Assembly: GCA_038521865.1 (NCBI GenBank)
Contig: JBCBKO010000002.1
Span: 594,798 to 658,797 of the forward strand
Direction of reading: 5' to 3'
Source of the DNA: Pseudomonadota bacterium
GTDB lineage: Bacteria; Pseudomonadota; Gammaproteobacteria; Steroidobacterales; Woeseiaceae
Length of the DNA: 64,000 nucleotides
Part shown: piece by piece, positions 1 to 64,000 of the stretch
How positions within the stretch are numbered: the stretch's first letter is position 1
Layout: the number at the start of each line of letters is the position of its first letter
Notes under the pieces: model-generated
What the model saw: the letters and a program-made list of their open reading frames with translations, nothing else
Databases searched by the model: none
Told to the model about the DNA's origin: nothing
Program-made: the position numbers and the translations under genes

Positions 1-1539
1 GTAAACGCCCGTTGATTGGAACGCGTCGAGTGCCGCGGTCATGCCGGCTTTGATGTCGTCATCGAACGCGCCCGTGTCGTTGATCTTGGCGATCAGCTCA
101 GCGTGCGAGTTGTTGGCGAAGTCGTGCATCGCAGCTTCGTAGTCGACCACTTTCTCGACCGGTACGTCGTCGAGGTAGCCTTCGTTCGCAGCGAACAATG
201 ACAGCGCCATCTCACCGACCGACAGCGGTGAGTACTGCTTCTGTTTCATCAATTCGGTGACACGCTGACCACGTTCGAGCTGCTTCCGGGTCGCCTCATC
301 AAGGTCGGAAGCAAACTGAGCAAATGCCGCCAGTTCGCGATACTGCGCGAGCGCCAGACGAACACCGCCGCCAAGCTTCTTGATGATTTTTGTCTGCGCA
401 GAACCACCCACACGAGATACCGAAAGACCCGCGTTGATCGCAGGCCGAATACCCGCGTTAAACAGATCGGTCTCCAGGAAGATCTGACCATCGGTAATTG
501 AGATCACGTTGGTCGGTACGAACGCCGACACGTCACCCGCCTGGGTTTCGATGATCGGCAACGCCGTCAGTGAGCCCGTCTTGCCCGTGACTTCGCCGTT
601 GGTTTGCTCTTCCACGAACTTCGCGTTGACGCGAGCGGCACGCTCAAGCAGACGAGAATGAAGGTAGAAAACGTCACCCGGATACGCTTCACGACCTGGC
701 GGACGACGCAGCAACAGGGAGACCTGGCGATAGGCCATCGCCTGCTTGGTCAAGTCATCAAAAATAATCAGAGCGTCTTCACCACGATCGCGGAAGTACT
801 CGCCCATCGCCGTGCCGGCGTATGGCGCGATGTACTGCATCGCCGGTGACTGGGCGGCAGAAGCGTTAACGACGATGGTGTGATCCATCGCGCCTTCTTC
901 TTCCAGCTTACGCACGACCGCTGCCACCGAGCTGTCTTTCTGCCCAACTGCAACGTAAATACATTTAATGCCGGTGCCTTTCTGGTTGATGATCGCATCG
1001 ATCGCCACAGCGGTCTTACCGGTCTGGCGGTCACCGATGATCAACTCACGCTGGCCGCGACCAATCGGCACCATCGCATCAATCGCTTTCAGGCCGGTCT
1101 GTACTGGCTGATCGACTGACTGACGGTCGATAACGCCCGGTGCGACTTTCTCGATCGGCGATGAGGTAGACGTCGTGATCGGTGCTTTGCCGTCGATCGC
1201 TTCACCCAGCGAGTTCACAACCCGGCCGAGCAACTCCGGACCTACTGGCACCTCGAGAATACGACCTGTTGTCTTGACTGTGTCGCCTTCGGAGATGTGC
1301 TTGTAGTCACCGAGAACAACCGCGCCCACTGAGTCCTGCTCGAGGTTCAGCGCGAGCCCGAAGGTGTTGCCCGGAAACTCGAGCATCTCACCGTACTTGG
1401 CATCAGCCAGCCCATGGATACGGGTGATGCCGTCTGATACGGCGATAACGGTACCGACGTCTCGTGCCTCGGCGGCTGCATCGAAGTTCTCAATTCGTGC
1501 TTTGATCAGTTCGCTGATCTCGGACGCTTTAAGTGACAT
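1..1539 (-). CDS. atpA: F0F1 ATP synthase subunit alpha; 3' end cut by the window edge (513 codons, stop just outside)
   Basis: Absent from the ORF track because there is no stop in the window. My reverse-complement translation from ATG 1539 gives [19 protein letters not shown].., a canonical AtpA N-terminus. The frame stays open to base 1. Lies directly downstream of atpH. Confidence 0.9.
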
Positions 1540-1557
1540 GGTCTGTATTCCTTAAAC

Positions 1558-2118
1558 TTACTTTTGCAGCACCGCGGACATACGCGAGAGCTTCGATCGT
1601 ACGGAGCCGTCGATGACAAAATCACCAGCGCGAATCACCGCACCGCCGATCAGCCCTTCGTCGACTTCCGTCGTAATGTCCACGTTGCGGCCCAGCCGTG
1701 ACTTCAGCGCCTCGGCAATTTCATTTTTCTGGGAGTCATCGATCGCACTGGCCGCCGTGATCGTGACGTTAACGATTTGCTCGGCCTTGCGCTTCAGCAG
1801 TTCAACCTGCTCCGCAATAACCGGCAGCAACGCCAGGCGATCGTTCTCGATCAGCAGCTTCAGCAGGTTTTCGCCATTACCGCCCGCAGCAGCCAACGGC
1901 TTCGCGTCCGGGATATCTGCGAATACGCCCTGCAAAATACCGAGCAGTTGCTCGGGGCTGACGGCCGGATGGTCGATCAGACCCGCGATCTGCGGATCGC
2001 TGACAACAATACCTGCAGCCTTCAAGGCAGCGGACATCGGGGCGAGCGAATCGCTCTCGCTCGCCACAGCGAAAGCCGCTTGAGCGTAGGGTCGTGCCAG
2101 CGTGTCGTTATCAGCCAT
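1558..2118 (-). CDS. atpH: F0F1 ATP synthase subunit delta (OSCP)
   Basis: 186-aa ORF starting MADNDTLARPYAQAAFAVA.., typical of delta. Sits between atpF and atpA. Confidence 0.9.
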   Translation of the reverse strand: MADNDTLARPYAQAAFAVASESDSLAPMSAALKAAGIVVSDPQIAGLIDHPAVSPEQLLGILQGVFADIPDAKPLAAAGGNGENLLKLLIENDRLALLPVIAEQVELLKRKAEQIVNVTITAASAIDDSQKNEIAEALKSRLGRNVDITTEVDEGLIGGAVIRAGDFVIDGSVRSKLSRMSAVLQK

Positions 2119-2147
2119 GCGGTATTACCTGCAACTCGATATGCCAG

Positions 2148-2618
2148 TTAGATCTGCTTGGCGAGATCGCCGATCAGATCTTTATGGACGCCCGCATCAA
2201 TTTCGCGACTCAGAATCTTCGACGCTGTGGCCAGAGCCAGCTCGGCTACCTGATCGCGCAACTCTTCGCGTGCGCGGTTGGTTTCCTGCTCGATCTCGGC
2301 TTGCGCCGCCGTCAGCTGGCGATCGCGCTCGCGAACACCCTCGTCTTTGCCTTCAGCGATGATCTCGTTCGCACGAGAGCGCGCCTGGTCGAGGATGTCT
2401 GCCGCTTGCGCTCGCGCTTCGGCAACCAACTCGTCGACTTTCGATTCGGCTTTCGCCAGATCCTGCTGACCGCGCTCGGCGGCGGCGAGACCGTCAGCGA
2501 TTTCCTGGCGACGTGCCTCAATCGCCTCGATCAACGGAGGCCAGACTTTCCACATCACGAATCCCACGAACAGCAGGAACGTGATCATTTGTCCGATGAC
2601 GCTAATATTTGGATCCAC
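2148..2618 (-). CDS. atpF: F0F1 ATP synthase subunit b
   Basis: 156 aa with one N-terminal TM (IGQMITFLLFVGFVMWKVWPPL) followed by a long charged helix. Operon position fits. Confidence 0.9.
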   Translation of the reverse strand: MDPNISVIGQMITFLLFVGFVMWKVWPPLIEAIEARRQEIADGLAAAERGQQDLAKAESKVDELVAEARAQAADILDQARSRANEIIAEGKDEGVRERDRQLTAAQAEIEQETNRAREELRDQVAELALATASKILSREIDAGVHKDLIGDLAKQI

Positions 2619-2665
2619 GTGCGATTACTCCGAATGCGTTACTCGAAACCGGTTACCCGGACGAA

Positions 2666-2953
<288 letters not shown>

Positions 2954-2982
2954 TCAAAACGCGTGAAGCGTGAACAAAAAAA

Positions 2983-3828
<846 letters not shown>

Positions 3829-4221
3829 CTATTTCACGGTCGGTTTGTCCCCATTGACGTCGTCGCTGATCGTCCACCGAATTGCCGCGCCATAAACCGT
3901 CAATGTCGCGAAAAACACGCTCGCGAACGGAATAAACTGTGACGCGAAGAATTTGGCGACTACGCCGAACATCAACGCCGCACCCAAGATTTTGAAAATC
4001 TCGGCGCGATAAAAGGCCGCCACAATTGCTTGCGGCGGCGCCGAATCTGGCCGGGAAAGCACCCGGGCTGCCGCTTGCAAGGTCAGCAGCGCGCTGCCGA
4101 GGCCACCAGCCAGACCGGCAAATGCCGCGGCGGGGCTGTCGATCAGCCATATCAAGGCTCCCAGAACTCCGATGAGCGCCTGCCACATCACGATGCGGAC
4201 AGGGACAGCGCGGGATCGCAC
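3829..4221 (-). CDS. atpI: ATP synthase protein I
   Basis: 130-aa small hydrophobic protein (4 predicted TM) immediately upstream of atpB. Position and composition are typical. An alternative start lies a few codons in (MWQALIG). Confidence 0.7.
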   Translation of the reverse strand: MRSRAVPVRIVMWQALIGVLGALIWLIDSPAAAFAGLAGGLGSALLTLQAAARVLSRPDSAPPQAIVAAFYRAEIFKILGAALMFGVVAKFFASQFIPFASVFFATLTVYGAAIRWTISDDVNGDKPTVK

Positions 4222-4487
4222 GGCACGCCTCCTTGGGCAATAACGCCGGGCCGGAAACCAAAAGCGGGCGCAGTATAAAGGTTCTCAGGCACCGGGGTAA
4301 ACCCCTGAATCGGAAACGGCTTGGCGAAGAGCCTGCGGTGCGAAAAACCCTGTAATTACCGAGTATTGAGAGGCTCGACACAGTTCCCAAGAAGCGTCTT
4401 CTCTACAGTTATGTCGTCCGGCGCCGCTACGCAAGTCAGCAGGAAAAGGCCATAGACGTCGACTTCGCCCAAGGAAGTGCACAGATC

Positions 4488-5327
4488 ATGACGCAGTTTG
4501 ACCACGACACCATCGCCAGAGCGCTCGAAGAAGAGCAGCTTTTTATCCAATACCAGCCCAAAATGGCGCGCCCAACCGGTCAATCGGAGTGGGTCACTAC
4601 AGAGGCGGAATCATTGATTCGCTGGCGGCACCCGGATCAGGGGTTGGTATCACCGATGGAATTCCTCCCCACGGCTGTCGAGGTGGGCCTGATGCCCGCT
4701 ATTGGCGATTTCGTGCTCGAAAAGACACTGACCCAGCTAACGCGCTGGCGCGAGAGCGGGCTGAATCTCAACGGTTGCGTCAATCTCGATGCCTCCTTGT
4801 TACAAGACACAAGCCTCGCATCCCACTACGAACGCATAGTCAGCCAGTTCAACCTGCCGTGCGACGCCATTACCTTTGAAGTGGCGCAGCCCGGTATCGC
4901 CGGAGCTGAGGACCGATGCGCCCAGGTTCTGTCGGCTTTGCGCAGCCGCGGATTCCGTCTGTCGCTGGATGATTTCGGTGCGGCGAGAGAATCGCTGAGT
5001 TCCTTCGGCAAACTCGACTTCGATGAAATCAAGATTCACGCCTCGTTACTCATTGAGGCCCGCGAGAACATCATGACGAGGCACGCTCTGGCAGCGGTTA
5101 CCGGCATGGCTCACGCGCTTGGCATCACCGTCTGTGCGGAAGGGGTCGAGGATCAGGCGACCTTTGAATTCCTGAAAGAGATCAAGTGCGACAAGATGCA
5201 GGGCTTCTTCATATCTGAAGCCGTAATGCCCGATATCATCCAACGCGCCTATCCAGCAGTGGATGCTGCGAACACCATCGATGTGCTGAAAGAAGCGACG
5301 GGCGTTTACAAGTCGCTGCGCGCCTGA
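4488..5327 (+). CDS. Stand-alone EAL-domain protein (c-di-GMP phosphodiesterase-like, several motifs degenerate)
   Basis: 279 aa. QYQPK.., ESLIRWRHP (in place of EAL), N in VNLDAS, LDDFG, CAEGVE, QGFF. See the finding for deviations. Confidence 0.85.
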   Translation: MTQFDHDTIARALEEEQLFIQYQPKMARPTGQSEWVTTEAESLIRWRHPDQGLVSPMEFLPTAVEVGLMPAIGDFVLEKTLTQLTRWRESGLNLNGCVNLDASLLQDTSLASHYERIVSQFNLPCDAITFEVAQPGIAGAEDRCAQVLSALRSRGFRLSLDDFGAARESLSSFGKLDFDEIKIHASLLIEARENIMTRHALAAVTGMAHALGITVCAEGVEDQATFEFLKEIKCDKMQGFFISEAVMPDIIQRAYPAVDAANTIDVLKEATGVYKSLRA

Positions 5328-5347
5328 TTCGACGGGGCGGGTGGCAC

Positions 5348-6244
5348 CTATTCCTTGCGCAAGCGCTCAAGTACGCCTTCCAGCTCGTCGAGACTGTTAT
5401 AGGCGATCGACAACGTACCTTTTCCGCGTTTTCCCGAGCTGACGGTCACTTTCGACCCCAACTTTTCGGTCAATTCCTGCTCGAGGCGCGCGATGTCCGG
5501 ATCTTTGCGCGGGGCTTTCCGTGCGGGCTGGATCGGTTGACCCGCAGCGCGAACGCGCCGCTCGGTTTCGCGAACCGTCATACCGCGCGCAACCACTTCA
5601 CGCGCCAACATCGCCTGATCAGAACCCCGCTCTAGCCCCAGCAGAGCCCGGGCATGGCCCATGTCGAGCTTGCGACGCTCGAGCAGGTCTTGCACCACCG
5701 GATCAAGGTCGAGAAGCCGCAACAGGTTGGATACCGAGGCGCGACTGCGTCCGACCGCATCAGCACCCTCTTGGTGCGTCAGCTCGAATTCTGTAATCAA
5801 TCGAGATAGCGCACGTGCCTCTTCCAAGGGGTTCAGATCCTCACGCTGAATGTTCTCGATCAGCGCCATGGCAACCGCTTCGTTGTCGGACACCTCGTGG
5901 ATGATCACGGGAACCTCATCGAGACCGGCGATTTGCGCGGCACGCCAGCGGCGCTCGCCGGCGATGATCTCGAAATCCGCATCATCGGCACCGGAGATCG
6001 GCCGCACGGCTATCGGCTGGACAATGCCCTGCGCTCGGATGGATGCGGCAAGCTCATCCAGAGTGTCTTTGCGCATGTCCACGCGCGGTTGGTAACGACC
6101 GCGTTGCATCCGGTCGATGGCAAGCATGCGCGGCGACGCGCTGCCACTTGCAGGGTCATTCTTTTTCGTTGCGCCGGATTGCTGGGCAGCATCACCGAGC
6201 AACGCTCCCAATCCTCTGCCAAGACTCTTACGCTTGTTCGCCAT
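5348..6244 (-). CDS. parB: Chromosome partitioning protein ParB/Spo0J
   Basis: 298 aa with the ParB box IIAGERRWRAA and an HTH region (QEGADAVGRSRASVSNLLRLL). Downstream of parA. Confidence 0.9.
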   Translation of the reverse strand: MANKRKSLGRGLGALLGDAAQQSGATKKNDPASGSASPRMLAIDRMQRGRYQPRVDMRKDTLDELAASIRAQGIVQPIAVRPISGADDADFEIIAGERRWRAAQIAGLDEVPVIIHEVSDNEAVAMALIENIQREDLNPLEEARALSRLITEFELTHQEGADAVGRSRASVSNLLRLLDLDPVVQDLLERRKLDMGHARALLGLERGSDQAMLAREVVARGMTVRETERRVRAAGQPIQPARKAPRKDPDIARLEQELTEKLGSKVTVSSGKRGKGTLSIAYNSLDELEGVLERLRKE

Positions 6245-6276
6245 GCCTTTTCCGCTTCGTTTGCCGGGCGGCTACC

Positions 6277-7068
6277 CTAGTGGGCTGCGGCGGCAGCTGC
6301 AAGTGACTCCTCACGACGAATGATCTCGCCAGCCAGGGCAAGGTAGGCCAACGCCCCCCTGGAATGCCGATCGTGCAGCAGCACTGGTCGGCCGAAACTG
6401 GGCGCTTCGGCGAGGCGCACATTGCGCGGGATGATCGTTCGGTACACCTTCTCACCGAAATGCTCGTGCAATTGAGCCGAGACGGCATTAGCCAGGTTGT
6501 TTCTCGGGTCAAACATCGTGCGTAGCAGCCCATAAACCTCCAGATCCGGGTTTACGGAATCACGCACCTGCTCGATCGTGGTCAGTAATGCGGTCAGCCC
6601 TTCGAGGGCGTAGTACTCGCATTGCATCGGAATCAACACACCATCGGCCGCCGTAAGCGCATTGACCGTCAACATGTTGATCGACGGTGGGCAATCAATC
6701 AGCACAAAATCGTACATGCCCAAGACCGGCTTCAATGCCTTGCGAAGTCGTAACTCGCGACCGATTTCCTGCAACAGCTGGACTTCGGCAAGCGTCAGGT
6801 CATCGTTGCCGGGCAATACCGCAAAGTTGCCCTCTGGCGCGGACACAATCGAGTCGGCAGCGCTCGCATCATTCAGCAAGACGTCGCAGGCGCTTCGTTC
6901 GAGGTTCATCTTGTCGATCCCGCAACCCATGGTCGCGTTGCCCTGCGGATCGATATCGATCAACAGAACACGGCGCTGCGTCGCCGCTAAAGAAGCGGCG
7001 AGATTCACGCTGGTCGTGGTTTTTCCAACACCACCCTTCTGGTTGGCGATCGCGAGGACGCGGGTCAT
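6277..7068 (-). CDS. parA: Chromosome partitioning ATPase ParA/Soj
   Basis: 263 aa with the deviant Walker A NQKGGVGKTTT and Walker A' LLIDIDPQGN. Confidence 0.92.
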   Translation of the reverse strand: MTRVLAIANQKGGVGKTTTSVNLAASLAATQRRVLLIDIDPQGNATMGCGIDKMNLERSACDVLLNDASAADSIVSAPEGNFAVLPGNDDLTLAEVQLLQEIGRELRLRKALKPVLGMYDFVLIDCPPSINMLTVNALTAADGVLIPMQCEYYALEGLTALLTTIEQVRDSVNPDLEVYGLLRTMFDPRNNLANAVSAQLHEHFGEKVYRTIIPRNVRLAEAPSFGRPVLLHDRHSRGALAYLALAGEIIRREESLAAAAAAH

Positions 7069-7121
7069 GCGTCAGCCCTCTTTATATTCGGTAGTTCTTA
7101 AAGGCCGGTTTTCTTTGAAAC

Positions 7122-7769
7122 CTAATGGTGGCGAACGGTCACGAGGTGGCGCTCACCGGTCAATAAGGGTACCACTACCTGGCGCTGCTCGGCGTGCCAG
7201 CCGGCCGGAAGTGCTCCAGATTCGTCGCTGGATAGCGACTGCCCCTTCAGCGCTACGATTTTTCCACCATCTGCTACCAGATGCTGTGTCCAGGCGACGA
7301 TATCGGCAAGGCTCGCGAATGCCCGGCAGGTCACGACATCGAAGGGCGTCTCGACATAATCCTCAACCCGCGCATGGATCGCTGACGCATTCTCGAGGCC
7401 GAGCGCATCGATGACTCGTTGCACAAACCGGACTTTCTTCGCCGATGCATCAAGCAGTACAAAGGTTTGGTCGGACTTTGTGATTGCCAATGGCAATCCC
7501 GGGAAGCCACCACCAGTGCCGACATCCAAGACACGGTCGCCCGAGATCGCGGGCGCTGCCGCCAGACTATCGAGCAAATGCTTGATGACCATATCGCGCG
7601 GGTCGCGTATTGCTGTCAGGTTGTAAGCGCGATTCCACTTACTCAACATTGCGACGATGATCAACAGATCGGTGATCTGAGCGCCGCTTAGCGCAAGATC
7701 CAGCTGCTTTGCCCCGGATTCCAGTGTCTCGCGAAGCGCAGGGTTTTGCAGTTCCGGAAATTCGTCCAT
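7122..7769 (-). CDS. rsmG: 16S rRNA (guanine527-N7)-methyltransferase RsmG (GidB)
   Basis: 215 aa with SAM motif VLDVGTGGGFPGLPLA. Conserved position next to parA. Confidence 0.88.
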   Translation of the reverse strand: MDEFPELQNPALRETLESGAKQLDLALSGAQITDLLIIVAMLSKWNRAYNLTAIRDPRDMVIKHLLDSLAAAPAISGDRVLDVGTGGGFPGLPLAITKSDQTFVLLDASAKKVRFVQRVIDALGLENASAIHARVEDYVETPFDVVTCRAFASLADIVAWTQHLVADGGKIVALKGQSLSSDESGALPAGWHAEQRQVVVPLLTGERHLVTVRHH

Positions 7770-7816
7770 TTAGGAGCAGGTCCTGATGCCCGTCTGGGCA
7801 CCAGGACCTGGCTTTC

Positions 7817-9067
7817 TTACTCGATGATTCGCAGCTCGACTCGACGGTTAGCCGCTTTGCCTTCGCGGGTTGAGTTATCCGCGATTGGCTCGGCTTCTCC
7901 GTAACCGCGCACCGACAGGTTGGCTTCGTTCGCACCTGCGTTCACCAGGTAGTTGCGAACTTCACGTGCACGCCGTGCAGACAGCGACTCGTTGTACTCG
8001 GCAGCGCCATCACTATCGGTGTGACCAGCAACTTCTACAACGAGGTCCGGGTTCTTACGAAGCGTCGCAGCGGCGTCATTCAACACCTGTTCCGCGCCCG
8101 GCACCAATCGGTCCGAGTTGGTCTCAAAGTTCACGCCAGGAAGACGGATCACAGCTTTGATTTCGCAACCACGAATATCGACGCGAACGCCAGCAACCGT
8201 GTTCGGGCAACGGTCCTTGCTATCGACGACGCTGTCGCCATCGGTATCGACTTCACAGCCTTTGGCATCCACGGTAACGCCTGCAGGTGAACTTGGGCAC
8301 TGATCCATGCCATCAACCACACCGTCTCCGTCGCCATCACGCACGATCTCGCAACCTGCGGCATCAACTTCAACACCGGCGCGAGTATTCGGGCAATTGT
8401 CGATGGCATCGACGACACCGTCGTTATCAGAGTCGAACTCACAACCATCCGAGCCTACCGTTCTGCCCAACGGCGTGCGCGGACAACGGTCGAGATCGTC
8501 CGTAACCCCATCGTTATCCGAATCGGAGAAACGTGGACCGGATCCGCCAAAAGCAAACTGGAACCCCAAGGTATAGATGTTGTCCTCGAAATCCATCCCA
8601 CCGAGCTGCGCACGGTAGCGGTATTGCAGTCGCAACCCGAAGTTCTCCGTCGGTGACAGCAATACACCGGCGCCGAGACTACCGACCGCTTCTTGCTCTT
8701 CACGATCGTCACCGAGATCTTCGTAGAGGCTTCCTACGCCACCCAGAAGATAAGGCGAGAACCAGCCTTCGCGGTTGAACACTCGCAATGCGTTGACACC
8801 CACTTCCAGGTGATCCTGAGCGTTGTTCGCATCGCCATCGAAGTCGGTGCTCTCAATAAATCCTTCGAAGCTCCATTTGGGCGAGTAGTTAACACCCAGG
8901 GTTAAGCCAAACCCTTCTGCATCCTCGATCACCCTATCCGGATCATCATCCACGAGGTTCAGTGAAGGTGTGATGTAGTAGGTGGATTCCCTGTCACCAG
9001 CAAAAACAGGTGACACCAAACAGATTGCGACCAGCATTAGCGCTGGCCGATATAAGCGATTCGTCAT
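7817..9067 (-). CDS. OmpA-family outer membrane protein with thrombospondin type-3-like calcium-binding repeats
   Basis: 416 aa: signal peptide, N-terminal beta-barrel-like region, 4 TSP3-like repeats, and a C-terminal OmpA_C peptidoglycan-binding domain (GHTDSDGAAEYNESLSARRA .. NRRVEL). Confidence 0.85.
   Translation of the reverse strand: MTNRLYRPALMLVAICLVSPVFAGDRESTYYITPSLNLVDDDPDRVIEDAEGFGLTLGVNYSPKWSFEGFIESTDFDGDANNAQDHLEVGVNALRVFNREGWFSPYLLGGVGSLYEDLGDDREEQEAVGSLGAGVLLSPTENFGLRLQYRYRAQLGGMDFEDNIYTLGFQFAFGGSGPRFSDSDNDGVTDDLDRCPRTPLGRTVGSDGCEFDSDNDGVVDAIDNCPNTRAGVEVDAAGCEIVRDGDGDGVVDGMDQCPSSPAGVTVDAKGCEVDTDGDSVVDSKDRCPNTVAGVRVDIRGCEIKAVIRLPGVNFETNSDRLVPGAEQVLNDAAATLRKNPDLVVEVAGHTDSDGAAEYNESLSARRAREVRNYLVNAGANEANLSVRGYGEAEPIADNSTREGKAANRRVELRIIE
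8165..8527 (-). repeat. Four tandem in-frame TSP3-like repeats (DxDxDGVxDxxDxCPxTxxGxxVDxxGCE)
   Basis: aa 181-301 of the OmpA-like protein: DSDNDGVTDDLDRCPRTPLGRTVGSDGCE / DSDNDGVVDAIDNCPNTRAGVEVDAAGCE / DGDGDGVVDGMDQCPSSPAGVTVDAKGCE / DTDGDSVVDSKDRCPNTVAGVRVDIRGCE. Confidence 0.8.
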
Positions 9068-9162
9068 GAGTTGTCCCTCTTACGGTTTTAGTTGCGTCTA
9101 ACTCGCACACCGAGTGGGCATTGTCCTGTCGAATGCCCGTCAGGACAAGAACAAGCGTCGTG

Positions 9163-9819
9163 CTATTTCTCGTGCTGGGTGGTGTAGAGCCCTTTCTGCG
9201 CAGAAAAGTAGGCCGCGAGCGCTTCGATATCGTCATCGGAGAGCGCGCCGGCCAGCCCCGCCATGACCGCATTTTTACGAACGTTCTCGCCGCCGGTTTC
9301 TTCCGCATTCGCCAGTCGGTACTGACGCAGGGCAGCGACGATGTAGTCTTTGTGTTGTCCCGCGAGATTCGGCCAGATTTCGTTGTTGCTAACGCCTTTC
9401 TCGCCATGGCACGCGACGCAGGTTTGTGACTTCTCTTTGCCTTTACTGACGCCCGCCGTTACGACATCCCCCTCCTGTACCTCGCCGCGACTCGCAAAGT
9501 AGGCCGCAAGATCCGCGATATCCTGATCACTCAGTGAGCCTGCCTGCGCGCGCATCGTCGCATGCGACCGCTCTCCGGAGCGGTAAGCCTTCAGTGCGAT
9601 CTGAATGTAGGTTTCTTGTTGGCCGCCCAACATGGGCACGCGGTAAGCAGGGTAGGCGTTGCGGTAGCCCTCGATGCCGTGGCATCCCAGGCAGGAGTAG
9701 GCCAAAACCTTACCCTTCTCAGCGTCACCGACGGTTTGGGCTGAAACTGCGCTCGCTGCAACAAGCAGCACGATTATCGCTGTTGCCTGCAGCAACAGCC
9801 GGAGAGAATCATTCGTCAT
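9163..9819 (-). CDS. Dihaem cytochrome c4
   Basis: Two CxxCH motifs (CLGCH, CVACH), each followed by a distal Met region. The start is moved from the ORF-track GTG 10023 to ATG 9819, which gives the signal peptide MTNDSLRLLLQATAIIVLLVAASAVSAQ. Confidence 0.85.
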   Translation of the reverse strand: MTNDSLRLLLQATAIIVLLVAASAVSAQTVGDAEKGKVLAYSCLGCHGIEGYRNAYPAYRVPMLGGQQETYIQIALKAYRSGERSHATMRAQAGSLSDQDIADLAAYFASRGEVQEGDVVTAGVSKGKEKSQTCVACHGEKGVSNNEIWPNLAGQHKDYIVAALRQYRLANAEETGGENVRKNAVMAGLAGALSDDDIEALAAYFSAQKGLYTTQHEK

Positions 9820-10045
9820 TATTTGTGTCCGATTAACGAAGCTTCGCAGCGTTTTGAAGTTGTCCCGTGCTGCGCCGCAGGCCGAGCCTACGAGCGGATA
9901 TGTTAGTGCCTGCATGCGGTTTTTTCCACAGAATCTAGCCGAGCTGTGACCGATTTCGCGAGACCTGGGTTTGACTAGATTCGAACCGAACGCGGTACAC
10001 TCGGCCGCGTCACCTCCATGCACCTAGGGAATTCTTCGACACATC

Positions 10046-11260
10046 ATGCGCAAGTTCATCGTGACGCTCGGCGTCCTTCTGATTGCGGTCGCACTGGCCG
10101 GACCTTACATCACCGGAAAACTCGCCGAAGAAGCGGTCGTGGGCAACGAAGCCTCCATCCAGGCAAGCCTGCCACCGTGGCTGGAACTTGTTGAACAAAC
10201 CTTTGATCGCGGCTGGTTCAGCTCTCGCTCCAGCGCCCGGCTTGTCATCACCGACCAACAAAAACGCGAACAATTCGAACAGTTTCTGGACGGCGGCACC
10301 TTTGGAGACCAGCCCGCCGTTATGATCGATAGTGTCATCACGCACGGCCCGCTGATTGGGCTGTTCACTCCGGCCGTCGCGGAAATCGACACCGCCTTCC
10401 GTACCGAGACATCCGAGGGTGGTTACCTCCCGGTCGAACTCACGACCACTATCGGTTTTGACGGCGACATGGACATGCTCTGGCGGGTGGTCGACAGCAC
10501 CTTCCCCAGCAACTTCGGAACACTGGGTTGGGAGGGCCTGCGTGTCGAGAACACGCTTTCGCCAACCGGTCGCAATCTCTCCGTCTCGATGACCGCCGAC
10601 CAATTCACAGTCGAACGTGACAACAATCCCATCACTGCAACCGACCTCAAAGTTGACTGGATCAGTGCCGAAACCAACGGGCAGTTCGCTTCCAGCATCG
10701 CACTCAGCAGTGATGTGGTGGCCGCCGATGACCCGTCCATGTCGATCGACCTGGCTGTGGGCGTCCAGGACATGACCGTCACCGCACTACCGGCATTCTC
10801 CAGGATTATGCGCTCAGGATTTTCCGATGGGCTGGTGATGAACCCCGAAACGATGTCTGCACTCGAGGCAGACCTGCGCACCTTGCTTGAAGATGGATTC
10901 ACCGTGACCATGAATCAGGCGCTCGAGGTCAGTGAAGCGCCGGACGGCATCATGCAGACCGACATGCTGTTGACCTTCGCCGGTATTGATACCTCGGTGG
11001 CCGGCCTCGATCTTGCGCGAATGGTGGAACGCTCCGCACGCCAGGGTATCAGCTCCGTCGACATGGTCATCAACCAGGCGATGGTGGATGCGCTACAGGC
11101 GCGCGATCCGATGCTAGAGCAGCAATTTATGCAAATGCAGGCCGCCGGTGGCCTCGTGCCCAGTGAGGACGGTGATGGCTACGTGATGGACATCGACTAC
11201 GCCGACTCGCTGGTTACGATGAATGGCTTACCGATGCCTCTGCCACCGGAGGCGAACTAG
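10046..11260 (+). CDS. Membrane-anchored/secreted protein, probably DUF945 (YdgA-like)
   Basis: 404 aa with an N-terminal anchor MRKFIVTLGVLLIAVALAGPYITGK. FDRGWFSS and ITHGPL motifs resemble E. coli YdgA as I recall it. Family call is tentative. Confidence 0.5.
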   Translation: MRKFIVTLGVLLIAVALAGPYITGKLAEEAVVGNEASIQASLPPWLELVEQTFDRGWFSSRSSARLVITDQQKREQFEQFLDGGTFGDQPAVMIDSVITHGPLIGLFTPAVAEIDTAFRTETSEGGYLPVELTTTIGFDGDMDMLWRVVDSTFPSNFGTLGWEGLRVENTLSPTGRNLSVSMTADQFTVERDNNPITATDLKVDWISAETNGQFASSIALSSDVVAADDPSMSIDLAVGVQDMTVTALPAFSRIMRSGFSDGLVMNPETMSALEADLRTLLEDGFTVTMNQALEVSEAPDGIMQTDMLLTFAGIDTSVAGLDLARMVERSARQGISSVDMVINQAMVDALQARDPMLEQQFMQMQAAGGLVPSEDGDGYVMDIDYADSLVTMNGLPMPLPPEAN

Positions 11261-13052
11261 CCTCGCTCGGGTGGTGACAAGCCACCCAATGCACATGGGC
11301 CTCGGTACGGGGTTTGAGCTCAGGCCGTTCTATCTCACAAGTTTCGGTTGCCCGCGTGCAGCGCGATCGATACGGACAACCGGGCAACGGATTCCACGGA
11401 GCGGGCAGATCCCCTGCCGGCGCGGCGTGTTTACGCGAACGCTCCACTTCCGGGTCAGGTACGGGTGCGGCCGCGAGCAGCGCCTGCGTATAGGGGTGTT
11501 GCGGCTCGCTGTATAGAGACGCTACCGGTGCGCGTTCGACAATACGCCCGAGATACATCACCACCACCTGATCACTCACATCGCGAATCACCGCGAGATC
11601 GTGCGAGATAAATAACACGCCGAGGCCAAACTCTTTCTGCAACTCGCTCAGCAAAGAAAGGATGTCGGCTTGCACCGTAACGTCGAGTGCACTGACCGCC
11701 TCGTCGCAGATCAACAGACGCGGATGCGTCATCAAAGCACGCGCAATACCAATTCTCTGACATTGCCCGCCCGAGAACTCATGCGGATAGCGCAGCAGCA
11801 TCGACGCATCGAGACCTACGCGCTCCAACATCGCGACCACGCGACGACGTCGCTCGGCCGCGTCAGGAGCAAGGCCGTGCACAAGCAGCGGCTCGGATAC
11901 GATATCGAGTATCGTCATGCGGGGGTTTAACGAACCGAGCGGATTCTGGAAGACAAACTGCACATCGCGACGCATGCGCATTCGACTCTCCCGGTCCATG
12001 AGATGGCACGGCTCACCGCGATAGCGCAGCTCGCCGGATTGTTTCCCAATCTCGAGCAAGCCCCGCGCCAGAGAAGATTTTCCGCACCCCGATTCGCCCA
12101 CGATGCCGACCGTCTCCCCGACCATCACCGACAGGTCAACGTCGCGGACTGCTGTGAATTGGCGCGGACCGAACCAACCCGGTCGTGGCAGCGGATAGCG
12201 CACTCTGATGCCATACGCTTCAAGAAGCGGCGTGCGTGTCGGCGCAATCGATTGCCGCGGCTTAAGTGGCCGGTCAAGACGAGGAACCGCAGCGAGCAGC
12301 GCTTGTGTCGTCTGTGCTTGCGGTGCAGCGAACACCTCGGCGGTCGCACCCTGTTCAACCATCTCGCCCTGATGCAAAACCAGTAACTGATCGCAGACCC
12401 CGGAAACGACACCCAGGTCGTGCGAAATCAGCACCATCGCCGTGTGAAACGCCTCCTGGAGCTCAAGCAACAAACCGAGAATCCCGGACTGGACAGTTAC
12501 ATCCAGCGCTGTTGTCGGCTCGTCAGCGATCAGCACATCTGGTCGACATAGCATGGCTGCAGCAATCATGACGCGCTGGCGCATACCGCCTGAGTACTCG
12601 TGAGGGTAACTATTGAGTCGACTACTAGCCGCCGGTAGGCGCACAGCATCCAGCATGCGGACGATCTCCGCATCTGCGGTCTTCATATCCAGACCACGTT
12701 GCTCTACCAACACTCGACGTAATTGATAACCGATCGTGACGTAGGGATTCAGCGATGTCATTGGGTCCTGAAACACCACCGCAATTCGCCGTCCGCGGAT
12801 CTGGCGCATCTGTGTTTCAGGAAGGTTCAGAATCTCCTCACCCTCGAGACGAACGCTACCCGACGCACTACCGTTCTCAGCAAGCAGTCCGAGAATCGCC
12901 GACATCGCCTGACTTTTGCCGGAGCCAGACTCGCCAACGATGCCGAGCGATTCGTTTCGCTCCAACCGGAAGCTGAGATCGCGAACCGCCTCAACCGTTG
13001 CCGTAGGCGTAGTAAACGAAACCTTCAAATCGTCGACGCACAGCAGGCTCAT
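11214..13052 (-). CDS. Fused double-ATPase subunit of a peptide/opine-type ABC importer (OppD-OppF-like)
   Basis: 612 aa with two Walker A motifs ([16 protein letters not shown]), two signature motifs ([16 protein letters not shown]), and an OppF-type C-terminal Cys-rich tail. The ATGA overlap with the upstream permease was verified. Confidence 0.9.
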
Positions 13053-13927
13053 CGGTGTGCATCCTTCGGGTCAAGCGCGTCACGTAAACCATCGCCAGCG
13101 AAGTTGAGACAAACCAGAGAGATCGCAAGCAACGAACCCGGCCATAACAACACCCAGGGCGCCGTGCGCATCACCTCGGTGCCTTGTTTGACCAACGCGC
13201 CCCATGAGGTCATCGGCTCCTGTACACCCAGTCCGAGGAAGCTCAGAAACGACTCAATGAGAATGACTTGTGGAATGGTGAGCGTGGCGTACACCATCAC
13301 GATACCGAGCAGGTTTGGCACAATATGACGCGCGATGATTCTCGGGGTCGAAGCACCCATGATTTCAGCGGCCTGCACGTACTCTCGCTGGCGCAGACTG
13401 AGCGTTTGACCGCGCACGATCCTTGCCATGTCGAGCCAGTTCACTGCGCCAATAGCAACGAAGATCAAAAGAATATTCCGCCCGAAGACCACCATCAGCA
13501 GAATCACGAAAAACATGAACGGAACTGCATAGAGAATATCGACGACTCGCATCATGAGGTGATCGACGCGCCCGCCGAGATACCCCGCGGTCGCACCCCA
13601 CGCGACGCCAAACACCAGACTGACCGCGGTGGCCACGACACCGACCGCCAGAGACACGCGGCCGCCATACATCGTGCGAACAAAAAGATCTCTGCCGAGA
13701 TCGTCGGTCCCAAACCAGTGCCCATTTTCCCACTGCGGCGGCACGAGGATCGCGTCCATGTTCATGTCGAAGTAGGTATGCGGCGACAGCAAGGGCCCGA
13801 CCAATGACGCTACAGCGATCAACAGCAGCACCAAAGCGCATGTCATAAACAGGCGATCACGCCGCATCGCTTCGAGTACTTTGCCGGCGATGCTGCGTCG
13901 CTGCCAATTTGCCGAACGTTCGCTCAC
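13049..13927 (-). CDS. ABC importer permease (OppC/DppC-like)
   Basis: Polytopic permease. The ORF-track start 14365 lies inside the upstream gene. I chose GTG 13927, which forms a GTGA overlap with the oppB-like stop. ATG 13867 is an alternative. Confidence 0.85.
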   Translation of the reverse strand: MSERSANWQRRSIAGKVLEAMRRDRLFMTCALVLLLIAVASLVGPLLSPHTYFDMNMDAILVPPQWENGHWFGTDDLGRDLFVRTMYGGRVSLAVGVVATAVSLVFGVAWGATAGYLGGRVDHLMMRVVDILYAVPFMFFVILLMVVFGRNILLIFVAIGAVNWLDMARIVRGQTLSLRQREYVQAAEIMGASTPRIIARHIVPNLLGIVMVYATLTIPQVILIESFLSFLGLGVQEPMTSWGALVKQGTEVMRTAPWVLLWPGSLLAISLVCLNFAGDGLRDALDPKDAHR

Positions 13928-14841
13928 GAGTATCGAACCCTCGGATCGAGAATGCCATAAACCAGGTCGACAACCAGGTTCATGACGATCACCACCGTGC
14001 TGTACAGAATCACGAGTCCCATCACCAGCGTGTAGTCGCGATTCAGCGCGCCCTGAATGAACAAGCGTCCGAGACCCGGTAGGTTGAAGACCTGTTCTAT
14101 CACTACGGAACCGGTAAGCACGCCGGCGATCGCTGGACCGAGGAACGACACGACCGGAATCAGTGAAGGTTTGAGCGCATAACGGAACACCAGCGTATTC
14201 GGATGCAACCCCTGTGCACGCGCGGTACGAATGAACTGGCTCTTCAAGACTTCGAGCATGCTCGCGCGCATCAGTCGAGCGATGTAGGCGACCATCGGCA
14301 AAGACAACGCGAAAACCGGCAACACCAGACTCCCAGCGCTGCGTAACCCGCTCGCCGGCAGCCATTGCAGCTTGATGGCGAACAAAAGCACCAACAGCGG
14401 TGCGATGACGAAGTTTGGAATCGAAATACCCGCCATGGAGACCGTCATCAAAACATGATCAGACCAACGGTTCTGATTGAGTGCCGCTGTCGTACCGACC
14501 GCGACGCCCAGGACCACGCCGATGATCAGCGCAAGGCCACCAACCATCAGAGAAACAGGCAACGCACCAGCAATCAACTCTGAAACGGTGGTTCCCTGAT
14601 AGCGAAACGATGGACCGAGATCGCCTTGCAGCAACCCGCCCACATAACGCACGAATTGTTCATGCAGCGGCGCGTCGAGGCCGTAGGCGGCCGCTATGCG
14701 TGCCTCGATATCAGGCGGCAGGGCGCGTTCGCTGTCGAAGGGCCCACCCGGCGCCGCACGCACCATCGCGAAGGCGACCACGATGACGAGAAACAGTGTG
14801 GGTATCGTGCTCAGCAAACGAGACAGAACGAAGCGCAACAC
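13924..14841 (-). CDS. ABC importer permease (OppB/DppB-like)
   Basis: N-terminus VLRFVLSRLLSTIPTLFLV is typical of the family. GTG 14841 lies 2 nt after the SBP stop codon (TAA 14846..14844). Confidence 0.85.
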   Translation of the reverse strand: MLRFVLSRLLSTIPTLFLVIVVAFAMVRAAPGGPFDSERALPPDIEARIAAAYGLDAPLHEQFVRYVGGLLQGDLGPSFRYQGTTVSELIAGALPVSLMVGGLALIIGVVLGVAVGTTAALNQNRWSDHVLMTVSMAGISIPNFVIAPLLVLLFAIKLQWLPASGLRSAGSLVLPVFALSLPMVAYIARLMRASMLEVLKSQFIRTARAQGLHPNTLVFRYALKPSLIPVVSFLGPAIAGVLTGSVVIEQVFNLPGLGRLFIQGALNRDYTLVMGLVILYSTVVIVMNLVVDLVYGILDPRVRYS

Positions 14842-14843
14842 AA

Positions 14844-16388
14844 TTAATCCGCCTCGTGCCGCAGGTAGCGGCTCAGATGCAGGTCGAGCGGATTGTCTTC
14901 CCACCCGACAACGTGTTCATGTACGAGATGCTTGCTGACCATCGTGTACAAGGGCACCGCCGCGAACGATTCATGCAGCAACGATTCCGCCTCATTCAAT
15001 GCCTGTTGACGGCGCTCCGGAAAACGCAACGCGGCGGCTCTATCGAGAAGCGTATCGAACATGGGATTGGCGAATCCTGAGGTATTTCCCGGGGCGCCAC
15101 TTCTAAACAACTCCAGAAATTGTTGCGGGTCGTTGTAGTCGGCAATCCAACTGCTGCGCACAAGACCAGGATACTCGCCCGCTCGCGCCTGTGAGAGCAC
15201 GACACGAAATTCCTGATTGTTCAGTTTGACCTCAAGCCCGGGCAGTGCCGTCTGCCACATCTGTTGCAATGCCGCCGCTACGACCCGGTTCTCATCGTTG
15301 CTGGCGTAATCGATCTGCACGACCGGCATCGATTCCATATCCGCGACCAACTCGCGCGCACGTTGAATCCGACGATCAATACCCAGCGCCGCGACGTCGA
15401 GCTGGAAGCGACGATAAGGCGTGTCACCCAATCGCGTGCCAGCCGGCACCATGGTCCACGCGGGCTGCTCACCCCGTCCGACAACCTGCGTCGCCAGTGC
15501 GTCGCGATCGACGCTGAGATAAAGCGCTTCGCGAAGGCGCACGTCGAGCGGTTCAAGTAGGTTGAAGTTTAGGTACACGATGCCGAGGTATGGTGCTCGA
15601 CGTAACGTCGATTCGAGCTTCCCGGGATTCCGCAACAGACTACGAGGCACGCGACTCGTGATGTCGAGGTCGCCGCTCTCAAACGCCGCCAATTCCGTCT
15701 GCTCCTGCTCAAAAATCTGGTAGCGCACCGTAGCAAAAGCGTCATCGGCAAGTGACGCGTGCACGCCGTTTTGTACGAGCACTATTTCTGACAAATCTGT
15801 GGACTTGACGACATAGGCACCATTGAACAAATCGGTAGTCTTTGCGCGAGGCGCCAGTGCGGGCATAGCCACGCGTTCCAGAAAATCCGGTTGATTCACG
15901 GTGAGTGAAACGATCAGCTGATCATCGGTTGGCGCCATCACGCCGAGAGCTGCGACTGGCGAGTCGCCGCGTCGAATCTCATCGAATCCGGTCACAGCCG
16001 TCAGCAATTCACCATAGAACGCACCGTTGCTTGGATTGACGAGAAACTGCCACGCGCGCACAAAGTCTGCGCTCGTCACGGGCGTTCCATCTGACCACCT
16101 AGCCGCAGGGTCAATTGTGAACTCGTACCGCAAGCCGTCGTCGCTAAGCCGCCAATCACTGGCGACACCTGCGACCAAGCCACCCGATGCATCACGCGTC
16201 AGCAACCCTTCATACACGTCCGCCAAAACGGTGAGGGCCGGGACACTGCGCGCGAGCTGCGGGTCGAGCGATTCAGGTGCCGCAGACAACCCGCGATTCA
16301 GTGTCGAGACGTCTCGAGCAACATCGGTTTCCTCGCCACATCCCGCAAGAGACAAGACGATAAGGAAAACGAGGAGGCTTCTGAGCAT
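14844..16388 (-). CDS. ABC importer substrate-binding lipoprotein (family 5, OppA/DppA-like)
   Basis: 514 aa with a signal peptide and lipobox (LSLAGC). First gene of a co-directional SBP-permease-permease-ATPase string. Confidence 0.85.
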   Translation of the reverse strand: MLRSLLVFLIVLSLAGCGEETDVARDVSTLNRGLSAAPESLDPQLARSVPALTVLADVYEGLLTRDASGGLVAGVASDWRLSDDGLRYEFTIDPAARWSDGTPVTSADFVRAWQFLVNPSNGAFYGELLTAVTGFDEIRRGDSPVAALGVMAPTDDQLIVSLTVNQPDFLERVAMPALAPRAKTTDLFNGAYVVKSTDLSEIVLVQNGVHASLADDAFATVRYQIFEQEQTELAAFESGDLDITSRVPRSLLRNPGKLESTLRRAPYLGIVYLNFNLLEPLDVRLREALYLSVDRDALATQVVGRGEQPAWTMVPAGTRLGDTPYRRFQLDVAALGIDRRIQRARELVADMESMPVVQIDYASNDENRVVAAALQQMWQTALPGLEVKLNNQEFRVVLSQARAGEYPGLVRSSWIADYNDPQQFLELFRSGAPGNTSGFANPMFDTLLDRAAALRFPERRQQALNEAESLLHESFAAVPLYTMVSKHLVHEHVVGWEDNPLDLHLSRYLRHEAD

Positions 16389-16393
16389 GCGGA

Positions 16394-18322
16394 TCAGGCG
16401 CTTTGCTTGAGCTCGCGTTTTTTCAAATGAATGAGCAGCAACGAGACTGCGGCTGGCGTGACACCAGGTACACGGCCCGCCTGGCCGATCGTGTCCGGGC
16501 GTGATTCGATCAAGCGTTGACGGGCTTCATGTGACAAGCCATGGACGCTCTCATAATCCAGATCCTGGGGAATCCGGAGATCACTACGTTTTCTTTGCGC
16601 CTCAATCTCGCGGGACTGACGTTCGACATAGCCCTCGTACTTGATGTCGGTCTCAACCTGAAGCGCAACCTGTTCGGAAAACTCATCGGTGTCGAGGTAC
16701 TCGCTCGCATTCGTTGCCTGCGCAGGCATCGCGCCGACATCGCTCGCTGCCACTAACGCGGAGTAGCGAACCTCAGGCCGGCGCAGCAGATCGCGCGCGC
16801 GCGTGCCGGGCGCTAACGACTGTGAATCACGAATCAATCCAGCAGCTCTGGCTGAATCGGTGCTAACGGAGGTTTCCGAGAGTCGCTGCGTTTCCTTAGC
16901 CGCCGCGCTCTGGCGTGCTTCAAATATCGTCCAGCGCTCATCGTCAACCAAGCCCAAGTCTCGCCCAATCGGTGTCAGGCGCCGGTCCGCGTTATCCTCG
17001 CGCAGCAACAGACGATGCTCGGCTCGACTGGTGAACATACGGTAGGGCTCCGTTGCACCCTGCGTCGTCAGGTCGTCGACCAAAACACCAAGATAAGCTT
17101 CATTGCGCTCAGGAACCCAAGGTGCATCCCCCGCGACCTCGCGAGCGGCATTGAGACCGGCGAGCAGGCCCTGCGCTGCGGCTTCTTCATAACCGGTCGT
17201 ACCATTGATTTGGCCCGCAAAATACAAACCACCGATAAAGCGCGTGGCGAGCGAGCGATGCAGATCACGCGGATCGAAGTAGTCGTACTCGATCGCATAG
17301 CCGGGTCGCGTGATGTGTGCCTGTTCGAAGCCAGAAATGCTGCGCACCATTTCCATCTGCACCTCGAACGGCAAGCTGGTCGAGATCCCGTTGGGGTAAA
17401 CCTCGATGCTATTGAGACCTTCGGGTTCAACGAAGATCTGGTGCGAAGCCTTATCCGCAAAGCGGAAGATCTTGTCCTCGACCGACGGGCAGTATCGAGG
17501 ACCGACACCCTCGATGGCACCACTGAACATCGGCGATTGATCCAGGCCGGCACGGATGATGTCGTGGGTCGACTCGTTGGTGTGCGTGATGTGGCACGGA
17601 ATCTGGCGTGGATGATGCGCGCGTCTGCCGAGAAACGAGAACACCGGACACGGTGTGTCGCCATCCTGAACTTGCATTTTCGAGTAATCGAGCGTGCGCG
17701 CATCGAGCCTCGGTGGCGTACCGGTTTTTAGTCGACCGACGCGAAACGGCATCTCGCGTAGCCGATCCGCAAGACGGTTAGCAGCCGGGTCACCGGCTCG
17801 TCCGCCCTGCGACTGCTGTTGTCCGACGTGCAGGCGACCGCCAAGGAACGTACCGACCGTCAGCACCACCGCCTTGCCACGAAAACGATGGCCAAACGTC
17901 GTCTCAACGCCGACGACACGATCACCTTCGACGATCAGGTCAGCAACGCTACCCTGAAACACCGACAAATTCGGTTGTGCATGGACGATTCTCTGGATCG
18001 CCGCGCGATACAGCTCGCGATCCGCCTGGGCGCGGGTGGCGCGGACTGCCGGACCTTTACTCGCATTCAAGGTGCGGAACTGGATCCCACCGAAATCGAT
18101 AGCTCGCGCCATCGCGCCGCCAAGCGCATCGACCTCACGCGCCAAATGCCCCTTGCCGATACCGCCGATGGCCGGATTGCAGCTCATTTGCCCAATGGTC
18201 TCGAGAGACTGGGTCAACAGCAGCGTACACGCGCCCGTGCGAGCTGCAGCCAGAGCTGCCTCGGTACCTGCATGGCCGCCACCAATAACGATGACCGCCC
18301 ATTGTTGAGCTGCGGTTGTCAT
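16394..18322 (-). CDS. mnmG: tRNA uridine 5-carboxymethylaminomethyl modification enzyme MnmG (GidA)
   Basis: FAD motif [14 protein letters not shown]. The long, conserved GidA body is recognisable. Start set to ATG 18322 ([10 protein letters not shown]..) rather than the ORF-track GTG 18379. Confidence 0.95.
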
Positions 18323-18596
18323 GCGCGATGCGTCGTCATATTTATGAAGCCGCGCATTGTAACCAGCACAACGCGGCACACCTAGTGCACATGCAGCGTC
18401 AATCCACTAAAGAGAACAAGGGAAATACGATAATTCCGTTAAATTCGTTATTAATCAACGCTTTATCATAAGGAGAGTGCTGGTAAAGGGCGTGGGGACT
18501 TCAGCACCTTAAATCTCGTCGGTTAACCACAAAGCACTGTTTTTCCGAATTTTTTTATGCATACTCGCCGCGACTTCGAATTCATGGGACACACGC

Positions 18597-20054
18597 ATGC
18601 AAAGACTGGTTCTTGCACTGTTGATGGTGTGCGCCGGCTGGATCACCAGCACTTCGACGCACGCCGATTTGATTCTCGAACCCTGCCGGATCGACGCTGG
18701 CCCTGCGGTGAGCACCGCCAAAGCGCAGTGTGGGACTTTGCAGGTTGCCGAGAACCCCGACGAACCAAACGGTAACCAGATCGATTTGTCGATCGCCTTG
18801 GTACCGGCACTGAGCGTGAACCCGGCGCCAGACCCGCTCGTCATGCTTGCCGGTGGACCAGGTCAGTCCGCCATCAGCTCTTATCTCGCGAACCCTGGCA
18901 TATTTGAGGAAATTCGCCAGAAGCACCCGATCCTTCTGGTCGACCAACGCGGAACAGGTCGTTCAAATCTCATGACTTGCGAAGCAACCGAGGACGATCT
19001 CGTTGCCGATTGGGACCTGTCGCTCGTCGCCGAGGAAATTCGCGAATGCATCGCCACGCTGCCGGGCGACCCCGCACTCTACACCACCAGCATTGCGGTT
19101 AATGACCTCGACCAGGTGCGCCAGGCACTGGCCATCGAGCAGTTGAACCTTTGGGGAGGTTCGTACGGTACCAGAGTTGCGCTGCACTACCTTCGTCGGT
19201 ACCCGGAATCCACACGCACGGTCATCGTCGATGGCGTTGCACCGCCAGAGGAACTCCTCGGGCCCATGCTTGCCATCGACGCACAGGCAAGTTTGCAGGC
19301 GCTGAACGAGCGGTGCCGGAGAACACCTGAGTGCTTTGAGCAGTTTGGCGACGTGCAGGCGATGGTCGAGACGCTTCAGGCGCGCTTCGATGAAGCCACC
19401 ATCGAGTACACCACCGCGCATCCGCGAACGGGCGAGCTGACACCCGTACCCCTGAGCTCGCTATCGCTGGGCGGCGTCATTCGCTTATCGATTTACGCAC
19501 CGGCCACGCGCGCTATCCTGCCGTTGATACTGTCGCAGGCGGTTGCTGAAGACTACCGATTGCTCGCATCGCAGGCGCTACTGATTCAGGACGCCTTCGA
19601 CGGAGAAATGGCGGGTGGTATGCACAACTCGGTCGTGTGCGCAGAGGACATGCCGTTCTTCAAGGAAGCAGATCGTCCGGACGGCATCGATGACACGTTC
19701 ATGCGTGCAAGCTCGCTCGATTTGCTGCTCGCCATTTGTGCCGAGTGGCCGCAAGGTCCGATGGATGCCGACTTCCACGATCCACTTGTTAGCGACAAGC
19801 CGATACTCGTCCTGTCTGGCGAGTTTGATCCGGTAACGCCGCCAAGCAATGGCGAACAACTGCTGGCCAGTCTCAGCAACGCCAAGCACATCGTTGCCCC
19901 GGAGCAAGGCCACATCATCTCCGGGCTTGGCTGCATGCCAAAACTGATCGCGCAATTCGTCACCGAAGCAGATCCTGCCGGGATCGACGCAACGTGCGTC
20001 GACAAACTGGGCGGTATGCCGTTTTTTGTATCGCCGCTCGGCCCGACGCCTTGA
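18597..20054 (+). CDS. Secreted alpha/beta hydrolase (S33 prolyl/tripeptidyl aminopeptidase-like)
   Basis: 485 aa: signal peptide, HGGPG-like MLAGGPGQS, DQRGTGRS, and nucleophile elbow GGSYG. Confidence 0.75.
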   Translation: MQRLVLALLMVCAGWITSTSTHADLILEPCRIDAGPAVSTAKAQCGTLQVAENPDEPNGNQIDLSIALVPALSVNPAPDPLVMLAGGPGQSAISSYLANPGIFEEIRQKHPILLVDQRGTGRSNLMTCEATEDDLVADWDLSLVAEEIRECIATLPGDPALYTTSIAVNDLDQVRQALAIEQLNLWGGSYGTRVALHYLRRYPESTRTVIVDGVAPPEELLGPMLAIDAQASLQALNERCRRTPECFEQFGDVQAMVETLQARFDEATIEYTTAHPRTGELTPVPLSSLSLGGVIRLSIYAPATRAILPLILSQAVAEDYRLLASQALLIQDAFDGEMAGGMHNSVVCAEDMPFFKEADRPDGIDDTFMRASSLDLLLAICAEWPQGPMDADFHDPLVSDKPILVLSGEFDPVTPPSNGEQLLASLSNAKHIVAPEQGHIISGLGCMPKLIAQFVTEADPAGIDATCVDKLGGMPFFVSPLGPTP

Positions 20055-20064
20055 GGACCGCATC

Positions 20065-20796
20065 ATGATCACAGTCAGTAATATCGCAAAATCGTTCGGT
20101 AAGGTTGAAGCCGTTCAAAATGTCAGCTTCTCGGCACCGAACGGCAGGATCACCGGGTTGCTCGGTCCTAATGGCGCCGGCAAATCGACCACCATGCGCG
20201 TACTCTACACGGCCATACGACCGGATCGTGGCACTGCCACGATCGATAACGTAGATGTGATGCAAGATCCGCTGGGTGCCCGAAAGAATCTCGGCGCGTT
20301 GCCGCACGGCGCCGGTCTGTATCAGCAGCTGACGGCTCGGGAGAACATCGCCTACTTCGCGGCGATGCACGGTGTGCCAAAAGACCAACGCGAACAACGC
20401 GTCCAGAACATCATCGACTTGCTCGAGATTCAGGACTTCGCCGATCGGCGTACCAAGGGTTTTTCCCAGGGCCAACGAACCAAGGTCGCATTGGCCCGCG
20501 CGTTGGTGCATGAACCGAGCAACGTGATTCTCGACGAACCCACTAATGGTCTTGACGTGATGGCTACGCGAGGCCTGCGAGAAGTCATTCGCAAACTGCG
20601 CGCGCAGGGCAAGTGCGTGCTGTTCTCCTCACACATCATGCAGGAGGTCGCTGCACTCTGTGACGACATTGTCATCATCGCGAACGGACAGGTGTCCATG
20701 GTCGGTAGCGCCGATCAGATTCGCGAGAACACAGGTTGCGACGACCTGGAGGACGCCTTTGTGAAAGCGATCTCTCGCACGGAGGACAGCCGATGA
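20065..20796 (+). CDS. ABC transporter ATP-binding protein (NatA-like)
   Basis: Walker A GPNGAGKST, signature FSQGQRTK, Walker B VILDEP. Start set to ATG 20065 (MITVSNIAKSFG). Confidence 0.85.
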   Translation: MITVSNIAKSFGKVEAVQNVSFSAPNGRITGLLGPNGAGKSTTMRVLYTAIRPDRGTATIDNVDVMQDPLGARKNLGALPHGAGLYQQLTARENIAYFAAMHGVPKDQREQRVQNIIDLLEIQDFADRRTKGFSQGQRTKVALARALVHEPSNVILDEPTNGLDVMATRGLREVIRKLRAQGKCVLFSSHIMQEVAALCDDIVIIANGQVSMVGSADQIRENTGCDDLEDAFVKAISRTEDSR

Positions 20797-21971
20797 GCCA
20801 TTTCCTGACTGTTCTCTTGAAAGAGATTCGCGACAACTTCCGTGATCGCCGAACCATGATGTCTGCGCTGGTGTTCGGTCCGCTGTTTGGACCAGTGATT
20901 TTCGCAGCAGTGATGACGCTCACACTGAAACAAGCAACTGGCGCAGCCGAGAAACCTTTGCCGCTCGCTGTCGTTGGCGCAATGAACGCCCCAAACCTGA
21001 TTGCGTTCCTCGAACAACAGGATACGGAGATCGAGCGCCTTGAGCTCGCCCCTGAGGCGGCGATCGACGCCGTGAAAAACGGCGATGAGTCGATGGTCCT
21101 CATTATTGGTGAGGATTTCGGTGAAAGCTGGGCGGAAGCGACGCCCGCACGGGTATCGCTTGTACTCGACAATTCAGATAACTCGACCTCGCGGCAAGCG
21201 CGCAGAGCACGCGGAATGATCGGTGCCTACGCAGGCCAGATCGGTACGATGCGCTTACTTGCGCGCGGTGTAAGCCCGCAGCTCGCAAGCCCCATCGCCA
21301 TCAATGAAATCGACACCTCGACACCGAGCACCCGAGCGGCTTTACTGCTCGGGATGTTGTCGTACTTCCTGCTGTTCTCGATGCTGGCGGGCGGTATGTA
21401 TCTCGCCATCGACTCCACCGCAGGCGAAAGAGAACGCGGCTCGCTGGAGCCCCTGCTGACGCTACCGGTCGGTCGCGGCACGCTGCTTCTGGGCAAATTG
21501 ACAGCGACGATATTTTTCATGTGCGCGTCACTGGCGATCGCGTTGACTGCGTTTTCTCTGGTGCTCGGGTTTATCCCGCTTCAGGAGCTCGGCATGAGCG
21601 TGAACTTCGGACCGAGACAAGTGATCACCGCGTTTGTGGTCACGGTGCCCTTCGCGCTGATTGGCGCAGCGCTTCTCACCCTCGTTGCGTCCTTCACCAA
21701 GAGTTTCAAGGAAGCCCAGAGCTACACGACCATTGCGATGTTGGTGCCGACACTGCCAATCATGGTCGCGGCCGTCATGAACCTTAAACCGAGTCTTGAG
21801 TGGATGCTGGTGCCCAGCATGTCTCAGCATCTGTTGCTGTTGGATCTTGTGAAAGGCGAAGCGCTGCAACCGCTGTATATCGGTGTATCGGTGCTTTCTT
21901 CGCTTGTTATCGGCGGAGTATTGACGCTACTTGCGATTCAGCTCTACAAGCGCGAATCGCTGCTGATGTAG
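20793..21971 (+). CDS. ABC-2 type permease (NatB-like)
   Basis: 392 aa with one N-terminal TM, a large loop, then 5 TM. The ATGA overlap with the ATPase gene was verified at 20793-20796. Confidence 0.7.
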   Translation: MSHFLTVLLKEIRDNFRDRRTMMSALVFGPLFGPVIFAAVMTLTLKQATGAAEKPLPLAVVGAMNAPNLIAFLEQQDTEIERLELAPEAAIDAVKNGDESMVLIIGEDFGESWAEATPARVSLVLDNSDNSTSRQARRARGMIGAYAGQIGTMRLLARGVSPQLASPIAINEIDTSTPSTRAALLLGMLSYFLLFSMLAGGMYLAIDSTAGERERGSLEPLLTLPVGRGTLLLGKLTATIFFMCASLAIALTAFSLVLGFIPLQELGMSVNFGPRQVITAFVVTVPFALIGAALLTLVASFTKSFKEAQSYTTIAMLVPTLPIMVAAVMNLKPSLEWMLVPSMSQHLLLLDLVKGEALQPLYIGVSVLSSLVIGGVLTLLAIQLYKRESLLM

Positions 21972-22003
21972 CGCAAAAAGCGTCGGATTATTGACAAAGC
22001 GTG

Positions 22004-22037
22004 AAGCCGGACGCGTTTTGCGACCGGCTTTATCTTT
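22004..22037 (+). terminator. Rho-independent terminator candidate after the NatAB pair
   Basis: AAGCCGGaCGC-gtttt-GCGaCCGGCTT stem-loop followed by TATCTTT. Confidence 0.5.
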
Positions 22038-22048
22038 AAGCTCGCGCG

Positions 22049-23230
22049 ATGACTCTTCCTTCTGACCGCGGTATACCGGCGCAACAGCGTCTGCGCCTCT
22101 CACGTTTTGCGATGGCGCTGATTCTGTATGTTCTGTGTGCCTTGGTCACGCTCGGTGGCTATCGGGCAGGCGCATTGGCTGTAGAGCCTGAAACACTGTG
22201 GGTGCTTGGCCTCGGCGCACTGACGACCAATGCCGCGATCGCATTCCTGATCACCAGCGGCATTAATCTGCGTCTGAAAGACCCTTCGCTGACTTTTATC
22301 CAATGCACACTCGGTCTCTCCTGGCTCGTTTTGTTTATGCACTTCGTACCGCAGTGGCGAGACCTGATGCTCGCACTCATCCCCATCGGCATCCTGTTCG
22401 GCTTATTCCACATGGATGCACGGGAATTCACGTTGCTGGCGCTGACGGGATTCGTCGCGCTCATGGCACTGACCACCTATGAAATCACCGTCGGACATCC
22501 GATCTACACGAATGCCGAGCTTGCCCTGCGATCTGCAATCGGCTCAGGGCTGCTTTTGTGGTGTGCATACTTTGGTAATCATGTGGGTCGATTGCGCGCA
22601 AGAATGAAGGCGCACAACAGCCAACTGGAACAGGCGATACGGGATATCACACGACTCGCCGAGCGCGATCACCTTACCCAGGCTTTCAACCGTCGTCTCA
22701 TCATTGAGATTCTGGAGCAACTGAGAAGCGCAGCGGAACGTGATCAGAGCACCTTCAGCGTCATCATTATCGATGTCGATTACTTCAAGAAGATCAATGA
22801 CCGGTTCGGTCACCTTGAAGGTGATCAGGTGTTGGCGTCCATTGCGAAGCGCGTGAAAAGCGAATTGCGCCTTCTTGACGAGGTAGCACCCGTCGGCGGG
22901 CGTGGGCGTGAGCTCGGACGCTTCGGCGGTGAAGAGTTCATCATCACGCTACCCGGAACTGACCTGAAAGGCGCCACTCAGTGTGCCGACCGGATTTGGC
23001 GGAGCATCCGGGAGTATGAATTCGACCATGCACTAAGGGTGACGGTATCTGCCGGTGTTGCTACATACGAAGCGCGAGAGTCTATCGACGATTTGCTCGC
23101 GCGCGCCGATCGTGCGTTATACGGCGCCAAACATGCAGGACGCGATCAGGTGCTTGCCACTGATCAGAAAACCGATCCGGGCTCAATAACCGGCATTGTG
23201 CGCTTATCGGATTATCAGCCCGAACGCTGA
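22049..23230 (+). CDS. Membrane-bound diguanylate cyclase (GGDEF)
   Basis: 393 aa: about 6 N-terminal TM, then a GGDEF domain with an intact GGEEF. No RxxD I-site at the canonical position (GRGRELGRFGGEEF). Confidence 0.85.
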   Translation: MTLPSDRGIPAQQRLRLSRFAMALILYVLCALVTLGGYRAGALAVEPETLWVLGLGALTTNAAIAFLITSGINLRLKDPSLTFIQCTLGLSWLVLFMHFVPQWRDLMLALIPIGILFGLFHMDAREFTLLALTGFVALMALTTYEITVGHPIYTNAELALRSAIGSGLLLWCAYFGNHVGRLRARMKAHNSQLEQAIRDITRLAERDHLTQAFNRRLIIEILEQLRSAAERDQSTFSVIIIDVDYFKKINDRFGHLEGDQVLASIAKRVKSELRLLDEVAPVGGRGRELGRFGGEEFIITLPGTDLKGATQCADRIWRSIREYEFDHALRVTVSAGVATYEARESIDDLLARADRALYGAKHAGRDQVLATDQKTDPGSITGIVRLSDYQPER

Positions 23231-23246
23231 AACCGCACGGCGATCG

Positions 23247-24620
23247 TCACTTGCCGATACAGAACGACGAGAAAATTTCTCCCAGCAGATCATCGCTGGT
23301 GAATCGCCCAGTGATGCCATCGAGTGACTGTTGTGCAAGTCGCAGTTCTTCGGCCAAAAGCTCGCCGGCACGCGTTGATTCCAGCGCCGCAACGCCATCA
23401 TCAAAATGGGCACGTGCTGCTTCAAGCAGTGTCATGTGTCGCTGGCGTGCCGTGAATTGCCCTTCCGTGGCGTCAGCGGTGCCAGCAACTTCGTTAGCGA
23501 GATATGAGGCAACTGATTCGATCCCTTCGCCCGTCAGGGCAGAGACTGCAAATACGGGTAACTCCCGATCCAACACCCTCAGCGTCTTCGGTATTTTGTG
23601 TGTCTCATCCGAGAGATCTCGCTTATTTGCAACGATCGATGCTGGCGCGCCTTTCTCGAGATCACCCAGCAATTTCGCGGCATCGCTTGCGAGCGTGTCG
23701 GAACGAATATCCACAACGACCAGTACATGATCAGCGCTCGCGGCGGCCGCGTAACTGCGTCGGATGCCCTCGCGCTCGATGACATCCGAGGTATCCCGAA
23801 CACCAGCTGTGTCCGTCAAATGTACTGGCACGCCGTTAATCACAGCATCAGCTCGGATCAGATCTCGAGTCGTTCCGGGAATTTCCGTGACGATCGCTGT
23901 GTCATCGCCGAGCAATGCATTCAACAGGCTCGATTTGCCAACATTGGGCGCACCGGCGAGCACAACGGTAATGCCATCTGCCAGTTTGCGTCCAGATTCG
24001 ACACTCACCATCAGCGTACGGAAACTCTCGTCGACCTGAGCAATACGGTCGCGCAAGGCGGCATCATCCAGAAAATCGATTTCCTCTTCCGGAAAGTCAA
24101 TCGCTGCCTCAACGTGAGTTCGTAACAGGATCAACTCCTGGCCCAGGGTGGCGACTGCCTCCGAGAATGCACCTTGCAGTGACCGCATCGCTGCACGCGC
24201 TGCCTGCATTGAACTGCTATCAATCAGGTCGGCCACCGCTTCGGCCTGAGTAAGATCCATCTTGTCGTTCAAAAATGCTCGTTCGGAGAATTCGCCGGCG
24301 CGCGCATCGCGGGCACCCGCTTCCCGCACCACTTGAATGAGCGCCTCCAGCACCATCGGACCGCCGTGCCCCTGCAGCTCGAGCACGTCTTCTCCGGTGT
24401 AGGAAGCCGGACCAGGAAAAAACAATGCGATCCCTTGGTCGATGGTGCGCCCTGATGCGTCTTTGAAATCACCAAAGACCGCACGCCGTGGTTGAGGCAG
24501 GCGGCCGAGTACCGCTTCAGCAATCGCTGCTGTGGCAGGTCCGGAAACGCGTACTACGCCGATGCCGGCATGTCCTGCAGCGGTTGCTTTCGCTGCAATC
24601 GTGTCGCTCGATGAGTCCAT
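23247..24620 (-). CDS. mnmE: tRNA modification GTPase MnmE (TrmE)
   Basis: G1 GAPNVGKSS, G3 DTAG, C-terminal CIGK. Start set to ATG 24620 (the ORF-track start 24638 is a TTG). Confidence 0.93.
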   Translation of the reverse strand: MDSSSDTIAAKATAAGHAGIGVVRVSGPATAAIAEAVLGRLPQPRRAVFGDFKDASGRTIDQGIALFFPGPASYTGEDVLELQGHGGPMVLEALIQVVREAGARDARAGEFSERAFLNDKMDLTQAEAVADLIDSSSMQAARAAMRSLQGAFSEAVATLGQELILLRTHVEAAIDFPEEEIDFLDDAALRDRIAQVDESFRTLMVSVESGRKLADGITVVLAGAPNVGKSSLLNALLGDDTAIVTEIPGTTRDLIRADAVINGVPVHLTDTAGVRDTSDVIEREGIRRSYAAAASADHVLVVVDIRSDTLASDAAKLLGDLEKGAPASIVANKRDLSDETHKIPKTLRVLDRELPVFAVSALTGEGIESVASYLANEVAGTADATEGQFTARQRHMTLLEAARAHFDDGVAALESTRAGELLAEELRLAQQSLDGITGRFTSDDLLGEIFSSFCIGK

Positions 24621-24716
24621 CGCGCCAAGGTCGCGCAATTCACGATTCGTTGCAATAAAGTACGCCGAATCCGGGTATATGCCCTAAAGCCCGCTAGCGC
24701 TCGAGGAACCACACCC

Positions 24717-25904
24717 ATGGCCAGCCAACCTGTTCAATTCACCAACCGCGATGGTATTACGCTAGCGGGTCTGATCGACCGTGCGCCCGGCGGGGAACGC
24801 GCAATGGCATTGTTCGCCCATTGCTTCACATGCACGAAGAACCTCAAAGCAGCAACCAACATTGCTAATGCGCTGAACACGGCAGGGATTTCGGTGATGC
24901 GTTTTGATTTCACCGGTTTGGGCAGCAGCGAAGGCGAGTTTTCGCAGACCACCTTTAGCAACAATGTCTCTGATCTCATTGACGCAGCGAACTGGCTGAC
25001 TGAACAGGGGTCGCCACCGGCTGTGCTGATCGGTCATAGTCTCGGCGGCACCGCGATGCTGCAAGCATCGTTGGAAATCGAATCGGCTGTAGCCGTTGCT
25101 ACCATCGGATCGCCTGCGACACCGGAGCACGTAACTCATCTGTTTGCCGATCACGAGGCTGACATTATTCGCGACGGGGCTGCCGAGGTTCAGCTTGCAG
25201 GCCGGCCCTTCACGATAAGACGCGAGTTCATCGAAGATCTCGGCAAGCACCCGCTTGCTGAGACGGTACACAAGCTACGCAAGGCGTTGCTGATTCTCCA
25301 CTCACCCATCGACGACACCGTCACGATCGACAACGCGAGTCAGCTATTCTCGGCGGCAATGCACCCGAAGAGCTTCGTCAGTCTGGATCATGCTGACCAT
25401 TTGCTCAGCAACGCAGCGGATTCGGCGTATGCAGGCACGGTGCTGGCGGGTTGGGCGAGTCGATATCTGGGCGATGCGTCAGAAACAGAGCGCAATCGTG
25501 ATCAGATCACCGCCATTACCGATGCGAGCGGTTTCACAACACCCATTTATGTGGGTGAGCACACCCTGATCGCGGATGAGCCCGCGAGTGTTGGGGGCTC
25601 TGATCTTGGACCGAGCCCGGTTGAACTGATGACGGCATCGTTGGCTGCCTGCACTAGCATGACGCTCAAGATGTACGCGCGGCACAAGTCGTTGCCACTC
25701 GATGAAGTCAAAGTGAGCGTGACGCGTGAGCAAAACGGGCGTGGCGATGACCAGGTGGTGACCTTCCGTCGTGACATCGAGATCGAGGGCGATCTCGACG
25801 AAGCACAACGAGAGCGCATGGTCGAAATCGCAGACAAATGCCCAGTGCACCGCACATTACACGGTACTGTTGAAGTGGTGAACCGTCTGATCGAGAACGG
25901 CTAG
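24717..25904 (+). CDS. Bifunctional alpha/beta hydrolase / OsmC-family protein
   Basis: 395 aa. The N-terminal hydrolase has GHSLGG. The C-terminal ~140 aa is OsmC/Ohr-like (..LAACTSMTLKMYA.. KCPVHRTL). Confidence 0.8.
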   Translation: MASQPVQFTNRDGITLAGLIDRAPGGERAMALFAHCFTCTKNLKAATNIANALNTAGISVMRFDFTGLGSSEGEFSQTTFSNNVSDLIDAANWLTEQGSPPAVLIGHSLGGTAMLQASLEIESAVAVATIGSPATPEHVTHLFADHEADIIRDGAAEVQLAGRPFTIRREFIEDLGKHPLAETVHKLRKALLILHSPIDDTVTIDNASQLFSAAMHPKSFVSLDHADHLLSNAADSAYAGTVLAGWASRYLGDASETERNRDQITAITDASGFTTPIYVGEHTLIADEPASVGGSDLGPSPVELMTASLAACTSMTLKMYARHKSLPLDEVKVSVTREQNGRGDDQVVTFRRDIEIEGDLDEAQRERMVEIADKCPVHRTLHGTVEVVNRLIENG

Positions 25905-25905
25905 G

Positions 25906-27621
25906 TCAAGCGCGCTGTTTCAGTCCCTCTCGTGTCACTACGCGATTGATCTGCCACTGCTGCGCTACGCCGAGGATCGTGTTCGTAAACCAGTACAAAA
26001 CAAGACCGGCCGGGAAGAACGCGAAAAATACCGTAAAGACAATCGGCAGGATACGCATCACGCGCGCCTGAATAGGGTCAGCCGGTGCCGGGTTCAACTG
26101 CTGTTGTGCCAGCATCGCGGCGCCCATAAGAAGCGGCAAGATAAACAGCGGATCGCGACTGGAGAGATCGTTGATCCAGAGCATGAACGGTGCCTGGCGC
26201 ATTTCTACTGACTCGAGCAACACCCAATAGAAAGCGAGGAAGAACGGCATCTGAATCAGGATGGGTAAACAACCCGCAGCCGGATTGACCTTCTCTCGCT
26301 TGTACAAGTCCATCATCGCTTCGGAGAGTTTTTGGCGATCGTCCTTGTAACGCTCCTGCAGGGCTTTCAACCTCGGCTGGAGGTTTCGCATCTTCGCCAT
26401 CGAGCGTCCGCTTTGCTCCGTGAGTTTGTAGAACACAAGCTTGATGAGAAGCGTCACGAGCACAATCGCCCAGCCCCAGTTGCCGATCACACTGTGGACT
26501 TTGGAGAGCACCCAGAACAATGGGTCCGCCAACAGCGTGAGAATTCCGTAATCAACGGTCAGAGGCAATCGATCAGATACCGTACGGAGCTGATCCTGCA
26601 GCTTGGGTCCGACAAAAAGCTCAACCGGAATCGTGGTCGTTGCGCCGGCCTCTACACGTACCGCCTCTCCAACGAAGCCAGCGAGAAATTGGTCGCCCGA
26701 CAATTTTGCCTCTAGTTTCGAGGGCGATTCGGCCGGCGGGACGATGGCCGACAAGAAGTGATGCTCAATCGCTGCGACCCATCCACCGGTGACACCACTT
26801 GCGGAATACGACGATTTACCGAGATCCTTAATCGTGTGTTTGTCGTACTCGCCGCCATCAAACGTGACTGGCCCGGCAAACGAATAGCTGTCAACGTCGA
26901 ACAGCGAGCGCTTTGGCACCTCAGCAACATGGACGATTCGGGCGTAGGGCGCCGCGTCCCACGCTGCCTCGGACCTGTTCTCGATATCAAGATCGAGAGT
27001 GATGCCATACTGCCCAGCTTCAAATGTGTAGCGCTTCGTGACCACTACGCCATATGCACCCTGCCAGACCAGCGGCACTTCGAGCGTGGTGGCACCATCG
27101 GTCAGCTCATATTCTGTCTGCGCAGCCGCGAACATCGCGCGATGGTTTGGGCCATTCTTGGAGTCGCGGGTTGCCAGACCAGAACGGAACACCGCAAAGT
27201 CGGATGGTTGGTCACTCAGCAGTTCAACCAGTACGTCAGGTGTGTCTTTATCCACGGGGTACGTCGGCAATGTAGCGGATACGATATCTCCGCCCTGGGG
27301 ATCGATTTTGATGTTGAGTACATCGGTCTTAACTGTAATCAGCGTGCGATCAGCGGCGGGCAAAGCGTCGAGCTGAGGCGTGACGTCGGTGTCCGCTGGC
27401 GCACCGTTAGATGGAGCTCCCAATTCCGGCAGCGCATCGAGTTCATCGGCGGGCAACGCGTCGGGCTCCCCGGGAATGCTTCCGGGCATGGCGTCAACAT
27501 CGATATCGGCTGAGGCTGCCTGGGCAGGTGGCTGTGGACCGTAGTCCTCCTGCCATTGTTGCCAGGTCATTAGAAGCAGCAGGCCGAAAAGCGCCCACGC
27601 GAACAAGCGTTGATTCTGCAT
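25906..27621 (-). CDS. yidC: Membrane protein insertase YidC
   Basis: 571 aa: N-terminal TM, large periplasmic domain, conserved C-terminal 5-TM core (..GCLPILIQMPFFLAFYWVL..). Confidence 0.93.
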   Translation of the reverse strand: MQNQRLFAWALFGLLLLMTWQQWQEDYGPQPPAQAASADIDVDAMPGSIPGEPDALPADELDALPELGAPSNGAPADTDVTPQLDALPAADRTLITVKTDVLNIKIDPQGGDIVSATLPTYPVDKDTPDVLVELLSDQPSDFAVFRSGLATRDSKNGPNHRAMFAAAQTEYELTDGATTLEVPLVWQGAYGVVVTKRYTFEAGQYGITLDLDIENRSEAAWDAAPYARIVHVAEVPKRSLFDVDSYSFAGPVTFDGGEYDKHTIKDLGKSSYSASGVTGGWVAAIEHHFLSAIVPPAESPSKLEAKLSGDQFLAGFVGEAVRVEAGATTTIPVELFVGPKLQDQLRTVSDRLPLTVDYGILTLLADPLFWVLSKVHSVIGNWGWAIVLVTLLIKLVFYKLTEQSGRSMAKMRNLQPRLKALQERYKDDRQKLSEAMMDLYKREKVNPAAGCLPILIQMPFFLAFYWVLLESVEMRQAPFMLWINDLSSRDPLFILPLLMGAAMLAQQQLNPAPADPIQARVMRILPIVFTVFFAFFPAGLVLYWFTNTILGVAQQWQINRVVTREGLKQRA

Positions 27622-27696
27622 AGAAACGGGTCGGTTGATAATGAGGTCGTTGCCGGTTGTCCCTCCGGCGGCGCTATTATGCTGAAAAAGTCGCCT

Positions 27697-28050
27697 TTAT
27701 TCGCGTCTTTTTCGCTGCGACGCGAGCCTTAGCAGTCTGGCGGCGCTGGCCCGAAGGGCCTCGCTCGAGGCGCGGGCTGCTTCCGGTTTGTTAGTGAACA
27801 CGTAATCGCCAAACGCAATGGCATCGAGCCCTAATCGGAACTGTTCGCGAATCTGCCGTTTGATTCGGTTTCGCTGCACCGCCAGCCGAGCGTGTTTTTT
27901 TGAAATGGCGAGTCCCAGGCGGGGAGGCTGTTCGCAGTCGTAGCGGATTCGGAGCAATAGAAGGTTGTCGCCGAACCGTTTGGACCGGCGAAAAACACGT
28001 TGAAACTGATGCGGTGTAAGGAGTCGCTTGCTGCGGTCGAAGCCACTCAC
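27697..28050 (-). CDS. rnpA: Ribonuclease P protein component
   Basis: 117-aa basic protein with the RNR-like motif AVQRNRIKRQIRE. Downstream of rpmH. Confidence 0.9.
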   Translation of the reverse strand: MSGFDRSKRLLTPHQFQRVFRRSKRFGDNLLLLRIRYDCEQPPRLGLAISKKHARLAVQRNRIKRQIREQFRLGLDAIAFGDYVFTNKPEAARASSEALRASAARLLRLASQRKRRE

Positions 28051-28133
28051 GGTATCAGGAGTGTTATTGGATGCGCGTCAGGCCGGGTGAGTGGCCAGGA
28101 AACCCGCTGTCCGAAACAGCCGAGTGCCGTGGT

Positions 28134-28268
28134 TCAGGCACTCAGGCGATGGCGACCCTTAGCACGACGGCGCTTCAGAACCAGACGCCCACCCTTGGTG
28201 GCCATACGGGCACGGAAACCGTGTGTGCGCTTACGCTTCAGATTGCTCGGCTGGAATGTTCGTTTCAT
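28134..28268 (-). CDS. rpmH: 50S ribosomal protein L34
   Basis: [44 protein letters not shown] (44 aa). Start set to ATG 28268 inside the longer ORF-track entry. Confidence 0.95.
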
Positions 28269-28451
28269 AGCGATGCCTCGTTGGCAGGCTGTGTCTGAAA
28301 GGCCGGCGAGAATAAGGGTTGAAGCGGTTTGTGTCAACGATACAGGCCGGTTTTAGCGCGATTCGGGCGGGCAAGTTTTAGCCTTGGCAGGAAAGCTTGC
28401 GAACGTATAAGCTACCCGGCCGCCTAGGGGGAGGCGAAGTTCGCGTTTGGG

Positions 28452-29798
28452 GTGTTTCTGGTGGTCGATTTCCATGATGATATCTGGCAGCGATGTCTGC
28501 CGCGTTTGCGTGCCGAAATAGGCGAGCAAGCGTTCAATACGTGGATTCGACCGCTGCAGGCGGAGCGCAGTGCGTCGGGCTTAAAGTTGTTTGCACCTAA
28601 CCGCTTTGTGGTGGACTACCTGAACGCGCAGTATCTCGAACGCATCCGGCTGCTGGTGCAGGAGGTGGACGCCTCAGTTGCCAGCGTAGAAGCGTCAATC
28701 GGCTCTTCGCATGAACCATCGATCCCGCAGAGTGCACCTGCCCAGATCAAGCCGGCGGGACAGACCGTTCCCATGCCCGAAAGTCGGTTGATGAACAACT
28801 TCACGTTCGATTCGTTCGTGGAGGGCAAGAGCAACCAACTCGCTCGAGCGGCAGCCTCGCAGGTCGCCGAGAATCCTGGACTCGCATTTAACCCGCTGTT
28901 TCTGTACGGCGGTGTCGGCCTCGGCAAGACGCACCTGATGCATGCCATCGGCAATGAAATGCTGCGGCGAAATCCATCTGCCAGGGTGTGCTACGTGCAC
29001 TCGGAGCGGTTCGTTGGGGATATGGTTCGGGGCCTACAGCACAACACGATTAGCGAATTCAAGCGCGCTTACCGGTCGCTGGATGCGCTCTTAATCGACG
29101 ATATTCAGTTTTTCGCTGGCAAAGACCGGTCGCAGGAAGAGTTTTTCCATACCTTCAACACGCTGCTCGAAGGGCAGCGTCAGATTATTCTCACCTGTGA
29201 CCGCTATCCGAAAGAGGTCGATGGGCTGGAGGAACGGTTGAAATCCCGATTCGGCTGGGGTTTGACCGTCGCGATCGAACCGCCTGAGCTCGAGACATCC
29301 GTGGCCATTCTGATGCAGAAGGCGCAAGCAGAGGGCGTAGAACTCCCGGATGAGGTTGCTTTTTTTATCGCTCAGCGTGTTCGCTCGAACGTTCGCGAGC
29401 TTGAAGGGGCACTGCGCCGTGTTATTGCTACTGCGAGCTTCACCGGACGCGAGATCACAATCGATAGCTGCAAGGAGGCTCTGCGCGACCTGATTGTTGC
29501 TCACGATCGTCTGATCAGTATCGAGAACATTCAGAAAACCGTCGCTGAGTACTTTAAAATCCGGATGAGTGAAATGTTGTCGAAGCGCCGTAGCCGCTCA
29601 ATCGCCAGACCTCGGCAGATTGCGATGAGTCTTGCGAAAGAATTGACTCGCCATTCGTTGCCTGAAATCGGAGATGCTTTTGGCGGGCGGGATCATACGA
29701 CAGTGCTGCATGCGTGTCGCAAGGTGAAGGAACTTCGTGAGACTGAACCGCGTGTGGATGAAGACTACAAGAACCTGTTGAGGAGCTTGGCAGGATAA
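28452..29798 (+). CDS. dnaA: Chromosomal replication initiator DnaA
   Basis: 448 aa: N-terminal [16 protein letters not shown]+ Walker [12 protein letters not shown]-terminal DNA-binding helix (DHTTVLHA). GTG start at 28452 (28461 also possible). Confidence 0.97.
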
Positions 29799-29809
29799 GG
29801 TGGAAAAAC

Positions 29810-29842
29810 TGTGGATAAGTTTGGCAATAGATTTTATCCACA
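29810..29842. promoter_or_regulatory. Two perfect consensus DnaA boxes in inverted orientation (TGTGGATAA-N15-TTATCCACA)
   Basis: Read directly: TGTGGATAA at 29810-29818 and TTATCCACA at 29834-29842, starting 12 nt after the dnaA stop codon. Confidence 0.8.
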
Positions 29843-29884
29843 GCATACTGACAGCTTACAGGCCGTTTCTGAACGGCTTTGCGG

Positions 29885-29997
29885 CTAAGAATAATTAGTT
29901 AAGCCATTGTTTAAGAAGGGGTTTCTGAGGTTATGCACCGCGTGAGTCCCGCTTAATAACAATAACAACATGTTTTATACATACCTTCTTTCTTTAA
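29885..29997. other. AT-rich tracts in the dnaA-dnaN spacer (candidate unwinding element and/or dnaN promoter)
   Basis: CTAAGAATAATTAGTTAAGCCATTGTTTAAGAA, a 7/9 box TTATGCACC (29931-29939), then CTTAATAACAATAACAACATGTTTTATACATACCTTCTTTCTTTAA. Confidence 0.35.
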
Positions 29998-30007
29998 GGG
30001 ATAGCAC

Positions 30008-31111
30008 ATGAAATTGACGGCGAGCCGGCAGACGTTGCTGGGTGCGTTGCAAACCGTAATTGGTGTTGTGGAAAGACGGCAGACAATGCCAATACTCGCG
30101 AATGTTTTGCTTTCCGCTAAAGATAATCGCCTGTTGATCACAGCTACTGATATTGAGGTCGAATTGCAGGCAAGCGCAGACGTCGATGTGGACATGGCTG
30201 GTGAAATCACGGTGCCTGGGCGCAAGTTGTTCGATATCTGTAAGGCACTTCCGGAAGGGTCGGACGTGAAGATCAGCCTGAAAAACGAGCGAGTTACCGT
30301 GCAGAGCGGTCGCAGCCGGTTCAGTCTGTCGACGCTACCTGGTGGAGAATTTCCGGTAATCGACGATATCGAAGCTGGGGCCTCGGTGGAGTTACCGGTC
30401 AGCGTCATTCGCAGATTGGTCGAGAAGACCTATTTTGCGATGGCGCAACAGGACGTTCGGTATTACTTGAACGGTATGCTCCTTGAGACGGACGGGTTGT
30501 CGATTCGCGCTGTTGCCACGGACGGCCATCGACTGGCTTTGTGTGAGAACGAGCTGTCGGAGAATCCGTTAGAGAGCCAGCAGGTCATCGTTCCTAGGAA
30601 AGGGGTACTAGAGCTGCATCGTATGCTCAGTGGTGAAGGAAGTCTGACCTTTGCGATGGGCAAGAATCACATCCGTATCATAATCGGCGACATTCGGTTC
30701 ACATCGAAACTGATCGATGGTCGTTTCCCGGACTATCAGCGGGTTATTCCAATGGATGTGGAGAACTTCCTAATTGCTGATCGAGAGTCCTTGCGAGCGG
30801 CTCTTCAGCGTGCAGCAATTCTTTCGAACGAGAAGTATCGAGGGATTCGCCTAGAGGTGCGCGATAGCGGGGCCAAAATCATGGCCCATAACCCTGAGCA
30901 AGAGGAAGCGGAGGAACAGGTAGAGGTCGAGTATTCGGGCGATGATATCGAAATCGGCTTCAATGTGAATTACCTGCTTGATGCGATCGGGGCTGTGGAC
31001 AGCGAAACTGTGCGTCTCAGCTTGAAAGACGCGAACAGTAGTTGCGTGATTTCAATTCCAGAGATTGATCAGACGGACAGCAAATACGTCGTCATGCCAA
31101 TGCGTTTGTGA
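30008..31111 (+). CDS. dnaN: DNA polymerase III beta sliding clamp
   Basis: 367 aa, MKLTASRQTLLGALQTVIGVVERRQTMPILANVLL.. ending VVMPMRL. Confidence 0.95.
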   Translation: MKLTASRQTLLGALQTVIGVVERRQTMPILANVLLSAKDNRLLITATDIEVELQASADVDVDMAGEITVPGRKLFDICKALPEGSDVKISLKNERVTVQSGRSRFSLSTLPGGEFPVIDDIEAGASVELPVSVIRRLVEKTYFAMAQQDVRYYLNGMLLETDGLSIRAVATDGHRLALCENELSENPLESQQVIVPRKGVLELHRMLSGEGSLTFAMGKNHIRIIIGDIRFTSKLIDGRFPDYQRVIPMDVENFLIADRESLRAALQRAAILSNEKYRGIRLEVRDSGAKIMAHNPEQEEAEEQVEVEYSGDDIEIGFNVNYLLDAIGAVDSETVRLSLKDANSSCVISIPEIDQTDSKYVVMPMRL

Positions 31112-31133
31112 TGGACGACGCGTCAAACGGCGC

Positions 31134-34684
<3,551 letters not shown>

Positions 34685-34719
34685 TACGTGCTCTCGGTAG
34701 TGCAGTGGCGAACGCGAAC

Positions 34720-35466
34720 CTAATCGGCGGCCGGGTTACGTAACTCTCGGCCGCCCATTTGCGAGATTTCTGATTCCATCCATTGTTGGATTTGGTTATT
34801 CACCTCACGGATGTCTCTGTCCCCCACCCAAATCGGTTCGCCGACAACGAAATTAACGGTGCCGGGAAATTTGCGAACGCCACGCCGCGCCCAAAAAACG
34901 CCCGCATTGTGTGCAACCGGAATCAAGGGCACGTTCGCAGCCTTGGCAAGCGCCGCGCCACCAGAGCCGTAGCGACGCGTTTCTCCGTGCGGGACCCGTG
35001 TTCCCTCTGGGAAGATCATGACGTTAATGCCTTCTTCGAGTCTTGCTTGACCTTGGTGGATAACCTGCTTCACAGCGTTGCGCCTGCCGCTGCGATTAAT
35101 TGCGATGGGCTTTAACATCCGCAGTGCCCAGCCAAAAATAGGCACCCACTGAAGCTCGCGCTTCAATACCCAGGTCTGAGCAGAGAAAATCTCGATCTCC
35201 GCGATTGTTTCAAGCGCTGAGGAGTGCTTAATCAGGTAGACCGCTGGCTGGCTGGGAATATGCTCGCGGCCGTGTACCTGATAATCCACCCGACACAGCG
35301 TCTTGAGCGAACGCATCATTAAATTCGCCCACCCGACCGCAACACGATATCGAGCGCTATAACCAAAAGGTGCAATCAAAATGATCGCGATTGCGTAGAA
35401 CGCGACACTGAAAAACATCCAGAAGGTGAATATCAGCGATCCAATCAATTGCCGCAGGTTACGCAT
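34720..35466 (-). CDS. plsC: 1-acyl-sn-glycerol-3-phosphate acyltransferase family protein
   Basis: 248 aa: N-terminal TM, KHSSALET (HX4D/E block), FPEGTR block. Same position as the acyltransferase next to gyrB in Pseudomonas. Confidence 0.8.
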   Translation of the reverse strand: MRNLRQLIGSLIFTFWMFFSVAFYAIAIILIAPFGYSARYRVAVGWANLMMRSLKTLCRVDYQVHGREHIPSQPAVYLIKHSSALETIAEIEIFSAQTWVLKRELQWVPIFGWALRMLKPIAINRSGRRNAVKQVIHQGQARLEEGINVMIFPEGTRVPHGETRRYGSGGAALAKAANVPLIPVAHNAGVFWARRGVRKFPGTVNFVVGEPIWVGDRDIREVNNQIQQWMESEISQMGGRELRNPAAD

Positions 35467-36031
35467 AGACCCCCCTCAACAATGACTGCGCCACGCCCGA
35501 GAGGTTGTCCCTCACGTTCACGTTCGTTGCCCACGCTGGCTGGGAACGTTGAAGCGCCGTTTCTGTCTTCTGACCTTTGCCGGAACGCACCAACCAAAGC
35601 TCAGCCCCGACAGCGTTACCTGCTTCAAGATCGCGTTCGGAATCGCCGACCAGAACGGCGTTCTTGAGTTGCAACCCCGTGCGTTTGGCCAACTGATGAA
35701 GCAAACCGGGCTTTGGTTTCCGACAGTCGCAATTGTCCTCGGGTGTGTGCGGGCAGAACGCAATTTCAGCAACATCTCCCCCCGCTCGTCGCACCAGCTT
35801 TCTAAGCTTGGCGTGCATCCCATATAGGGTCTGTCGACTGAAATACCCCCTGCCGATTCCAGACTGGTTAGTCGCAACAGTCACCACCCAGCCCGCTTTT
35901 GAAAACGCAGCAATCGCATCGATACTCCCGGGTATCGGCTGCCACTCAGCAACACTGCGAACATAGCGGTCACTATCCACGTTGATCACACCGTCGCGAT
36001 CGAGAATCAACCAGCGATCGACGCTACTCAA
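35459..36031 (-). CDS. gmhB: D-glycero-beta-D-manno-heptose 1,7-bisphosphate 7-phosphatase
   Basis: 190 aa: HAD motif I LILDRDGVIN, Zn-finger-like CPHTPEDNCDCRKPKPG, GDSERD. The TTG start forms a TTGA overlap with the glyS stop (verified). Confidence 0.85.
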   Translation of the reverse strand: MSSVDRWLILDRDGVINVDSDRYVRSVAEWQPIPGSIDAIAAFSKAGWVVTVATNQSGIGRGYFSRQTLYGMHAKLRKLVRRAGGDVAEIAFCPHTPEDNCDCRKPKPGLLHQLAKRTGLQLKNAVLVGDSERDLEAGNAVGAELWLVRSGKGQKTETALQRSQPAWATNVNVRDNLSGVAQSLLRGVYA

Positions 36032-38130
36032 TCGCCCTTCACCGCGAGCTCAGATACGTCAGCAACCTCCAGGAACAGCCCCCGAACCGCTGCCAGTAGC
36101 GCGAGTCGATTGCGGCGAACCGCGATATCGTCGGCCATCACCATCACATGCTCGAAAAACGCATCGACGGGATCACGCAATTCTGCAAGTTTAAGCATCA
36201 CATCCTTGTAGTGGCGCGCCGCGACGCCGGGGGCGACGGCTTCGCTGATCGACTGCCATGCCACCAGCAGCTTTCGCTCCGCTACATCGTTTAGTGCTTC
36301 CGGATCGAGCGATCCGTTTGCGTCGGTGCCTGCACTTCTCAGAATATTGGCAATTCGCTTGTTGGCAGCCGCAAGCGCTCCCGCCGCAGGTTGCTCCACG
36401 AATGTCGATACAGCCTCAAGTCGCTGATGGAAGTCGAGCAGCGAATGCGGACGCCTTGCCGCTACCGCTTCAAACCAGTCGGGCTGGCCGGCACACAACT
36501 GTTGCTGTTCGTAATTTCGTAGCCGCTCAACGACGAAATCGTAAATATCATCCACCAGTTCTGGATGGTCGCTTACGTCCACCGGTTGGAGGGTTACTGC
36601 TTCCGATAGCAACGCCGGCAAATCCAGCTCGATCTGTCCCTCAATCAACGTGCGGATCAGACCCAGTGCAGCTCTGCGCAACCCGAAAGGATCCCGATTC
36701 CCGGTGGGCCGCTTCCCGATCGCAAAAATACCCGCAAGCGTATCGACTTTGTCGGCAATTGCCACGATGCGGGCAGTACTGCTATCGGCAATCGAATCGC
36801 CTGCGAAACGCGGCTGATAGAAAGCGCGTATCGCTGAGGCGATCCCAGGATCTGTCCCATCGGCCTCTGCGTAATAGGCGCCCATTACCCCTTGTAATTC
36901 GGGAAACTCCCCCACCATATCGGTGACTAGGTCACAACGTGATAGCTCGGCTGCGGACTTCGCGAGACTCGCATCAAGGTTGGCGAGCGACCCGACCGTT
37001 TCGCATAGTCGCACCACCCTCGCGGTTTTTTCCCCAAGCGAACCGAGCTCACGTTGATACACAATCTTGTCGAGCGCCGCGCGTCGTGCGGCTAGCGGTT
37101 GCTCCCGATCGTTGTTCCAAAAGAACTCCGCATCGGCAAGGCGAGGCGCCACAACACGTTCATTACCCAATTTGACTTGCGCGGGATCCACGCTTTCGAT
37201 GTTCGCCACCGTAACAAAGTGTTCCGTCGACGCGCCGGACTTGCTCAGCACGGGAAAGTACCGCTGATGCACCTTCAGTGTGGACGACAACACTTCCTCA
37301 GGCAGAGCGAGAAAGCGACGGTCGAAGGTCCCGCTGACCGCTACCGGCCAGTCAACCAACGCCGTGACTTCGTCAAGCAGCTCTGCGTCCTCTGCGACGC
37401 TCCCACCCAACGTATCGGCCGCTTCAGCGACAGCGGCTGCCACTCGCGACTGGCGCTCGTTGAAGTCTGCGACGACGTGCAGCGACATCAGCAGGCTCGC
37501 ATATTCTGATGGGTGCGAGATCACTGTCGCAGCGGGGGCATGGAACCGATGTCCGCGGGTCTCATTGCCGGCTGCGATACCGAAGAGCGAAACATCCAGA
37601 ACCGCGTCGTCGACCATTGCGACCAACCAATGCAACGGACGCACGAAACTCTCATCCGAGTTACCCCAGCGCATGCGCTTGGGAATCGGCAACTTACCGA
37701 TCGCCTGTTCCAGCAAATCCTGCGCCAGGGATTCAATAGGCTGTCCGGAGCGCTCAGCACGGTGGATCAGCCACTCACCTTTGTCTGTAGTTTCCCGCTC
37801 TAAATCCGAGAACGGGACGCCGCATTTCTTGGCGAAGGCGGTGGCCGCTTTGGTCGGGTTTCCGTCCTCATCCAGCGCGATACGAGTCGGTGGCCCGCGG
37901 AGTATTTCAATGCTGTCCTCTTGGCGACGCGCAACCGATTCGATGTGCAGGGCCAGTCTGCGCGGTGCAGCAAAAGCGTGAATCTCTCCGTGCGCCAGCT
38001 CAGCGCCAACCAGCGCCTGGCGCATTCCCTGAGCGAAACCCTGCGAAAGCGCCTGCATCGCCTTGGGCGGAAGTTCTTCCAGACCGAGCTCAAACAGGCA
38101 ATCGGCGGATGCTGCATTCTTATCCATCAT
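36028..38130 (-). CDS. glyS: Glycine--tRNA ligase beta subunit
   Basis: 700 aa, LFELGLEELPPKAM.. N-terminus. Directly downstream of glyQ. Confidence 0.93.
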   Translation of the reverse strand: MMDKNAASADCLFELGLEELPPKAMQALSQGFAQGMRQALVGAELAHGEIHAFAAPRRLALHIESVARRQEDSIEILRGPPTRIALDEDGNPTKAATAFAKKCGVPFSDLERETTDKGEWLIHRAERSGQPIESLAQDLLEQAIGKLPIPKRMRWGNSDESFVRPLHWLVAMVDDAVLDVSLFGIAAGNETRGHRFHAPAATVISHPSEYASLLMSLHVVADFNERQSRVAAAVAEAADTLGGSVAEDAELLDEVTALVDWPVAVSGTFDRRFLALPEEVLSSTLKVHQRYFPVLSKSGASTEHFVTVANIESVDPAQVKLGNERVVAPRLADAEFFWNNDREQPLAARRAALDKIVYQRELGSLGEKTARVVRLCETVGSLANLDASLAKSAAELSRCDLVTDMVGEFPELQGVMGAYYAEADGTDPGIASAIRAFYQPRFAGDSIADSSTARIVAIADKVDTLAGIFAIGKRPTGNRDPFGLRRAALGLIRTLIEGQIELDLPALLSEAVTLQPVDVSDHPELVDDIYDFVVERLRNYEQQQLCAGQPDWFEAVAARRPHSLLDFHQRLEAVSTFVEQPAAGALAAANKRIANILRSAGTDANGSLDPEALNDVAERKLLVAWQSISEAVAPGVAARHYKDVMLKLAELRDPVDAFFEHVMVMADDIAVRRNRLALLAAVRGLFLEVADVSELAVKGD

Positions 38131-38142
38131 TGGCGATACCCG

Positions 38143-39072
38143 CTACGTAGCGTTGGCACACATCGGGAAACCGATCGCTTCCCGCCGTGCATAGTATTGT
38201 TCAGCCACGGATCGAGCCATCGTGCGCACTCGCAGGATATAGGCCTGACGTTCAGTCACCGAAATGGCCTGGCGGGCATCCAACAGGTTGAACTGATGCG
38301 ATGCGATCAAGACCTGCTCGTAGGCCGGCAGTGGCAAATTCGCCTCGACTAGCCGTTGGCAGTCGGTCTCCGCTTGATCAAATGCCCGGAACAGTGCAGC
38401 AACATCCGCATGCTCGAAATTGTAGGCCGACTGCTCAACCTCGTTTTGGTGGTAGACATCTCCGTAGGACACCCGTCCCAAAGGCCCATCTGCCCAAACG
38501 ATGTCGAAAATGCTCTCGACGTCCTGCAGGTACATCGCAATACGTTCCAGGCCATACGTGATTTCACCCGTCACTGGCTTGCACTCAAGACCCCCTGCTT
38601 GTTGGAAGTAGGTGAACTGCGTGATCTCCATGCCGTTCAACCAAACCTCCCAACCGAGACCCCAGGCGCCGAGTGTCGGTGACTCCCAGTTGTCCTCGAC
38701 GAATCGAATGTCGTGCATCAACGGGTCGATTCCGAGTGCGCGCAGCGAATCGAGGTAGAGCTCTTGTATCTCAAGCGGTGATGGCTTGATTACTACCTGA
38801 AACTGATAGTAGTGCTGCAATCGGAATGGGTTGTCACCATAACGGCCGTCAGTCGGTCGTCGGCAAGGCTGCACGTAGGCTGCGCTCCAGGGCTCGGGGC
38901 CTATCGCCCGCATGAACGTCGCCGGGTGGAACGTCCCTGCACCTACCGGCAAGTCAATGGGCTGCTGGATCACGCAACCCTGCCGGGCCCAAAAAGACTG
39001 CAGGGTCATCAAGAGGTCCTGAAATGTCGCGGGTTTGCCTGCGGCCACGGCCGTCAGATGCGGGTTGCTCAT
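38143..39072 (-). CDS. glyQ: Glycine--tRNA ligase alpha subunit
   Basis: [22 protein letters not shown].. highly conserved body. Start set to ATG 39072 (the ORF-track start 39153 runs into the glnA enhancer region). Confidence 0.95.
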
Positions 39073-39145
39073 GCGCTGCTCAGTGTGAGTGATGGAATGC
39101 CGGCGGCGAGTATATCCGTAACGACTGCGGAAGTTGACGCCCGAC

Positions 39146-39193
39146 CGCACCAAACTGGCAAAGCACGTTTACAATATCGCACTAGTTTGGTGC
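39146..39193. promoter_or_regulatory. Two NtrC-type enhancer sites upstream of glnA
   Basis: GCACTAGTTTGGTGC (39179-39193) matches GCACC-N5-GGTGC with one mismatch. The upstream element CGCACCAAACTGGCAAAGCAC (39146-39166) carries a good GCACCA half-site. GCACCAAACT / AGTTTGGTGC form an inverted pair. Confidence 0.55.
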
Positions 39194-39255
39194 GCATATT
39201 TTGAGCACGCCAGGGAAATCGCTGTATTTCTAGTGCCTTATTAAAGCTGCGAGGG

Positions 39256-39271
39256 TGGCACGCTATATGCA
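39256..39271 (+). promoter_or_regulatory. Sigma-54 (-24/-12) promoter of glnA
   Basis: TGGCAC-gctat-ATGCA: GG and GC spaced exactly 10 nt apart, about 45 nt upstream of ATG 39315, with RBS GGGAGGG. Confidence 0.7.
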
Positions 39272-39314
39272 CTATAATTGGGCATTCAAACAATGATAGC
39301 CGGGAGGGCAACGC

Positions 39315-40724
39315 ATGAGCAGCGCTGACGTACTCAGCATGATCAAGAATCACGACGTGAAGTTCGTCGATTTCCGATTCACTGACACCAAAGGAAAAGA
39401 GCAACACGTAACGGTACCGGCGCACACGTGCGACGAAGACCTGTTCGAAGAAGGCAAGATGTTCGATGGTTCATCGATTGCCGGCTGGAAGGGTATCAAC
39501 GAGTCCGACATGATTTTGATGCCCGACGCGAGCACGGCGGTTATCGATGTGTTTTCTGAAGAGACGACGTTGAATCTGCGATGCGATGTCATCGAACCAG
39601 CCACCATGCAGGGCTACGAGCGTGACCCACGATCCCTGGCGCATCGCGCGGAGGCCTATCTGAAGTCAACCGGCATCGCGGATATGGCGTACTTCGGTCC
39701 CGAAAACGAATTCTTTGTATTCGACGACGTCCGTTGGAACGACAGCATTGAAGGCGCGTTCTACAAAATCGGATCCATCGAAGGCTGCTGGATGAGCGGC
39801 GAGGAAATGGAGGGTGGCAACTATGGCCATCGCCCGACGCAAAAAGGCGGCTACTTCCCTGTCCCGCCTGTCGATTCCCTGCACGACATGCGCTCAGCCA
39901 TGTGTCTGGCACTCGAGGAAATGGGCCAGGAGACCGAGGTGCACCACCATGAGGTCGCCACGGCCGGTCAATGCGAAATCGGCGTCAAGTTCGACACACT
40001 GGTGAAAAAAGCCGACGGCGTCCAGATTCTGAAGTACGTCGTCCAGAATGTCGCCCATACCTATGGCAAGACGGCGACGTTCATGCCGAAGCCGCTCGTT
40101 GGAGACAACGGAAACGGCATGCATGTTCACCAATCGTTGATCAAGGATGGCAACAACCTATTCACGGGTGACGCCTACGGCGGTTTGTCGGAAACGGCGC
40201 TCTACTACATCGGCGGCATCCTGAAGCACGCAAAAGCCATTAACGCGTTCGCAAACCCCGCGACCAACAGCTACAAGCGGCTGGTACCTGGATTTGAGGC
40301 GCCGACGATCCTTGCGTACTCGGCACGTAACCGTTCTGCGTCCATTCGTATCCCGTTTATCTCCAACCCGAAAGCGCGCCGTATCGAGGTTCGATTCGGT
40401 GATTCCATGGCGAACCCATACTTCTGCTTCTCCGCAATGCTGATGGCGGGCCTCGACGGCATTCGCAACAAGATCCACCCGGGCGACGCCGCGGATAAGG
40501 ATCTCTACGACCTGCCACCGGAAGAGGAGGCGCAACTCAATCATGTTGCCTTCTCACTCGAAGAAGCGCTGGATGCGTTGAACTCGGATCGAGAGTTCCT
40601 GTTGGCGGGCGATGTGTTCACCAACGACCTGATCGATGGCTACATCGACCTCAAGATGGAAGAGGTGACGCGCTTGCGCATGGCCACCCACCCTGTTGAG
40701 TTCGATATGTACTATAGCCTGTAA
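39315..40724 (+). CDS. glnA: Glutamine synthetase type I
   Basis: 469 aa: ..[16 protein letters not shown].., adenylylation-site region NLYDLPPEE-like ([10 protein letters not shown]), C-terminal EFDMYYSL. Confidence 0.97.
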
Positions 40725-40730
40725 GCTATT

Positions 40731-40761
40731 GGCGACCGGTGCATTATGTGCACTGGTCGCC
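40731..40761 (+). terminator. Strong stem-loop after glnA (terminator/attenuator before DUF4124-ntrBC)
   Basis: GGCGACCGGTGCA-ttatg-TGCACTGGTCGCC, a 13-bp stem with one G-T pair. Only a weak T tract follows. Confidence 0.5.
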
Positions 40762-40788
40762 ACGCTTTAGCCACGCTATGCTTGACCC

Positions 40789-41412
40789 ATGGAATACAGG
40801 ATTCTCACAGCGCTGGTGGCGTTGCTGCTGGTCGGCAACGCAGCGAATGCGCAACAGATCTATCGTTGGGTCGACGACGAGGGCGTGGTTCATTATTCGG
40901 ATCAACCGCCTGAAGACGACGCGGCGAGTGCTGAAGCCGTTAAGCTGGACGTTCAGCCCGGCATTGGTAATCCGTCCCGCGAATTGCGAGACGCCCCGGC
41001 CGTGGACCCGTTTGCAGGCAACGGTAGTGTTTCGGCGGAAGAAGCCGCTCAGCAGTTGTTGGCAGCGCAGGAATCCGACCCGCAAGCTGCGAGCTCCGGT
41101 CCGACGGTTGCCTACACCGATCTTGAGATCCTGGAACCGCAGGCCGGAGAGGTGCTATGGAACATAGCTACCCAATTACCGGTTGCAGCGACACTGACGC
41201 CGGGTCTGCAGGGCGAGCACGAGATCCAGTGGATACTCGACGGTCAACCGGTAGGGAGTCCCACCCGGAGTCTCAGTCAGACCCTCACACCGGTCTATCG
41301 CGGCACACATTCGATAGCAGCGAACGTTCTGGACGAGCAGGGCCGAACCCTCTTCCGCAGCAACGCGGTCACGTTTTACGTTCAGCAGACGACCATCAAC
41401 CGAGCGCGCTAA
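40789..41412 (+). CDS. DUF4124 domain-containing periplasmic protein
   Basis: 207 aa: signal peptide, then IYRWVDDEGVVHYSDQPP, the hallmark of DUF4124. Confidence 0.7.
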   Translation: MEYRILTALVALLLVGNAANAQQIYRWVDDEGVVHYSDQPPEDDAASAEAVKLDVQPGIGNPSRELRDAPAVDPFAGNGSVSAEEAAQQLLAAQESDPQAASSGPTVAYTDLEILEPQAGEVLWNIATQLPVAATLTPGLQGEHEIQWILDGQPVGSPTRSLSQTLTPVYRGTHSIAANVLDEQGRTLFRSNAVTFYVQQTTINRAR

Positions 41413-41450
41413 CGCCTGGCGTCGGTCCGGCACCTAACGGGCATGACGAT

Positions 41451-42500
41451 ATCATCGAGCATCTGACAACCAGCGTTATCGTCGTCAACGATGCGCTGGA
41501 GATTGTTGCAGCCAATGCTGCAGCCGAAAACCTGCTCCGCGCCGGTCGATCGACCTTAAAGCGTTACCCGCTCTCGCACTGGTTCTTGGATGCCGATTTG
41601 TTGCAGCAGGAGCTTGAATTGGCGGCCAAATCCAGCGCTACCTATGCCGGAATGATCCGACTGCGCGAGGAGTCATCCCGCGAAGTCCAGTATGTCGATG
41701 TACGGATTGCGCCATACGCCGGCGGCAATCAGCAATTCCTGATTGAATTTACCGACGTCACGTCGCGACGACGTATAAATCGCGATCACACCTTGTTGTC
41801 GCAACATGACGCAGGGCGAATGATGGCCCGCCAACTGGCCCATGAAATCAAGAATCCGCTCGGCGGGTTGCGCGGTGCTGCGCAATTGATGGCCCGTCAG
41901 TCGGACAGTGCCGCACTGAAAGCCTATACCGATGTCATCATTGCGGAAGCGGATCGTCTGGCTACGCTCGTCGACTCGCTGTTGGGTCCAGGCGAACAAC
42001 CGCGCAAAGATCCGACCAATATTCATGAAATCCTCGAGCATGTCGTCAATCTGGTGGGCGCCGAACAAGGCTCTCATATCGAGTGGTCACGGGATTACGA
42101 CCCGAGTATTCCGCTTCTGGAACTTGATCGTGATCAGATGGTGCAGGCGGTGCTGAACCTCGTCAGCAACGCAACCGCGGCGGCTACCAGCGATAAACAG
42201 ATCGGTGAAATTCGATTGCGCACCCGGGCAGTGACGAACGAGACGATCGGAGAGTCGCGCCATCGAGTAATTGCCGTCGTGCAGATTGAAGACAATGGTC
42301 CTGGTATTGATCCGGATATTCGGGAGTCGATTTTTTATCCGCTGATCACGGGTCGACCGGGTGGAACTGGCATCGGCTTGCCCTTGTCGCAGGAACTGAT
42401 CAATCGCCACGGCGGCTTGATCGAATTTTCGAGCGAGCCCGGCAGGACAGTTTTTGAAATCCGGCTCCCCATCGCAATGGATGGAGCAGAACATGAGTGA
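41451..42500 (+). CDS. glnL: Nitrogen regulation sensor histidine kinase NtrB (GlnL); start codon unresolved
   Basis: N-terminal PAS-like IIEHLTTSVIVVNDALEIVAANAAAENLL, H-box HEIKNPLGGLRGAAQL, N and G boxes (NLVSNA, GTGIGLPL). There is no in-frame ATG/GTG/TTG between the upstream stop (41412) and the conserved N-terminus. The listed start is ATC 41451 as a placeholder. Confidence 0.8.
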   Translation: MIEHLTTSVIVVNDALEIVAANAAAENLLRAGRSTLKRYPLSHWFLDADLLQQELELAAKSSATYAGMIRLREESSREVQYVDVRIAPYAGGNQQFLIEFTDVTSRRRINRDHTLLSQHDAGRMMARQLAHEIKNPLGGLRGAAQLMARQSDSAALKAYTDVIIAEADRLATLVDSLLGPGEQPRKDPTNIHEILEHVVNLVGAEQGSHIEWSRDYDPSIPLLELDRDQMVQAVLNLVSNATAAATSDKQIGEIRLRTRAVTNETIGESRHRVIAVVQIEDNGPGIDPDIRESIFYPLITGRPGGTGIGLPLSQELINRHGGLIEFSSEPGRTVFEIRLPIAMDGAEHE

Positions 42501-43896
42501 GGTTCTGACCGTCTGGATTGTCGATGATGATCGCTCGGTGCGCTGGGTTCTCGAACAGGCATTGAGTCAGGCGGGCATGCAAGTGCGACCTTTCGAAGAT
42601 GCGCATGCCTGTCTAACCGCGTTAGAACATGATTCCCCGGACGTGCTCGTGACAGATATTCGTATGCCGGGCATCGACGGTTTGTCACTCATGTCTCGGG
42701 TGCATGCCGGATACCCGGGCGTCCCCGTCATCGTGATCACCGCGCATTCCGATCTCGATAGTGCGGTATCCGCGTACCAAGGCGGTGCGTTTGAGTATCT
42801 TCCGAAGCCTTTCGATATCGATGATGCCGTGTCGTTGGTGCGTCGCGCGAGTACGCAAAGCGCGAATGATGCAATTGCCAGCAGCGAAGTGTTGCCGCCA
42901 TTGCCCGAGCTTATCGGTCAGGCGCCGGCAATGCAGGAAGTGTTTCGTTCGATTGGTCGTCTGTCCCGGTCCAGCATGACGGTGCTGATTACTGGGGAGT
43001 CGGGCACTGGCAAGGAGCTCGTCGCGCGTGCGCTACACCGCAACAGCCCGCGTGCGGAGCAACCTTTCGTGGCACTCAATACCTCGGCGATCGCCGCTGA
43101 GCTGCTTGAGTCGGAACTATTCGGTCACGAAAAAGGTGCGTTCACGGGCGCAGAAAGTCGACGCGTCGGTCGCTTCGAACAAGCCGATGGCGGCACTCTG
43201 TTCCTTGATGAAATCGGAGATATGTCGCCGGCGCTACAAACCCGACTGCTCCGCGTATTGGCGGAAGGTGAGTTTTATCGCGTCGGCGGCCAAGTGGCGA
43301 TCAAGGTCGATGTGCGGGTCATTGCGGCAACACACCAGGATCTCGCTCGCGCCGTGGTCGATGGCGGGTTTCGTGAGGATTTGTATCACCGGCTCAATGT
43401 AATGCGGATCGAGACGCCGCCGCTGCGCCACCGCCGCGACGACATTGGCGCCTTGGCGACGCATTATTTGCGCCAGGCCGCTATCGAGTTGGATGTTGAA
43501 ACCAAGCGATTGAGCGAAGATGCATTATCCCGGCTTTACGCGTTCGACTGGCCGGGTAACGTGCGCCAACTCGTGAACGCCTGCCGGCGCCTAACGGTAA
43601 CCGCGCCCGGTAGCGTGATTGGACCCGAAGACATTCCGACCGAATTCGGTGGCATGAGCGGTAAGCCACTCGATAACCACAATTGGACGATGGCTTTGAC
43701 GCAGTGGGCGGAGGCGCACCTGGCGGCCGGTAATGAAGCAGCCTTGCTCAGCGAAGCGCTGCCCGCGTTCGAGCGCACTTTGGTGCACGCCGCCCTTCAG
43801 GCGGCATCCGGACAGCGAGGCGAGGCTGCACGCCTGCTCGGTTGGGGGCGCAACACCCTCACACGAAAGATCGCCCAATTGAACCTCGATCTGTAA
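42493..43896 (+). CDS. glnG: Nitrogen regulation response regulator NtrC (GlnG), sigma-54 activator
   Basis: Receiver [25 protein letters not shown]+ [30 protein letters not shown]-terminal HTH. Start ATG 42493 overlaps the ntrB end by 8 nt. Confidence 0.93.
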
Positions 43897-43956
43897 CAAT
43901 CGTTGAGGGGAGCCGGTCTATCCGGTGACCAAGACTTTGACTTCCGGAGACTTTCG

Positions 43957-44577
43957 ATGCTTCAACGCGTTGCCTGTTCGTTGATCTTATTCGCAGCGGC
44001 TTCCCTGTCCGTGCCCGCCTTTGCCGATGTTCCCGAGCGCGCTGAGGACGTCACTCCTATCCCAGTCGGTGATTCCGCACCTGCTTTCGAAGTGCAAGGG
44101 AAAGATGGACAGACATTTGCTTTCGATCCTGCAAGCCATGATGGCAAAACGATGGTGATCTTTTATCGAGGCGGTTGGTGTCCGTACTGTAACCGCCATT
44201 TGGCCGCGCTGCGGGACGTGGTGCCGACCCTGCGCGAGGCGGGGGTCGATGTACTGTTCCTGTCAGCTGACAAGCCGGAGTTGCTCTATTCAAGCCTGGA
44301 CGATGAGACGATCGATTACACCCTGTTATCCGATGCGGCAATGACTGCGTCACGAGCATTCGGTGTTGCGTTTCAGGTGGACGATGAGACGGTGGAACGC
44401 TACAAGGGCTTTGGTATCGATTTAGAGGAAGCGTCAGGTTTTGACCATCACCTGCTTCCGGTACCGGCGGTCTATCTGATCGAAAACGGACAGGTCGCGT
44501 TCATGCATGCCGACGCTGACTACAAAAAGCGGCTCGAGCCTGCTCGCGTATTGGCAGCGGCGGGTCTCGGTACCTGA
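43957..44577 (+). CDS. Secreted AhpC/TSA (redoxin) family protein
   Basis: 206 aa from ATG 43957: signal peptide MLQRVACSLILFAAASLSVPAFA, thioredoxin-fold motif GGWCPYC. Confidence 0.75.
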   Translation: MLQRVACSLILFAAASLSVPAFADVPERAEDVTPIPVGDSAPAFEVQGKDGQTFAFDPASHDGKTMVIFYRGGWCPYCNRHLAALRDVVPTLREAGVDVLFLSADKPELLYSSLDDETIDYTLLSDAAMTASRAFGVAFQVDDETVERYKGFGIDLEEASGFDHHLLPVPAVYLIENGQVAFMHADADYKKRLEPARVLAAAGLGT

Positions 44578-44598
44578 TGGCGATTTGATTGCCGAAGC

Positions 44599-45063
44599 AT
44601 GTTCCACGTCGTTCTTTTCGAACCCGAGATTCCGCCCAACACCGGCAACATCATTCGGCTCTGCGCAAACACAGGTTGTGCCTTGCACCTGATTGAACCG
44701 CTGGGATTCTCTCTGGAAGAAAAACGATTGCGACGCGCAGGGCTCGATTACAGGGAGTTCGCAGAGATCTCGGTGTACAAAGACCTCCAAGACTGCTTGG
44801 CACAACTTCAGCCAGCCAACGTGTGGGCTTTGTCGAGCAAAGTTCAGAGACGATATACCGACGCGCGGTTTGAACGTGGTGATGTCCTGCTATTCGGACC
44901 CGAGTCGCGCGGCCTCTCCGATGACGTTAAGGAGCGCTTTTCTGCCACCGCATTGACCTTGCCGATGGCGCCCGAGAGCAGGAGTCTCAATCTGGCGAAC
45001 AGTGTTGCGGTCGTGGTGTATGAGGCCTGGCGCCAACACGCATTCGCCGGGGCACCGGGTTAG
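44599..45063 (+). CDS. trmL: tRNA (cytidine/uridine-2'-O)-methyltransferase TrmL (SpoU family)
   Basis: 154 aa, MFHVVLFEPEIPPNTGNIIRLCANTG.. and the C-terminal knot motif SLNLANSVAVVVYEAWRQ. Confidence 0.88.
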   Translation: MFHVVLFEPEIPPNTGNIIRLCANTGCALHLIEPLGFSLEEKRLRRAGLDYREFAEISVYKDLQDCLAQLQPANVWALSSKVQRRYTDARFERGDVLLFGPESRGLSDDVKERFSATALTLPMAPESRSLNLANSVAVVVYEAWRQHAFAGAPG

Positions 45064-46067
45064 TTGAATTCGGCACCTGGTGCGCGCTGCATAAGCGCGT
45101 GGAACGCGTCGATCGGTTTAACGCCTTCATAGAGCACCCGATAAATCTGCTCGGTAATCGGCATCTCCAGTTCAAGTTCGGAGGCAGCATCCCGAACCGC
45201 TCGTGCCGCGAGGACACCCTCCACGACTTGTGCGATTTCGGCTTCTGCCTCTTCGATCGTTTTGCCTGCCGCGAGCGCCAGGCCCATGCGACGGTTTCGA
45301 GACTGATTGTCGGTACAGGTCAGAACAAGATCCCCCATGCCTGCGAGGCCCATGAAAGTTTCCTGCCGCGCGCCGCGCGCAACACCAAATCGCGTCATCT
45401 CGGACAGGGCTCGGGTGATCAGTGCGACGCGAGCATTGGCGCCGAATCCCAATCCGTCAGAAATGCCCGCACCGATCGCCATGATGTTCTTGATGGCGCC
45501 CCCGACCTCGACACCGACGATATCGTCACTGGTATAGGCTCGGAATGCAGGGTCGCTGATCCGTGCAGCGATGTTGCCGGCGAACTCACTGTCGGCTGAT
45601 CCCACGGTCAGCGCTGTCGGCAAGCCGCGAGCAAGTTCCTTGGCGAAAGTCGGTCCGGACAGGACAGCGAATGGGCCTGCATCGGCGCCCAAAACCTCAC
45701 CGACCACTTCGTGAGGAAGCTTACCCGTCGACAGTTCAAGCCCCTTGGTCGCCCAGGCAACCCGCAGCCCGTCTGGACGCTTTTCCTTCAAGAGTCGCAG
45801 GGTTTCGCGGAGACCGTGACTCGGCACACTGACCAACACCTCATCAATGCCATCCAGTGCTTCTTCGAGCGACACAACCGCCCGCAGTCGATCGGGAAAC
45901 GGACCTTCCGGCAGGTAGCGCTCGTTGCACCGGGCGCTGGTCATGTCAGCAAGCTGAGCGGTGTCCCGCCCCCAGAGTCGAACCTCGGAGCCTGCGCGCG
46001 CGTACTGAATCGCGAGCGCAGTTCCCCAGGACCCTGCACCAATGACCGCGACCGGCGGATACTGCAT
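45060..46067 (-). CDS. gpsA: NAD(P)H-dependent glycerol-3-phosphate dehydrogenase
   Basis: 335 aa: Rossmann VIGAGSWGTALA, ..ATKGLE.., GLGFGANA. Confidence 0.93.
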   Translation of the reverse strand: MQYPPVAVIGAGSWGTALAIQYARAGSEVRLWGRDTAQLADMTSARCNERYLPEGPFPDRLRAVVSLEEALDGIDEVLVSVPSHGLRETLRLLKEKRPDGLRVAWATKGLELSTGKLPHEVVGEVLGADAGPFAVLSGPTFAKELARGLPTALTVGSADSEFAGNIAARISDPAFRAYTSDDIVGVEVGGAIKNIMAIGAGISDGLGFGANARVALITRALSEMTRFGVARGARQETFMGLAGMGDLVLTCTDNQSRNRRMGLALAAGKTIEEAEAEIAQVVEGVLAARAVRDAASELELEMPITEQIYRVLYEGVKPIDAFHALMQRAPGAEFN

Positions 46068-46085
46068 AGTGTCGATCGACGCCGC

Positions 46086-46580
46086 CTAGGCGTCAGCTGC
46101 CTGTTGCTGTTGTGCCTGTTCCATTTGCGAGCGCCGGAACAGCGCTTCGAAGTCGATCGGCTGAAGCAGCAGCTCCGGGAAACCGCCGCGTTGTACTGCG
46201 CCAGAGATCGCTTCGCGCGCGTATGGGAACAATGTGCTCGGGCAGTAAGTGCCGAGAATCATGTTCAGCTCCTGGTCACTGTAACCGGCAAGGTGAAACA
46301 CGCCGGCTTGCTGGAGCTCCACGAGAAACGCGGTTTCGTTATCGAATTTCGCGTCCAGCGTCAGGGTCAACACGCATTCGTACAAACTGTCTTCGATTTT
46401 GTTGTTTTTGGTGCTCAGATTGAGGTTGGTCGACGGTTTGAAATCCTGCTGCATGAAAATGCGCGGAGCACCCGGCGATTCAAAGGAAAAATCCTTGACG
46501 TAGATTTTGCGCAGCGCGACCTCACGGGCCGGCTGTTGCGATTCGCCATTTGCGCCTGTCGCGCCTTGTTCTTCACTCAT
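46086..46580 (-). CDS. secB: Protein-export chaperone SecB
   Basis: 164 aa, ..LRKIYVKDFSFESP.. ..CPSTLFPYAREAI.., acidic C-terminus. Confidence 0.92.
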   Translation of the reverse strand: MSEEQGATGANGESQQPAREVALRKIYVKDFSFESPGAPRIFMQQDFKPSTNLNLSTKNNKIEDSLYECVLTLTLDAKFDNETAFLVELQQAGVFHLAGYSDQELNMILGTYCPSTLFPYAREAISGAVQRGGFPELLLQPIDFEALFRRSQMEQAQQQQAADA

Positions 46581-46608
46581 GTTTTCGATTCCTGGAAAGG
46601 TAAAAAAA

Positions 46609-46875
46609 TCAGTGACCCAGGAGCGGGTCGAGTTTGCCGTCGCGGTCCATGGCGCTCAGATCGTCGAACCCACCGACGTGGAGTTCATCGATAAAAATCT
46701 GAGGGACGGTGCGACGACCGTTGCTGCGCTCGAGCATGCGGCTGAGCTGCGCTTGATCGGCAGAGACATCGATCACCTCAAACTCGACGCCTTTGCGTTC
46801 GAGCAATGCTTTGGCTGCCGCGCAATAGGGACAATAGTCTTTTGAATACACTGTGATCTGAGCCATCTTGGGCAC
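46609..46875 (-). CDS. grxC: Glutaredoxin 3
   Basis: 88 aa, active site CPYC, TVPQIFI, GGFDDL. Confidence 0.9.
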   Translation of the reverse strand: MPKMAQITVYSKDYCPYCAAAKALLERKGVEFEVIDVSADQAQLSRMLERSNGRRTVPQIFIDELHVGGFDDLSAMDRDGKLDPLLGH

Positions 46876-46890
46876 TCCGTTCTACGTCGG

Positions 46891-47352
46891 TTACTTGCGT
46901 TTGTCTTTGCGCTTCTTGCCTTTGCGCTTAAGCGTATCGACCAGCGGCAGTTTTTCCTGGGTCCAGGCATCGATGCCGCCCTTCAGCGAAAACACCCGGT
47001 CGTAACCTTTCTTACGCAGCGATGAAACAACACGACCGCACTGCAAACCGCTTTGGCACGCGATGATGATGTCACGACCGGCGAGACCACTAAGGCGCTC
47101 CTCGCTTTGAGCGACTTGATCTGGCGTCAGGTTGCGTGCGCCGGCGATGTGCCCTTTCTCGAACTGCTCAGCCGGTCGGATATCCACCACCGCAGCATTA
47201 TCGTTGATCATGCGAATGACCTCGGTCACGCCGAGATCGATACCCGCCGACGCCTGCAGACGAAACTCCGTAAAGAGCACGAAAAACAGTGACATCACCA
47301 GGCCGGCGGTCAGCAGCAAATTGTTATTGGTGAACTCGACGAGTTGTCCCAT
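46891..47352 (-). CDS. Membrane-anchored rhodanese-domain protein (YibN-like)
   Basis: 153 aa from ATG 47352: N-terminal TM, rhodanese fold with IIIACQSGLQCGR, polybasic tail KRKGKKRKDKRK. Same yibN-grxC-secB-gpsA order as in E. coli. Confidence 0.75.
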   Translation of the reverse strand: MGQLVEFTNNNLLLTAGLVMSLFFVLFTEFRLQASAGIDLGVTEVIRMINDNAAVVDIRPAEQFEKGHIAGARNLTPDQVAQSEERLSGLAGRDIIIACQSGLQCGRVVSSLRKKGYDRVFSLKGGIDAWTQEKLPLVDTLKRKGKKRKDKRK

Positions 47353-47440
47353 GGTCGCGAATCCCGGGTTGGTCGGGCGGGGAGTATAGCAGGCATCGAC
47401 GGCGCTGGACTTCAACCGCGACCGCTTGGAAGATGGCGCC

Positions 47441-48595
47441 ATGAGGATGCGCTTTGTGATGAGTCTGGCCTTCTGCGTTGTTCTTGGGGTATGGCCAGCT
47501 ACGACCGACGCCCAGTCACGGGTAGCACGCGAGCAGGACCTGCAAGCCGTGCGGGCGCGCATCACAACATTAAGTCAACAAATGGAGCGACGTACCCGCG
47601 AGCGCGACGCCCTGGTCGGCGAGCTTGGCGAGACCGAGACGGCGCTGGCTGATGCACAGCGGGAGCGGCGCGCCGTCCGGGAGCGCCAACGCGAGGTCAC
47701 CGCGCGTCTTCGAGCCGCCGAGGCCGATGTCGAGTTGCAGAAAGCGGCGATGGAGGGGGAGCGCGAGGAACTTGGTAGGCAGCTGGCCGCCGCCTACCGC
47801 AGTGGACGTCAGGAAAAGCTCAAACTGCTGCTCAACCCTAGAGAGCCCGCTGCGCTCGGACGCTTACTGACTTACTACGATTACCTGAATGAAGCACGGC
47901 TCGCGAATGTGACGGCACTGGCTGCCGGCATGCAGAAGCTGAAGGCGCTTAGCGATACGGTACGCGAAGAGCGGACATCGCTTGAGGTCCTGGCTGAGAG
48001 TAATGCTGCGCTGATCAAGGATCTTGAAAAAGGCCAGACCAAGCGCGCAAAGTTGCTCGCAAGTATCGATGAAAAGCTGGCGGCCGAGCAGAACCTTTTG
48101 GGCTCGCTACGCCAACAGGAGTCAGACCTCGCCGAGTTGTTGGCGGAGCTCGCGGATATTCTTTCCGATTACCCCATCGACGCAGAGGTGCCGATGGCAG
48201 AGCTTCGCGGGGAGCTGACCTGGCCGGTCAGTGGTCGAGTGGCGACGAACTTTGGGCAGCGTCGCGGCGGCACGATCCGCAGCTCCGGGTTGGTTCTGGC
48301 CACCGCGGCGGGTACCGAAATTCGAGCGATTTACCATGGACGCGTGGCATTCGCAGATTGGTTGCCTGGCATGGGCATGTTGATGGTGATCGATCACGGC
48401 GATGATTTGCTGTCTTTATATGGCTACAACGAGACGTTACTGAAGGAGGTCGGCGATTGGGTGACACCGGGTGAGGTGATTGCCACCGTTGGCAACACAG
48501 GGGGTCAGGCTGCACCGGCGCTGTATTTCGAGCTGCGTAAAGCGAGCAAGCCGGTCAATCCGCGACCGTGGTTTCGTGGTGCGCCGAACGGCTGA
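47441..48595 (+). CDS. envC: Murein hydrolase activator EnvC (coiled coil + degenerate LytM/M23 domain)
   Basis: Signal peptide MRMRFVMSLAFCVVLGVWPATTDA, long coiled coil, C-terminal M23 fold with YFELR in place of the catalytic HLHFE. First ATG is 47441 (the ORF-track start 47426 is a TTG). Confidence 0.8.
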   Translation: MRMRFVMSLAFCVVLGVWPATTDAQSRVAREQDLQAVRARITTLSQQMERRTRERDALVGELGETETALADAQRERRAVRERQREVTARLRAAEADVELQKAAMEGEREELGRQLAAAYRSGRQEKLKLLLNPREPAALGRLLTYYDYLNEARLANVTALAAGMQKLKALSDTVREERTSLEVLAESNAALIKDLEKGQTKRAKLLASIDEKLAAEQNLLGSLRQQESDLAELLAELADILSDYPIDAEVPMAELRGELTWPVSGRVATNFGQRRGGTIRSSGLVLATAAGTEIRAIYHGRVAFADWLPGMGMLMVIDHGDDLLSLYGYNETLLKEVGDWVTPGEVIATVGNTGGQAAPALYFELRKASKPVNPRPWFRGAPNG

Positions 48596-48679
48596 ATCGC
48601 GGAATGGTCCGCGCTAGGTGGGCTTTGCCTGTGCTATCGTCGAGCAAGGATAGCGATACGTTCAGGGAGTAGGAAACGC

Positions 48680-49846
48680 TTGTCGATCTTGAGTCGCGTT
48701 TGTATCGCCGCAATGGTGGGTCTGACACTGGCGCTTGCGCTGGTGGCCGGCGATCGCCTGATTCTGCAGCGCGATTCGGCAACGACAACTACCTCGCGAC
48801 CCAGTCCATTGCTGAACGAGGTGCTGGAGCGGGTGCATCGCGACTACGTCGATCCGGTCGACGACAGTGAGTTAATGGAAGCCGCGGTTCGCGGCATGGT
48901 CGCCGATTTGGACCCGCACTCTGAATTCCTCGATGCCAGCGCCTTCGAAGATGTTCGTTCTGGCGCAGAGGGCCGTTATTCCGGGGTCGGCTTGGAAGTC
49001 GCGTTACGCGAGGGTGACGTTACGGTCATCACGCCTTTTGAGGGCTCTCCCGCACAGCGCGCTGGTATCCGCACGGGTGACATCATTCTCGCGATTGATG
49101 AGATGGCCGTCTCAACGACCGCCCTCCAGGAAACAGTGTCGAGGATGCGTGGCCCAAGTGGCAGCGCGGTAACCTTGAGCGTCCTGCGAGAGGGTTTCGA
49201 CGCGCCATTGCGATTCAATCTGGAGCGCGAAAGGCTGACCGTCGAGAGTGTTCAGGGCGCATTGCTCGCACCGGATATCGGGCATTTGGTGATACGGCAA
49301 TTCCACACGAGGACCGCAGTGGAGCTCGAGCTGGTGCTGCGCGAACTGACGGAAGAGAACCTCACCCCACTGCGGGCCATTGTGCTCGATTTGCGCAACA
49401 ATCCCGGCGGGTTACTCGATTCCGCAATCGCTGTCACCGATCTGTTTCTTGAGGAAGGCCTGATCGTCAGTGCTCGTGGGCGTGGTGATGATGCAGCATT
49501 TGAATATCTCGCAACGCGCGGTTCGCTGCTGCCTGATGCACAAATGGTGGTGCTGGTGAACGGCGCTTCGGCATCCGCAGCGGAAATCGTTGCCGGCGCG
49601 CTCAAGGATCACGAAAGAGCGCGCCTGATTGGCACATCGACGTTCGGAAAAGGCCTTGTACAGACCGTTATGCCGCTATCGCGGGGGCGGGCTATCAAGC
49701 TCACAACCTCGCGTTACTACACACCTGACGGTCATTACATTCACGACCGGGGTATCACGCCGAACATTGTCGTTCGTGACAACGGCCCAGAGGACCGGCA
49801 GTTGGCGCGAGCGCTTCAGGAATTGACCGGCGGTCATCGACGCTGA
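48680..49846 (+). CDS. ctpA: Carboxy-terminal processing protease (S41, CtpA/Prc-like)
   Basis: 388 aa: PDZ region (GVGLEV..GSPAQRAGIRTGDIIL), catalytic NGASASAAEI and TFGKG. TTG start preceded by GGGAG. Confidence 0.88.
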   Translation: MSILSRVCIAAMVGLTLALALVAGDRLILQRDSATTTTSRPSPLLNEVLERVHRDYVDPVDDSELMEAAVRGMVADLDPHSEFLDASAFEDVRSGAEGRYSGVGLEVALREGDVTVITPFEGSPAQRAGIRTGDIILAIDEMAVSTTALQETVSRMRGPSGSAVTLSVLREGFDAPLRFNLERERLTVESVQGALLAPDIGHLVIRQFHTRTAVELELVLRELTEENLTPLRAIVLDLRNNPGGLLDSAIAVTDLFLEEGLIVSARGRGDDAAFEYLATRGSLLPDAQMVVLVNGASASAAEIVAGALKDHERARLIGTSTFGKGLVQTVMPLSRGRAIKLTTSRYYTPDGHYIHDRGITPNIVVRDNGPEDRQLARALQELTGGHRR

Positions 49847-50601
49847 TGCGAATCTTGTTGTGTCTTTTTTTCTGCTTCGCCCTTCCAAGCGCAGCGGCCA
49901 GCCCTCCGCGGGTCGCCATCATTCTTGACGATATTGGCTATCGACATTCCGCTGATCTCAGGGCGCTGGATCTTCCGCCAGAGATCGCTTTCGCTGTGAT
50001 TCCGGGTTCTGTGCATGGCAGAGTTCTCGGTGCTGCTGCAGTCCAACAAGGCCGAGAGGTGCTAATACATCTGCCCATGGAGCCACTCGTGCCGCACCCA
50101 CGGTCGCTCGGTCCGCTCTCGCTCAGCGAAGACGCTGATGAAATCTCGGTTCGACGCGTACTGGATGCAGCGCTCCAGGAGCTGCCATTCGCCCACGGGT
50201 TGAACAATCACATGGGCAGCCGGCTGACCCAGCAGCCAACTCACATGCGTTGGCTGATGGAGACGCTGGTGTGCAAGCGCAACCTTTACTTCGTCGACAG
50301 CTACACAACTGAGCGCAGCGTCGCGCTGGCGGCCGCTCGCGACCATGCAGTGCCGGCAGCGCGTCGAGACGTGTTTCTGGATCATGATCTGGATCCTGCG
50401 GCCATCGAGTACCAGGTCGAAAGACTGGTCCGATTGGCAACACAGCGCGGACACGCGCTGGCTATTGGTCACCCGCATGATGCGACGCTTAACGCCTTGC
50501 ATGCGTTACCGCAACTATTGCAAAAACACGGGATTGAACTGGTGTCTCCCAGTGAGCTGATCTCCAGCGCGCCGATCCAGAGTCCGGTCGAGGCGGATTA
50601 A
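49846..50601 (+). CDS. Divergent polysaccharide deacetylase family protein (YibQ-like)
   Basis: 251 aa: signal peptide, VAIILDDIGY, NNHMGSR. TGATG overlap with the ctpA stop. Same envC-yibQ neighbourhood as in E. coli. Confidence 0.8.
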   Translation: MRILLCLFFCFALPSAAASPPRVAIILDDIGYRHSADLRALDLPPEIAFAVIPGSVHGRVLGAAAVQQGREVLIHLPMEPLVPHPRSLGPLSLSEDADEISVRRVLDAALQELPFAHGLNNHMGSRLTQQPTHMRWLMETLVCKRNLYFVDSYTTERSVALAAARDHAVPAARRDVFLDHDLDPAAIEYQVERLVRLATQRGHALAIGHPHDATLNALHALPQLLQKHGIELVSPSELISSAPIQSPVEAD

Positions 50602-51143
50602 TGAGCAGGAATTTTCGCTATTGCCCTGTCTGCGCGACGGCACTCGTACCACAGCAGCATGGTGGCCGTATGCGCCTCGCGTGCCCTAATGCGAGTTGCG
50701 GCTGGGTGCACTGGGACAATCCGACGCCCGTGGTCGCTGCTATTGCGGAGAGAAACGACGCTGTCATTCAGGTTCGCAGTATTGGCTGGCCCCCAGGTTG
50801 GTTCGGGTTGGTTACCGGTTTTCTCGAAGCGGGAGAAACGCCGGAGGAAGGCGTGTTGAGAGAGGTTGAAGAGGAAATCGGCCTGTCCGGCACCCTCGGC
50901 GAGTTGGTGGGGCTGTATCCGTTCCACAGGATGAACCAGCTTCTCATCGTCTATCATGTCTCTATTCCGGATGGAGATATCCGACTGGACGAAACGGAAC
51001 TCGAGGACTGGCGCGAAGTCCCACTGGCAGAGGTTCGTCCCTGGGCGAGTGGCACCGGCTACGCCTTGCGCGACTGGATGCGGGGCCGCGGTTATGATTT
51101 CCCTGATGAGGCATTATTAAGCCTGGAGCGACGAGGAACATGA
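50601..51143 (+). CDS. NUDIX hydrolase with N-terminal zinc ribbon
   Basis: 180 aa: CPVC..(17)..CPNASC, then an intact Nudix box [28 protein letters not shown] overlap with the yibQ-like stop. Confidence 0.85.
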
Positions 51144-51994
51144 TGAGAGGTTTTGTGATCAGCTTTGCGATGCTTATCGCGATGGCGTCATCCGGCGCGG
51201 TTTGGTCACAGTCAGGTGATCTCTTGAATAACGCCATCTGTCCCGAGGTGTGGCAACCGGTGTGCGGTGCAGACGGCAATACGTATGCGAATCTCTGTCA
51301 GGCGAAAAAGGCCGAAGTTGCTGTTGCTGCCGACGGAGAATGCGAGGGCGAAGACGACCAGCTCGCCACAGAGCCAGACGCCAACGATCGTTGCCCGCCC
51401 CGATTCGCGCCGGTCTGTGGCAGCGATGGCAATACGTACGCTAACAGTTGCTTCGCGACGCTCGCTGGTGTTGAAACGGAATCGACCGGTTTGTGCGACG
51501 ACCAGACATGTCCACAGGATCGGCTGCCGGTTTGCGGTAGAAATGGACAAACATTTTTGAACCGGTGCGAGGCTGATCGTGCTCGAGTGGGCATCTTGTA
51601 TACGGGCACCTGCGATACTGCCTCCTGTCCGGATGTCTTTTCGCCTGTGTGCGGTGCAAACGGGGAAACCTACGCAAATGCTTGTGCCGCTGACGCCGCC
51701 GGAATCGATGTGGTGCGTGACTCTGCGTGTGGTCAGCGTCGCTGTCCGGCGTTGTTCGTGCCGGTCTGTGGCGCGGACGACGTGACCTATGGGAACGCCT
51801 GCCAAGCCGAGCGCGCAGGTGTGCGAATCGTGGCGCCAGGCGATTGCGCCGGCAATAATTGTCCCAGATTGTTTCAGCCGGTCTGCGGGAGCGACGGTCG
51901 TACCTACGATAATCGCTGCCTTCTGGATGCGGCTGGCCAAAGGTTGCTGTATGCCGGGGAGTGCTCAACTACGGGTATCGGTGCGGCGAAGTGA
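51140..51994 (+). CDS. Secreted protein made of six tandem Kazal-like (four-Cys) serine protease inhibitor domains
   Basis: 284 aa: signal peptide [23 protein letters not shown], then six CP-x5-PVCG-x-(D/N)G-x-T(Y/F)-x-N-x-C..C units. ATGA overlap with the NUDIX stop. Confidence 0.8.
51239..51964 (+). repeat. Six in-frame ~117-153-nt coding repeats (Kazal-like units)
   Basis: First Cys of each unit at aa 34, 85, 124, 163, 202, 241. 24 Cys in total, 4 per unit. Confidence 0.85.
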
Positions 51995-52488
51995 CCTCAA
52001 AGAAAGTGAGCCTGCGGCGTCGGGTGTCCGACTGGCTGCGACGCGGTGATGGGCTGCCGAAACTGAATTACGACGCGCTGGTCGACCCTGATCCGAAAGA
52101 CGTCGAAGCCGTAGCTCGAGGCTTGCGCGCGTATAACAACCGATTCGCGGGTCCCTTGAACGAGAAGCGACTGGGTTGTTTTGTCCGGGATGCGTCTGGC
52201 CGTGTGGTCGGCGGCTCACACGGTCATGTGCTGTGGTCATGGTTGTACATCGAGCGGTTGTGGGTCGAATCGGACTTGCGCTCAAATGGTGTTGGCACAC
52301 AAGTTCTCGCACGACTGGAGCGGCTGGCGTTATCCGAGGGCGTTCACCGCTTCCACGTCCAGACGACATCATTCCAGGCGCTCGACTTTTATATTAAGCA
52401 GGGCTACGAGGTGTACGCTCAGCTTGAGGATAATCCGCCCGGCCACACGGATTACAGCCTGAAAAAAATCATTAACCTCGATCCCTGA
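51991..52488 (+). CDS. GNAT family N-acetyltransferase
   Basis: Motif A region [32 protein letters not shown] 51991 forms a GTGA overlap with the Kazal gene stop (the ORF-track start is GTG 51961). Confidence 0.72.
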
Positions 52489-52571
52489 TTCTTTTTTTGA
52501 ACCGTTTTTCCTGCGGCCGCTTCTTACCGGTCGACCCAACTGGTCTCAATTCAGTTTTAGGAGAAACGTTG

Positions 52572-53744
52572 ATGAAACTCAGGAATGCAATTGCCCGCAG
52601 TGTGTTGTGCGCAGGCGCAGTGTTGACCGCGGGGATGGCGCTCGCCGAAGACACGTCCTCAATCCCCTCAGTCGTTGTCACCATTGAAAACAGCGCCCCC
52701 TCGCGCGGCAGTTTCCAGACACCGTTCTGGATCGGTTTTCATGATGGGCAATTTGATTTATATAACCGCGGCGAGCCACTGTCCGCCGAAGGCCTTGTTC
52801 CTGGCGATGCGGTAGAGCGGGTGGCCGAAGACGGCATCATAGGGCCGCTGAACGCCGCGTTTGCCGAGGCGCAGCCCGGGGCGTCGCAGTCGATTGTTTT
52901 CGGACCTTCGGGACCATTGGCGCCAGGCGACTCTGCGTCGACGACACTCAACGTCAACCCAGAGCTGGATCGGTATTTCAGCTACATCTCGATGGTGTTG
53001 CCGAGCAACGATGCTTTCATCGCCAACGGCAACCCTTTTGCGCATGAGATTTTCGATCGTCGTGGGCGGTTTGTTGCGAAGTCATTCGCGGTACCGGGGA
53101 ATGCAGTGCTCGATGCGGGAACAGAGCTGAATGATGAAATCGCAGCAAACACAGCATTTCTCAATCAGGCAGGTCCAGATATTGGCGTCGCTACAGATGG
53201 CGTAGTCGAGATTCATCCGGGCTTCCGGCTCGATGGCAGCTTTCCCGACCGCGTACTCACGCACCCGGTCCTCGGTGTCGCTGACTTCACTGCCACCAAC
53301 TATCGTGCAGCGACGGTCAGCTTTCGGTTTGTCGATCTCGGCAAAAGAAACAAGTTTCGCATAAGGTTGAATCCACGCCAGGAAGTCAGCTCTACCCTCG
53401 TCGATAGCCGGGGTAGTGGCACTGCGACCGCAGTTTCCGACGGCGTCGACTCGGTCAGCATTGAAGGGCTGTTCCGTCGACTATCAAGCGATGTCGTTGC
53501 AGCACACCTGCATCTCGGCGCGGCGGGTACGAATGGTCCGGTCGTCGCTGATCTTTCAGCGTTTGTCAGCAACCACGGCATTTCAGCTGCAGTGTACGCG
53601 AGTGATGTCACCGGCCCGTTGGCGGATTCGCCCTCACCGATGCTGGCGCTGTTGAATGAGATGGCCGCAGGTAATGTCTATCTAAACATCCATACCGCCA
53701 ACAATCCGGCGGGAGAGATTCGCGGGCAATTGCGACTCAGATAA
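52572..53744 (+). CDS. Secreted spondin_N + CHRD two-domain protein
   Basis: 390 aa from ATG 52572 (RBS AGGAG): signal peptide, spondin-like N-domain (VTIENSAPSRGSFQTPFWIGFHDG.., MVLPSNDAFIANG), C-terminal CHRD (AAHLHLGAAGTNGPVV, VYLNIHTANNPAGEIRGQL). Confidence 0.7.
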   Translation: MKLRNAIARSVLCAGAVLTAGMALAEDTSSIPSVVVTIENSAPSRGSFQTPFWIGFHDGQFDLYNRGEPLSAEGLVPGDAVERVAEDGIIGPLNAAFAEAQPGASQSIVFGPSGPLAPGDSASTTLNVNPELDRYFSYISMVLPSNDAFIANGNPFAHEIFDRRGRFVAKSFAVPGNAVLDAGTELNDEIAANTAFLNQAGPDIGVATDGVVEIHPGFRLDGSFPDRVLTHPVLGVADFTATNYRAATVSFRFVDLGKRNKFRIRLNPRQEVSSTLVDSRGSGTATAVSDGVDSVSIEGLFRRLSSDVVAAHLHLGAAGTNGPVVADLSAFVSNHGISAAVYASDVTGPLADSPSPMLALLNEMAAGNVYLNIHTANNPAGEIRGQLRLR

Positions 53745-53753
53745 TCGCGATGG

Positions 53754-53782
53754 AGTGGTCGGACATGGTGTGCCCGGCCACT
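53754..53782. terminator. Hairpin filling the gap between two convergent stop codons (possible bidirectional terminator)
   Basis: AGTGGTCGG-(11 nt)-CCCGGCCACT, 9 bp including one G-T pair. Sits between TAA 53742-53744 and the S8 stop at 53783-53785. Confidence 0.4.
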
Positions 53783-54925
53783 TTACCTGCCCGTTGTGGC
53801 TTGTTGTTCCAACATCCGGTCGGACCAATTCAGCAGGCGGGCGATAATTTCATCATGCGTTGCGTCGGGATAACGATGCATAAGGCATGCGGCCATAGCC
53901 GCAACAATCGGTGCAGCGATCGAGTGACCGGTGACTACATCGTAGGAGGCCATGGGCGCCGTGCTGATCGCTGAACGCGGAGCGATGACCACCGTCATGG
54001 TGTCGTTTGCCGCCATTGGTTGAATGCTGCCCACGGCGTAAATGACGCCTGGTCGAGGAGCAGGAAAGCGACGTTCCGGTGATCGGTCTTCGTCATAGGC
54101 CGCGATGACCAAACTGCCATTGCGGATTAGTATGCCAACCAGGCGATCGAGCAATGGGTCGCGAACTCCCGAAAGGCTGAGGTTAACGATATCGGGGCGC
54201 AAATCGATCGCGGCATTCAGTGCTTTGGACAGAGTGCGTGTGCTGCAGATGCCCTTGCCTCGATCTTGTTCCCAACAAGCGCGCAGTAGATGTGTTTGCG
54301 CCTCGTCAGCAATCCCTCGCATACCCTTTTCCGATCGAGGTTTCGATGAGATCAGGCCTACCACCGCCGTCCCATGACGCTCCTTCATCGGCATGCCTTG
54401 CTGACCGACAAAATCGCTGACGGTGAGTTTAGCGTCCAGAAGGTCCGGGTGGCTGGTGTCGACATCAGTATCAATAACCGCAATGACGGTGTTGCCACCC
54501 CGTTCAGTGACCGTGGCCATGAAATCGTTGAGCAGATCGTTGGGGGTCGGTGCCATGGCACTGGACTCGACACGCAATCCCTGTTCGTTCTGAATCCAGA
54601 GCACTCTCGGGTCTATGCGTAGCTTTTGCAACGTCTGCGAATCCGCGCCTCCGATTTCGATGCAGTAAACACCAACCTGATTGATTGGCCAGTCTGCCAA
54701 CACCTCAACGTCGTAGGTAGCCGCGATATCCATCGCGATCTGATGCACATCAACGCTGTGCTCACTATTCATCTCGCGGCTGTACATTTCGCCCGACATA
54801 CCATCGCCGCTCATCGGGTCGTCAATGACGACAACCCACCGGTCCGATTCAGGCGAAGGTAATACCGAACAAGCCATTACGCAGAACGAAAGCGTGGCTA
54901 AAGCGCCGACTCGCAAGCGACGCAT
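53783..54925 (-). CDS. Subtilisin-like serine protease (S8), predicted lipoprotein with its own pro-like segment
   Basis: Asp AVIDTDVD, His HGTAVVG, Ser TGHSIAAP. Lipobox-like FCVMAC. The start is either ATG 54925 (2 nt after the anti-sigma stop) or GTG 54931 (GTGA overlap). Confidence 0.85.
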   Translation of the reverse strand: MRRLRVGALATLSFCVMACSVLPSPESDRWVVVIDDPMSGDGMSGEMYSREMNSEHSVDVHQIAMDIAATYDVEVLADWPINQVGVYCIEIGGADSQTLQKLRIDPRVLWIQNEQGLRVESSAMAPTPNDLLNDFMATVTERGGNTVIAVIDTDVDTSHPDLLDAKLTVSDFVGQQGMPMKERHGTAVVGLISSKPRSEKGMRGIADEAQTHLLRACWEQDRGKGICSTRTLSKALNAAIDLRPDIVNLSLSGVRDPLLDRLVGILIRNGSLVIAAYDEDRSPERRFPAPRPGVIYAVGSIQPMAANDTMTVVIAPRSAISTAPMASYDVVTGHSIAAPIVAAMAACLMHRYPDATHDEIIARLLNWSDRMLEQQATTGR

Positions 54926-54927
54926 GA

Positions 54928-55491
54928 TCACAGCGTCTCGACAAACCGTACAGCCGGTTCCTTGCGCAGCGCATTTATCGTTTGGGTTAGGTCTTCAGAG
55001 GCTGGAACCCGGACGTCGGCAGCACCAACTTCAGGGTAACTCGTCATCAATTCGAGACCATAGCGTTCTAGCAGCAGCTGCATATCTGAGCTGCTAGTCA
55101 CCGCCAGTCGAATTATCGGCTCGGCCGTGACAGCCGGTTGATCTGTCAGCGTCTCAAACTGTGGTGTCGGCTTAGTCAGTGGGTAGGTGAAAATCACCCC
55201 AGCGACCAGAGCCGCTGCGATACCAACGGGGAGTGCTCGCATGCGCTGTCGCGGTTTGGACTCTCTACCGTTGAGCATACGTTCAAAGGCGAGCTGATCC
55301 GGGCGCTGCTCGAGTGGCTCGTCCGTGCGGCGAATCGCGTTTCTTAGATCGCGTTCCCACTCGACTTGTTGTCGAAATTCCTGGTGTTCGCGCATGGCGG
55401 CCTCCACGGCTTCGCGATCAGCTTCAGACAGATGTCCACCAAGGTAGTCGGGTATCAGGAGCGACAGCGCTTGCAATGAGTCCGCGTTCAC
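54928..55491 (-). CDS. Single-pass anti-sigma factor with a subtilisin-propeptide (I9)-like periplasmic domain
   Basis: 187 aa from GTG 55491 (GTGA overlap with the sigma stop, verified). N-terminal LLIPDYLGGHLSEADREAVEAAM.., TM ALPVGIAAALVAGVIFTY, periplasmic tail ending ALRKEPAVRFVETL. Confidence 0.6.
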   Translation of the reverse strand: MNADSLQALSLLIPDYLGGHLSEADREAVEAAMREHQEFRQQVEWERDLRNAIRRTDEPLEQRPDQLAFERMLNGRESKPRQRMRALPVGIAAALVAGVIFTYPLTKPTPQFETLTDQPAVTAEPIIRLAVTSSSDMQLLLERYGLELMTSYPEVGAADVRVPASEDLTQTINALRKEPAVRFVETL

Positions 55492-56159
55492 GCCGGCCGC
55501 CTTCCTGCAAGGCGATTCGGGTCTGCCAGTCGGGACACGACATGACGGATGCGTGTCCTTGCGTGGTGCAGGCGCGTCTTTACCGTGCCCTGTGGGCACT
55601 GCACGATCTCGCTGATCTCGCTGGTGGAATAGCCTTCAAAGTATGAGAGCTCAATAACCATTCGTTGTCGATGATTGAGTTGTTGCATTGCAGCTGAAAC
55701 CAGCTCGGTTTCCTCAAACTGCTCGTTTGTGCTCGTTGCAAGCTCGGTGGGTTCACGCCACAAACGGCTTAATAGTGAGCGCTTGCGCTGTTCCTTCTTC
55801 AGGACACGGACGCATTGACGATAAGCGATCGCGAATATCCAGCTTGAAGGCTTCGCCTCAGCTCTAAAGCCGTCCGCATGCTCCCAGATACTCAGCATGA
55901 CGTCGTTATAGGTTTCGTCGATCAGTGGTTGATCATCCGTCAGGCGTCGGAGAAATCCTCTAAGCCTGCCCTGATAGCGGTCATAAATCATCCGCATGGC
56001 GGCTCGATCCCGCTCTCGGCCGATTCGCCCAAGCAGCTTTGCATCTTCCCGATCACTTTCCGTGCTCCGTCCGGGTGCACTCCCGGTGGATTCTTGCCCA
56101 TCTTGAAGAGTAAGAGCACGTTCTTCCTGCAACGGTTCAATCGTCACGGCAGAATTCAC
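55488..56159 (-). CDS. ECF-type RNA polymerase sigma-70 factor
   Basis: 223 aa. Region 2 (..MIYDRYQGRLRGFLRRL.. DVMLSIWE), region 4 (RMVIELSYFEGYSTSEISEIVQCPQGTVKTRLHHAR). GTG start; the ~35-aa N-terminal extension is uncertain. Confidence 0.88.
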   Translation of the reverse strand: MNSAVTIEPLQEERALTLQDGQESTGSAPGRSTESDREDAKLLGRIGRERDRAAMRMIYDRYQGRLRGFLRRLTDDQPLIDETYNDVMLSIWEHADGFRAEAKPSSWIFAIAYRQCVRVLKKEQRKRSLLSRLWREPTELATSTNEQFEETELVSAAMQQLNHRQRMVIELSYFEGYSTSEISEIVQCPQGTVKTRLHHARTRIRHVVSRLADPNRLAGRRPA

Positions 56160-56213
56160 CTGAAAGTTGGGGTGTCCTGCGATGACCGGCCGGCGGGTCG
56201 ATTTATTTCATTG

Positions 56214-58649
56214 CTAGAAATCTTCGATGAGTCGTCCCCGAGAGTCTTTCTGGTGCGGTAACCAGACTAGCCCCACAAAGTGGATTTGGATATCGGTCGA
56301 CTTTGGCTTGATCTCGACCTCTGTCAATTCCTCATCCTGTGCGTCGTAACGCGCATCGAGCGCTGCAACATCTGCATCAAAAGTTTCTTGCAACATGCGC
56401 AAGTCTTCACGCACACGCGCTGCTGTTTCTTCAGCGCGAGCTACGTCACCCGCCTCTTTACGCATCCCGCCGACGTTCTTGACGGCCGACCCAATGCTGC
56501 GCGCTGACGTCGACGATACGCGTTTGCGGCCCAGCACTGCCCCAAGAATGGCGGTACCGAATGAAATTGCGGTGTCGAGTTTTTTCTTGCGGCTTTGTTC
56601 CGACTCTCTTTCGATTGCCTGTTCAGCACGCATCAAACGCGCTTCCAGGGTGTTCACCTTGCTGTTGTAGCGCTTTCTCAGCTTCCCAACGGCGATGTCA
56701 CGTTGCTCCGATGCCAGAACCTGCAGGCGCGCCCGGAAGTCGCCCTCTGATTCGTGCGCCTCTGAGGTCACCTTCATTGCCGCGCTTCGGTAGAGCACAA
56801 CCGGTTGGCTCTTTCGCAACCAGCGTTTGAAGTTACGTTCCCATTTGGCGTAAGACTTCGGATTGGTCAGCGGATCCGGAATCGGCGAATGGCCGCTTTT
56901 CTCGTCCGGGCGCTCGCTCAACAGATCGTCGAGTTGAATGTCGAGTATCGCCGATTCGTCCCAGTCAACCGGCACTGGGCCATCTTCAGGTATCACGCTT
57001 GCCACGCAGTGTCTTTCTGTCTCCACCTTGTAGCGGGCGGAACTATAGACCAGCTCCGCAGCACCAATGACCGCAGGTCGATATACCGTGTCGATGTCAC
57101 CTGCGCCTTCCACCCAGAACTGGCGAATACTCTTGTCGAGTTTCGGCGTTGTAGCAACTGCAGCTTTCCACAATGCCTTGCTATCGCTCGCCGACAGGGT
57201 TGCCGCTTGCATGGCCTTGTTCGCTTCCTTCTGGAATTCGCCGCGACGTTTGTCCATCAGCGTGCGAATCTGGTCGCGTGTCAGAGGTCCTGCAAGGTAC
57301 GACATCACCCAGCGCGTGCCGAAGACCACCGGCTCGGACTCGTGAACGTTGTGCAGCAGAAAACGACGCTTACCCAGTCCGGCTAACGTTTGCTCCATTG
57401 CCTCGCGGTCGAATTTGCCACCGGCAGCTGCGCCCTCCAGCCCTTCCATTACCCGCGCCTTGTCACGCTCGGTCTGTAGTCGACCGATCATCCAGGTGCC
57501 CGTGTTCGACAGGCCTTTGTAATCAAGGTCAACGGGGTTTTGTGTTGAGAGCACCAACCCAAGACCGTAGGCGCGCGCTTGCTTCAGCAGCGTAAGCAGC
57601 AACTGCTTCGAGGGTGGGTTCGCAACCGGTGGCATGTATCCGAAGATCTCATCCATGTAGAGCATGGCACGCAGGCTCCCGGTGCCTGGCTGTGCACGCA
57701 TCCACGCGATGAGGTTGTTGAGCAACATACACACGAAGAACATGCGCTCGGCATCGGATAGATGCGCGATCGATAGGATCGACACGCGTGGTTTTCCACT
57801 GTCGGTGTACAACAGGTTCGCTGCACTCAATGGCTCGCCTTCAAGCCACGCCTCAAAACCGGGCGCTGCGAGCAGGCTGTTGAGCTGCATCGCGAGCGCA
57901 AAACGGTCTTTCGCGGGATAGACATCGTCGAGCGCCATGACACCGATCTTCTCGAGCGGTGGGTTTTGGATCACGGCGATCAGCGTCGGGAGGTCGAGTG
58001 ACTGTCCTTGCTGCCAGTAGTGATCCAGCAGGTTGGCGATCAGGATGTGTTCGCGACTGGTGACCGGGTCTGCGTTGATGCCAAGGAGTGCAAGAATGCT
58101 CGTGGCTGTGACCTGTACGCGCTCGCGATAAAGGTCGCGATCCTCGCGCAGCGCGGGCGCAGGCGCGTCGAACGACTTCAAAACAGAAATGGGCAACCCG
58201 GCGTTTGAACCGGGGGTGAAAATATTGAGATCAACACGTTCGCGGAACGTGCGCACACGCGCTGGGTCCTGGCCCCATTGCCCAATACCCTTTTTCCAGA
58301 GCGCGGCCTGATCGGCGGCGAATTGATCGACCGTCTGACCTTTGTTCGACGCTTCCTGCGCGTTGACCCACGGCGCAAAGTCTTCGCCCTTGAACTGTGG
58401 GAAGGTCAGCATGAGGTTGCCGAGATCGCCTTTCGGATCGATGGCAATGACAGGAATCGAGTCCATTGCCGCTTCCTCGATCATGCCGACGCCGAGGCCC
58501 GTTTTGCCGCTGCCGGTCATACCGATGATAACCGCGTGCGTGTTCAGGTCTTTGGAATCGTAGAGCACCATATCGTCGGTGAGTTCATCGTTAGCCTCAT
58601 CGATTCGTTTACCCAGATAGAAAGCGCCCAGCTTTTCGAAACCGCTCAT
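56214..58649 (-). CDS. HerA/FtsK-superfamily P-loop ATPase (YjgR/DUF853-like core) with a ~350-aa uncharacterised C-terminal extension
   Basis: 811 aa: Walker A GMTGSGKTGLG followed by AIDPKGDL, Walker B LYMDEIFGY, STQNPVDLDYKGLSNTGTWMIGRLQTERD. The C-terminal part is coiled-coil-rich. Confidence 0.72.
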   Translation of the reverse strand: MSGFEKLGAFYLGKRIDEANDELTDDMVLYDSKDLNTHAVIIGMTGSGKTGLGVGMIEEAAMDSIPVIAIDPKGDLGNLMLTFPQFKGEDFAPWVNAQEASNKGQTVDQFAADQAALWKKGIGQWGQDPARVRTFRERVDLNIFTPGSNAGLPISVLKSFDAPAPALREDRDLYRERVQVTATSILALLGINADPVTSREHILIANLLDHYWQQGQSLDLPTLIAVIQNPPLEKIGVMALDDVYPAKDRFALAMQLNSLLAAPGFEAWLEGEPLSAANLLYTDSGKPRVSILSIAHLSDAERMFFVCMLLNNLIAWMRAQPGTGSLRAMLYMDEIFGYMPPVANPPSKQLLLTLLKQARAYGLGLVLSTQNPVDLDYKGLSNTGTWMIGRLQTERDKARVMEGLEGAAAGGKFDREAMEQTLAGLGKRRFLLHNVHESEPVVFGTRWVMSYLAGPLTRDQIRTLMDKRRGEFQKEANKAMQAATLSASDSKALWKAAVATTPKLDKSIRQFWVEGAGDIDTVYRPAVIGAAELVYSSARYKVETERHCVASVIPEDGPVPVDWDESAILDIQLDDLLSERPDEKSGHSPIPDPLTNPKSYAKWERNFKRWLRKSQPVVLYRSAAMKVTSEAHESEGDFRARLQVLASEQRDIAVGKLRKRYNSKVNTLEARLMRAEQAIERESEQSRKKKLDTAISFGTAILGAVLGRKRVSSTSARSIGSAVKNVGGMRKEAGDVARAEETAARVREDLRMLQETFDADVAALDARYDAQDEELTEVEIKPKSTDIQIHFVGLVWLPHQKDSRGRLIEDF

Positions 58650-58758
58650 GGCAAGCCCTGTCTTATTATGTTGCCGCGCAGTTTAGCAAGAGCGTCGACG
58701 ACTGTGCGCGGGCTGATGTGTTAGCTTCGAGGTATCCCACGTGGTGCTGGTAGCGGGA

Positions 58759-59634
58759 ATGCTCAACAAGTGGCTTTGGACAATATTCGCGTTCGCGGTT
58801 TGCGCGCTGGCCATCAGCGGGTACGCCGATAGCCTCGGCGCTGAGTATGCGAGCGGAGCGCTGGAGCGCGCGCTACTGACGTTCGCGGTGGCGCGTGGAC
58901 TCGACGGTGTGATCTCGATAGCACAGGGCACCGAGGTCGCGTTGGAGCCAGGTGGCGTAGGACTGAACCTCACCGTCGGCCAGATTCTCGATCCGGTCAA
59001 CGATCTCATCGAGCGGTTCTCGACCGTGATGCTGACGGTCACCGCGGCATTGGGTCTGCAAGAGATTCTCTTGCGGATCACGGCGAGTAACAGCATCAGC
59101 CTGTTGCTTGGGGTCACCGCTTTACTGGCGTTGTTGTTTGTCTGGGTACCAGCACTCGAGAAGCGGTCGCGACTGAGAACTGTAGTGTTGCGATTGTTCC
59201 TCGCTGCATTTTTCGTGCGCTTCGCTGTGCCGGCGCTAGTGGTCGGGACGCACGTGGTGTTTGACGCGTTTCTCGCGAGCGATCAGATCGCAGCGACGGC
59301 AGCGCTCGAACAGGCTTCGGTCGACATCGAGGCACTCAGCAGCGAGCAGAACGCGATTGATGATGCCGATGATGATCGAAATTGGTTTGAGAGAACGCGA
59401 GATCGGATTGGGGAGTCGTTGGGTGCGTTTAACGTCGAGGCGCGCATGAGCGCTCTGCAGGAGCGTGCGTCTGGAGTGACGCGCCACATCGTCAGTCTGA
59501 TCGTGATCTTTCTCTTGCAGACCATCGCGTTGCCGCTCGGGTTTTTGTGGTTGTTGTTGCAAGGCGCAAAGGCGGTTGCGCGTCAGCTTCAACCCGTAAT
59601 CGCAGATCGTCCGCAAACCGGGGTTGGCGACTAG
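58759..59634 (+). CDS. Hypothetical polytopic membrane protein
   Basis: About 6 hydrophobic segments and an acidic loop (DDADDDRNWFERTRD). No motif I recognise. ATG 58759 preferred over GTG 58741. Confidence 0.5.
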   Translation: MLNKWLWTIFAFAVCALAISGYADSLGAEYASGALERALLTFAVARGLDGVISIAQGTEVALEPGGVGLNLTVGQILDPVNDLIERFSTVMLTVTAALGLQEILLRITASNSISLLLGVTALLALLFVWVPALEKRSRLRTVVLRLFLAAFFVRFAVPALVVGTHVVFDAFLASDQIAATAALEQASVDIEALSSEQNAIDDADDDRNWFERTRDRIGESLGAFNVEARMSALQERASGVTRHIVSLIVIFLLQTIALPLGFLWLLLQGAKAVARQLQPVIADRPQTGVGD

Positions 59635-59635
59635 C

Positions 59636-60391
59636 ATGGGCTTGAAAACCTGTGTCTCGCTGCTCGCGGCCTTGGTTGGATTGCCGCTTGCCGTAAATGC
59701 GACCGAACCAGAGCATTCGACTCGGAGCGACGAATGCGTGGTCTTGCTGCATGGCTTGGCACGTACAGCTGGGGCTATGAAACCGGTTGAAAAAGCACTC
59801 GCGAAAGTGGGATACACGGTGCACAACATCGGCTATGCGTCGCGCAAGGACACGATCGAGACGCTTGCTGAGGATGCAGTGAGTCGCGGGGTTTCTGAGT
59901 GCCGCGCACAAGATGCATCGACCATTCACTTCGTGACGCACTCTATGGGTGGCATTCTTGTGCGCTACTACTTGTCGAAGCACTCCATTCCGAAACTCGG
60001 CCATGTCGTCATGATGGCGCCGCCGAATCAAGGCAGTGAAGTGGTCGATGACTGGTCAGATCGGCCAGGTTTTGCACTGCTCAATGGGCCTGCCGGCATG
60101 CAGCTGGGCACCGACGATGACAGCATCCCGTCAAAGCTGGGCCCTGTCGATTTCTCCCTCGGCATCATTGCAGGCACGGCGACTATGAACCCGATACTGT
60201 CGCGTAGTTTGCCAAATCCTGATGATGGCAAGGTCAGCGTCGCATCAACCAAGGTGGAGGGCATGAAGGATTTTGTGGCTGTGCCTTACACGCATACGTT
60301 TCTGATGCGCCGCTCGGAAGTTCATAAGGAGATTATTCACTTCCTGGAGCACGGGCGGTTCGCGAAGCGAAACGATCCGGCAGATCGCTAG
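59636..60391 (+). CDS. Secreted alpha/beta hydrolase (lipase/esterase, PGAP1/DUF676-like)
   Basis: 251 aa: signal peptide, VVLLHGL, nucleophile elbow THSMGG, candidate Asp (PDDGKVS) and His (YTHTFL). Starts 1 nt after the upstream stop. Confidence 0.75.
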   Translation: MGLKTCVSLLAALVGLPLAVNATEPEHSTRSDECVVLLHGLARTAGAMKPVEKALAKVGYTVHNIGYASRKDTIETLAEDAVSRGVSECRAQDASTIHFVTHSMGGILVRYYLSKHSIPKLGHVVMMAPPNQGSEVVDDWSDRPGFALLNGPAGMQLGTDDDSIPSKLGPVDFSLGIIAGTATMNPILSRSLPNPDDGKVSVASTKVEGMKDFVAVPYTHTFLMRRSEVHKEIIHFLEHGRFAKRNDPADR

Positions 60392-62034
60392 AAGCCGCGG
60401 CGCCCCTGAATGGAGACCTGCAGTCCGCTGGTAATGCCAATCCCGCTCTGCAGCGGATAAGCGAAGTCGATGTGCAGCATCCGGTTGCTGGAGGCTCTTG
60501 TGCTCATCAGACGGAGTCCTAAACCGATATTGCTGAGATAACGATCCTCGGAAAAACCGGTGATATCGTCGCCCCAGACTCGACCGACATCTACAAACGC
60601 TGCACCGCCGACTCTGAATAAATTGAACGGATACCAATCGGTGATCAGTCGTTGTTCCAGGGTCAGTAGCGCGCGCGCGTCCCCGTTGGCGAACGCTCGG
60701 TCGAAGCCCCTTAGACCTGTCAGTCCGCCGAGCTGTACGGGTCGATCGAGATCCGGCTCATGTGCAACGGTGGACTCGACGCCTACAAACCACGAGGTAC
60801 GCTCGGACTGGCGTCGCAAATAGCCAGCTTGCATTTCGAAGCGGCCGTTCTGGAGCTTGCCATTTTCAAGACGACCATCAGCACCAGCGCGCCAGTTGAA
60901 GATGTAGCTGGCTGGGTCACCGAGGCTGCTGGCGTAATCGAAGTCAAAAATGGCACCGTCTCGATCGGAGCCGGTGCTTGCGCCAAACCACCCGATGGTG
61001 GCGCTGTAGCGTGTACCAAGGAAGAGGTCTTCTGTAACGGCAATCTGGGTGAGATTGGTCGCGCGTACGAACCGATCCTCAATGGCCTCGTAGCGAACGA
61101 AAGGATATCGGAGCTCTCGGTCTTCGGGTGTGACGACGAGTGGACCCGGTTCAAAAACCGGCTCAAATTGATTGTCGTCGACCGCGAATCCAATCATCCA
61201 GCGACGAGACCAATTATCCACAAGCCCTTTAGACCAGCCGTACCACATTGTCATGTTGGTTGCGTCGCGCCGATACTCCGCGAGCTCCTCACCGCGGCTG
61301 AAGAGTGGCTCCTCCTGTTCAAGCGCAGTGCCATCAAACCCGGCGCTCCATTTGCTGTCCAGCGAAAAAAAAGGACGGATCAAACGCAATCGGTGTGCAT
61401 CTCCGTCGTCGCTATTCCGAAACCCCGTTTCAAAACGCCACCAGGTTCCTAAAAAGTTTCTGTTGTCGTAACGCAGTTGCGTAGACTCACGGTCGCCGTC
61501 ATCTTCAATGTTGAATGTCAGTTCGCCGCCGGTCCCCAAGAGGTTGCCCTCACGGGCACCGAGTGCATATTCGGTTTGTCCGCCCTGCTGGGTAAAACCT
61601 ATCTTGGGGAATAACGTCCAGTTGTCGCGTGTTACGACAGACAGGTCCACTTCGGTTTCACTGACTCGTTCGGCATCGATCACAACGTCGAACAGATAGC
61701 TGCGTCTGCGCAGGACACGCTCCGTTTCTTCGATCGCCTGCGCGGACAAAACCTCCCCTTCTTCGAACAAGAGTTGCGCTCGGACGACGTAGTCTTTGGT
61801 GACGACATGCACTTTGTTAGCTGCCCGATACAGCCATTTGTCTTCGTCGGGATTAGCGAGGTCGAAGATCTTCTGGCGCACGATTGTGATGTTGCGGATA
61901 CGCACGCCCTCGGCTTCGAGTTGTTCGAAACGCTTGTTGCGTGCTTCATCAGCACGCGTAATCGGCGATGCGACGACACTCGTTATGCCGAGTGCAATCG
62001 CCAACCATAGCCATAGGGATTTGATTTTGTGCAT
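60388..62034 (-). CDS. Omp85/BamA-TamA family outer membrane protein (one POTRA-like region + beta-barrel)
   Basis: Signal peptide, N-terminal POTRA-like VRIRNITIVRQKIFD.., alternating-pattern barrel, C-terminal ..QVSIQGRRGF. Start ATG 62034 (the ORF-track start is TTG 62043). Confidence 0.72.
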   Translation of the reverse strand: MHKIKSLWLWLAIALGITSVVASPITRADEARNKRFEQLEAEGVRIRNITIVRQKIFDLANPDEDKWLYRAANKVHVVTKDYVVRAQLLFEEGEVLSAQAIEETERVLRRRSYLFDVVIDAERVSETEVDLSVVTRDNWTLFPKIGFTQQGGQTEYALGAREGNLLGTGGELTFNIEDDGDRESTQLRYDNRNFLGTWWRFETGFRNSDDGDAHRLRLIRPFFSLDSKWSAGFDGTALEQEEPLFSRGEELAEYRRDATNMTMWYGWSKGLVDNWSRRWMIGFAVDDNQFEPVFEPGPLVVTPEDRELRYPFVRYEAIEDRFVRATNLTQIAVTEDLFLGTRYSATIGWFGASTGSDRDGAIFDFDYASSLGDPASYIFNWRAGADGRLENGKLQNGRFEMQAGYLRRQSERTSWFVGVESTVAHEPDLDRPVQLGGLTGLRGFDRAFANGDARALLTLEQRLITDWYPFNLFRVGGAAFVDVGRVWGDDITGFSEDRYLSNIGLGLRLMSTRASSNRMLHIDFAYPLQSGIGITSGLQVSIQGRRGF

Positions 62035-62140
62035 GGCGGGCAATACCGAGAGTGGATCGATTCTTTAATCCTGACGCACATCGCTCTCGACCCTAGCACG
62101 GGTTGTATCCTTAATGCGTGACAAAGAGTCGCAAATACCG

Positions 62141-62887
62141 TCAGGTTGCGGTTTCGGCCAACGTTCGTTCGAACAGAAACCCAGTGACACGGAGACGCAC
62201 GGCTCGCGGCGCGTAGAGATCGGCTTGCAGCTGCTTGATGACCGGCTTGAAGGCGTTGGCAATACGCTGTGCCGTCTCGGTATCGGAGAATGGCGCGTAG
62301 ACCTCAAGCTCGACACTGGCGGCATTGTCGGTCGGAAACCTGAGCGTGATCACCCAATTGTCGTAGCGATTGACTACACCTTGCCGGCGCAGCTCGGTGA
62401 CAAGATCAATCGCATCGCCCCGCGTCGCGTAACCCTCGTAATACACATAGGTATCCCGCGACACGTGCGTATTGATCGGTTGTGACGGCAGCAAAATGAT
62501 TGCGGCGAACAGAAACGGAAAGCTCCAGGCGATGGTGACGCTAGTGACACCGATCGGGCGACCCCAACCGCCATACTTGACGGAGTCGCCATCGAGAGTG
62601 AACGTCGGCCCAAAGCGCAACCAACTGGCCAGCAATGCCGTTGTCATCAGCCAGAACAACCAGTCTGGTGTATCCGTCGGTGCTTTCAGGATCAGCGTGA
62701 CCAATCCTAAGGTCACGAGTACGCCTACCGTGGTGGCGAGCAGCAGTACCCGGCGGTTGCGATGGACGCGGTAGTTGGAAATCAGAAGCCAGAAGCCCGC
62801 GATGGGTCCGGCCAAGAGGCCGGCCATCAGAATTTGCTGCGGTGACGCCAACTGCATCGCTTGCGTCTGCTCGCGGGCGTCGTTCAT
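62141..62887 (-). CDS. Hypothetical membrane protein (4 TM + C-terminal soluble domain)
   Basis: 248-aa ORF with a coding-like pattern and clear TM segments. No recognisable motif. Confidence 0.45.
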   Translation of the reverse strand: MNDAREQTQAMQLASPQQILMAGLLAGPIAGFWLLISNYRVHRNRRVLLLATTVGVLVTLGLVTLILKAPTDTPDWLFWLMTTALLASWLRFGPTFTLDGDSVKYGGWGRPIGVTSVTIAWSFPFLFAAIILLPSQPINTHVSRDTYVYYEGYATRGDAIDLVTELRRQGVVNRYDNWVITLRFPTDNAASVELEVYAPFSDTETAQRIANAFKPVIKQLQADLYAPRAVRLRVTGFLFERTLAETAT

Positions 62888-62899
62888 GATCGTGTGGCC

Positions 62900-64000
62900 C
62901 TACCTGATGCCGTGGGTCATCCGATTGATGAGCGGCGAGAGCAGAATGAAGACCAATCCGGCGCCCGCTGCAATCGCGGTCACCACAAGGAACAGCTGCT
63001 CCGGTGGCAGACTCTCGATTTGACCGGCGACTCGCCCAGCGACCAGGTTGCCAAGCGCTGCTCCCATGAACCACGTGCCCATCATCTGACCGACATAGCG
63101 CGGTGGCGATAGCTTAGTAACGCTCGAAAGTCCAACCGGGCTGAGTGCGAGTTCGCCTACGGTGTGGAAAAAGTAGGTCACGATTAACCAATTCATGGAC
63201 ACGCCAAGATCCGCGTCTGCTTCCGCGCCTTCTGGTACATACAAAGACCCCCACGCCAGCACCAGGAACCCGACGCCGAGCAAGATCAAACCCATGCCGA
63301 ACTTCACTGGAATCGACGGGTTGCGCGCACCAAGCGCCATCCACAGATAGCCGACGATCGGCGCCATGATGATGATGAACATCGCGTTCACAGACTGTAG
63401 CCAGCTCGTCGGCGTTTCCCAGCCAAAGAAGACGCGGTCTGTTAGGTCACGCGCAAAGATGGTCATTGACGACCCTGCCTGCTCGAAGCCGGACCAGAAC
63501 ATGGCGGCGCCGATGAACAGCAGCGAAATGACGAACACCCTATGGCGCTCGATCTTGTCGCGGCACCCGAATCCGATGATCATTGCGAAGTAGACGATTG
63601 CGGCGACCACGACGATGGACCCGGTCAGGTCAGCGAAACTGATGATGGTCAGGGCAATGACGCCGCTGGCGGCTAACCAATAAACCACACCAGCGAGCGC
63701 GGCGCTGATCGCAAGGCCGATCATGAGTTGCCGGGAAGCCGCGGAGACTTTGTTCGAAGGCGCGAATTCCTCCGTTAGATCGCCCGCGGTTCCAAGGTGC
63801 TTCTGTCCTCTGGAGTATTGGATCAGGCCGGCTACCATGCCGACACCGGCGAGGCCAAAGCCAACATGCCAATCGACTTTTTCGGCGAACCAACCGCACA
63901 AAATTGGACCGAAAAACGCGCCGAGGTTGATGCCCATATAGTAGATGGAAAAGCCAGCATCGCGACGCTGTGGGGTGTCGCCTTCGTACAACCCGCCAAC
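62900..64000 (-). CDS. Proton-dependent oligopeptide transporter (POT/PTR2, DtpT-like); N-terminus outside the window
   Basis: The frame is open to base 64000. POT signature ..GDTPQRRDAGFSIYYMGINLGAFFGP.. and many TM segments. Confidence 0.85.
   Translation of the reverse strand, partial: VGGLYEGDTPQRRDAGFSIYYMGINLGAFFGPILCGWFAEKVDWHVGFGLAGVGMVAGLIQYSRGQKHLGTAGDLTEEFAPSNKVSAASRQLMIGLAISAALAGVVYWLAASGVIALTIISFADLTGSIVVVAAIVYFAMIIGFGCRDKIERHRVFVISLLFIGAAMFWSGFEQAGSSMTIFARDLTDRVFFGWETPTSWLQSVNAMFIIIMAPIVGYLWMALGARNPSIPVKFGMGLILLGVGFLVLAWGSLYVPEGAEADADLGVSMNWLIVTYFFHTVGELALSPVGLSSVTKLSPPRYVGQMMGTWFMGAALGNLVAGRVAGQIESLPPEQLFLVVTAIAAGAGLVFILLSPLINRMTHGIR

Follow-up and report, generated by a model that had tools for sequence, protein, structure and literature searches.

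The window analyzed here, a stretch of 64,000 nucleotides from a gammaproteobacterium of the Woeseiaceae lineage, contains, at the end of a group of cell-envelope genes, an open reading frame for a protein with six tandem units that resemble eukaryotic Kazal-type protease inhibitors. The locus raises the question of whether this protein acts as a protease inhibitor and, if so, against which enzymes its six heads would be directed.

Six four-cysteine Kazal heads in a putatively exported product

The Kazal-array gene (51140..51994, + strand) encodes a 284-aa product plus the stop codon when counted from its first ATG; the alternative start at 51143 may be the true one, in which case the product would be one Met shorter. 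A Shine-Dalgarno-like GAGGAA, read directly from the sequence, occupies positions 51133..51138 (+), and the stop codon TGA (51141-51143) of the preceding NUDIX hydrolase gene overlaps the first ATG of the Kazal gene in an ATGA arrangement. The second ATG has a better Shine-Dalgarno spacing to GAGGAA than the first one. Inspection of the N-terminus by eye suggests a Sec signal peptide of aa 1-23 (51140..51208, +), in which a 12-residue hydrophobic core lies between a positively charged n-region and a VWS/Q site and which has no lipobox Cys; similar signal-like N-termini, ending just before head 1, are present in most orthologues. The product would leave the cytoplasm via Sec and be either periplasmic or released.

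By its sequence, the product clearly belongs to the well-known Kazal family of inhibitors (PF00050/PF07648; MEROPS I1), with profile matches far beyond chance: Kazal_1 is matched at E=3.5e-45 (152.2 bits, cutoff 21) and Kazal_2 at E=2.8e-39 (133.4 bits, cutoff 22.8), both over six stretches, and Kazal_CFAI at E=1.8e-18. The initial annotation, which had described a six-headed, four-Cys Kazal protein, is borne out by these matches and by the repeat anatomy. The product contains exactly 24 Cys distributed over six 35-residue units with the identical spacing C-x7-C-x10-C-x14-C (successive Cys 8, 11, and 15 positions apart), and all six heads conform to the core motif C-x7-C-G-x-D-G-x-T-Y-x-N-x-C with P3 Cys and P15' Asn. 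No further Kazal-like motifs were found in any frame of the window outside this gene.

Head 1 (aa 34-68, 51239..51343; all heads are on the + strand) presents the loop C-P-E36-V-W-Q with P1 Glu and P2' Trp, and is directly followed by a 16-aa acidic linker, whereas the linkers between heads 2-6 have four residues each. The loop of head 2 (aa 85-119, 51392..51496) is C-P-P87-R-F-A with P1 Pro and P2' Phe, that of head 3 (aa 124-158, 51509..51613), which has the core variant GRNGQTF, is C-P-Q126-D-R-L with P1 Gln and P2' Arg, and that of head 4 (aa 163-197, 51626..51730) is C-P-D165-V-F-S with P1 Asp and P2' Phe. Head 5 (aa 202-236, 51743..51847) carries C-P-A204-L-F-V with P1 Ala, and head 6 (aa 241-275, 51860..51964) carries C-P-R243-L-F-Q with P1 Arg and P2' Phe. 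The six residues found at the second position after the first Cys are exactly those previously proposed as P1, and this assignment agrees with the crystal description of the horseshoe crab inhibitor CrSPI-1 bound to subtilisin, where Cys1 is P3 (PMC3082530).

The classical Kazal domain of the ovomucoid/PSTI type has six Cys paired as I-V, II-IV, and III-VI. Cys I and Cys V are absent from all heads of the array, as had been suggested previously. In the phmmer alignment of head 2 with the leech-derived tryptase inhibitor LDTI (E=3.5e-9), Leu108 stands in place of Cys V and, by extension, Asp83 stands opposite Cys I; Cys38 of OMTKY3 is aligned with Thr107. With four Cys per head and Leu108 opposite Cys V, the array is therefore not a classical Kazal protein. 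According to both alignment and superposition, the retained positions match Cys II, III, IV, and VI of the type represented by domain 1 of CrSPI-1 and by the silk protease inhibitor GmSPI-2 from Galleria mellonella, and a II-IV and III-VI disulfide pairing can be inferred for each head.

Relationship to known inhibitors and predicted fold

The four-Cys form of the Kazal domain is already known from GmSPI-2 and CrSPI-1 domain 1, both of which are subtilisin inhibitors. GmSPI-2 (4hgu, 2m5x) has four Cys with the same spacing as the heads described here; its disulfides are II-IV and III-VI with no I-V, and it is potent against subtilisin and proteinase K (PMC4169406). However, it is a single insect domain of 36 residues, in contrast to six tandem bacterial heads. 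CrSPI-1 (3qtl, 3pis) resembles the array in having tandem heads with short linkers, and its domain 1 begins at the P3 Cys and has two disulfides only, as predicted for the heads in the array. CrSPI-1 binds two subtilisins canonically with a Ki of 1.43 nM, has P1 Glu in domain 2, and stacks its P2' Tyr on the enzyme (PMC3082530); it is, however, a two-headed immune protein of an arthropod. One of its structures (3qtl_D) aligns with residues 161-223, i.e., heads 4-5, at E=5.2e-9. LDTI (1an1, 2kmo), from the non-classical group II, is the closest single-head relative in both sequence and fold and shares the C-P-x loop and the PVCGSDGxTYANSC core, but this animal inhibitor keeps the I-V disulfide and has a single head with P1 Lys. 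Ovomucoid, the top PDB sequence match (E=2.3e-9), and ovoinhibitor likewise combine several heads with differing P1 residues and follow the same logic of P3 Cys, P15' Asn, and P2' Tyr; their vertebrate domains differ in having six Cys, about 56 residues, and longer linkers.

The Phytophthora proteins EPI1, EPI10, and EPI11 are microbial, secreted, multi-domain Kazal-like inhibitors, some domains of which have four Cys; Epi11 matches the product at E=4.5e-43, and stable inhibition of subtilisin-family enzymes by four-Cys domains is documented, as in the case of EPI1a and subtilisin A (PMC1236909). The atypical oomycete domains, however, lack Cys III and VI, whereas the heads of the array lack I and V, and the oomycete proteins are eukaryotic effectors directed against host subtilases. 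Since many of the top database matches by E-value are oomycete, crustacean, and insect multi-Kazal proteins, the gene might be thought to be a eukaryotic contaminant or to have entered this one genome from a eukaryote very recently. We assign a negligible probability to this explanation and reject it on synteny and composition: the gene is part of a bacterial operon in which its start codon overlaps the stop codon of the preceding gene, recurs at this position in dozens of independent MAGs, diverges in step with its neighboring genes (99, 95, 70, and about 50% identity), and has a GC content of 0.59 vs 0.57 for the window.

The AlphaFold2 model of the product (mean pLDDT 81.5) comprises six hairpin-helix-strand units (E-E-H-E repeated six times), each with the β-hairpin, α-helix, and C-terminal strand of the Kazal fold; the pLDDT within heads is mostly 80-96, and 88-96 in head 1. 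In Foldseek comparisons of individual heads, LDTI (1an1_I) was superposed with an rmsd of 0.4 Å over 35 residues at 60% identity, GmSPI-2 (4hgu) with 1.1 Å over 37 residues at 51% identity, and CrSPI-1 domain 1 with 0.5-0.6 Å; the TM score of the predicted structure used as query was 0.86 to both LDTI and GmSPI-2. All structural matches are Kazal or follistatin proteins, and the best whole-chain matches are to follistatins, which are non-inhibitory. These matches, together with agrin as one of the top sequence matches, could suggest that the heads are Kazal-like modules of the follistatin, agrin, or SPARC manner with a binding, spacing, or matrix-forming role in the envelope or biofilm. We consider such a function unlikely. 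The follistatin and agrin matches are explained by the multi-domain length of the product, and head by head the nearest sequences and structures are those of the genuine inhibitors LDTI, GmSPI-2, and CrSPI-1.

The initial annotation regarded a multi-headed Kazal protein as unusual for bacteria, a view that the data do not support. A degenerate DNA motif scan of species-representative genomes with the strict pattern PVCGxDGxTYxNxC yielded at least 120 matches in many bacterial phyla and some archaeal lineages; bacterial Kazal genes are thus common in genome data, where their products are named 'Kazal-type serine protease inhibitor domain-containing protein' (NCBI/GenBank). Several of the other bacterial proteins, which come from Polyangiaceae, Sandaracinaceae, Alphaproteobacteria, Saprospiraceae, and other groups, have the same four-Cys spacing (P0037, P0066, and P0097). 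Most of them, however, either consist of one head (75-130 aa) or carry heads dispersed over a large Cys-rich protein, and none of those compared has a regular array of 5-8 heads tied to envC-ctpA-yibQ. In the searchable literature, we found neither experimental work on any bacterial Kazal protein nor anything relevant on Kazal domains in Woeseiaceae or myxobacteria.

Conservation of the reactive loops among orthologues

Statistics for individual heads were obtained from 357 heads of 55 orthologues, and the P1 residues were counted by position in 49 orthologues. Orthologous arrays contain from 5 to 8 heads, and all 357 heads share the 35-aa register and Cys spacing. The P4' Pro (356/357), P5' Val (355/357), and P15' Asn (352/357) are nearly invariant, and P2' is Tyr, Phe, or Trp in 307 heads; these loop features are consistent with the class of standard-mechanism inhibitors. 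The P1 residue is Met in the first head of 38 out of 49 orthologues, Glu or Asp in the second head of 42, and Arg in the last head of 36. The P1 order in the wider family is Met, then Glu/Asp, small or basic residues, and finally Arg; in the window protein, it is Glu, Pro, Gln, Asp, Ala, and Arg. Across species, the scaffold of head 5 is better conserved than that of any other head (68-94% identity to the penultimate heads of orthologous arrays), and the P1 of the penultimate head has the second highest entropy among 35 positions, being the only P1 that stands out as variable. The gene is under strong purifying selection (dN/dS of 0.01-0.06 against close orthologues), and each P1 is unchanged between close orthologues even at dS above 1.

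Within one protein, pairs of heads differ at 81% of contact positions vs 55% of non-contact positions, in agreement with the earlier proposal of a diversified panel. Because these differences between heads are kept across species, the array has the appearance of a panel whose specificities are fixed. Hypervariable contact residues across orthologues, the classic Kazal signature, were not found (permutation P=0.09-0.62), which would fit the non-inhibitory modules considered above, as would P1 residues such as Pro, Asp, Glu, and Gln that are unfavorable for common proteases. On the other hand, the supports of the loop (P3 Cys, P15' Asn, and an aromatic P2') are nearly invariant, and conservation of P1 in each head is not expected for a functionless loop; both features argue against non-inhibitory modules. 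In the OMTKY3 P1-variant series, Pro, Asp, Glu, and Gln are reportedly poor P1 residues for many chymotrypsin-fold enzymes, and some heads may therefore be weak or inactive. In addition, the four-residue linkers between heads 2-6 may hinder simultaneous binding of proteases by adjacent heads.

Genomic context, candidate targets, and proposed role

The Kazal gene is preceded, on the same strand, by an M23/EnvC-like gene (47426-48595, +), an S41 CtpA-like peptidase gene with a PDZ domain (48680-49846, +), and a gene for a YibQ-type divergent polysaccharide deacetylase (49846-50601, +), all assigned by Pfam. The M23-S41-YibQ genes are located upstream of the Kazal gene in the same orientation in 44-52 of 60 loci, and the array is on the same strand in 78 of the 80 yibQ-anchored loci listed, the remaining two contigs being cut off. 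Thus, the Kazal array ends a cell-envelope operon in nearly all Woeseiaceae-like marine sediment bacteria examined; no orthologue from the cultured Woeseia oceani was present among the best loci listed. The interval between yibQ and the Kazal gene is occupied in the window by the NUDIX hydrolase gene (50601..51143, +), which is clade-specific (loci L001-L005 only), and in other species by a gene for a 205-aa methyltransferase-like protein or by no gene. Junctions to the gene upstream of the array are often 17-125 nt long or overlapping, and no terminator-like site was found between the S41 and Kazal genes. From this arrangement, the Kazal gene is probably co-transcribed with the envC-like, ctpA, and yibQ genes. 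Only DNA metagenome runs (marine, plastisphere, and microbial mat) match the Kazal-array sequence, and no RNA runs do.

The association with M23-S41-YibQ is the only conserved genomic association of the array, and the same orientation, the short or overlapping junctions, and the lack of a terminator-like site from the S41 gene to the Kazal gene could indicate a dedicated regulator of the co-operonic CtpA, or of an EnvC/CtpA cell-wall hydrolase circuit, that tunes the turnover of peptidoglycan hydrolases. This link, proposed in the initial annotation, is real and conserved as far as the linkage is concerned; as a functional relationship, it lacks a known precedent. Canonical Kazal loops act on Ser-His-Asp proteases of families S1 and S8, whereas catalysis in S41 enzymes relies on a Ser/Lys dyad to which a PDZ domain controls access, and these enzymes are not a known Kazal target; we know of no Kazal-S41 pair. 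Moreover, a single target does not account for the presence of 5-8 heads whose P1 residues are conserved but differ from one another, and the envC-ctpA-yibQ string is widespread in Gammaproteobacteria, where it is not known to be generally accompanied by a Kazal gene. The variable interval between yibQ and the Kazal gene is more in keeping with a gene that has settled at the operon's end than with a tight functional pair, and we regard a dedicated regulator as quite unlikely. A broader version, in which the array is a working part of the operon and sets the turnover of peptidoglycan hydrolases because one or more of its heads inhibit or dock a periplasmic housekeeping protease, either the S41 enzyme or a different one, seems distinctly improbable; if true, no earlier Kazal inhibitor would have had an endogenous bacterial target, and the array would be, in the case of S41, the first canonical-loop inhibitor of such an enzyme.

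The S8 subtilase lipoprotein gene (53783-54931, -; Peptidase_S8 E=9e-20) is located 1.8 kb downstream of the Kazal gene; like the S41 gene, it is a real neighbor, as named previously. Because four-Cys Kazal heads are documented subtilisin inhibitors, one of them with an acidic P1, the array might be the cognate inhibitor that silences this enzyme in the envelope. As a candidate target, however, the S8 protein is weak, since its gene is present at only 3 (L001, L002, and L005) of about 55 orthologous loci, being missing from L003 and L004, the 70%-identical relatives, and since it belongs to a separate opposite-strand unit with ECF sigma and anti-sigma-like genes. Peptidases were likewise not found among the frequent neighbors of other bacterial Kazal genes: among 121 immediate neighbors of 70 other Kazal loci compared with Pfam, none of the 25 most frequent families is a peptidase family, and the frequent ones include Por_Secre_tail, histidine kinase/response regulator, SPOR, and similar families. 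We thus rejected the S8 subtilase as a conserved partner and consider a cognate pair very improbable. No conserved protease neighbor other than S41 was found among the orthologous loci.

The Kazal array is, on balance, likely to be an exported multi-specificity inhibitor of serine proteases that acts at the envelope by the standard mechanism through six non-classical, two-disulfide heads, as its sequence features suggest. Each head would offer a rigid, substrate-like loop with P3 Cys, P2 Pro, a variable P1, and a mostly aromatic P2', kept in shape by the invariant P15' Asn and by the putative disulfides II-IV and III-VI; in the Laskowski manner, this loop would block the active site of a protease with either a subtilisin or a chymotrypsin fold. 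The heads would constitute a fixed set of distinct specificities that shields the proteins of the envelope against serine proteases, whether secreted by the cell itself and in transit or originating from its neighbors, in protease-rich marine sediment and biofilm habitats. By analogy, an ecotin-like periplasmic shield is a plausible role. Ecotin (MEROPS I11), which is thought to protect Gram-negative bacteria against exogenous proteases (PMC9904509), would share with the array Sec export, a broad specificity, and the absence of an adjacent cognate protease gene. The analogy would be functional only: ecotin chelates two proteases as a dimer, by an unrelated fold and mechanism, it has no sequence similarity to the array, and ecotin families are absent from the Pfam and NCBIfam matches of the product.

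The finding leaves the knowledge of the Kazal mechanism and fold unchanged. The inhibitor hypothesis is easy to test because the identity of P1 is conserved head by head, and an active array would represent a compact, disulfide-stabilized bacterial scaffold with six different reactive loops. A large peptidase repertoire has been noted for Woeseiaceae (PMC12175321), a core group of marine sediments with a proteolytic lifestyle, in which the 5-8-headed array is almost universal. If the array is indeed an active multi-specificity inhibitor, it would reveal an overlooked layer of protease/anti-protease interplay in sediments and biofilms.

The six-headed Kazal protein

The forward-strand ORF at 51140-51994 encodes a 284-residue product whose 24 cysteines, by script count, fall into six units that are all spaced C-x7-C-x10-C-x14-C. 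Pfam matched six stretches of it with Kazal_1 (E=3.5e-45, 152 bits versus a cutoff of 21) and six with Kazal_2 (E=2.8e-39), both far above cutoff. Thus, the tandem array of six four-cysteine Kazal units reported in the initial annotation is real and not a chance pattern, and the profile check suggested there supports it. PDB sequence matches include ovomucoid, agrin, the horseshoe crab inhibitor CrSPI-1, rhodniin, leech-derived tryptase inhibitor (LDTI) and Galleria silk protease inhibitor 2 (GmSPI-2); an NCBIfam search of the product returned nothing relevant, and no further Kazal-like motifs were found in the window. The gene is preceded by a Shine-Dalgarno motif, GAGGAA (51133-51138), and its first ATG shares an ATGA overlap with the NUDIX stop codon upstream; a second ATG, at 51143, could equally be the start. 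Judged by eye, the N-terminus (25 residues) looks like a Sec signal peptide and has no lipobox. A 16-residue acidic linker comes after head 1, and linkers of only four residues connect heads 2-6. The heads are only 42-54% identical to one another, hence the duplications are old.

In an alignment with head 2, Cys V of LDTI lies opposite Leu108 and Cys I, by extension, opposite Asp83, while Cys16, Cys24 and Cys35 of OMTKY3 correspond to Cys85, Cys93 and Cys104 and its P1 Leu18 to Pro87. These alignments identify the four head cysteines as II, III, IV and VI, the absent pair as I-V and P1 as Cys II + 2, in agreement with the earlier assignment; the resulting P1 candidates of heads 1-6 (E36, P87, Q126, D165, A204 and R243) are the same six residues. 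An AlphaFold2 model built from a 22-sequence alignment (mean pLDDT 81.5) repeats a hairpin-helix-strand unit six times, with uncertain inter-domain geometry (pTM 0.31). Its top whole-chain Foldseek matches in the PDB are follistatins and rhodniin, which are multi-Kazal chains themselves. Far tighter matches were obtained per head: single predicted heads superimpose on LDTI (1an1_I) with an rmsd of 0.4 A over 35 residues (60% identity, TM 0.86), on GmSPI-2 (4hgu) with 1.1 A over 37 residues (51% identity, TM 0.86), and on CrSPI-1 domain 1 with 0.5-0.6 A.

Distribution of Kazal arrays

Searching species-representative prokaryotic genomes with the Kazal protein gave 70 loci among the matches listed, including three that are 95-99% identical to the query (L001, L002 and L005, labelled Pseudomonadota or Chromatiales MAGs), two that are 70% identical (L003 and L004), and about 50 from Woeseiaceae or unclassified gammaproteobacterial MAGs at 42-61% identity. 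A profile of the Woeseia-type orthologues confirmed at least 539 stretches, the best 80 of which all derive from Woeseiaceae or gammaproteobacterial MAGs. As a Kazal-independent check, we examined the 80 loci closest to the upstream YibQ protein: 78 carry a tandem four-cysteine Kazal array downstream on the same strand (six heads in 64 of the 78), and in the other two the contigs stop 0.3-0.7 kb from yibQ. Source runs containing the Kazal sequence are marine, plastisphere and microbial mat metagenomes.

The motif PVCGxDGxTYxNxC has at least 120 matches in species-representative prokaryotic genomes, with hosts in Myxococcota, Bradymonadales, Bacteriovoracaceae, Bacteroidota (including cultured Hymenobacter strains), Alpha- and Betaproteobacteria (Roseibium aggregatum, Nitrosomonas, Nitrosospira), Desulfobacterota, Planctomycetota, CPR phyla and some archaea. 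The core-motif loci are common among predatory or gliding lineages (Polyangiaceae, Kofleriaceae, Bradymonadales, Bacteriovoracaceae, Saprospiraceae) and occur also in the ammonia oxidisers Nitrosomonas, Nitrosospira and Nitrososphaera, in CPR bacteria and in DPANN-type archaea (Micrarchaeota, Altiarchaeota). Other bacterial Kazal proteins are mostly single-headed (75-130 aa) or large and Cys-rich, several use the same four-Cys head, and such proteins already carry the GenBank label of Kazal-type inhibitor domain proteins. This spread over many phyla and the existing labels indicate that bacterial Kazal domains are not rare; the earlier view of a multi-headed bacterial version as unusual is not supported, and regular arrays of 5-8 heads typify this gammaproteobacterial clade.

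Genomic context

The Kazal gene lies in a forward-strand string with overlapping or almost gapless junctions, which comprises M23/EnvC-like (47426-48595), S41 CtpA-like with PDZ (48680-49846), YibQ-type deacetylase (49846-50601) and NUDIX (50601-51143) genes upstream, and GNAT acetyltransferase (51961-52488) and CHRD-domain (52497-53744) genes downstream. No terminator-like site was found between the S41 and Kazal genes, and the scanned region gave no sigma-70-like promoter match. The listed GNAT ORF begins at a GTG and shares 34 nt with the 3' end of the Kazal gene; its true start is probably further downstream. Among 60 loci with a Kazal match, S41 is present in 52, YibQ in 50, M23 in 44 and a HerA-like gene in 33, the missing cases being mostly contig ends; NUDIX, GNAT, CHRD and the genes for the ECF sigma factor and anti-sigma-like protein are limited to five, and S8 to three. 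Synteny rules out contamination or recent eukaryotic transfer. In the remaining species, the Kazal gene begins 17-160 nt past yibQ where no ORF intervenes; alternatively, it is preceded by a 205-aa ORF that bears a SAM-methyltransferase-type motif and overlaps the stop codon of yibQ. In many orthologous loci this ORF (L034, 7255-7872; L013, 7306-7923; motif LEVGFGSGLNL) occupies the place of NUDIX, and about 20 other Woeseiaceae loci have a matching yibQ-Kazal gap of 630-740 nt. It probably explains the pairing of Kazal and methyltransferase Pfam domains in the metagenomic protein P0004.

The conserved association is therefore with the envC-ctpA-yibQ envelope string and not with S8: of the two proteases noted initially, the S41 gene is a conserved member of the string, whereas S8 does not hold up as a partner. 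Conserved synteny favours regulation of CtpA by the array, yet the catalytic Ser/Lys dyad of S41 enzymes and the presence of several heads weigh against such a role, we know of no precedent for a Kazal domain acting on an S41 enzyme, and we consider it quite improbable. Inhibition of the adjacent S8 enzyme, a neighbour that is not conserved, appears less probable still.

Beyond CHRD, the opposite strand encodes an ECF sigma factor (55488-56159), the anti-sigma-like ORF (54928-55599) and the S8 subtilase (53783-54931), in this order. In the anti-sigma-like ORF, a single transmembrane segment is accompanied by a C-terminal periplasmic domain that matches the N-terminal prodomain of Fervidolysin (PF22148, E=1.6e-6), whose fold resembles subtilase propeptides; the subtilase has a lipoprotein-type signal (..VMAC/S) and a GTG start overlapping the preceding stop (GTGA). 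The split is identical in L001, L002 and L005 and hence is not a frameshift artefact, and L003 and L004 keep the first two genes and lack S8. The unit may be a protease-gated ECF switch. Downstream, the Kazal gene has a conserved convergent neighbour in the reverse-strand HerA/DUF87-like ATPase (56214-58649, 811 aa), which shows 48-65% identity across 28 Woeseiaceae-type loci and 80-97% among the five closest; its Pfam match is limited to the N-terminal P-loop region. The 415-aa CHRD protein, found only in the five closest genomes, carries a hydrophobic, signal-like segment at its N-terminus and a chordin-like (CHRD) domain (E=3.4e-22) towards its C-terminus. Kazal and CHRD, here close together, are domains best known from animal extracellular proteins.

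Head specificities and proposed function

The Kazal gene has a dN/dS of 0.01-0.06 versus close relatives, and every P1 is unchanged both at dS of about 1.1 (window versus L005) and at saturated dS (L003 versus L004). The 55 orthologues compared supply 357 heads with a near-invariant scaffold (P4' Pro in 356, P5' Val in 355, P12' Thr in 338, P13' Tyr in 335, P15' Asn in 352); Pro occupies P2 in 250 of these heads and an aromatic residue (Tyr, Phe or Trp) occupies P2' in 307, while P1, P1', P3', P8', P11', P14', P16' and P18' vary. P1 is Met in 38 of 49 first heads, Glu or Asp in 42 of 49 second heads and Arg in 36 of 49 last heads; in the penultimate head the scaffold is almost frozen and P1 is the second most variable position. 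Within a protein, 81% of head pairs differ at contact positions versus 55% at other positions, which bears out the earlier suggestion of a diversified panel as opposed to copies of one specificity. Among orthologues, contact positions showed no significant excess variability over the rest (P=0.09-0.62). We read these patterns as a fixed inherited panel of differing specificities rather than an arms-race locus. The P1 series is E-P-Q-D-A-R in the window clade, which is a derived version, and Q-P-T-E-Q-R in L003 and L004.

The closest characterised relatives of the heads are genuine inhibitors. GmSPI-2, with the same four cysteines (II-IV, III-VI), strongly inhibits subtilisin and proteinase K (PMC4169406); CrSPI-1 binds two subtilisins (Ki 1.43 nM) via canonical loops beginning at the P3 Cys, with P1 Glu in domain 2 and a P2' Tyr stacked on the enzyme (PMC3082530); the two-disulfide domain EPI1a is a stable subtilisin inhibitor, and the paper on it names P3 Cys and P15' Asn as the conserved Kazal contact residues (PMC1236909). 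The loop features of all three are found in the array heads, and this retention makes an exported multi-headed standard-mechanism serine-protease inhibitor the best-supported model, in which we infer export, disulfide pairing, inhibition and targets. Subtilases would be plausible targets of the acidic heads and of those with an aromatic P2', and trypsin-like enzymes of the Arg head. A non-inhibitory follistatin-like module is possible for some heads, such as that with P1 Pro, but is unlikely for the array given the conserved canonical loop and the per-head conservation of P1. Woeseiaceae are described as peptidase-rich (PMC12175321). Since no recurrent protease was found among the 25 most frequent immediate-neighbour Pfam families of bacterial Kazal genes elsewhere, the putative inhibitor would better fit the role of a general shield, of the kind suggested for ecotin (PMC9904509), than that of half of a cognate enzyme-inhibitor pair.

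The literature searched, which included Woeseiaceae and myxobacteria, yielded no study of a bacterial Kazal protein. The Kazal fold and its four-Cys variant are already known, as are multi-headed designs and bacterial homologues; what is new is an array found almost universally in one abundant sediment clade, with P1 conserved by head position and its gene attached to the envC-ctpA-yibQ operon.

What the first reader, a model, noticed from the sequence alone, without database searches (positions are those of the whole stretch)
53783..56159. ECF sigma / anti-sigma with a subtilisin-propeptide-like periplasmic tail / lipoprotein S8 subtilase: a possible protease-gated sigma switch
Three minus-strand genes are stitched together. 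The sigma stop overlaps the anti-sigma GTG (GTGA, 55488-55491). The anti-sigma TGA (54930..54928) overlaps the S8 GTG 54931, or sits 2 nt before ATG 54925. The 187-aa middle protein has the layout of a single-pass anti-sigma: N-terminal LLIPDYLGGHLSEADREAVEAAM.., one TM ALPVGIAAALVAGVIFTY, and no HxxxCxxC zinc motif. Its ~80-aa periplasmic tail is IIRLAVTSSSDMQLLLERYGLELMTSYPEVGAADVRVPASEDLTQTINALRKEPAVRFVETL. This reads like the beta-alpha-beta-beta-alpha-beta prodomain of subtilases (MEROPS I9). Its end, ALRKEPAVRFVE, lines up with the end of the subtilisin BPN' propeptide as I remember it (ELKKDPSVAYVE). The S8 protein carries its own pro-like segment ending QKLRIDPRVLWIQNEQ and a lipobox-like FCVMAC, so it should sit at the membrane, facing the same compartment. 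One subtilase is therefore co-made with two prodomain-like modules, one of which is tethered to an anti-sigma. Subtilases bind and then degrade their prodomains. The tail could therefore be a built-in inhibitor/substrate, so that protease activation destroys the anti-sigma (a site-1 cut) and frees the sigma. Alternatively, the anti-sigma could hold the protease inactive. I do not know of a characterised ECF system wired this way.
Basis: partly seen in the sequence, partly recalled or inferred. Interest (0 to 1): 0.72.

Follow-up and report, generated by a model that had tools for sequence, protein, structure and literature searches.

The report
Anti-sigma factor mimicking a protease prodomain
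A conserved three-gene switch in which the membrane protein that silences a transcription factor carries a copy of the neighbouring protease's own cap domain and self-cutting site, so that protease probably switches it on; I found no published description of this wiring.

Summary
Three overlapping minus-strand genes encode an ECF sigma factor, a 187-aa single-pass anti-sigma factor and an S8 subtilase with an intact D/H/S triad.

The anti-sigma periplasmic tail is a subtilase prodomain homologue:
- Pfam PF22148 scores above its curated cut-off.
- AlphaFold gives a beta-alpha-beta-beta-alpha-beta fold at pLDDT 95 or more.
- The best PDB matches are subtilisin prosegments.
- hhalign gives 90% probability against the S8's own prodomain.

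The trio is a conserved module. It occurs in 76 of 78 informative genomes from Alpha-, Beta- and Gammaproteobacteria and Acidobacteriota.

The main new result concerns a near-invariant motif, [YF]x[TAG]L[SGT], between the membrane helix and the prodomain-like domain. It copies the S8's own pro/mature junction (P4 to P1') and co-varies with it genome by genome.

A conserved ECF-type promoter precedes the operon. In this window it also precedes the adjacent CHRD/spondin gene.

Best reading (about 0.5): the S8 docks on the mimic prodomain and cuts the mimic junction. This would be a dedicated site-1 cleavage that frees the sigma factor. None of this has been tested experimentally.

I found no published description.

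The parts
56109..56141 (-). ECF-type promoter P1 (ATTGAACCGTTGCAGGAAGAACGTGCTCTTACT; -35 TGAACC, -10 CTCTTAC) for the sigma / anti-sigma / S8 operon
   Evidence: This is the top hit (18.9 bits) of a position weight matrix (PWM) built from 39 related loci, not from this window, scanned over the whole window on both strands. Random 64-kb windows reach 18.8 bits or more in 1.5% of trials. L001 has the same boxes with a diverged spacer. 50 of 81 loci have a leave-one-out hit upstream of sigma.
55488..56159 (-). ECF sigma factor gene (sigma-2 and sigma-4 regions only); 5' end uncertain
   Evidence: Pfam Sigma70_r2 5.5e-12, Sigma70_r4_2 4.8e-16, Sigma70_ECF 1.2e-7. TIGR02937 scores 92 bits against a cut-off of 42.9. 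Promoter P1 lies inside the called 5' end.
55267..55491 (-). Anti-sigma factor, cytoplasmic class-I anti-sigma domain (aa 1-75), a zinc-less ZAS relative
   Evidence: The family profile hits RslA 3hug_B at 1e-6 and ChrR 2q1z_B at 0.0026. 14 of 59 family members hit zf-HC2, and some keep HxxxCxxC. AlphaFold gives a helical bundle at pLDDT 91-98.
55183..55236 (-). Anti-sigma transmembrane helix (A86-Y103)
   Evidence: A hydrophobic stretch, ALPVGIAAALVAGVIFTY, read directly from the sequence. The same position is hydrophobic across alignment A1.
55144..55158 (-). Juxtamembrane junction-mimic motif FETLT (aa 112-116): proposed S8 cleavage site, P4-P1|P1'
   Evidence: Family consensus is [Y62/F14]-x-[T53/A11]-[L71 of 77]-[S/G/T]. 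T114 and L115 are nearly invariant in A1. The motif best matches S8 profile columns 125-129, the pro/mature junction, and co-varies with them.
54931..55119 (-). Anti-sigma periplasmic subtilase-prodomain-like domain (aa 125-187)
   Evidence: PF22148 at 1.1e-6, 29.4 bits against a cut-off of 21. AlphaFold gives b-a-b-b-a-b at pLDDT 95-98. Top Foldseek PDB hits are 3cnq_P, 3whi, 1spb_P, 1scj_B, 2z56_B and 1r6v. hhalign against the S8 prodomain gives 90% probability, E 1.7e-6.
53783..54925 (-). S8 subtilase gene (380 aa from ATG 54925; GTG 54931 is also possible)
   Evidence: Peptidase_S8 at 9e-20. D152 / H184 / S335 and N248 are invariant. The AlphaFold model has pTM 0.84.
54869..54880 (-). Lipobox VMAC (Cys19) of the S8 precursor
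   Evidence: Cys19 is invariant in the 17-sequence alignment A2. This is not universal in the wider family.
54587..54841 (-). The S8's own (cis) prodomain, aa 29-113
   Evidence: AlphaFold gives b-a-b-b-a-b. The whole model aligns over 363-380 columns with unautoprocessed pro-subtilisins: 3whi_A at 4e-20, also 2zwo, 2z2z and 2e1p.
54563..54577 (-). Predicted S8 autoprocessing junction L117-R-V-E120|S121
   Evidence: Profile columns 125-129. A gapless HMMER alignment places the AHEY|A site of subtilisin E on these columns. AlphaFold makes residues 116-120 a strand.
52496..52528 (+). Second copy of the same ECF-type promoter (TTTGAACCGTTTTTCCTGCGGCCGCTTCTTACC)
   Evidence: Second-best PWM hit in the window, 18.8 bits. 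It lies 45 nt upstream of ATG 52572.
52572..53744 (+). Secreted spondin/CHRD-domain protein, a probable member of this sigma factor's regulon
   Evidence: NF038123 spondin domain 7e-38 and CHRD 3.4e-22. Its signal peptide starts MKLRNAIA... CHRD genes lie next to the trio in 14 of 89 loci. They are preceded by the same promoter in L002, L048, L023, L079 and L018.

Best explanation
This is a self-contained ECF signalling module. The anti-sigma factor presents two copies of the S8 protease's own recognition elements to the periplasm. One is a prodomain homologue, which would act as a docking or inhibitor module. The other is a copy of the protease's pro/mature junction ([YF]xTL|[ST]), placed between the membrane helix and that domain.

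Proposed sequence of events:
1. The S8 is made as a zymogen from the same operon.
2. Once it has matured, it binds the mimic prodomain and cuts the mimic junction. This is the site-1 cleavage.
3. The cut leaves a periplasmic stub of about 10-15 residues.
4. A general site-2 protease of the RseP type can then clear the stub, and the sigma factor is released.
5. The sigma factor transcribes its own operon and neighbouring genes for secreted proteins. Here that is the CHRD/spondin gene.

Shown: the domain identities, the homology of the two prodomains, the junction mimicry and its co-variation, the co-conservation of the genes, and the shared promoter.

Inferred: binding, cleavage, the site-2 step, the direction of signalling, and the trigger.
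For: Gene linkage
- The three genes overlap at start and stop codons.
- They are colinear in 75 of 80 species genomes, with one further divergent arrangement. All six independent metagenomic contexts with intact genes, down to 33% S8 identity, show the same order; a seventh locus, L004, has a fragmented sigma gene.

The tail is a prodomain
- PF22148 scores above its cut-off.
- The AlphaFold fold is confident.
- Subtilisin prosegments are the best PDB matches.
- hhalign gives 90% probability against the S8's own prodomain.

The S8 is a zymogen-type active subtilase
- The triad is invariant.
- The model superposes on unprocessed pro-subtilisins over its whole length.

Junction mimicry
- Of all 381 five-column windows of the S8 profile, columns 125-129 match the same-genome anti-sigma motif far best. 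The BLOSUM sum is 812; the next best is 366.
- Same-genome identities number 149, against 104 +/- 6 in 20000 shuffles, none of which reached 149.
- At P2, A pairs with A in 9 of 11 cases, G with G in 5 of 5, and T with T or V in 41 of 53.
- These columns align without gaps to the known AHEY|A autoprocessing site of subtilisin E.

The motif suits a site-1 cut
- It sits roughly 8-10 residues beyond the membrane helix.

The S8 depends on this sigma factor
- The promoter precedes the operon.
- In L016, where the S8 gene is separated from the sigma gene, the promoter sits directly before the S8 gene.
Against: - There is no model of the complex and no experiment.
- In this window the S8 junction (LRVE|S) matches FETL|T only weakly, with Glu rather than Leu at P1.
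- The motif lies N-terminal to the docking domain, the reverse of the natural prodomain-junction order. A docked protease would need the 9-residue linker to loop back, or it would have to cut a neighbouring molecule.
- The co-variation was tested by shuffling, which ignores shared phylogeny.
- A protease that destroys the repressor of its own operon forms a positive feedback loop, and no trigger is evident.
- In this clade the S8 has a lipobox with Ser at +2. Under the E. coli sorting rule (my own knowledge) that would send it to the outer membrane, away from the inner-membrane anti-sigma factor.
Confidence: 0.5

Rival explanations
1. Homeostatic inhibitor or sensor, with the logic reversed. 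The mimic prodomain and pseudo-junction bind mature S8 and hold it inhibited at the membrane. Bound S8 shields the anti-sigma factor. When S8 is scarce or drawn away by substrates, the bare tail is degraded by housekeeping proteases and the operon is induced. The anti-sigma factor would then both regulate the protease and measure its level.
For: - Prodomains are tight inhibitors and chaperones (established for subtilisins).
- In most relatives, 6-8 residues follow the last strand of the tail. That is the length at which a cleaved, product-form prodomain would end in S1.
- A separately encoded prodomain-like chaperone exists: ORF2 of the Aeromonas ASP protease. It appears among the structural hits as 3wqb_B and 2mk4, and two family members weakly hit Pfam ORF_2_N.
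- Negative feedback is the more usual operon design.
Against: - The S8 already has its own prodomain, so a second chaperone is not obviously needed.
- A near-invariant, substrate-like P4-P1' motif that co-varies with the autoprocessing site is explained more simply as a site that is cut.
- In this window the C-terminal tail is too short to reach the active site.
Confidence: 0.27
2. The S8 is only an output of the sigma factor, for example to process the co-regulated secreted proteins. The prodomain-like tail senses something unrelated, and another protease performs the site-1 cleavage.
For: - Many ECF operons carry regulon genes downstream.
- The promoter also drives CHRD, PSCyt1-type and other secreted-protein genes that could be S8 substrates.
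- The beta-alpha-beta-beta-alpha-beta plait is a common fold, and the Foldseek E-values are modest at 5e-4 to 2e-2.
Against: - Homology of the tail to the S8's own prodomain is supported by sequence profiles, not by fold alone.
- The junction mimic matches the S8 junction specifically and co-varies with it.
- The tail architecture and the S8 gene are almost always found together.
Confidence: 0.13
3. Chance juxtaposition or annotation artefact: the middle ORF is not a real anti-sigma factor, or the overlaps mean nothing.
For: In the window protein, the zf-HC2 hit (E 0.014) is below Pfam's cut-off, and the NCBIfam anti-sigma hit, though significant (E 1.7e-6), scores 28 bits against a curated cut-off of 100.
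Against: - 116 clusters at 50% identity share the same full-length architecture.
- The family profile hits the solved anti-sigma factors RslA and ChrR.
- The gene order is conserved in 75 of 80 genomes.
Confidence: 0.02

Closest known systems
E. coli sigma-E / RseA / DegS / RseP regulated intramembrane proteolysis
   Same: A single-pass class-I anti-sigma factor is cut first in its periplasmic part near the membrane. An intramembrane site-2 protease then acts, and the ECF sigma factor that is released autoregulates its own operon.
   Different: DegS is an unlinked HtrA-family (S1C) PDZ protease activated by outer-membrane-protein C-termini. RseA's periplasmic domain binds RseB and does not resemble its protease. 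Here the candidate site-1 protease is an S8 subtilase encoded in the operon, and the anti-sigma factor mimics that protease's prodomain and junction.
B. subtilis RsiW/PrsW and RsiV/signal peptidase; Pseudomonas cell-surface-signalling anti-sigma factors with Prc/CtpA (PMC4183432, PMC8844934, PMC10392083)
   Same: [quoted passage not shown]
   Different: None of these proteases is a subtilase. None is recruited through a copy of its own prodomain. None is translationally coupled to its substrate.
Subtilisin propeptides (MEROPS I9; BPN', subtilisin E, Tk-subtilisin, fervidolysin N-terminal prodomain PF22148)
   Same: The fold is the same, and so is the LxxDPxVxxxE signature at helix 2 and strand 4. 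Homology is supported by Pfam, hhalign and Foldseek. A substrate-like segment with hydrophobic P4 and P1 residues is also present.
   Different: The domain is not fused upstream of a catalytic domain. It is the C-terminal ectodomain of an anti-sigma factor. The junction-like motif lies before the domain, not after it. PF05922 itself is not matched.
ORF2, the external chaperone of the Aeromonas sobria serine protease ASP (PDB 3wqb, 2mk4)
   Same: A separately encoded protein with a prodomain-like fold acts in trans on a subtilase-family protease in the periplasm. It is among the structural hits.
   Different: According to PDB/Pfam naming and my own recollection, ASP lacks its own propeptide and ORF2 is soluble. 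Here the S8 keeps its own prodomain, and the trans copy is tethered to a transcription switch.
SpoIVB signalling protease cleaving SpoIVFA to license pro-sigma-K processing (B. subtilis; from my own knowledge)
   Same: A secreted serine protease acts as the signal that unlocks an intramembrane-proteolysis step controlling a sigma factor.
   Different: The protease family, the substrate and the compartment logic all differ, and no prodomain mimicry is involved.

Membership tests
ECF (group IV) sigma factor | Only the sigma-2 and sigma-4 regions are present | tested here: met
   Sigma70_r2 and Sigma70_r4/r4_2 hits, with no region 1 or 3. TIGR02937 scores above its cut-off.
ECF (group IV) sigma factor | Assignment to a named ECF group (ECF Hub HMMs) | not testable with these tools
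   The best NCBIfam hit is SigK-like PRK09646, at 97 bits against a cut-off of 226. The ECF Hub models and the supplement of PMC7826278 are not held.
ECF (group IV) sigma factor | Autoregulated promoter with an AAC-containing -35 box | tested here: met
   TGAACC-N16-CTCTTAC is the top PWM hit in the window. A hit is conserved upstream of sigma in 50 of 81 loci. Actual dependence on this sigma factor is inferred.
Class-I (ZAS-type) membrane anti-sigma factor | N-terminal anti-sigma domain homologous to solved examples | tested here: met
   The family profile hits RslA 3hug_B at 1e-6 and ChrR at 0.0026. The window protein alone is weak: zf-HC2 at 0.014.
Class-I (ZAS-type) membrane anti-sigma factor | HxxxCxxC zinc motif | tested here: not met
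   Absent in the window protein. It is present in some relatives, namely L007, P0127 and P0141.
Class-I (ZAS-type) membrane anti-sigma factor | Binds and inhibits the co-encoded sigma factor | not testable with these tools
   Inferred from adjacency and the GTGA overlap.
Subtilase prodomain (MEROPS I9 / Pfam Inhibitor_I9 PF05922) | Match to PF05922 | tested here: not met
   No PF05922 hit at E up to 1.
Subtilase prodomain, PF22148 Fervidolysin_NPro-like | Match above the curated cut-off | tested here: met
   29.4 bits against a cut-off of 21, E 1.1e-6, aa 131-185. 8 of 59 relatives also match.
Subtilase prodomain (fold level) | b-a-b-b-a-b plait that superposes on solved prosegments | tested here: met
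   3cnq_P has target-normalised TM-score 0.66 and rmsd 2.3 over 66 columns; 2z56_B has TM-score 0.72.
Subtilase prodomain (functional definition) | Lies N-terminal to, and is cleaved from, its own catalytic domain | tested here: not met
   It is the C-terminal ectodomain of a separate protein.
Subtilase prodomain (functional definition) | C-terminal extension of about 8 residues that reaches S1 | tested here: not met
   The window has 2 residues after strand 4. The family mode is 8.
Subtilase prodomain (functional definition) | Inhibits or chaperones the protease | not testable with these tools
No biochemistry is available.
S8 subtilase | Asp-His-Ser triad in that order, plus the oxyanion Asn | tested here: met
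   D152, H184, S335 and N248 are invariant. Peptidase_S8 at 9e-20.
S8 subtilase | Zymogen with a docked N-terminal prodomain | tested here: met
   The model aligns with unautoprocessed pro-subtilisin E and pro-Tk-subtilisin over 363-380 columns. This is a prediction, not a solved structure.
Mycosin (type VII secretion protease, TIGR03921) | Score above the curated cut-off | tested here: not met
   102.9 bits against a cut-off of 278.75.
RIP-controlled anti-sigma pathway | Site-1 cleavage of the ectodomain followed by a site-2 protease | not testable with these tools
   Only the candidate site (FETL|T) and the candidate protease are identified.
Known anti-phage defence systems (PADLOC) | Model hits for the trio | tested here: not met
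   No hits for the sigma or anti-sigma factor, and only generic subtilase hits for the S8.

The most novel reading that the evidence does not exclude
The module is a new class of proteolytic switch based on zymogen mimicry. The anti-sigma factor would be an evolutionary rearrangement of the protease's own prodomain and junction. The same molecular event that activates the protease (release and cleavage of a prodomain) would then be read out as transcription. The prodomain fragment released by cleavage would re-inhibit the protease, giving a pulse-like, self-limiting response. If this holds, it would be a general way of coupling a protease's activation state directly to gene expression, and it could be re-engineered.
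Probability: 0.2. Interest if true: 0.9.

Novelty: new variant of a known kind. Interest (0 to 1): 0.78.

Why it matters
For most of the many ECF sigma/anti-sigma groups, neither the signal nor the site-1 protease is known. This module names both candidates from sequence alone: a co-encoded S8 protease and a five-residue site. The hypothesis can therefore be tested directly in cultured hosts that carry the module, such as Janthinobacterium, Duganella, Massilia, Dyella and Luteibacter.

It would also be the first case I know of in which a signalling substrate recruits its protease by copying that protease's prodomain and autoprocessing junction. That would extend prodomain biology from folding and inhibition to signal transduction.

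Finally, the module links a set of uncharacterised secreted proteins (CHRD/spondin, PSCyt1-type cytochrome-like lipoproteins) to a defined regulator.

Tried and rejected
I used the S8 alignment instead.
No complex model exists.
- A single-sequence PDB search with the tail found nothing.
- PF05922 (I9) did not match.
- The word-indexed homologue search found only three near-identical anti-sigma proteins. A profile re-search found few more. The exhaustive HMMER search was needed to see the family.
- A naive paired k-mer count for the promoter was swamped by GC-rich noise. Anchoring on TGAAC solved this.
- I considered whether the six-Kazal inhibitor gene nearby belongs to the module. It recurs only in L001, so I rejected it.
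- I considered a defence-island reading because of the upstream HerA-like ATPase. PADLOC gives nothing for the trio, and the ATPase accompanies the trio only in the window and L001.
- I considered an outer-membrane lipoprotein relay as the general mechanism. This is weakened because about a third of relatives have ordinary signal peptides.
- Six literature searches found no description of this wiring. The ECF reclassification paper mentions no subtilase context in its main text, and its supplement is not held.
Full report
**1. Observation**

- Sigma: 55488..56159.
- Anti-sigma: 54928..55491. Its GTG overlaps the sigma TGA as GTGA.
- S8: 53783..54925, or 54931. The anti-sigma TGA overlaps GTG 54931 and lies 2 nt before ATG 54925.

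The quoted peptide segments are all present.

**2. What the proteins are**

*Sigma factor.* It has only Sigma70_r2 and r4 and scores above the TIGR02937 cut-off.

*Middle protein.* On its own it matches anti-sigma models only weakly: zf-HC2 at E 0.014, and NCBIfam 'antisigma' at 1.7e-6 but below its curated cut-off. A profile of 59 relatives hits the solved anti-sigma factors RslA (3hug_B, 1e-6) and ChrR. 14 of 59 relatives hit zf-HC2, and some retain HxxxCxxC. It is therefore a zinc-less member of the class-I anti-sigma family, with one membrane helix (A86-Y103).

*Tail, aa 131-185.*
- It hits Pfam PF22148 (Fervidolysin N-terminal prodomain) at 29.4 bits against a cut-off of 21. Inhibitor_I9 PF05922 is not hit.
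- AlphaFold2 on the family alignment gives strand-helix-strand-strand-helix-strand for residues 126-186 at pLDDT 95-98.
- The best Foldseek matches in the PDB are subtilisin BPN' and subtilisin E prosegments (3cnq_P, 3whi, 1spb_P, 1scj_B), the Tk-subtilisin propeptide (2z56_B, TM-score 0.72), the EpiP prodomain, fervidolysin, and the Aeromonas external chaperone ORF2.

*S8 protein.*
- D152, H184, S335 and the oxyanion N248 are invariant across 17 homologues. So are the lipobox Cys19 and a Cys217-Cys227 pair.
- Its AlphaFold model (pTM 0.84) has an N-terminal beta-alpha-beta-beta-alpha-beta domain.
- The whole model aligns with unautoprocessed pro-subtilisin E and pro-Tk-subtilisin over 363-380 columns. 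It is therefore a classical zymogen.

*The two prodomains are homologous.* A profile-profile comparison of the anti-sigma tails with the S8 pro-regions gives 90% probability and E 1.7e-6 over 46 columns. It aligns the shared L-R-x-D-P-R-V-x-x-x-E/Q-P signature.

**3. Is the trio a unit?**

Seven independent metagenomic contexts of S8 homologues at 53% to 33% identity were examined. Six show sigma, then a protein of about 190-210 aa, then S8, with overlapping or near-abutting genes. In the seventh, L004, the sigma and middle genes appear fragmented on a low-coverage contig.

A scan of one genome per species with the S8 alignment returned 80 loci. They come from Gamma-, Beta- and Alphaproteobacteria and Acidobacteriota. 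Searching their six-frame ORFs with HMMs of the three proteins gave:
- 75 colinear trios;
- one locus (L016) with sigma and anti-sigma divergent from S8;
- two loci cut by contig ends;
- two loci (L040, L047) without partners.

An exhaustive HMMER search with the anti-sigma protein found 116 clusters at 50% identity. Nearly all are 180-230 aa and match end to end.

**4. Main new result: a junction mimic**

Family alignments show a near-invariant motif just outside the membrane helix: Y/F (76 of 77), x, T (53) or A (11), L (71), then S, G or T. In the window it is F112-E-T-L-T116. AlphaFold leaves this segment unstructured.

The S8 proteins carry a very similar five-residue motif right after the last strand of their own prodomain: [F/Y]-x-[T/V/A/G]-[L/Q/..]-[G/A/S], at profile columns 125-129.

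A gapless HMMER alignment of pro-subtilisin E to the S8 profile places the known autoprocessing site AHEY|A on exactly these columns, as P4-P1|P1'.

The match is specific and co-varies:
- Across all 381 five-column windows of the S8 profile, this window is by far the best match to the anti-sigma motif of the same genome. The BLOSUM sum is 812; the next best is 366.
- Pairing by genome gives 149 identical positions, against 104 +/- 6 when genomes are shuffled. None of 20000 shuffles reached 149.
- At P2, A pairs with A in 9 of 11 cases, G with G in 5 of 5, and T with T or V in 41 of 53.
- Some genomes have identical pentamers, for example YRTLG in both proteins of L088.

Caveats:
- The shuffle ignores phylogeny.
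- In this window the S8 junction (L117-R-V-E|S121) resembles FETL|T only at P4, P2 and P1'.

**5. The C-terminal end**

After the last strand, most anti-sigma tails continue for 6-8 residues (mode 8). That is the distance at which a cleaved prodomain ends in the S1 pocket. The window and its closest relative, L001, have only 2 residues.

**6. Promoter and regulon**

Upstream of the sigma genes there is a conserved motif, TTGAACC(T)TT-N11-GGnAyynAC. In the window's clade the -10 element reads TCTC(G/T)TAC. 50 of 81 loci have a leave-one-out PWM hit of at least 15 bits in the expected place.

The window was not used to build the matrix, yet the two best hits on both strands of all 64 kb fall at meaningful positions:
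- 56141..56109 (18.9 bits), at the 5' end of the sigma gene;
- 52496..52528 (18.8 bits), 45 nt before ATG 52572 of the convergent spondin/CHRD secreted-protein gene.

The third-best hit scores 13.8 bits. Random windows reach 18.8 bits in 1.5% of trials.

In other loci the same motif also occurs:
- divergently from the sigma gene;
- about 0.7 kb downstream of the S8 gene;
- in front of CHRD genes (L002, L048, L023, L079, L018);
- in L016, directly in front of the separated S8 gene.

The downstream genes encode PSCyt1-type cytochrome-like lipoproteins, CHRD proteins, DUF4214 proteins and an outer-membrane beta-barrel.

The operon is therefore very probably autoregulated, and it controls a small local set of envelope proteins.

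**7. Mechanism**

Best-supported reading (about 0.5): matured S8 docks on the mimic prodomain and cleaves the mimic junction. This removes the ectodomain and leaves a short stub for a site-2 protease, and the sigma factor is released.

Main rival (about 0.27): the tail is a tethered inhibitor or sensor of the S8 level, with the opposite regulatory sign. The external chaperone ORF2 is a precedent for a trans-acting prodomain-like protein.

Less likely (about 0.13): the S8 is merely an output of the sigma factor.

Open problems:
- The motif lies on the N-terminal side of the docking domain.
- No trigger is known.
- The localisation of the S8 is uncertain. There is a lipobox in this clade, but ordinary signal peptides in about a third of relatives by a crude pattern.

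**8. Comparison with known systems, and novelty**

The logic resembles RseA/DegS/RseP, RsiW/PrsW and cell-surface signalling with Prc. In none of those is the protease a subtilase, co-encoded with its substrate, or recruited by a copy of its own prodomain and cleavage site.

Six full-text searches found no description. The ECF reclassification paper does not mention such a context in its main text, and its supplement could not be read. An existing note in ECF Hub therefore cannot be excluded.

I rate this a new variant of a known kind, namely a proteolytically controlled ECF anti-sigma factor, and of high interest to specialists.

Noticed in passing
window 56100-56159 (-); L001 4780-4900: The conserved ECF-type promoter lies inside the called 5' end of the sigma ORF, in both the window and L001. 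Between the expected transcription start (about 56100) and the conserved LLGRIG helix there is no in-frame ATG, GTG or TTG. The first is M55, which would truncate region 2. Either a non-canonical start codon (for example CTG at L42) is used, or a second upstream promoter serves GTG 56159.
   Followed up: partly
window 51140-51994 (+): A secreted 284-aa protein made of six Kazal-type serine-protease-inhibitor domains (Kazal_1 at 3.5e-45, six stretches) lies 1.8 kb from the S8 gene. It overlaps the NUDIX and GNAT genes on either side. It recurs next to the trio only in L001, so it is not part of the module. A multi-Kazal protein in a proteobacterium, close to a subtilase, is nevertheless unusual.
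   Followed up: partly
window 56214-58649 (-): An 811-aa HerA/FtsK-like P-loop ATPase (DUF87 and HerA_C; PADLOC mad8 at 2.5e-14 and weak HerA hits) ends 55 nt upstream of the sigma gene on the same strand. A GC-rich palindrome (CCGGCCGG) lies in the gap. It accompanies the trio only here and in L001.
   Followed up: partly
window 52572-53744 (+); L018 1517-3010; L002 8147-9340; L048 about 6969-8200: Spondin/CHRD-domain secreted proteins recur beside the trio, in 14 of 89 loci. Several carry the module's promoter. In L018 three CHRD domains are fused to a PSCyt1 cytochrome-c-like domain. The function of bacterial CHRD proteins is unknown, and this sigma factor may be their regulator.
   Followed up: partly
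L021 6749, L051 6780, L057 352, L023 1205, L043 2339, L033 2852: A recurrent small lipoprotein is preceded by the same promoter in many Burkholderiales and Steroidobacteraceae loci. It contains the segment GLDANGRPI...SIQ..VFTP.C..CH, a CxxCH haem motif matching Pfam PSCyt1. It may be the core regulon output.
   Followed up: partly
L002 7231-7923, L004 7272-8051, L009 5065-5856: A gene for a 230-263-aa protein with no Pfam hit directly follows the S8 gene on the same strand in several loci. It is absent from the window and may be an optional fourth member of the operon.
   Followed up: no
window 53783-54925 (-), aa 217 and 227: Two invariant cysteines (ACW...C) flank a variable loop in the catalytic domain of all 17 S8 homologues. 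This is probably a family-specific disulphide.
   Followed up: no
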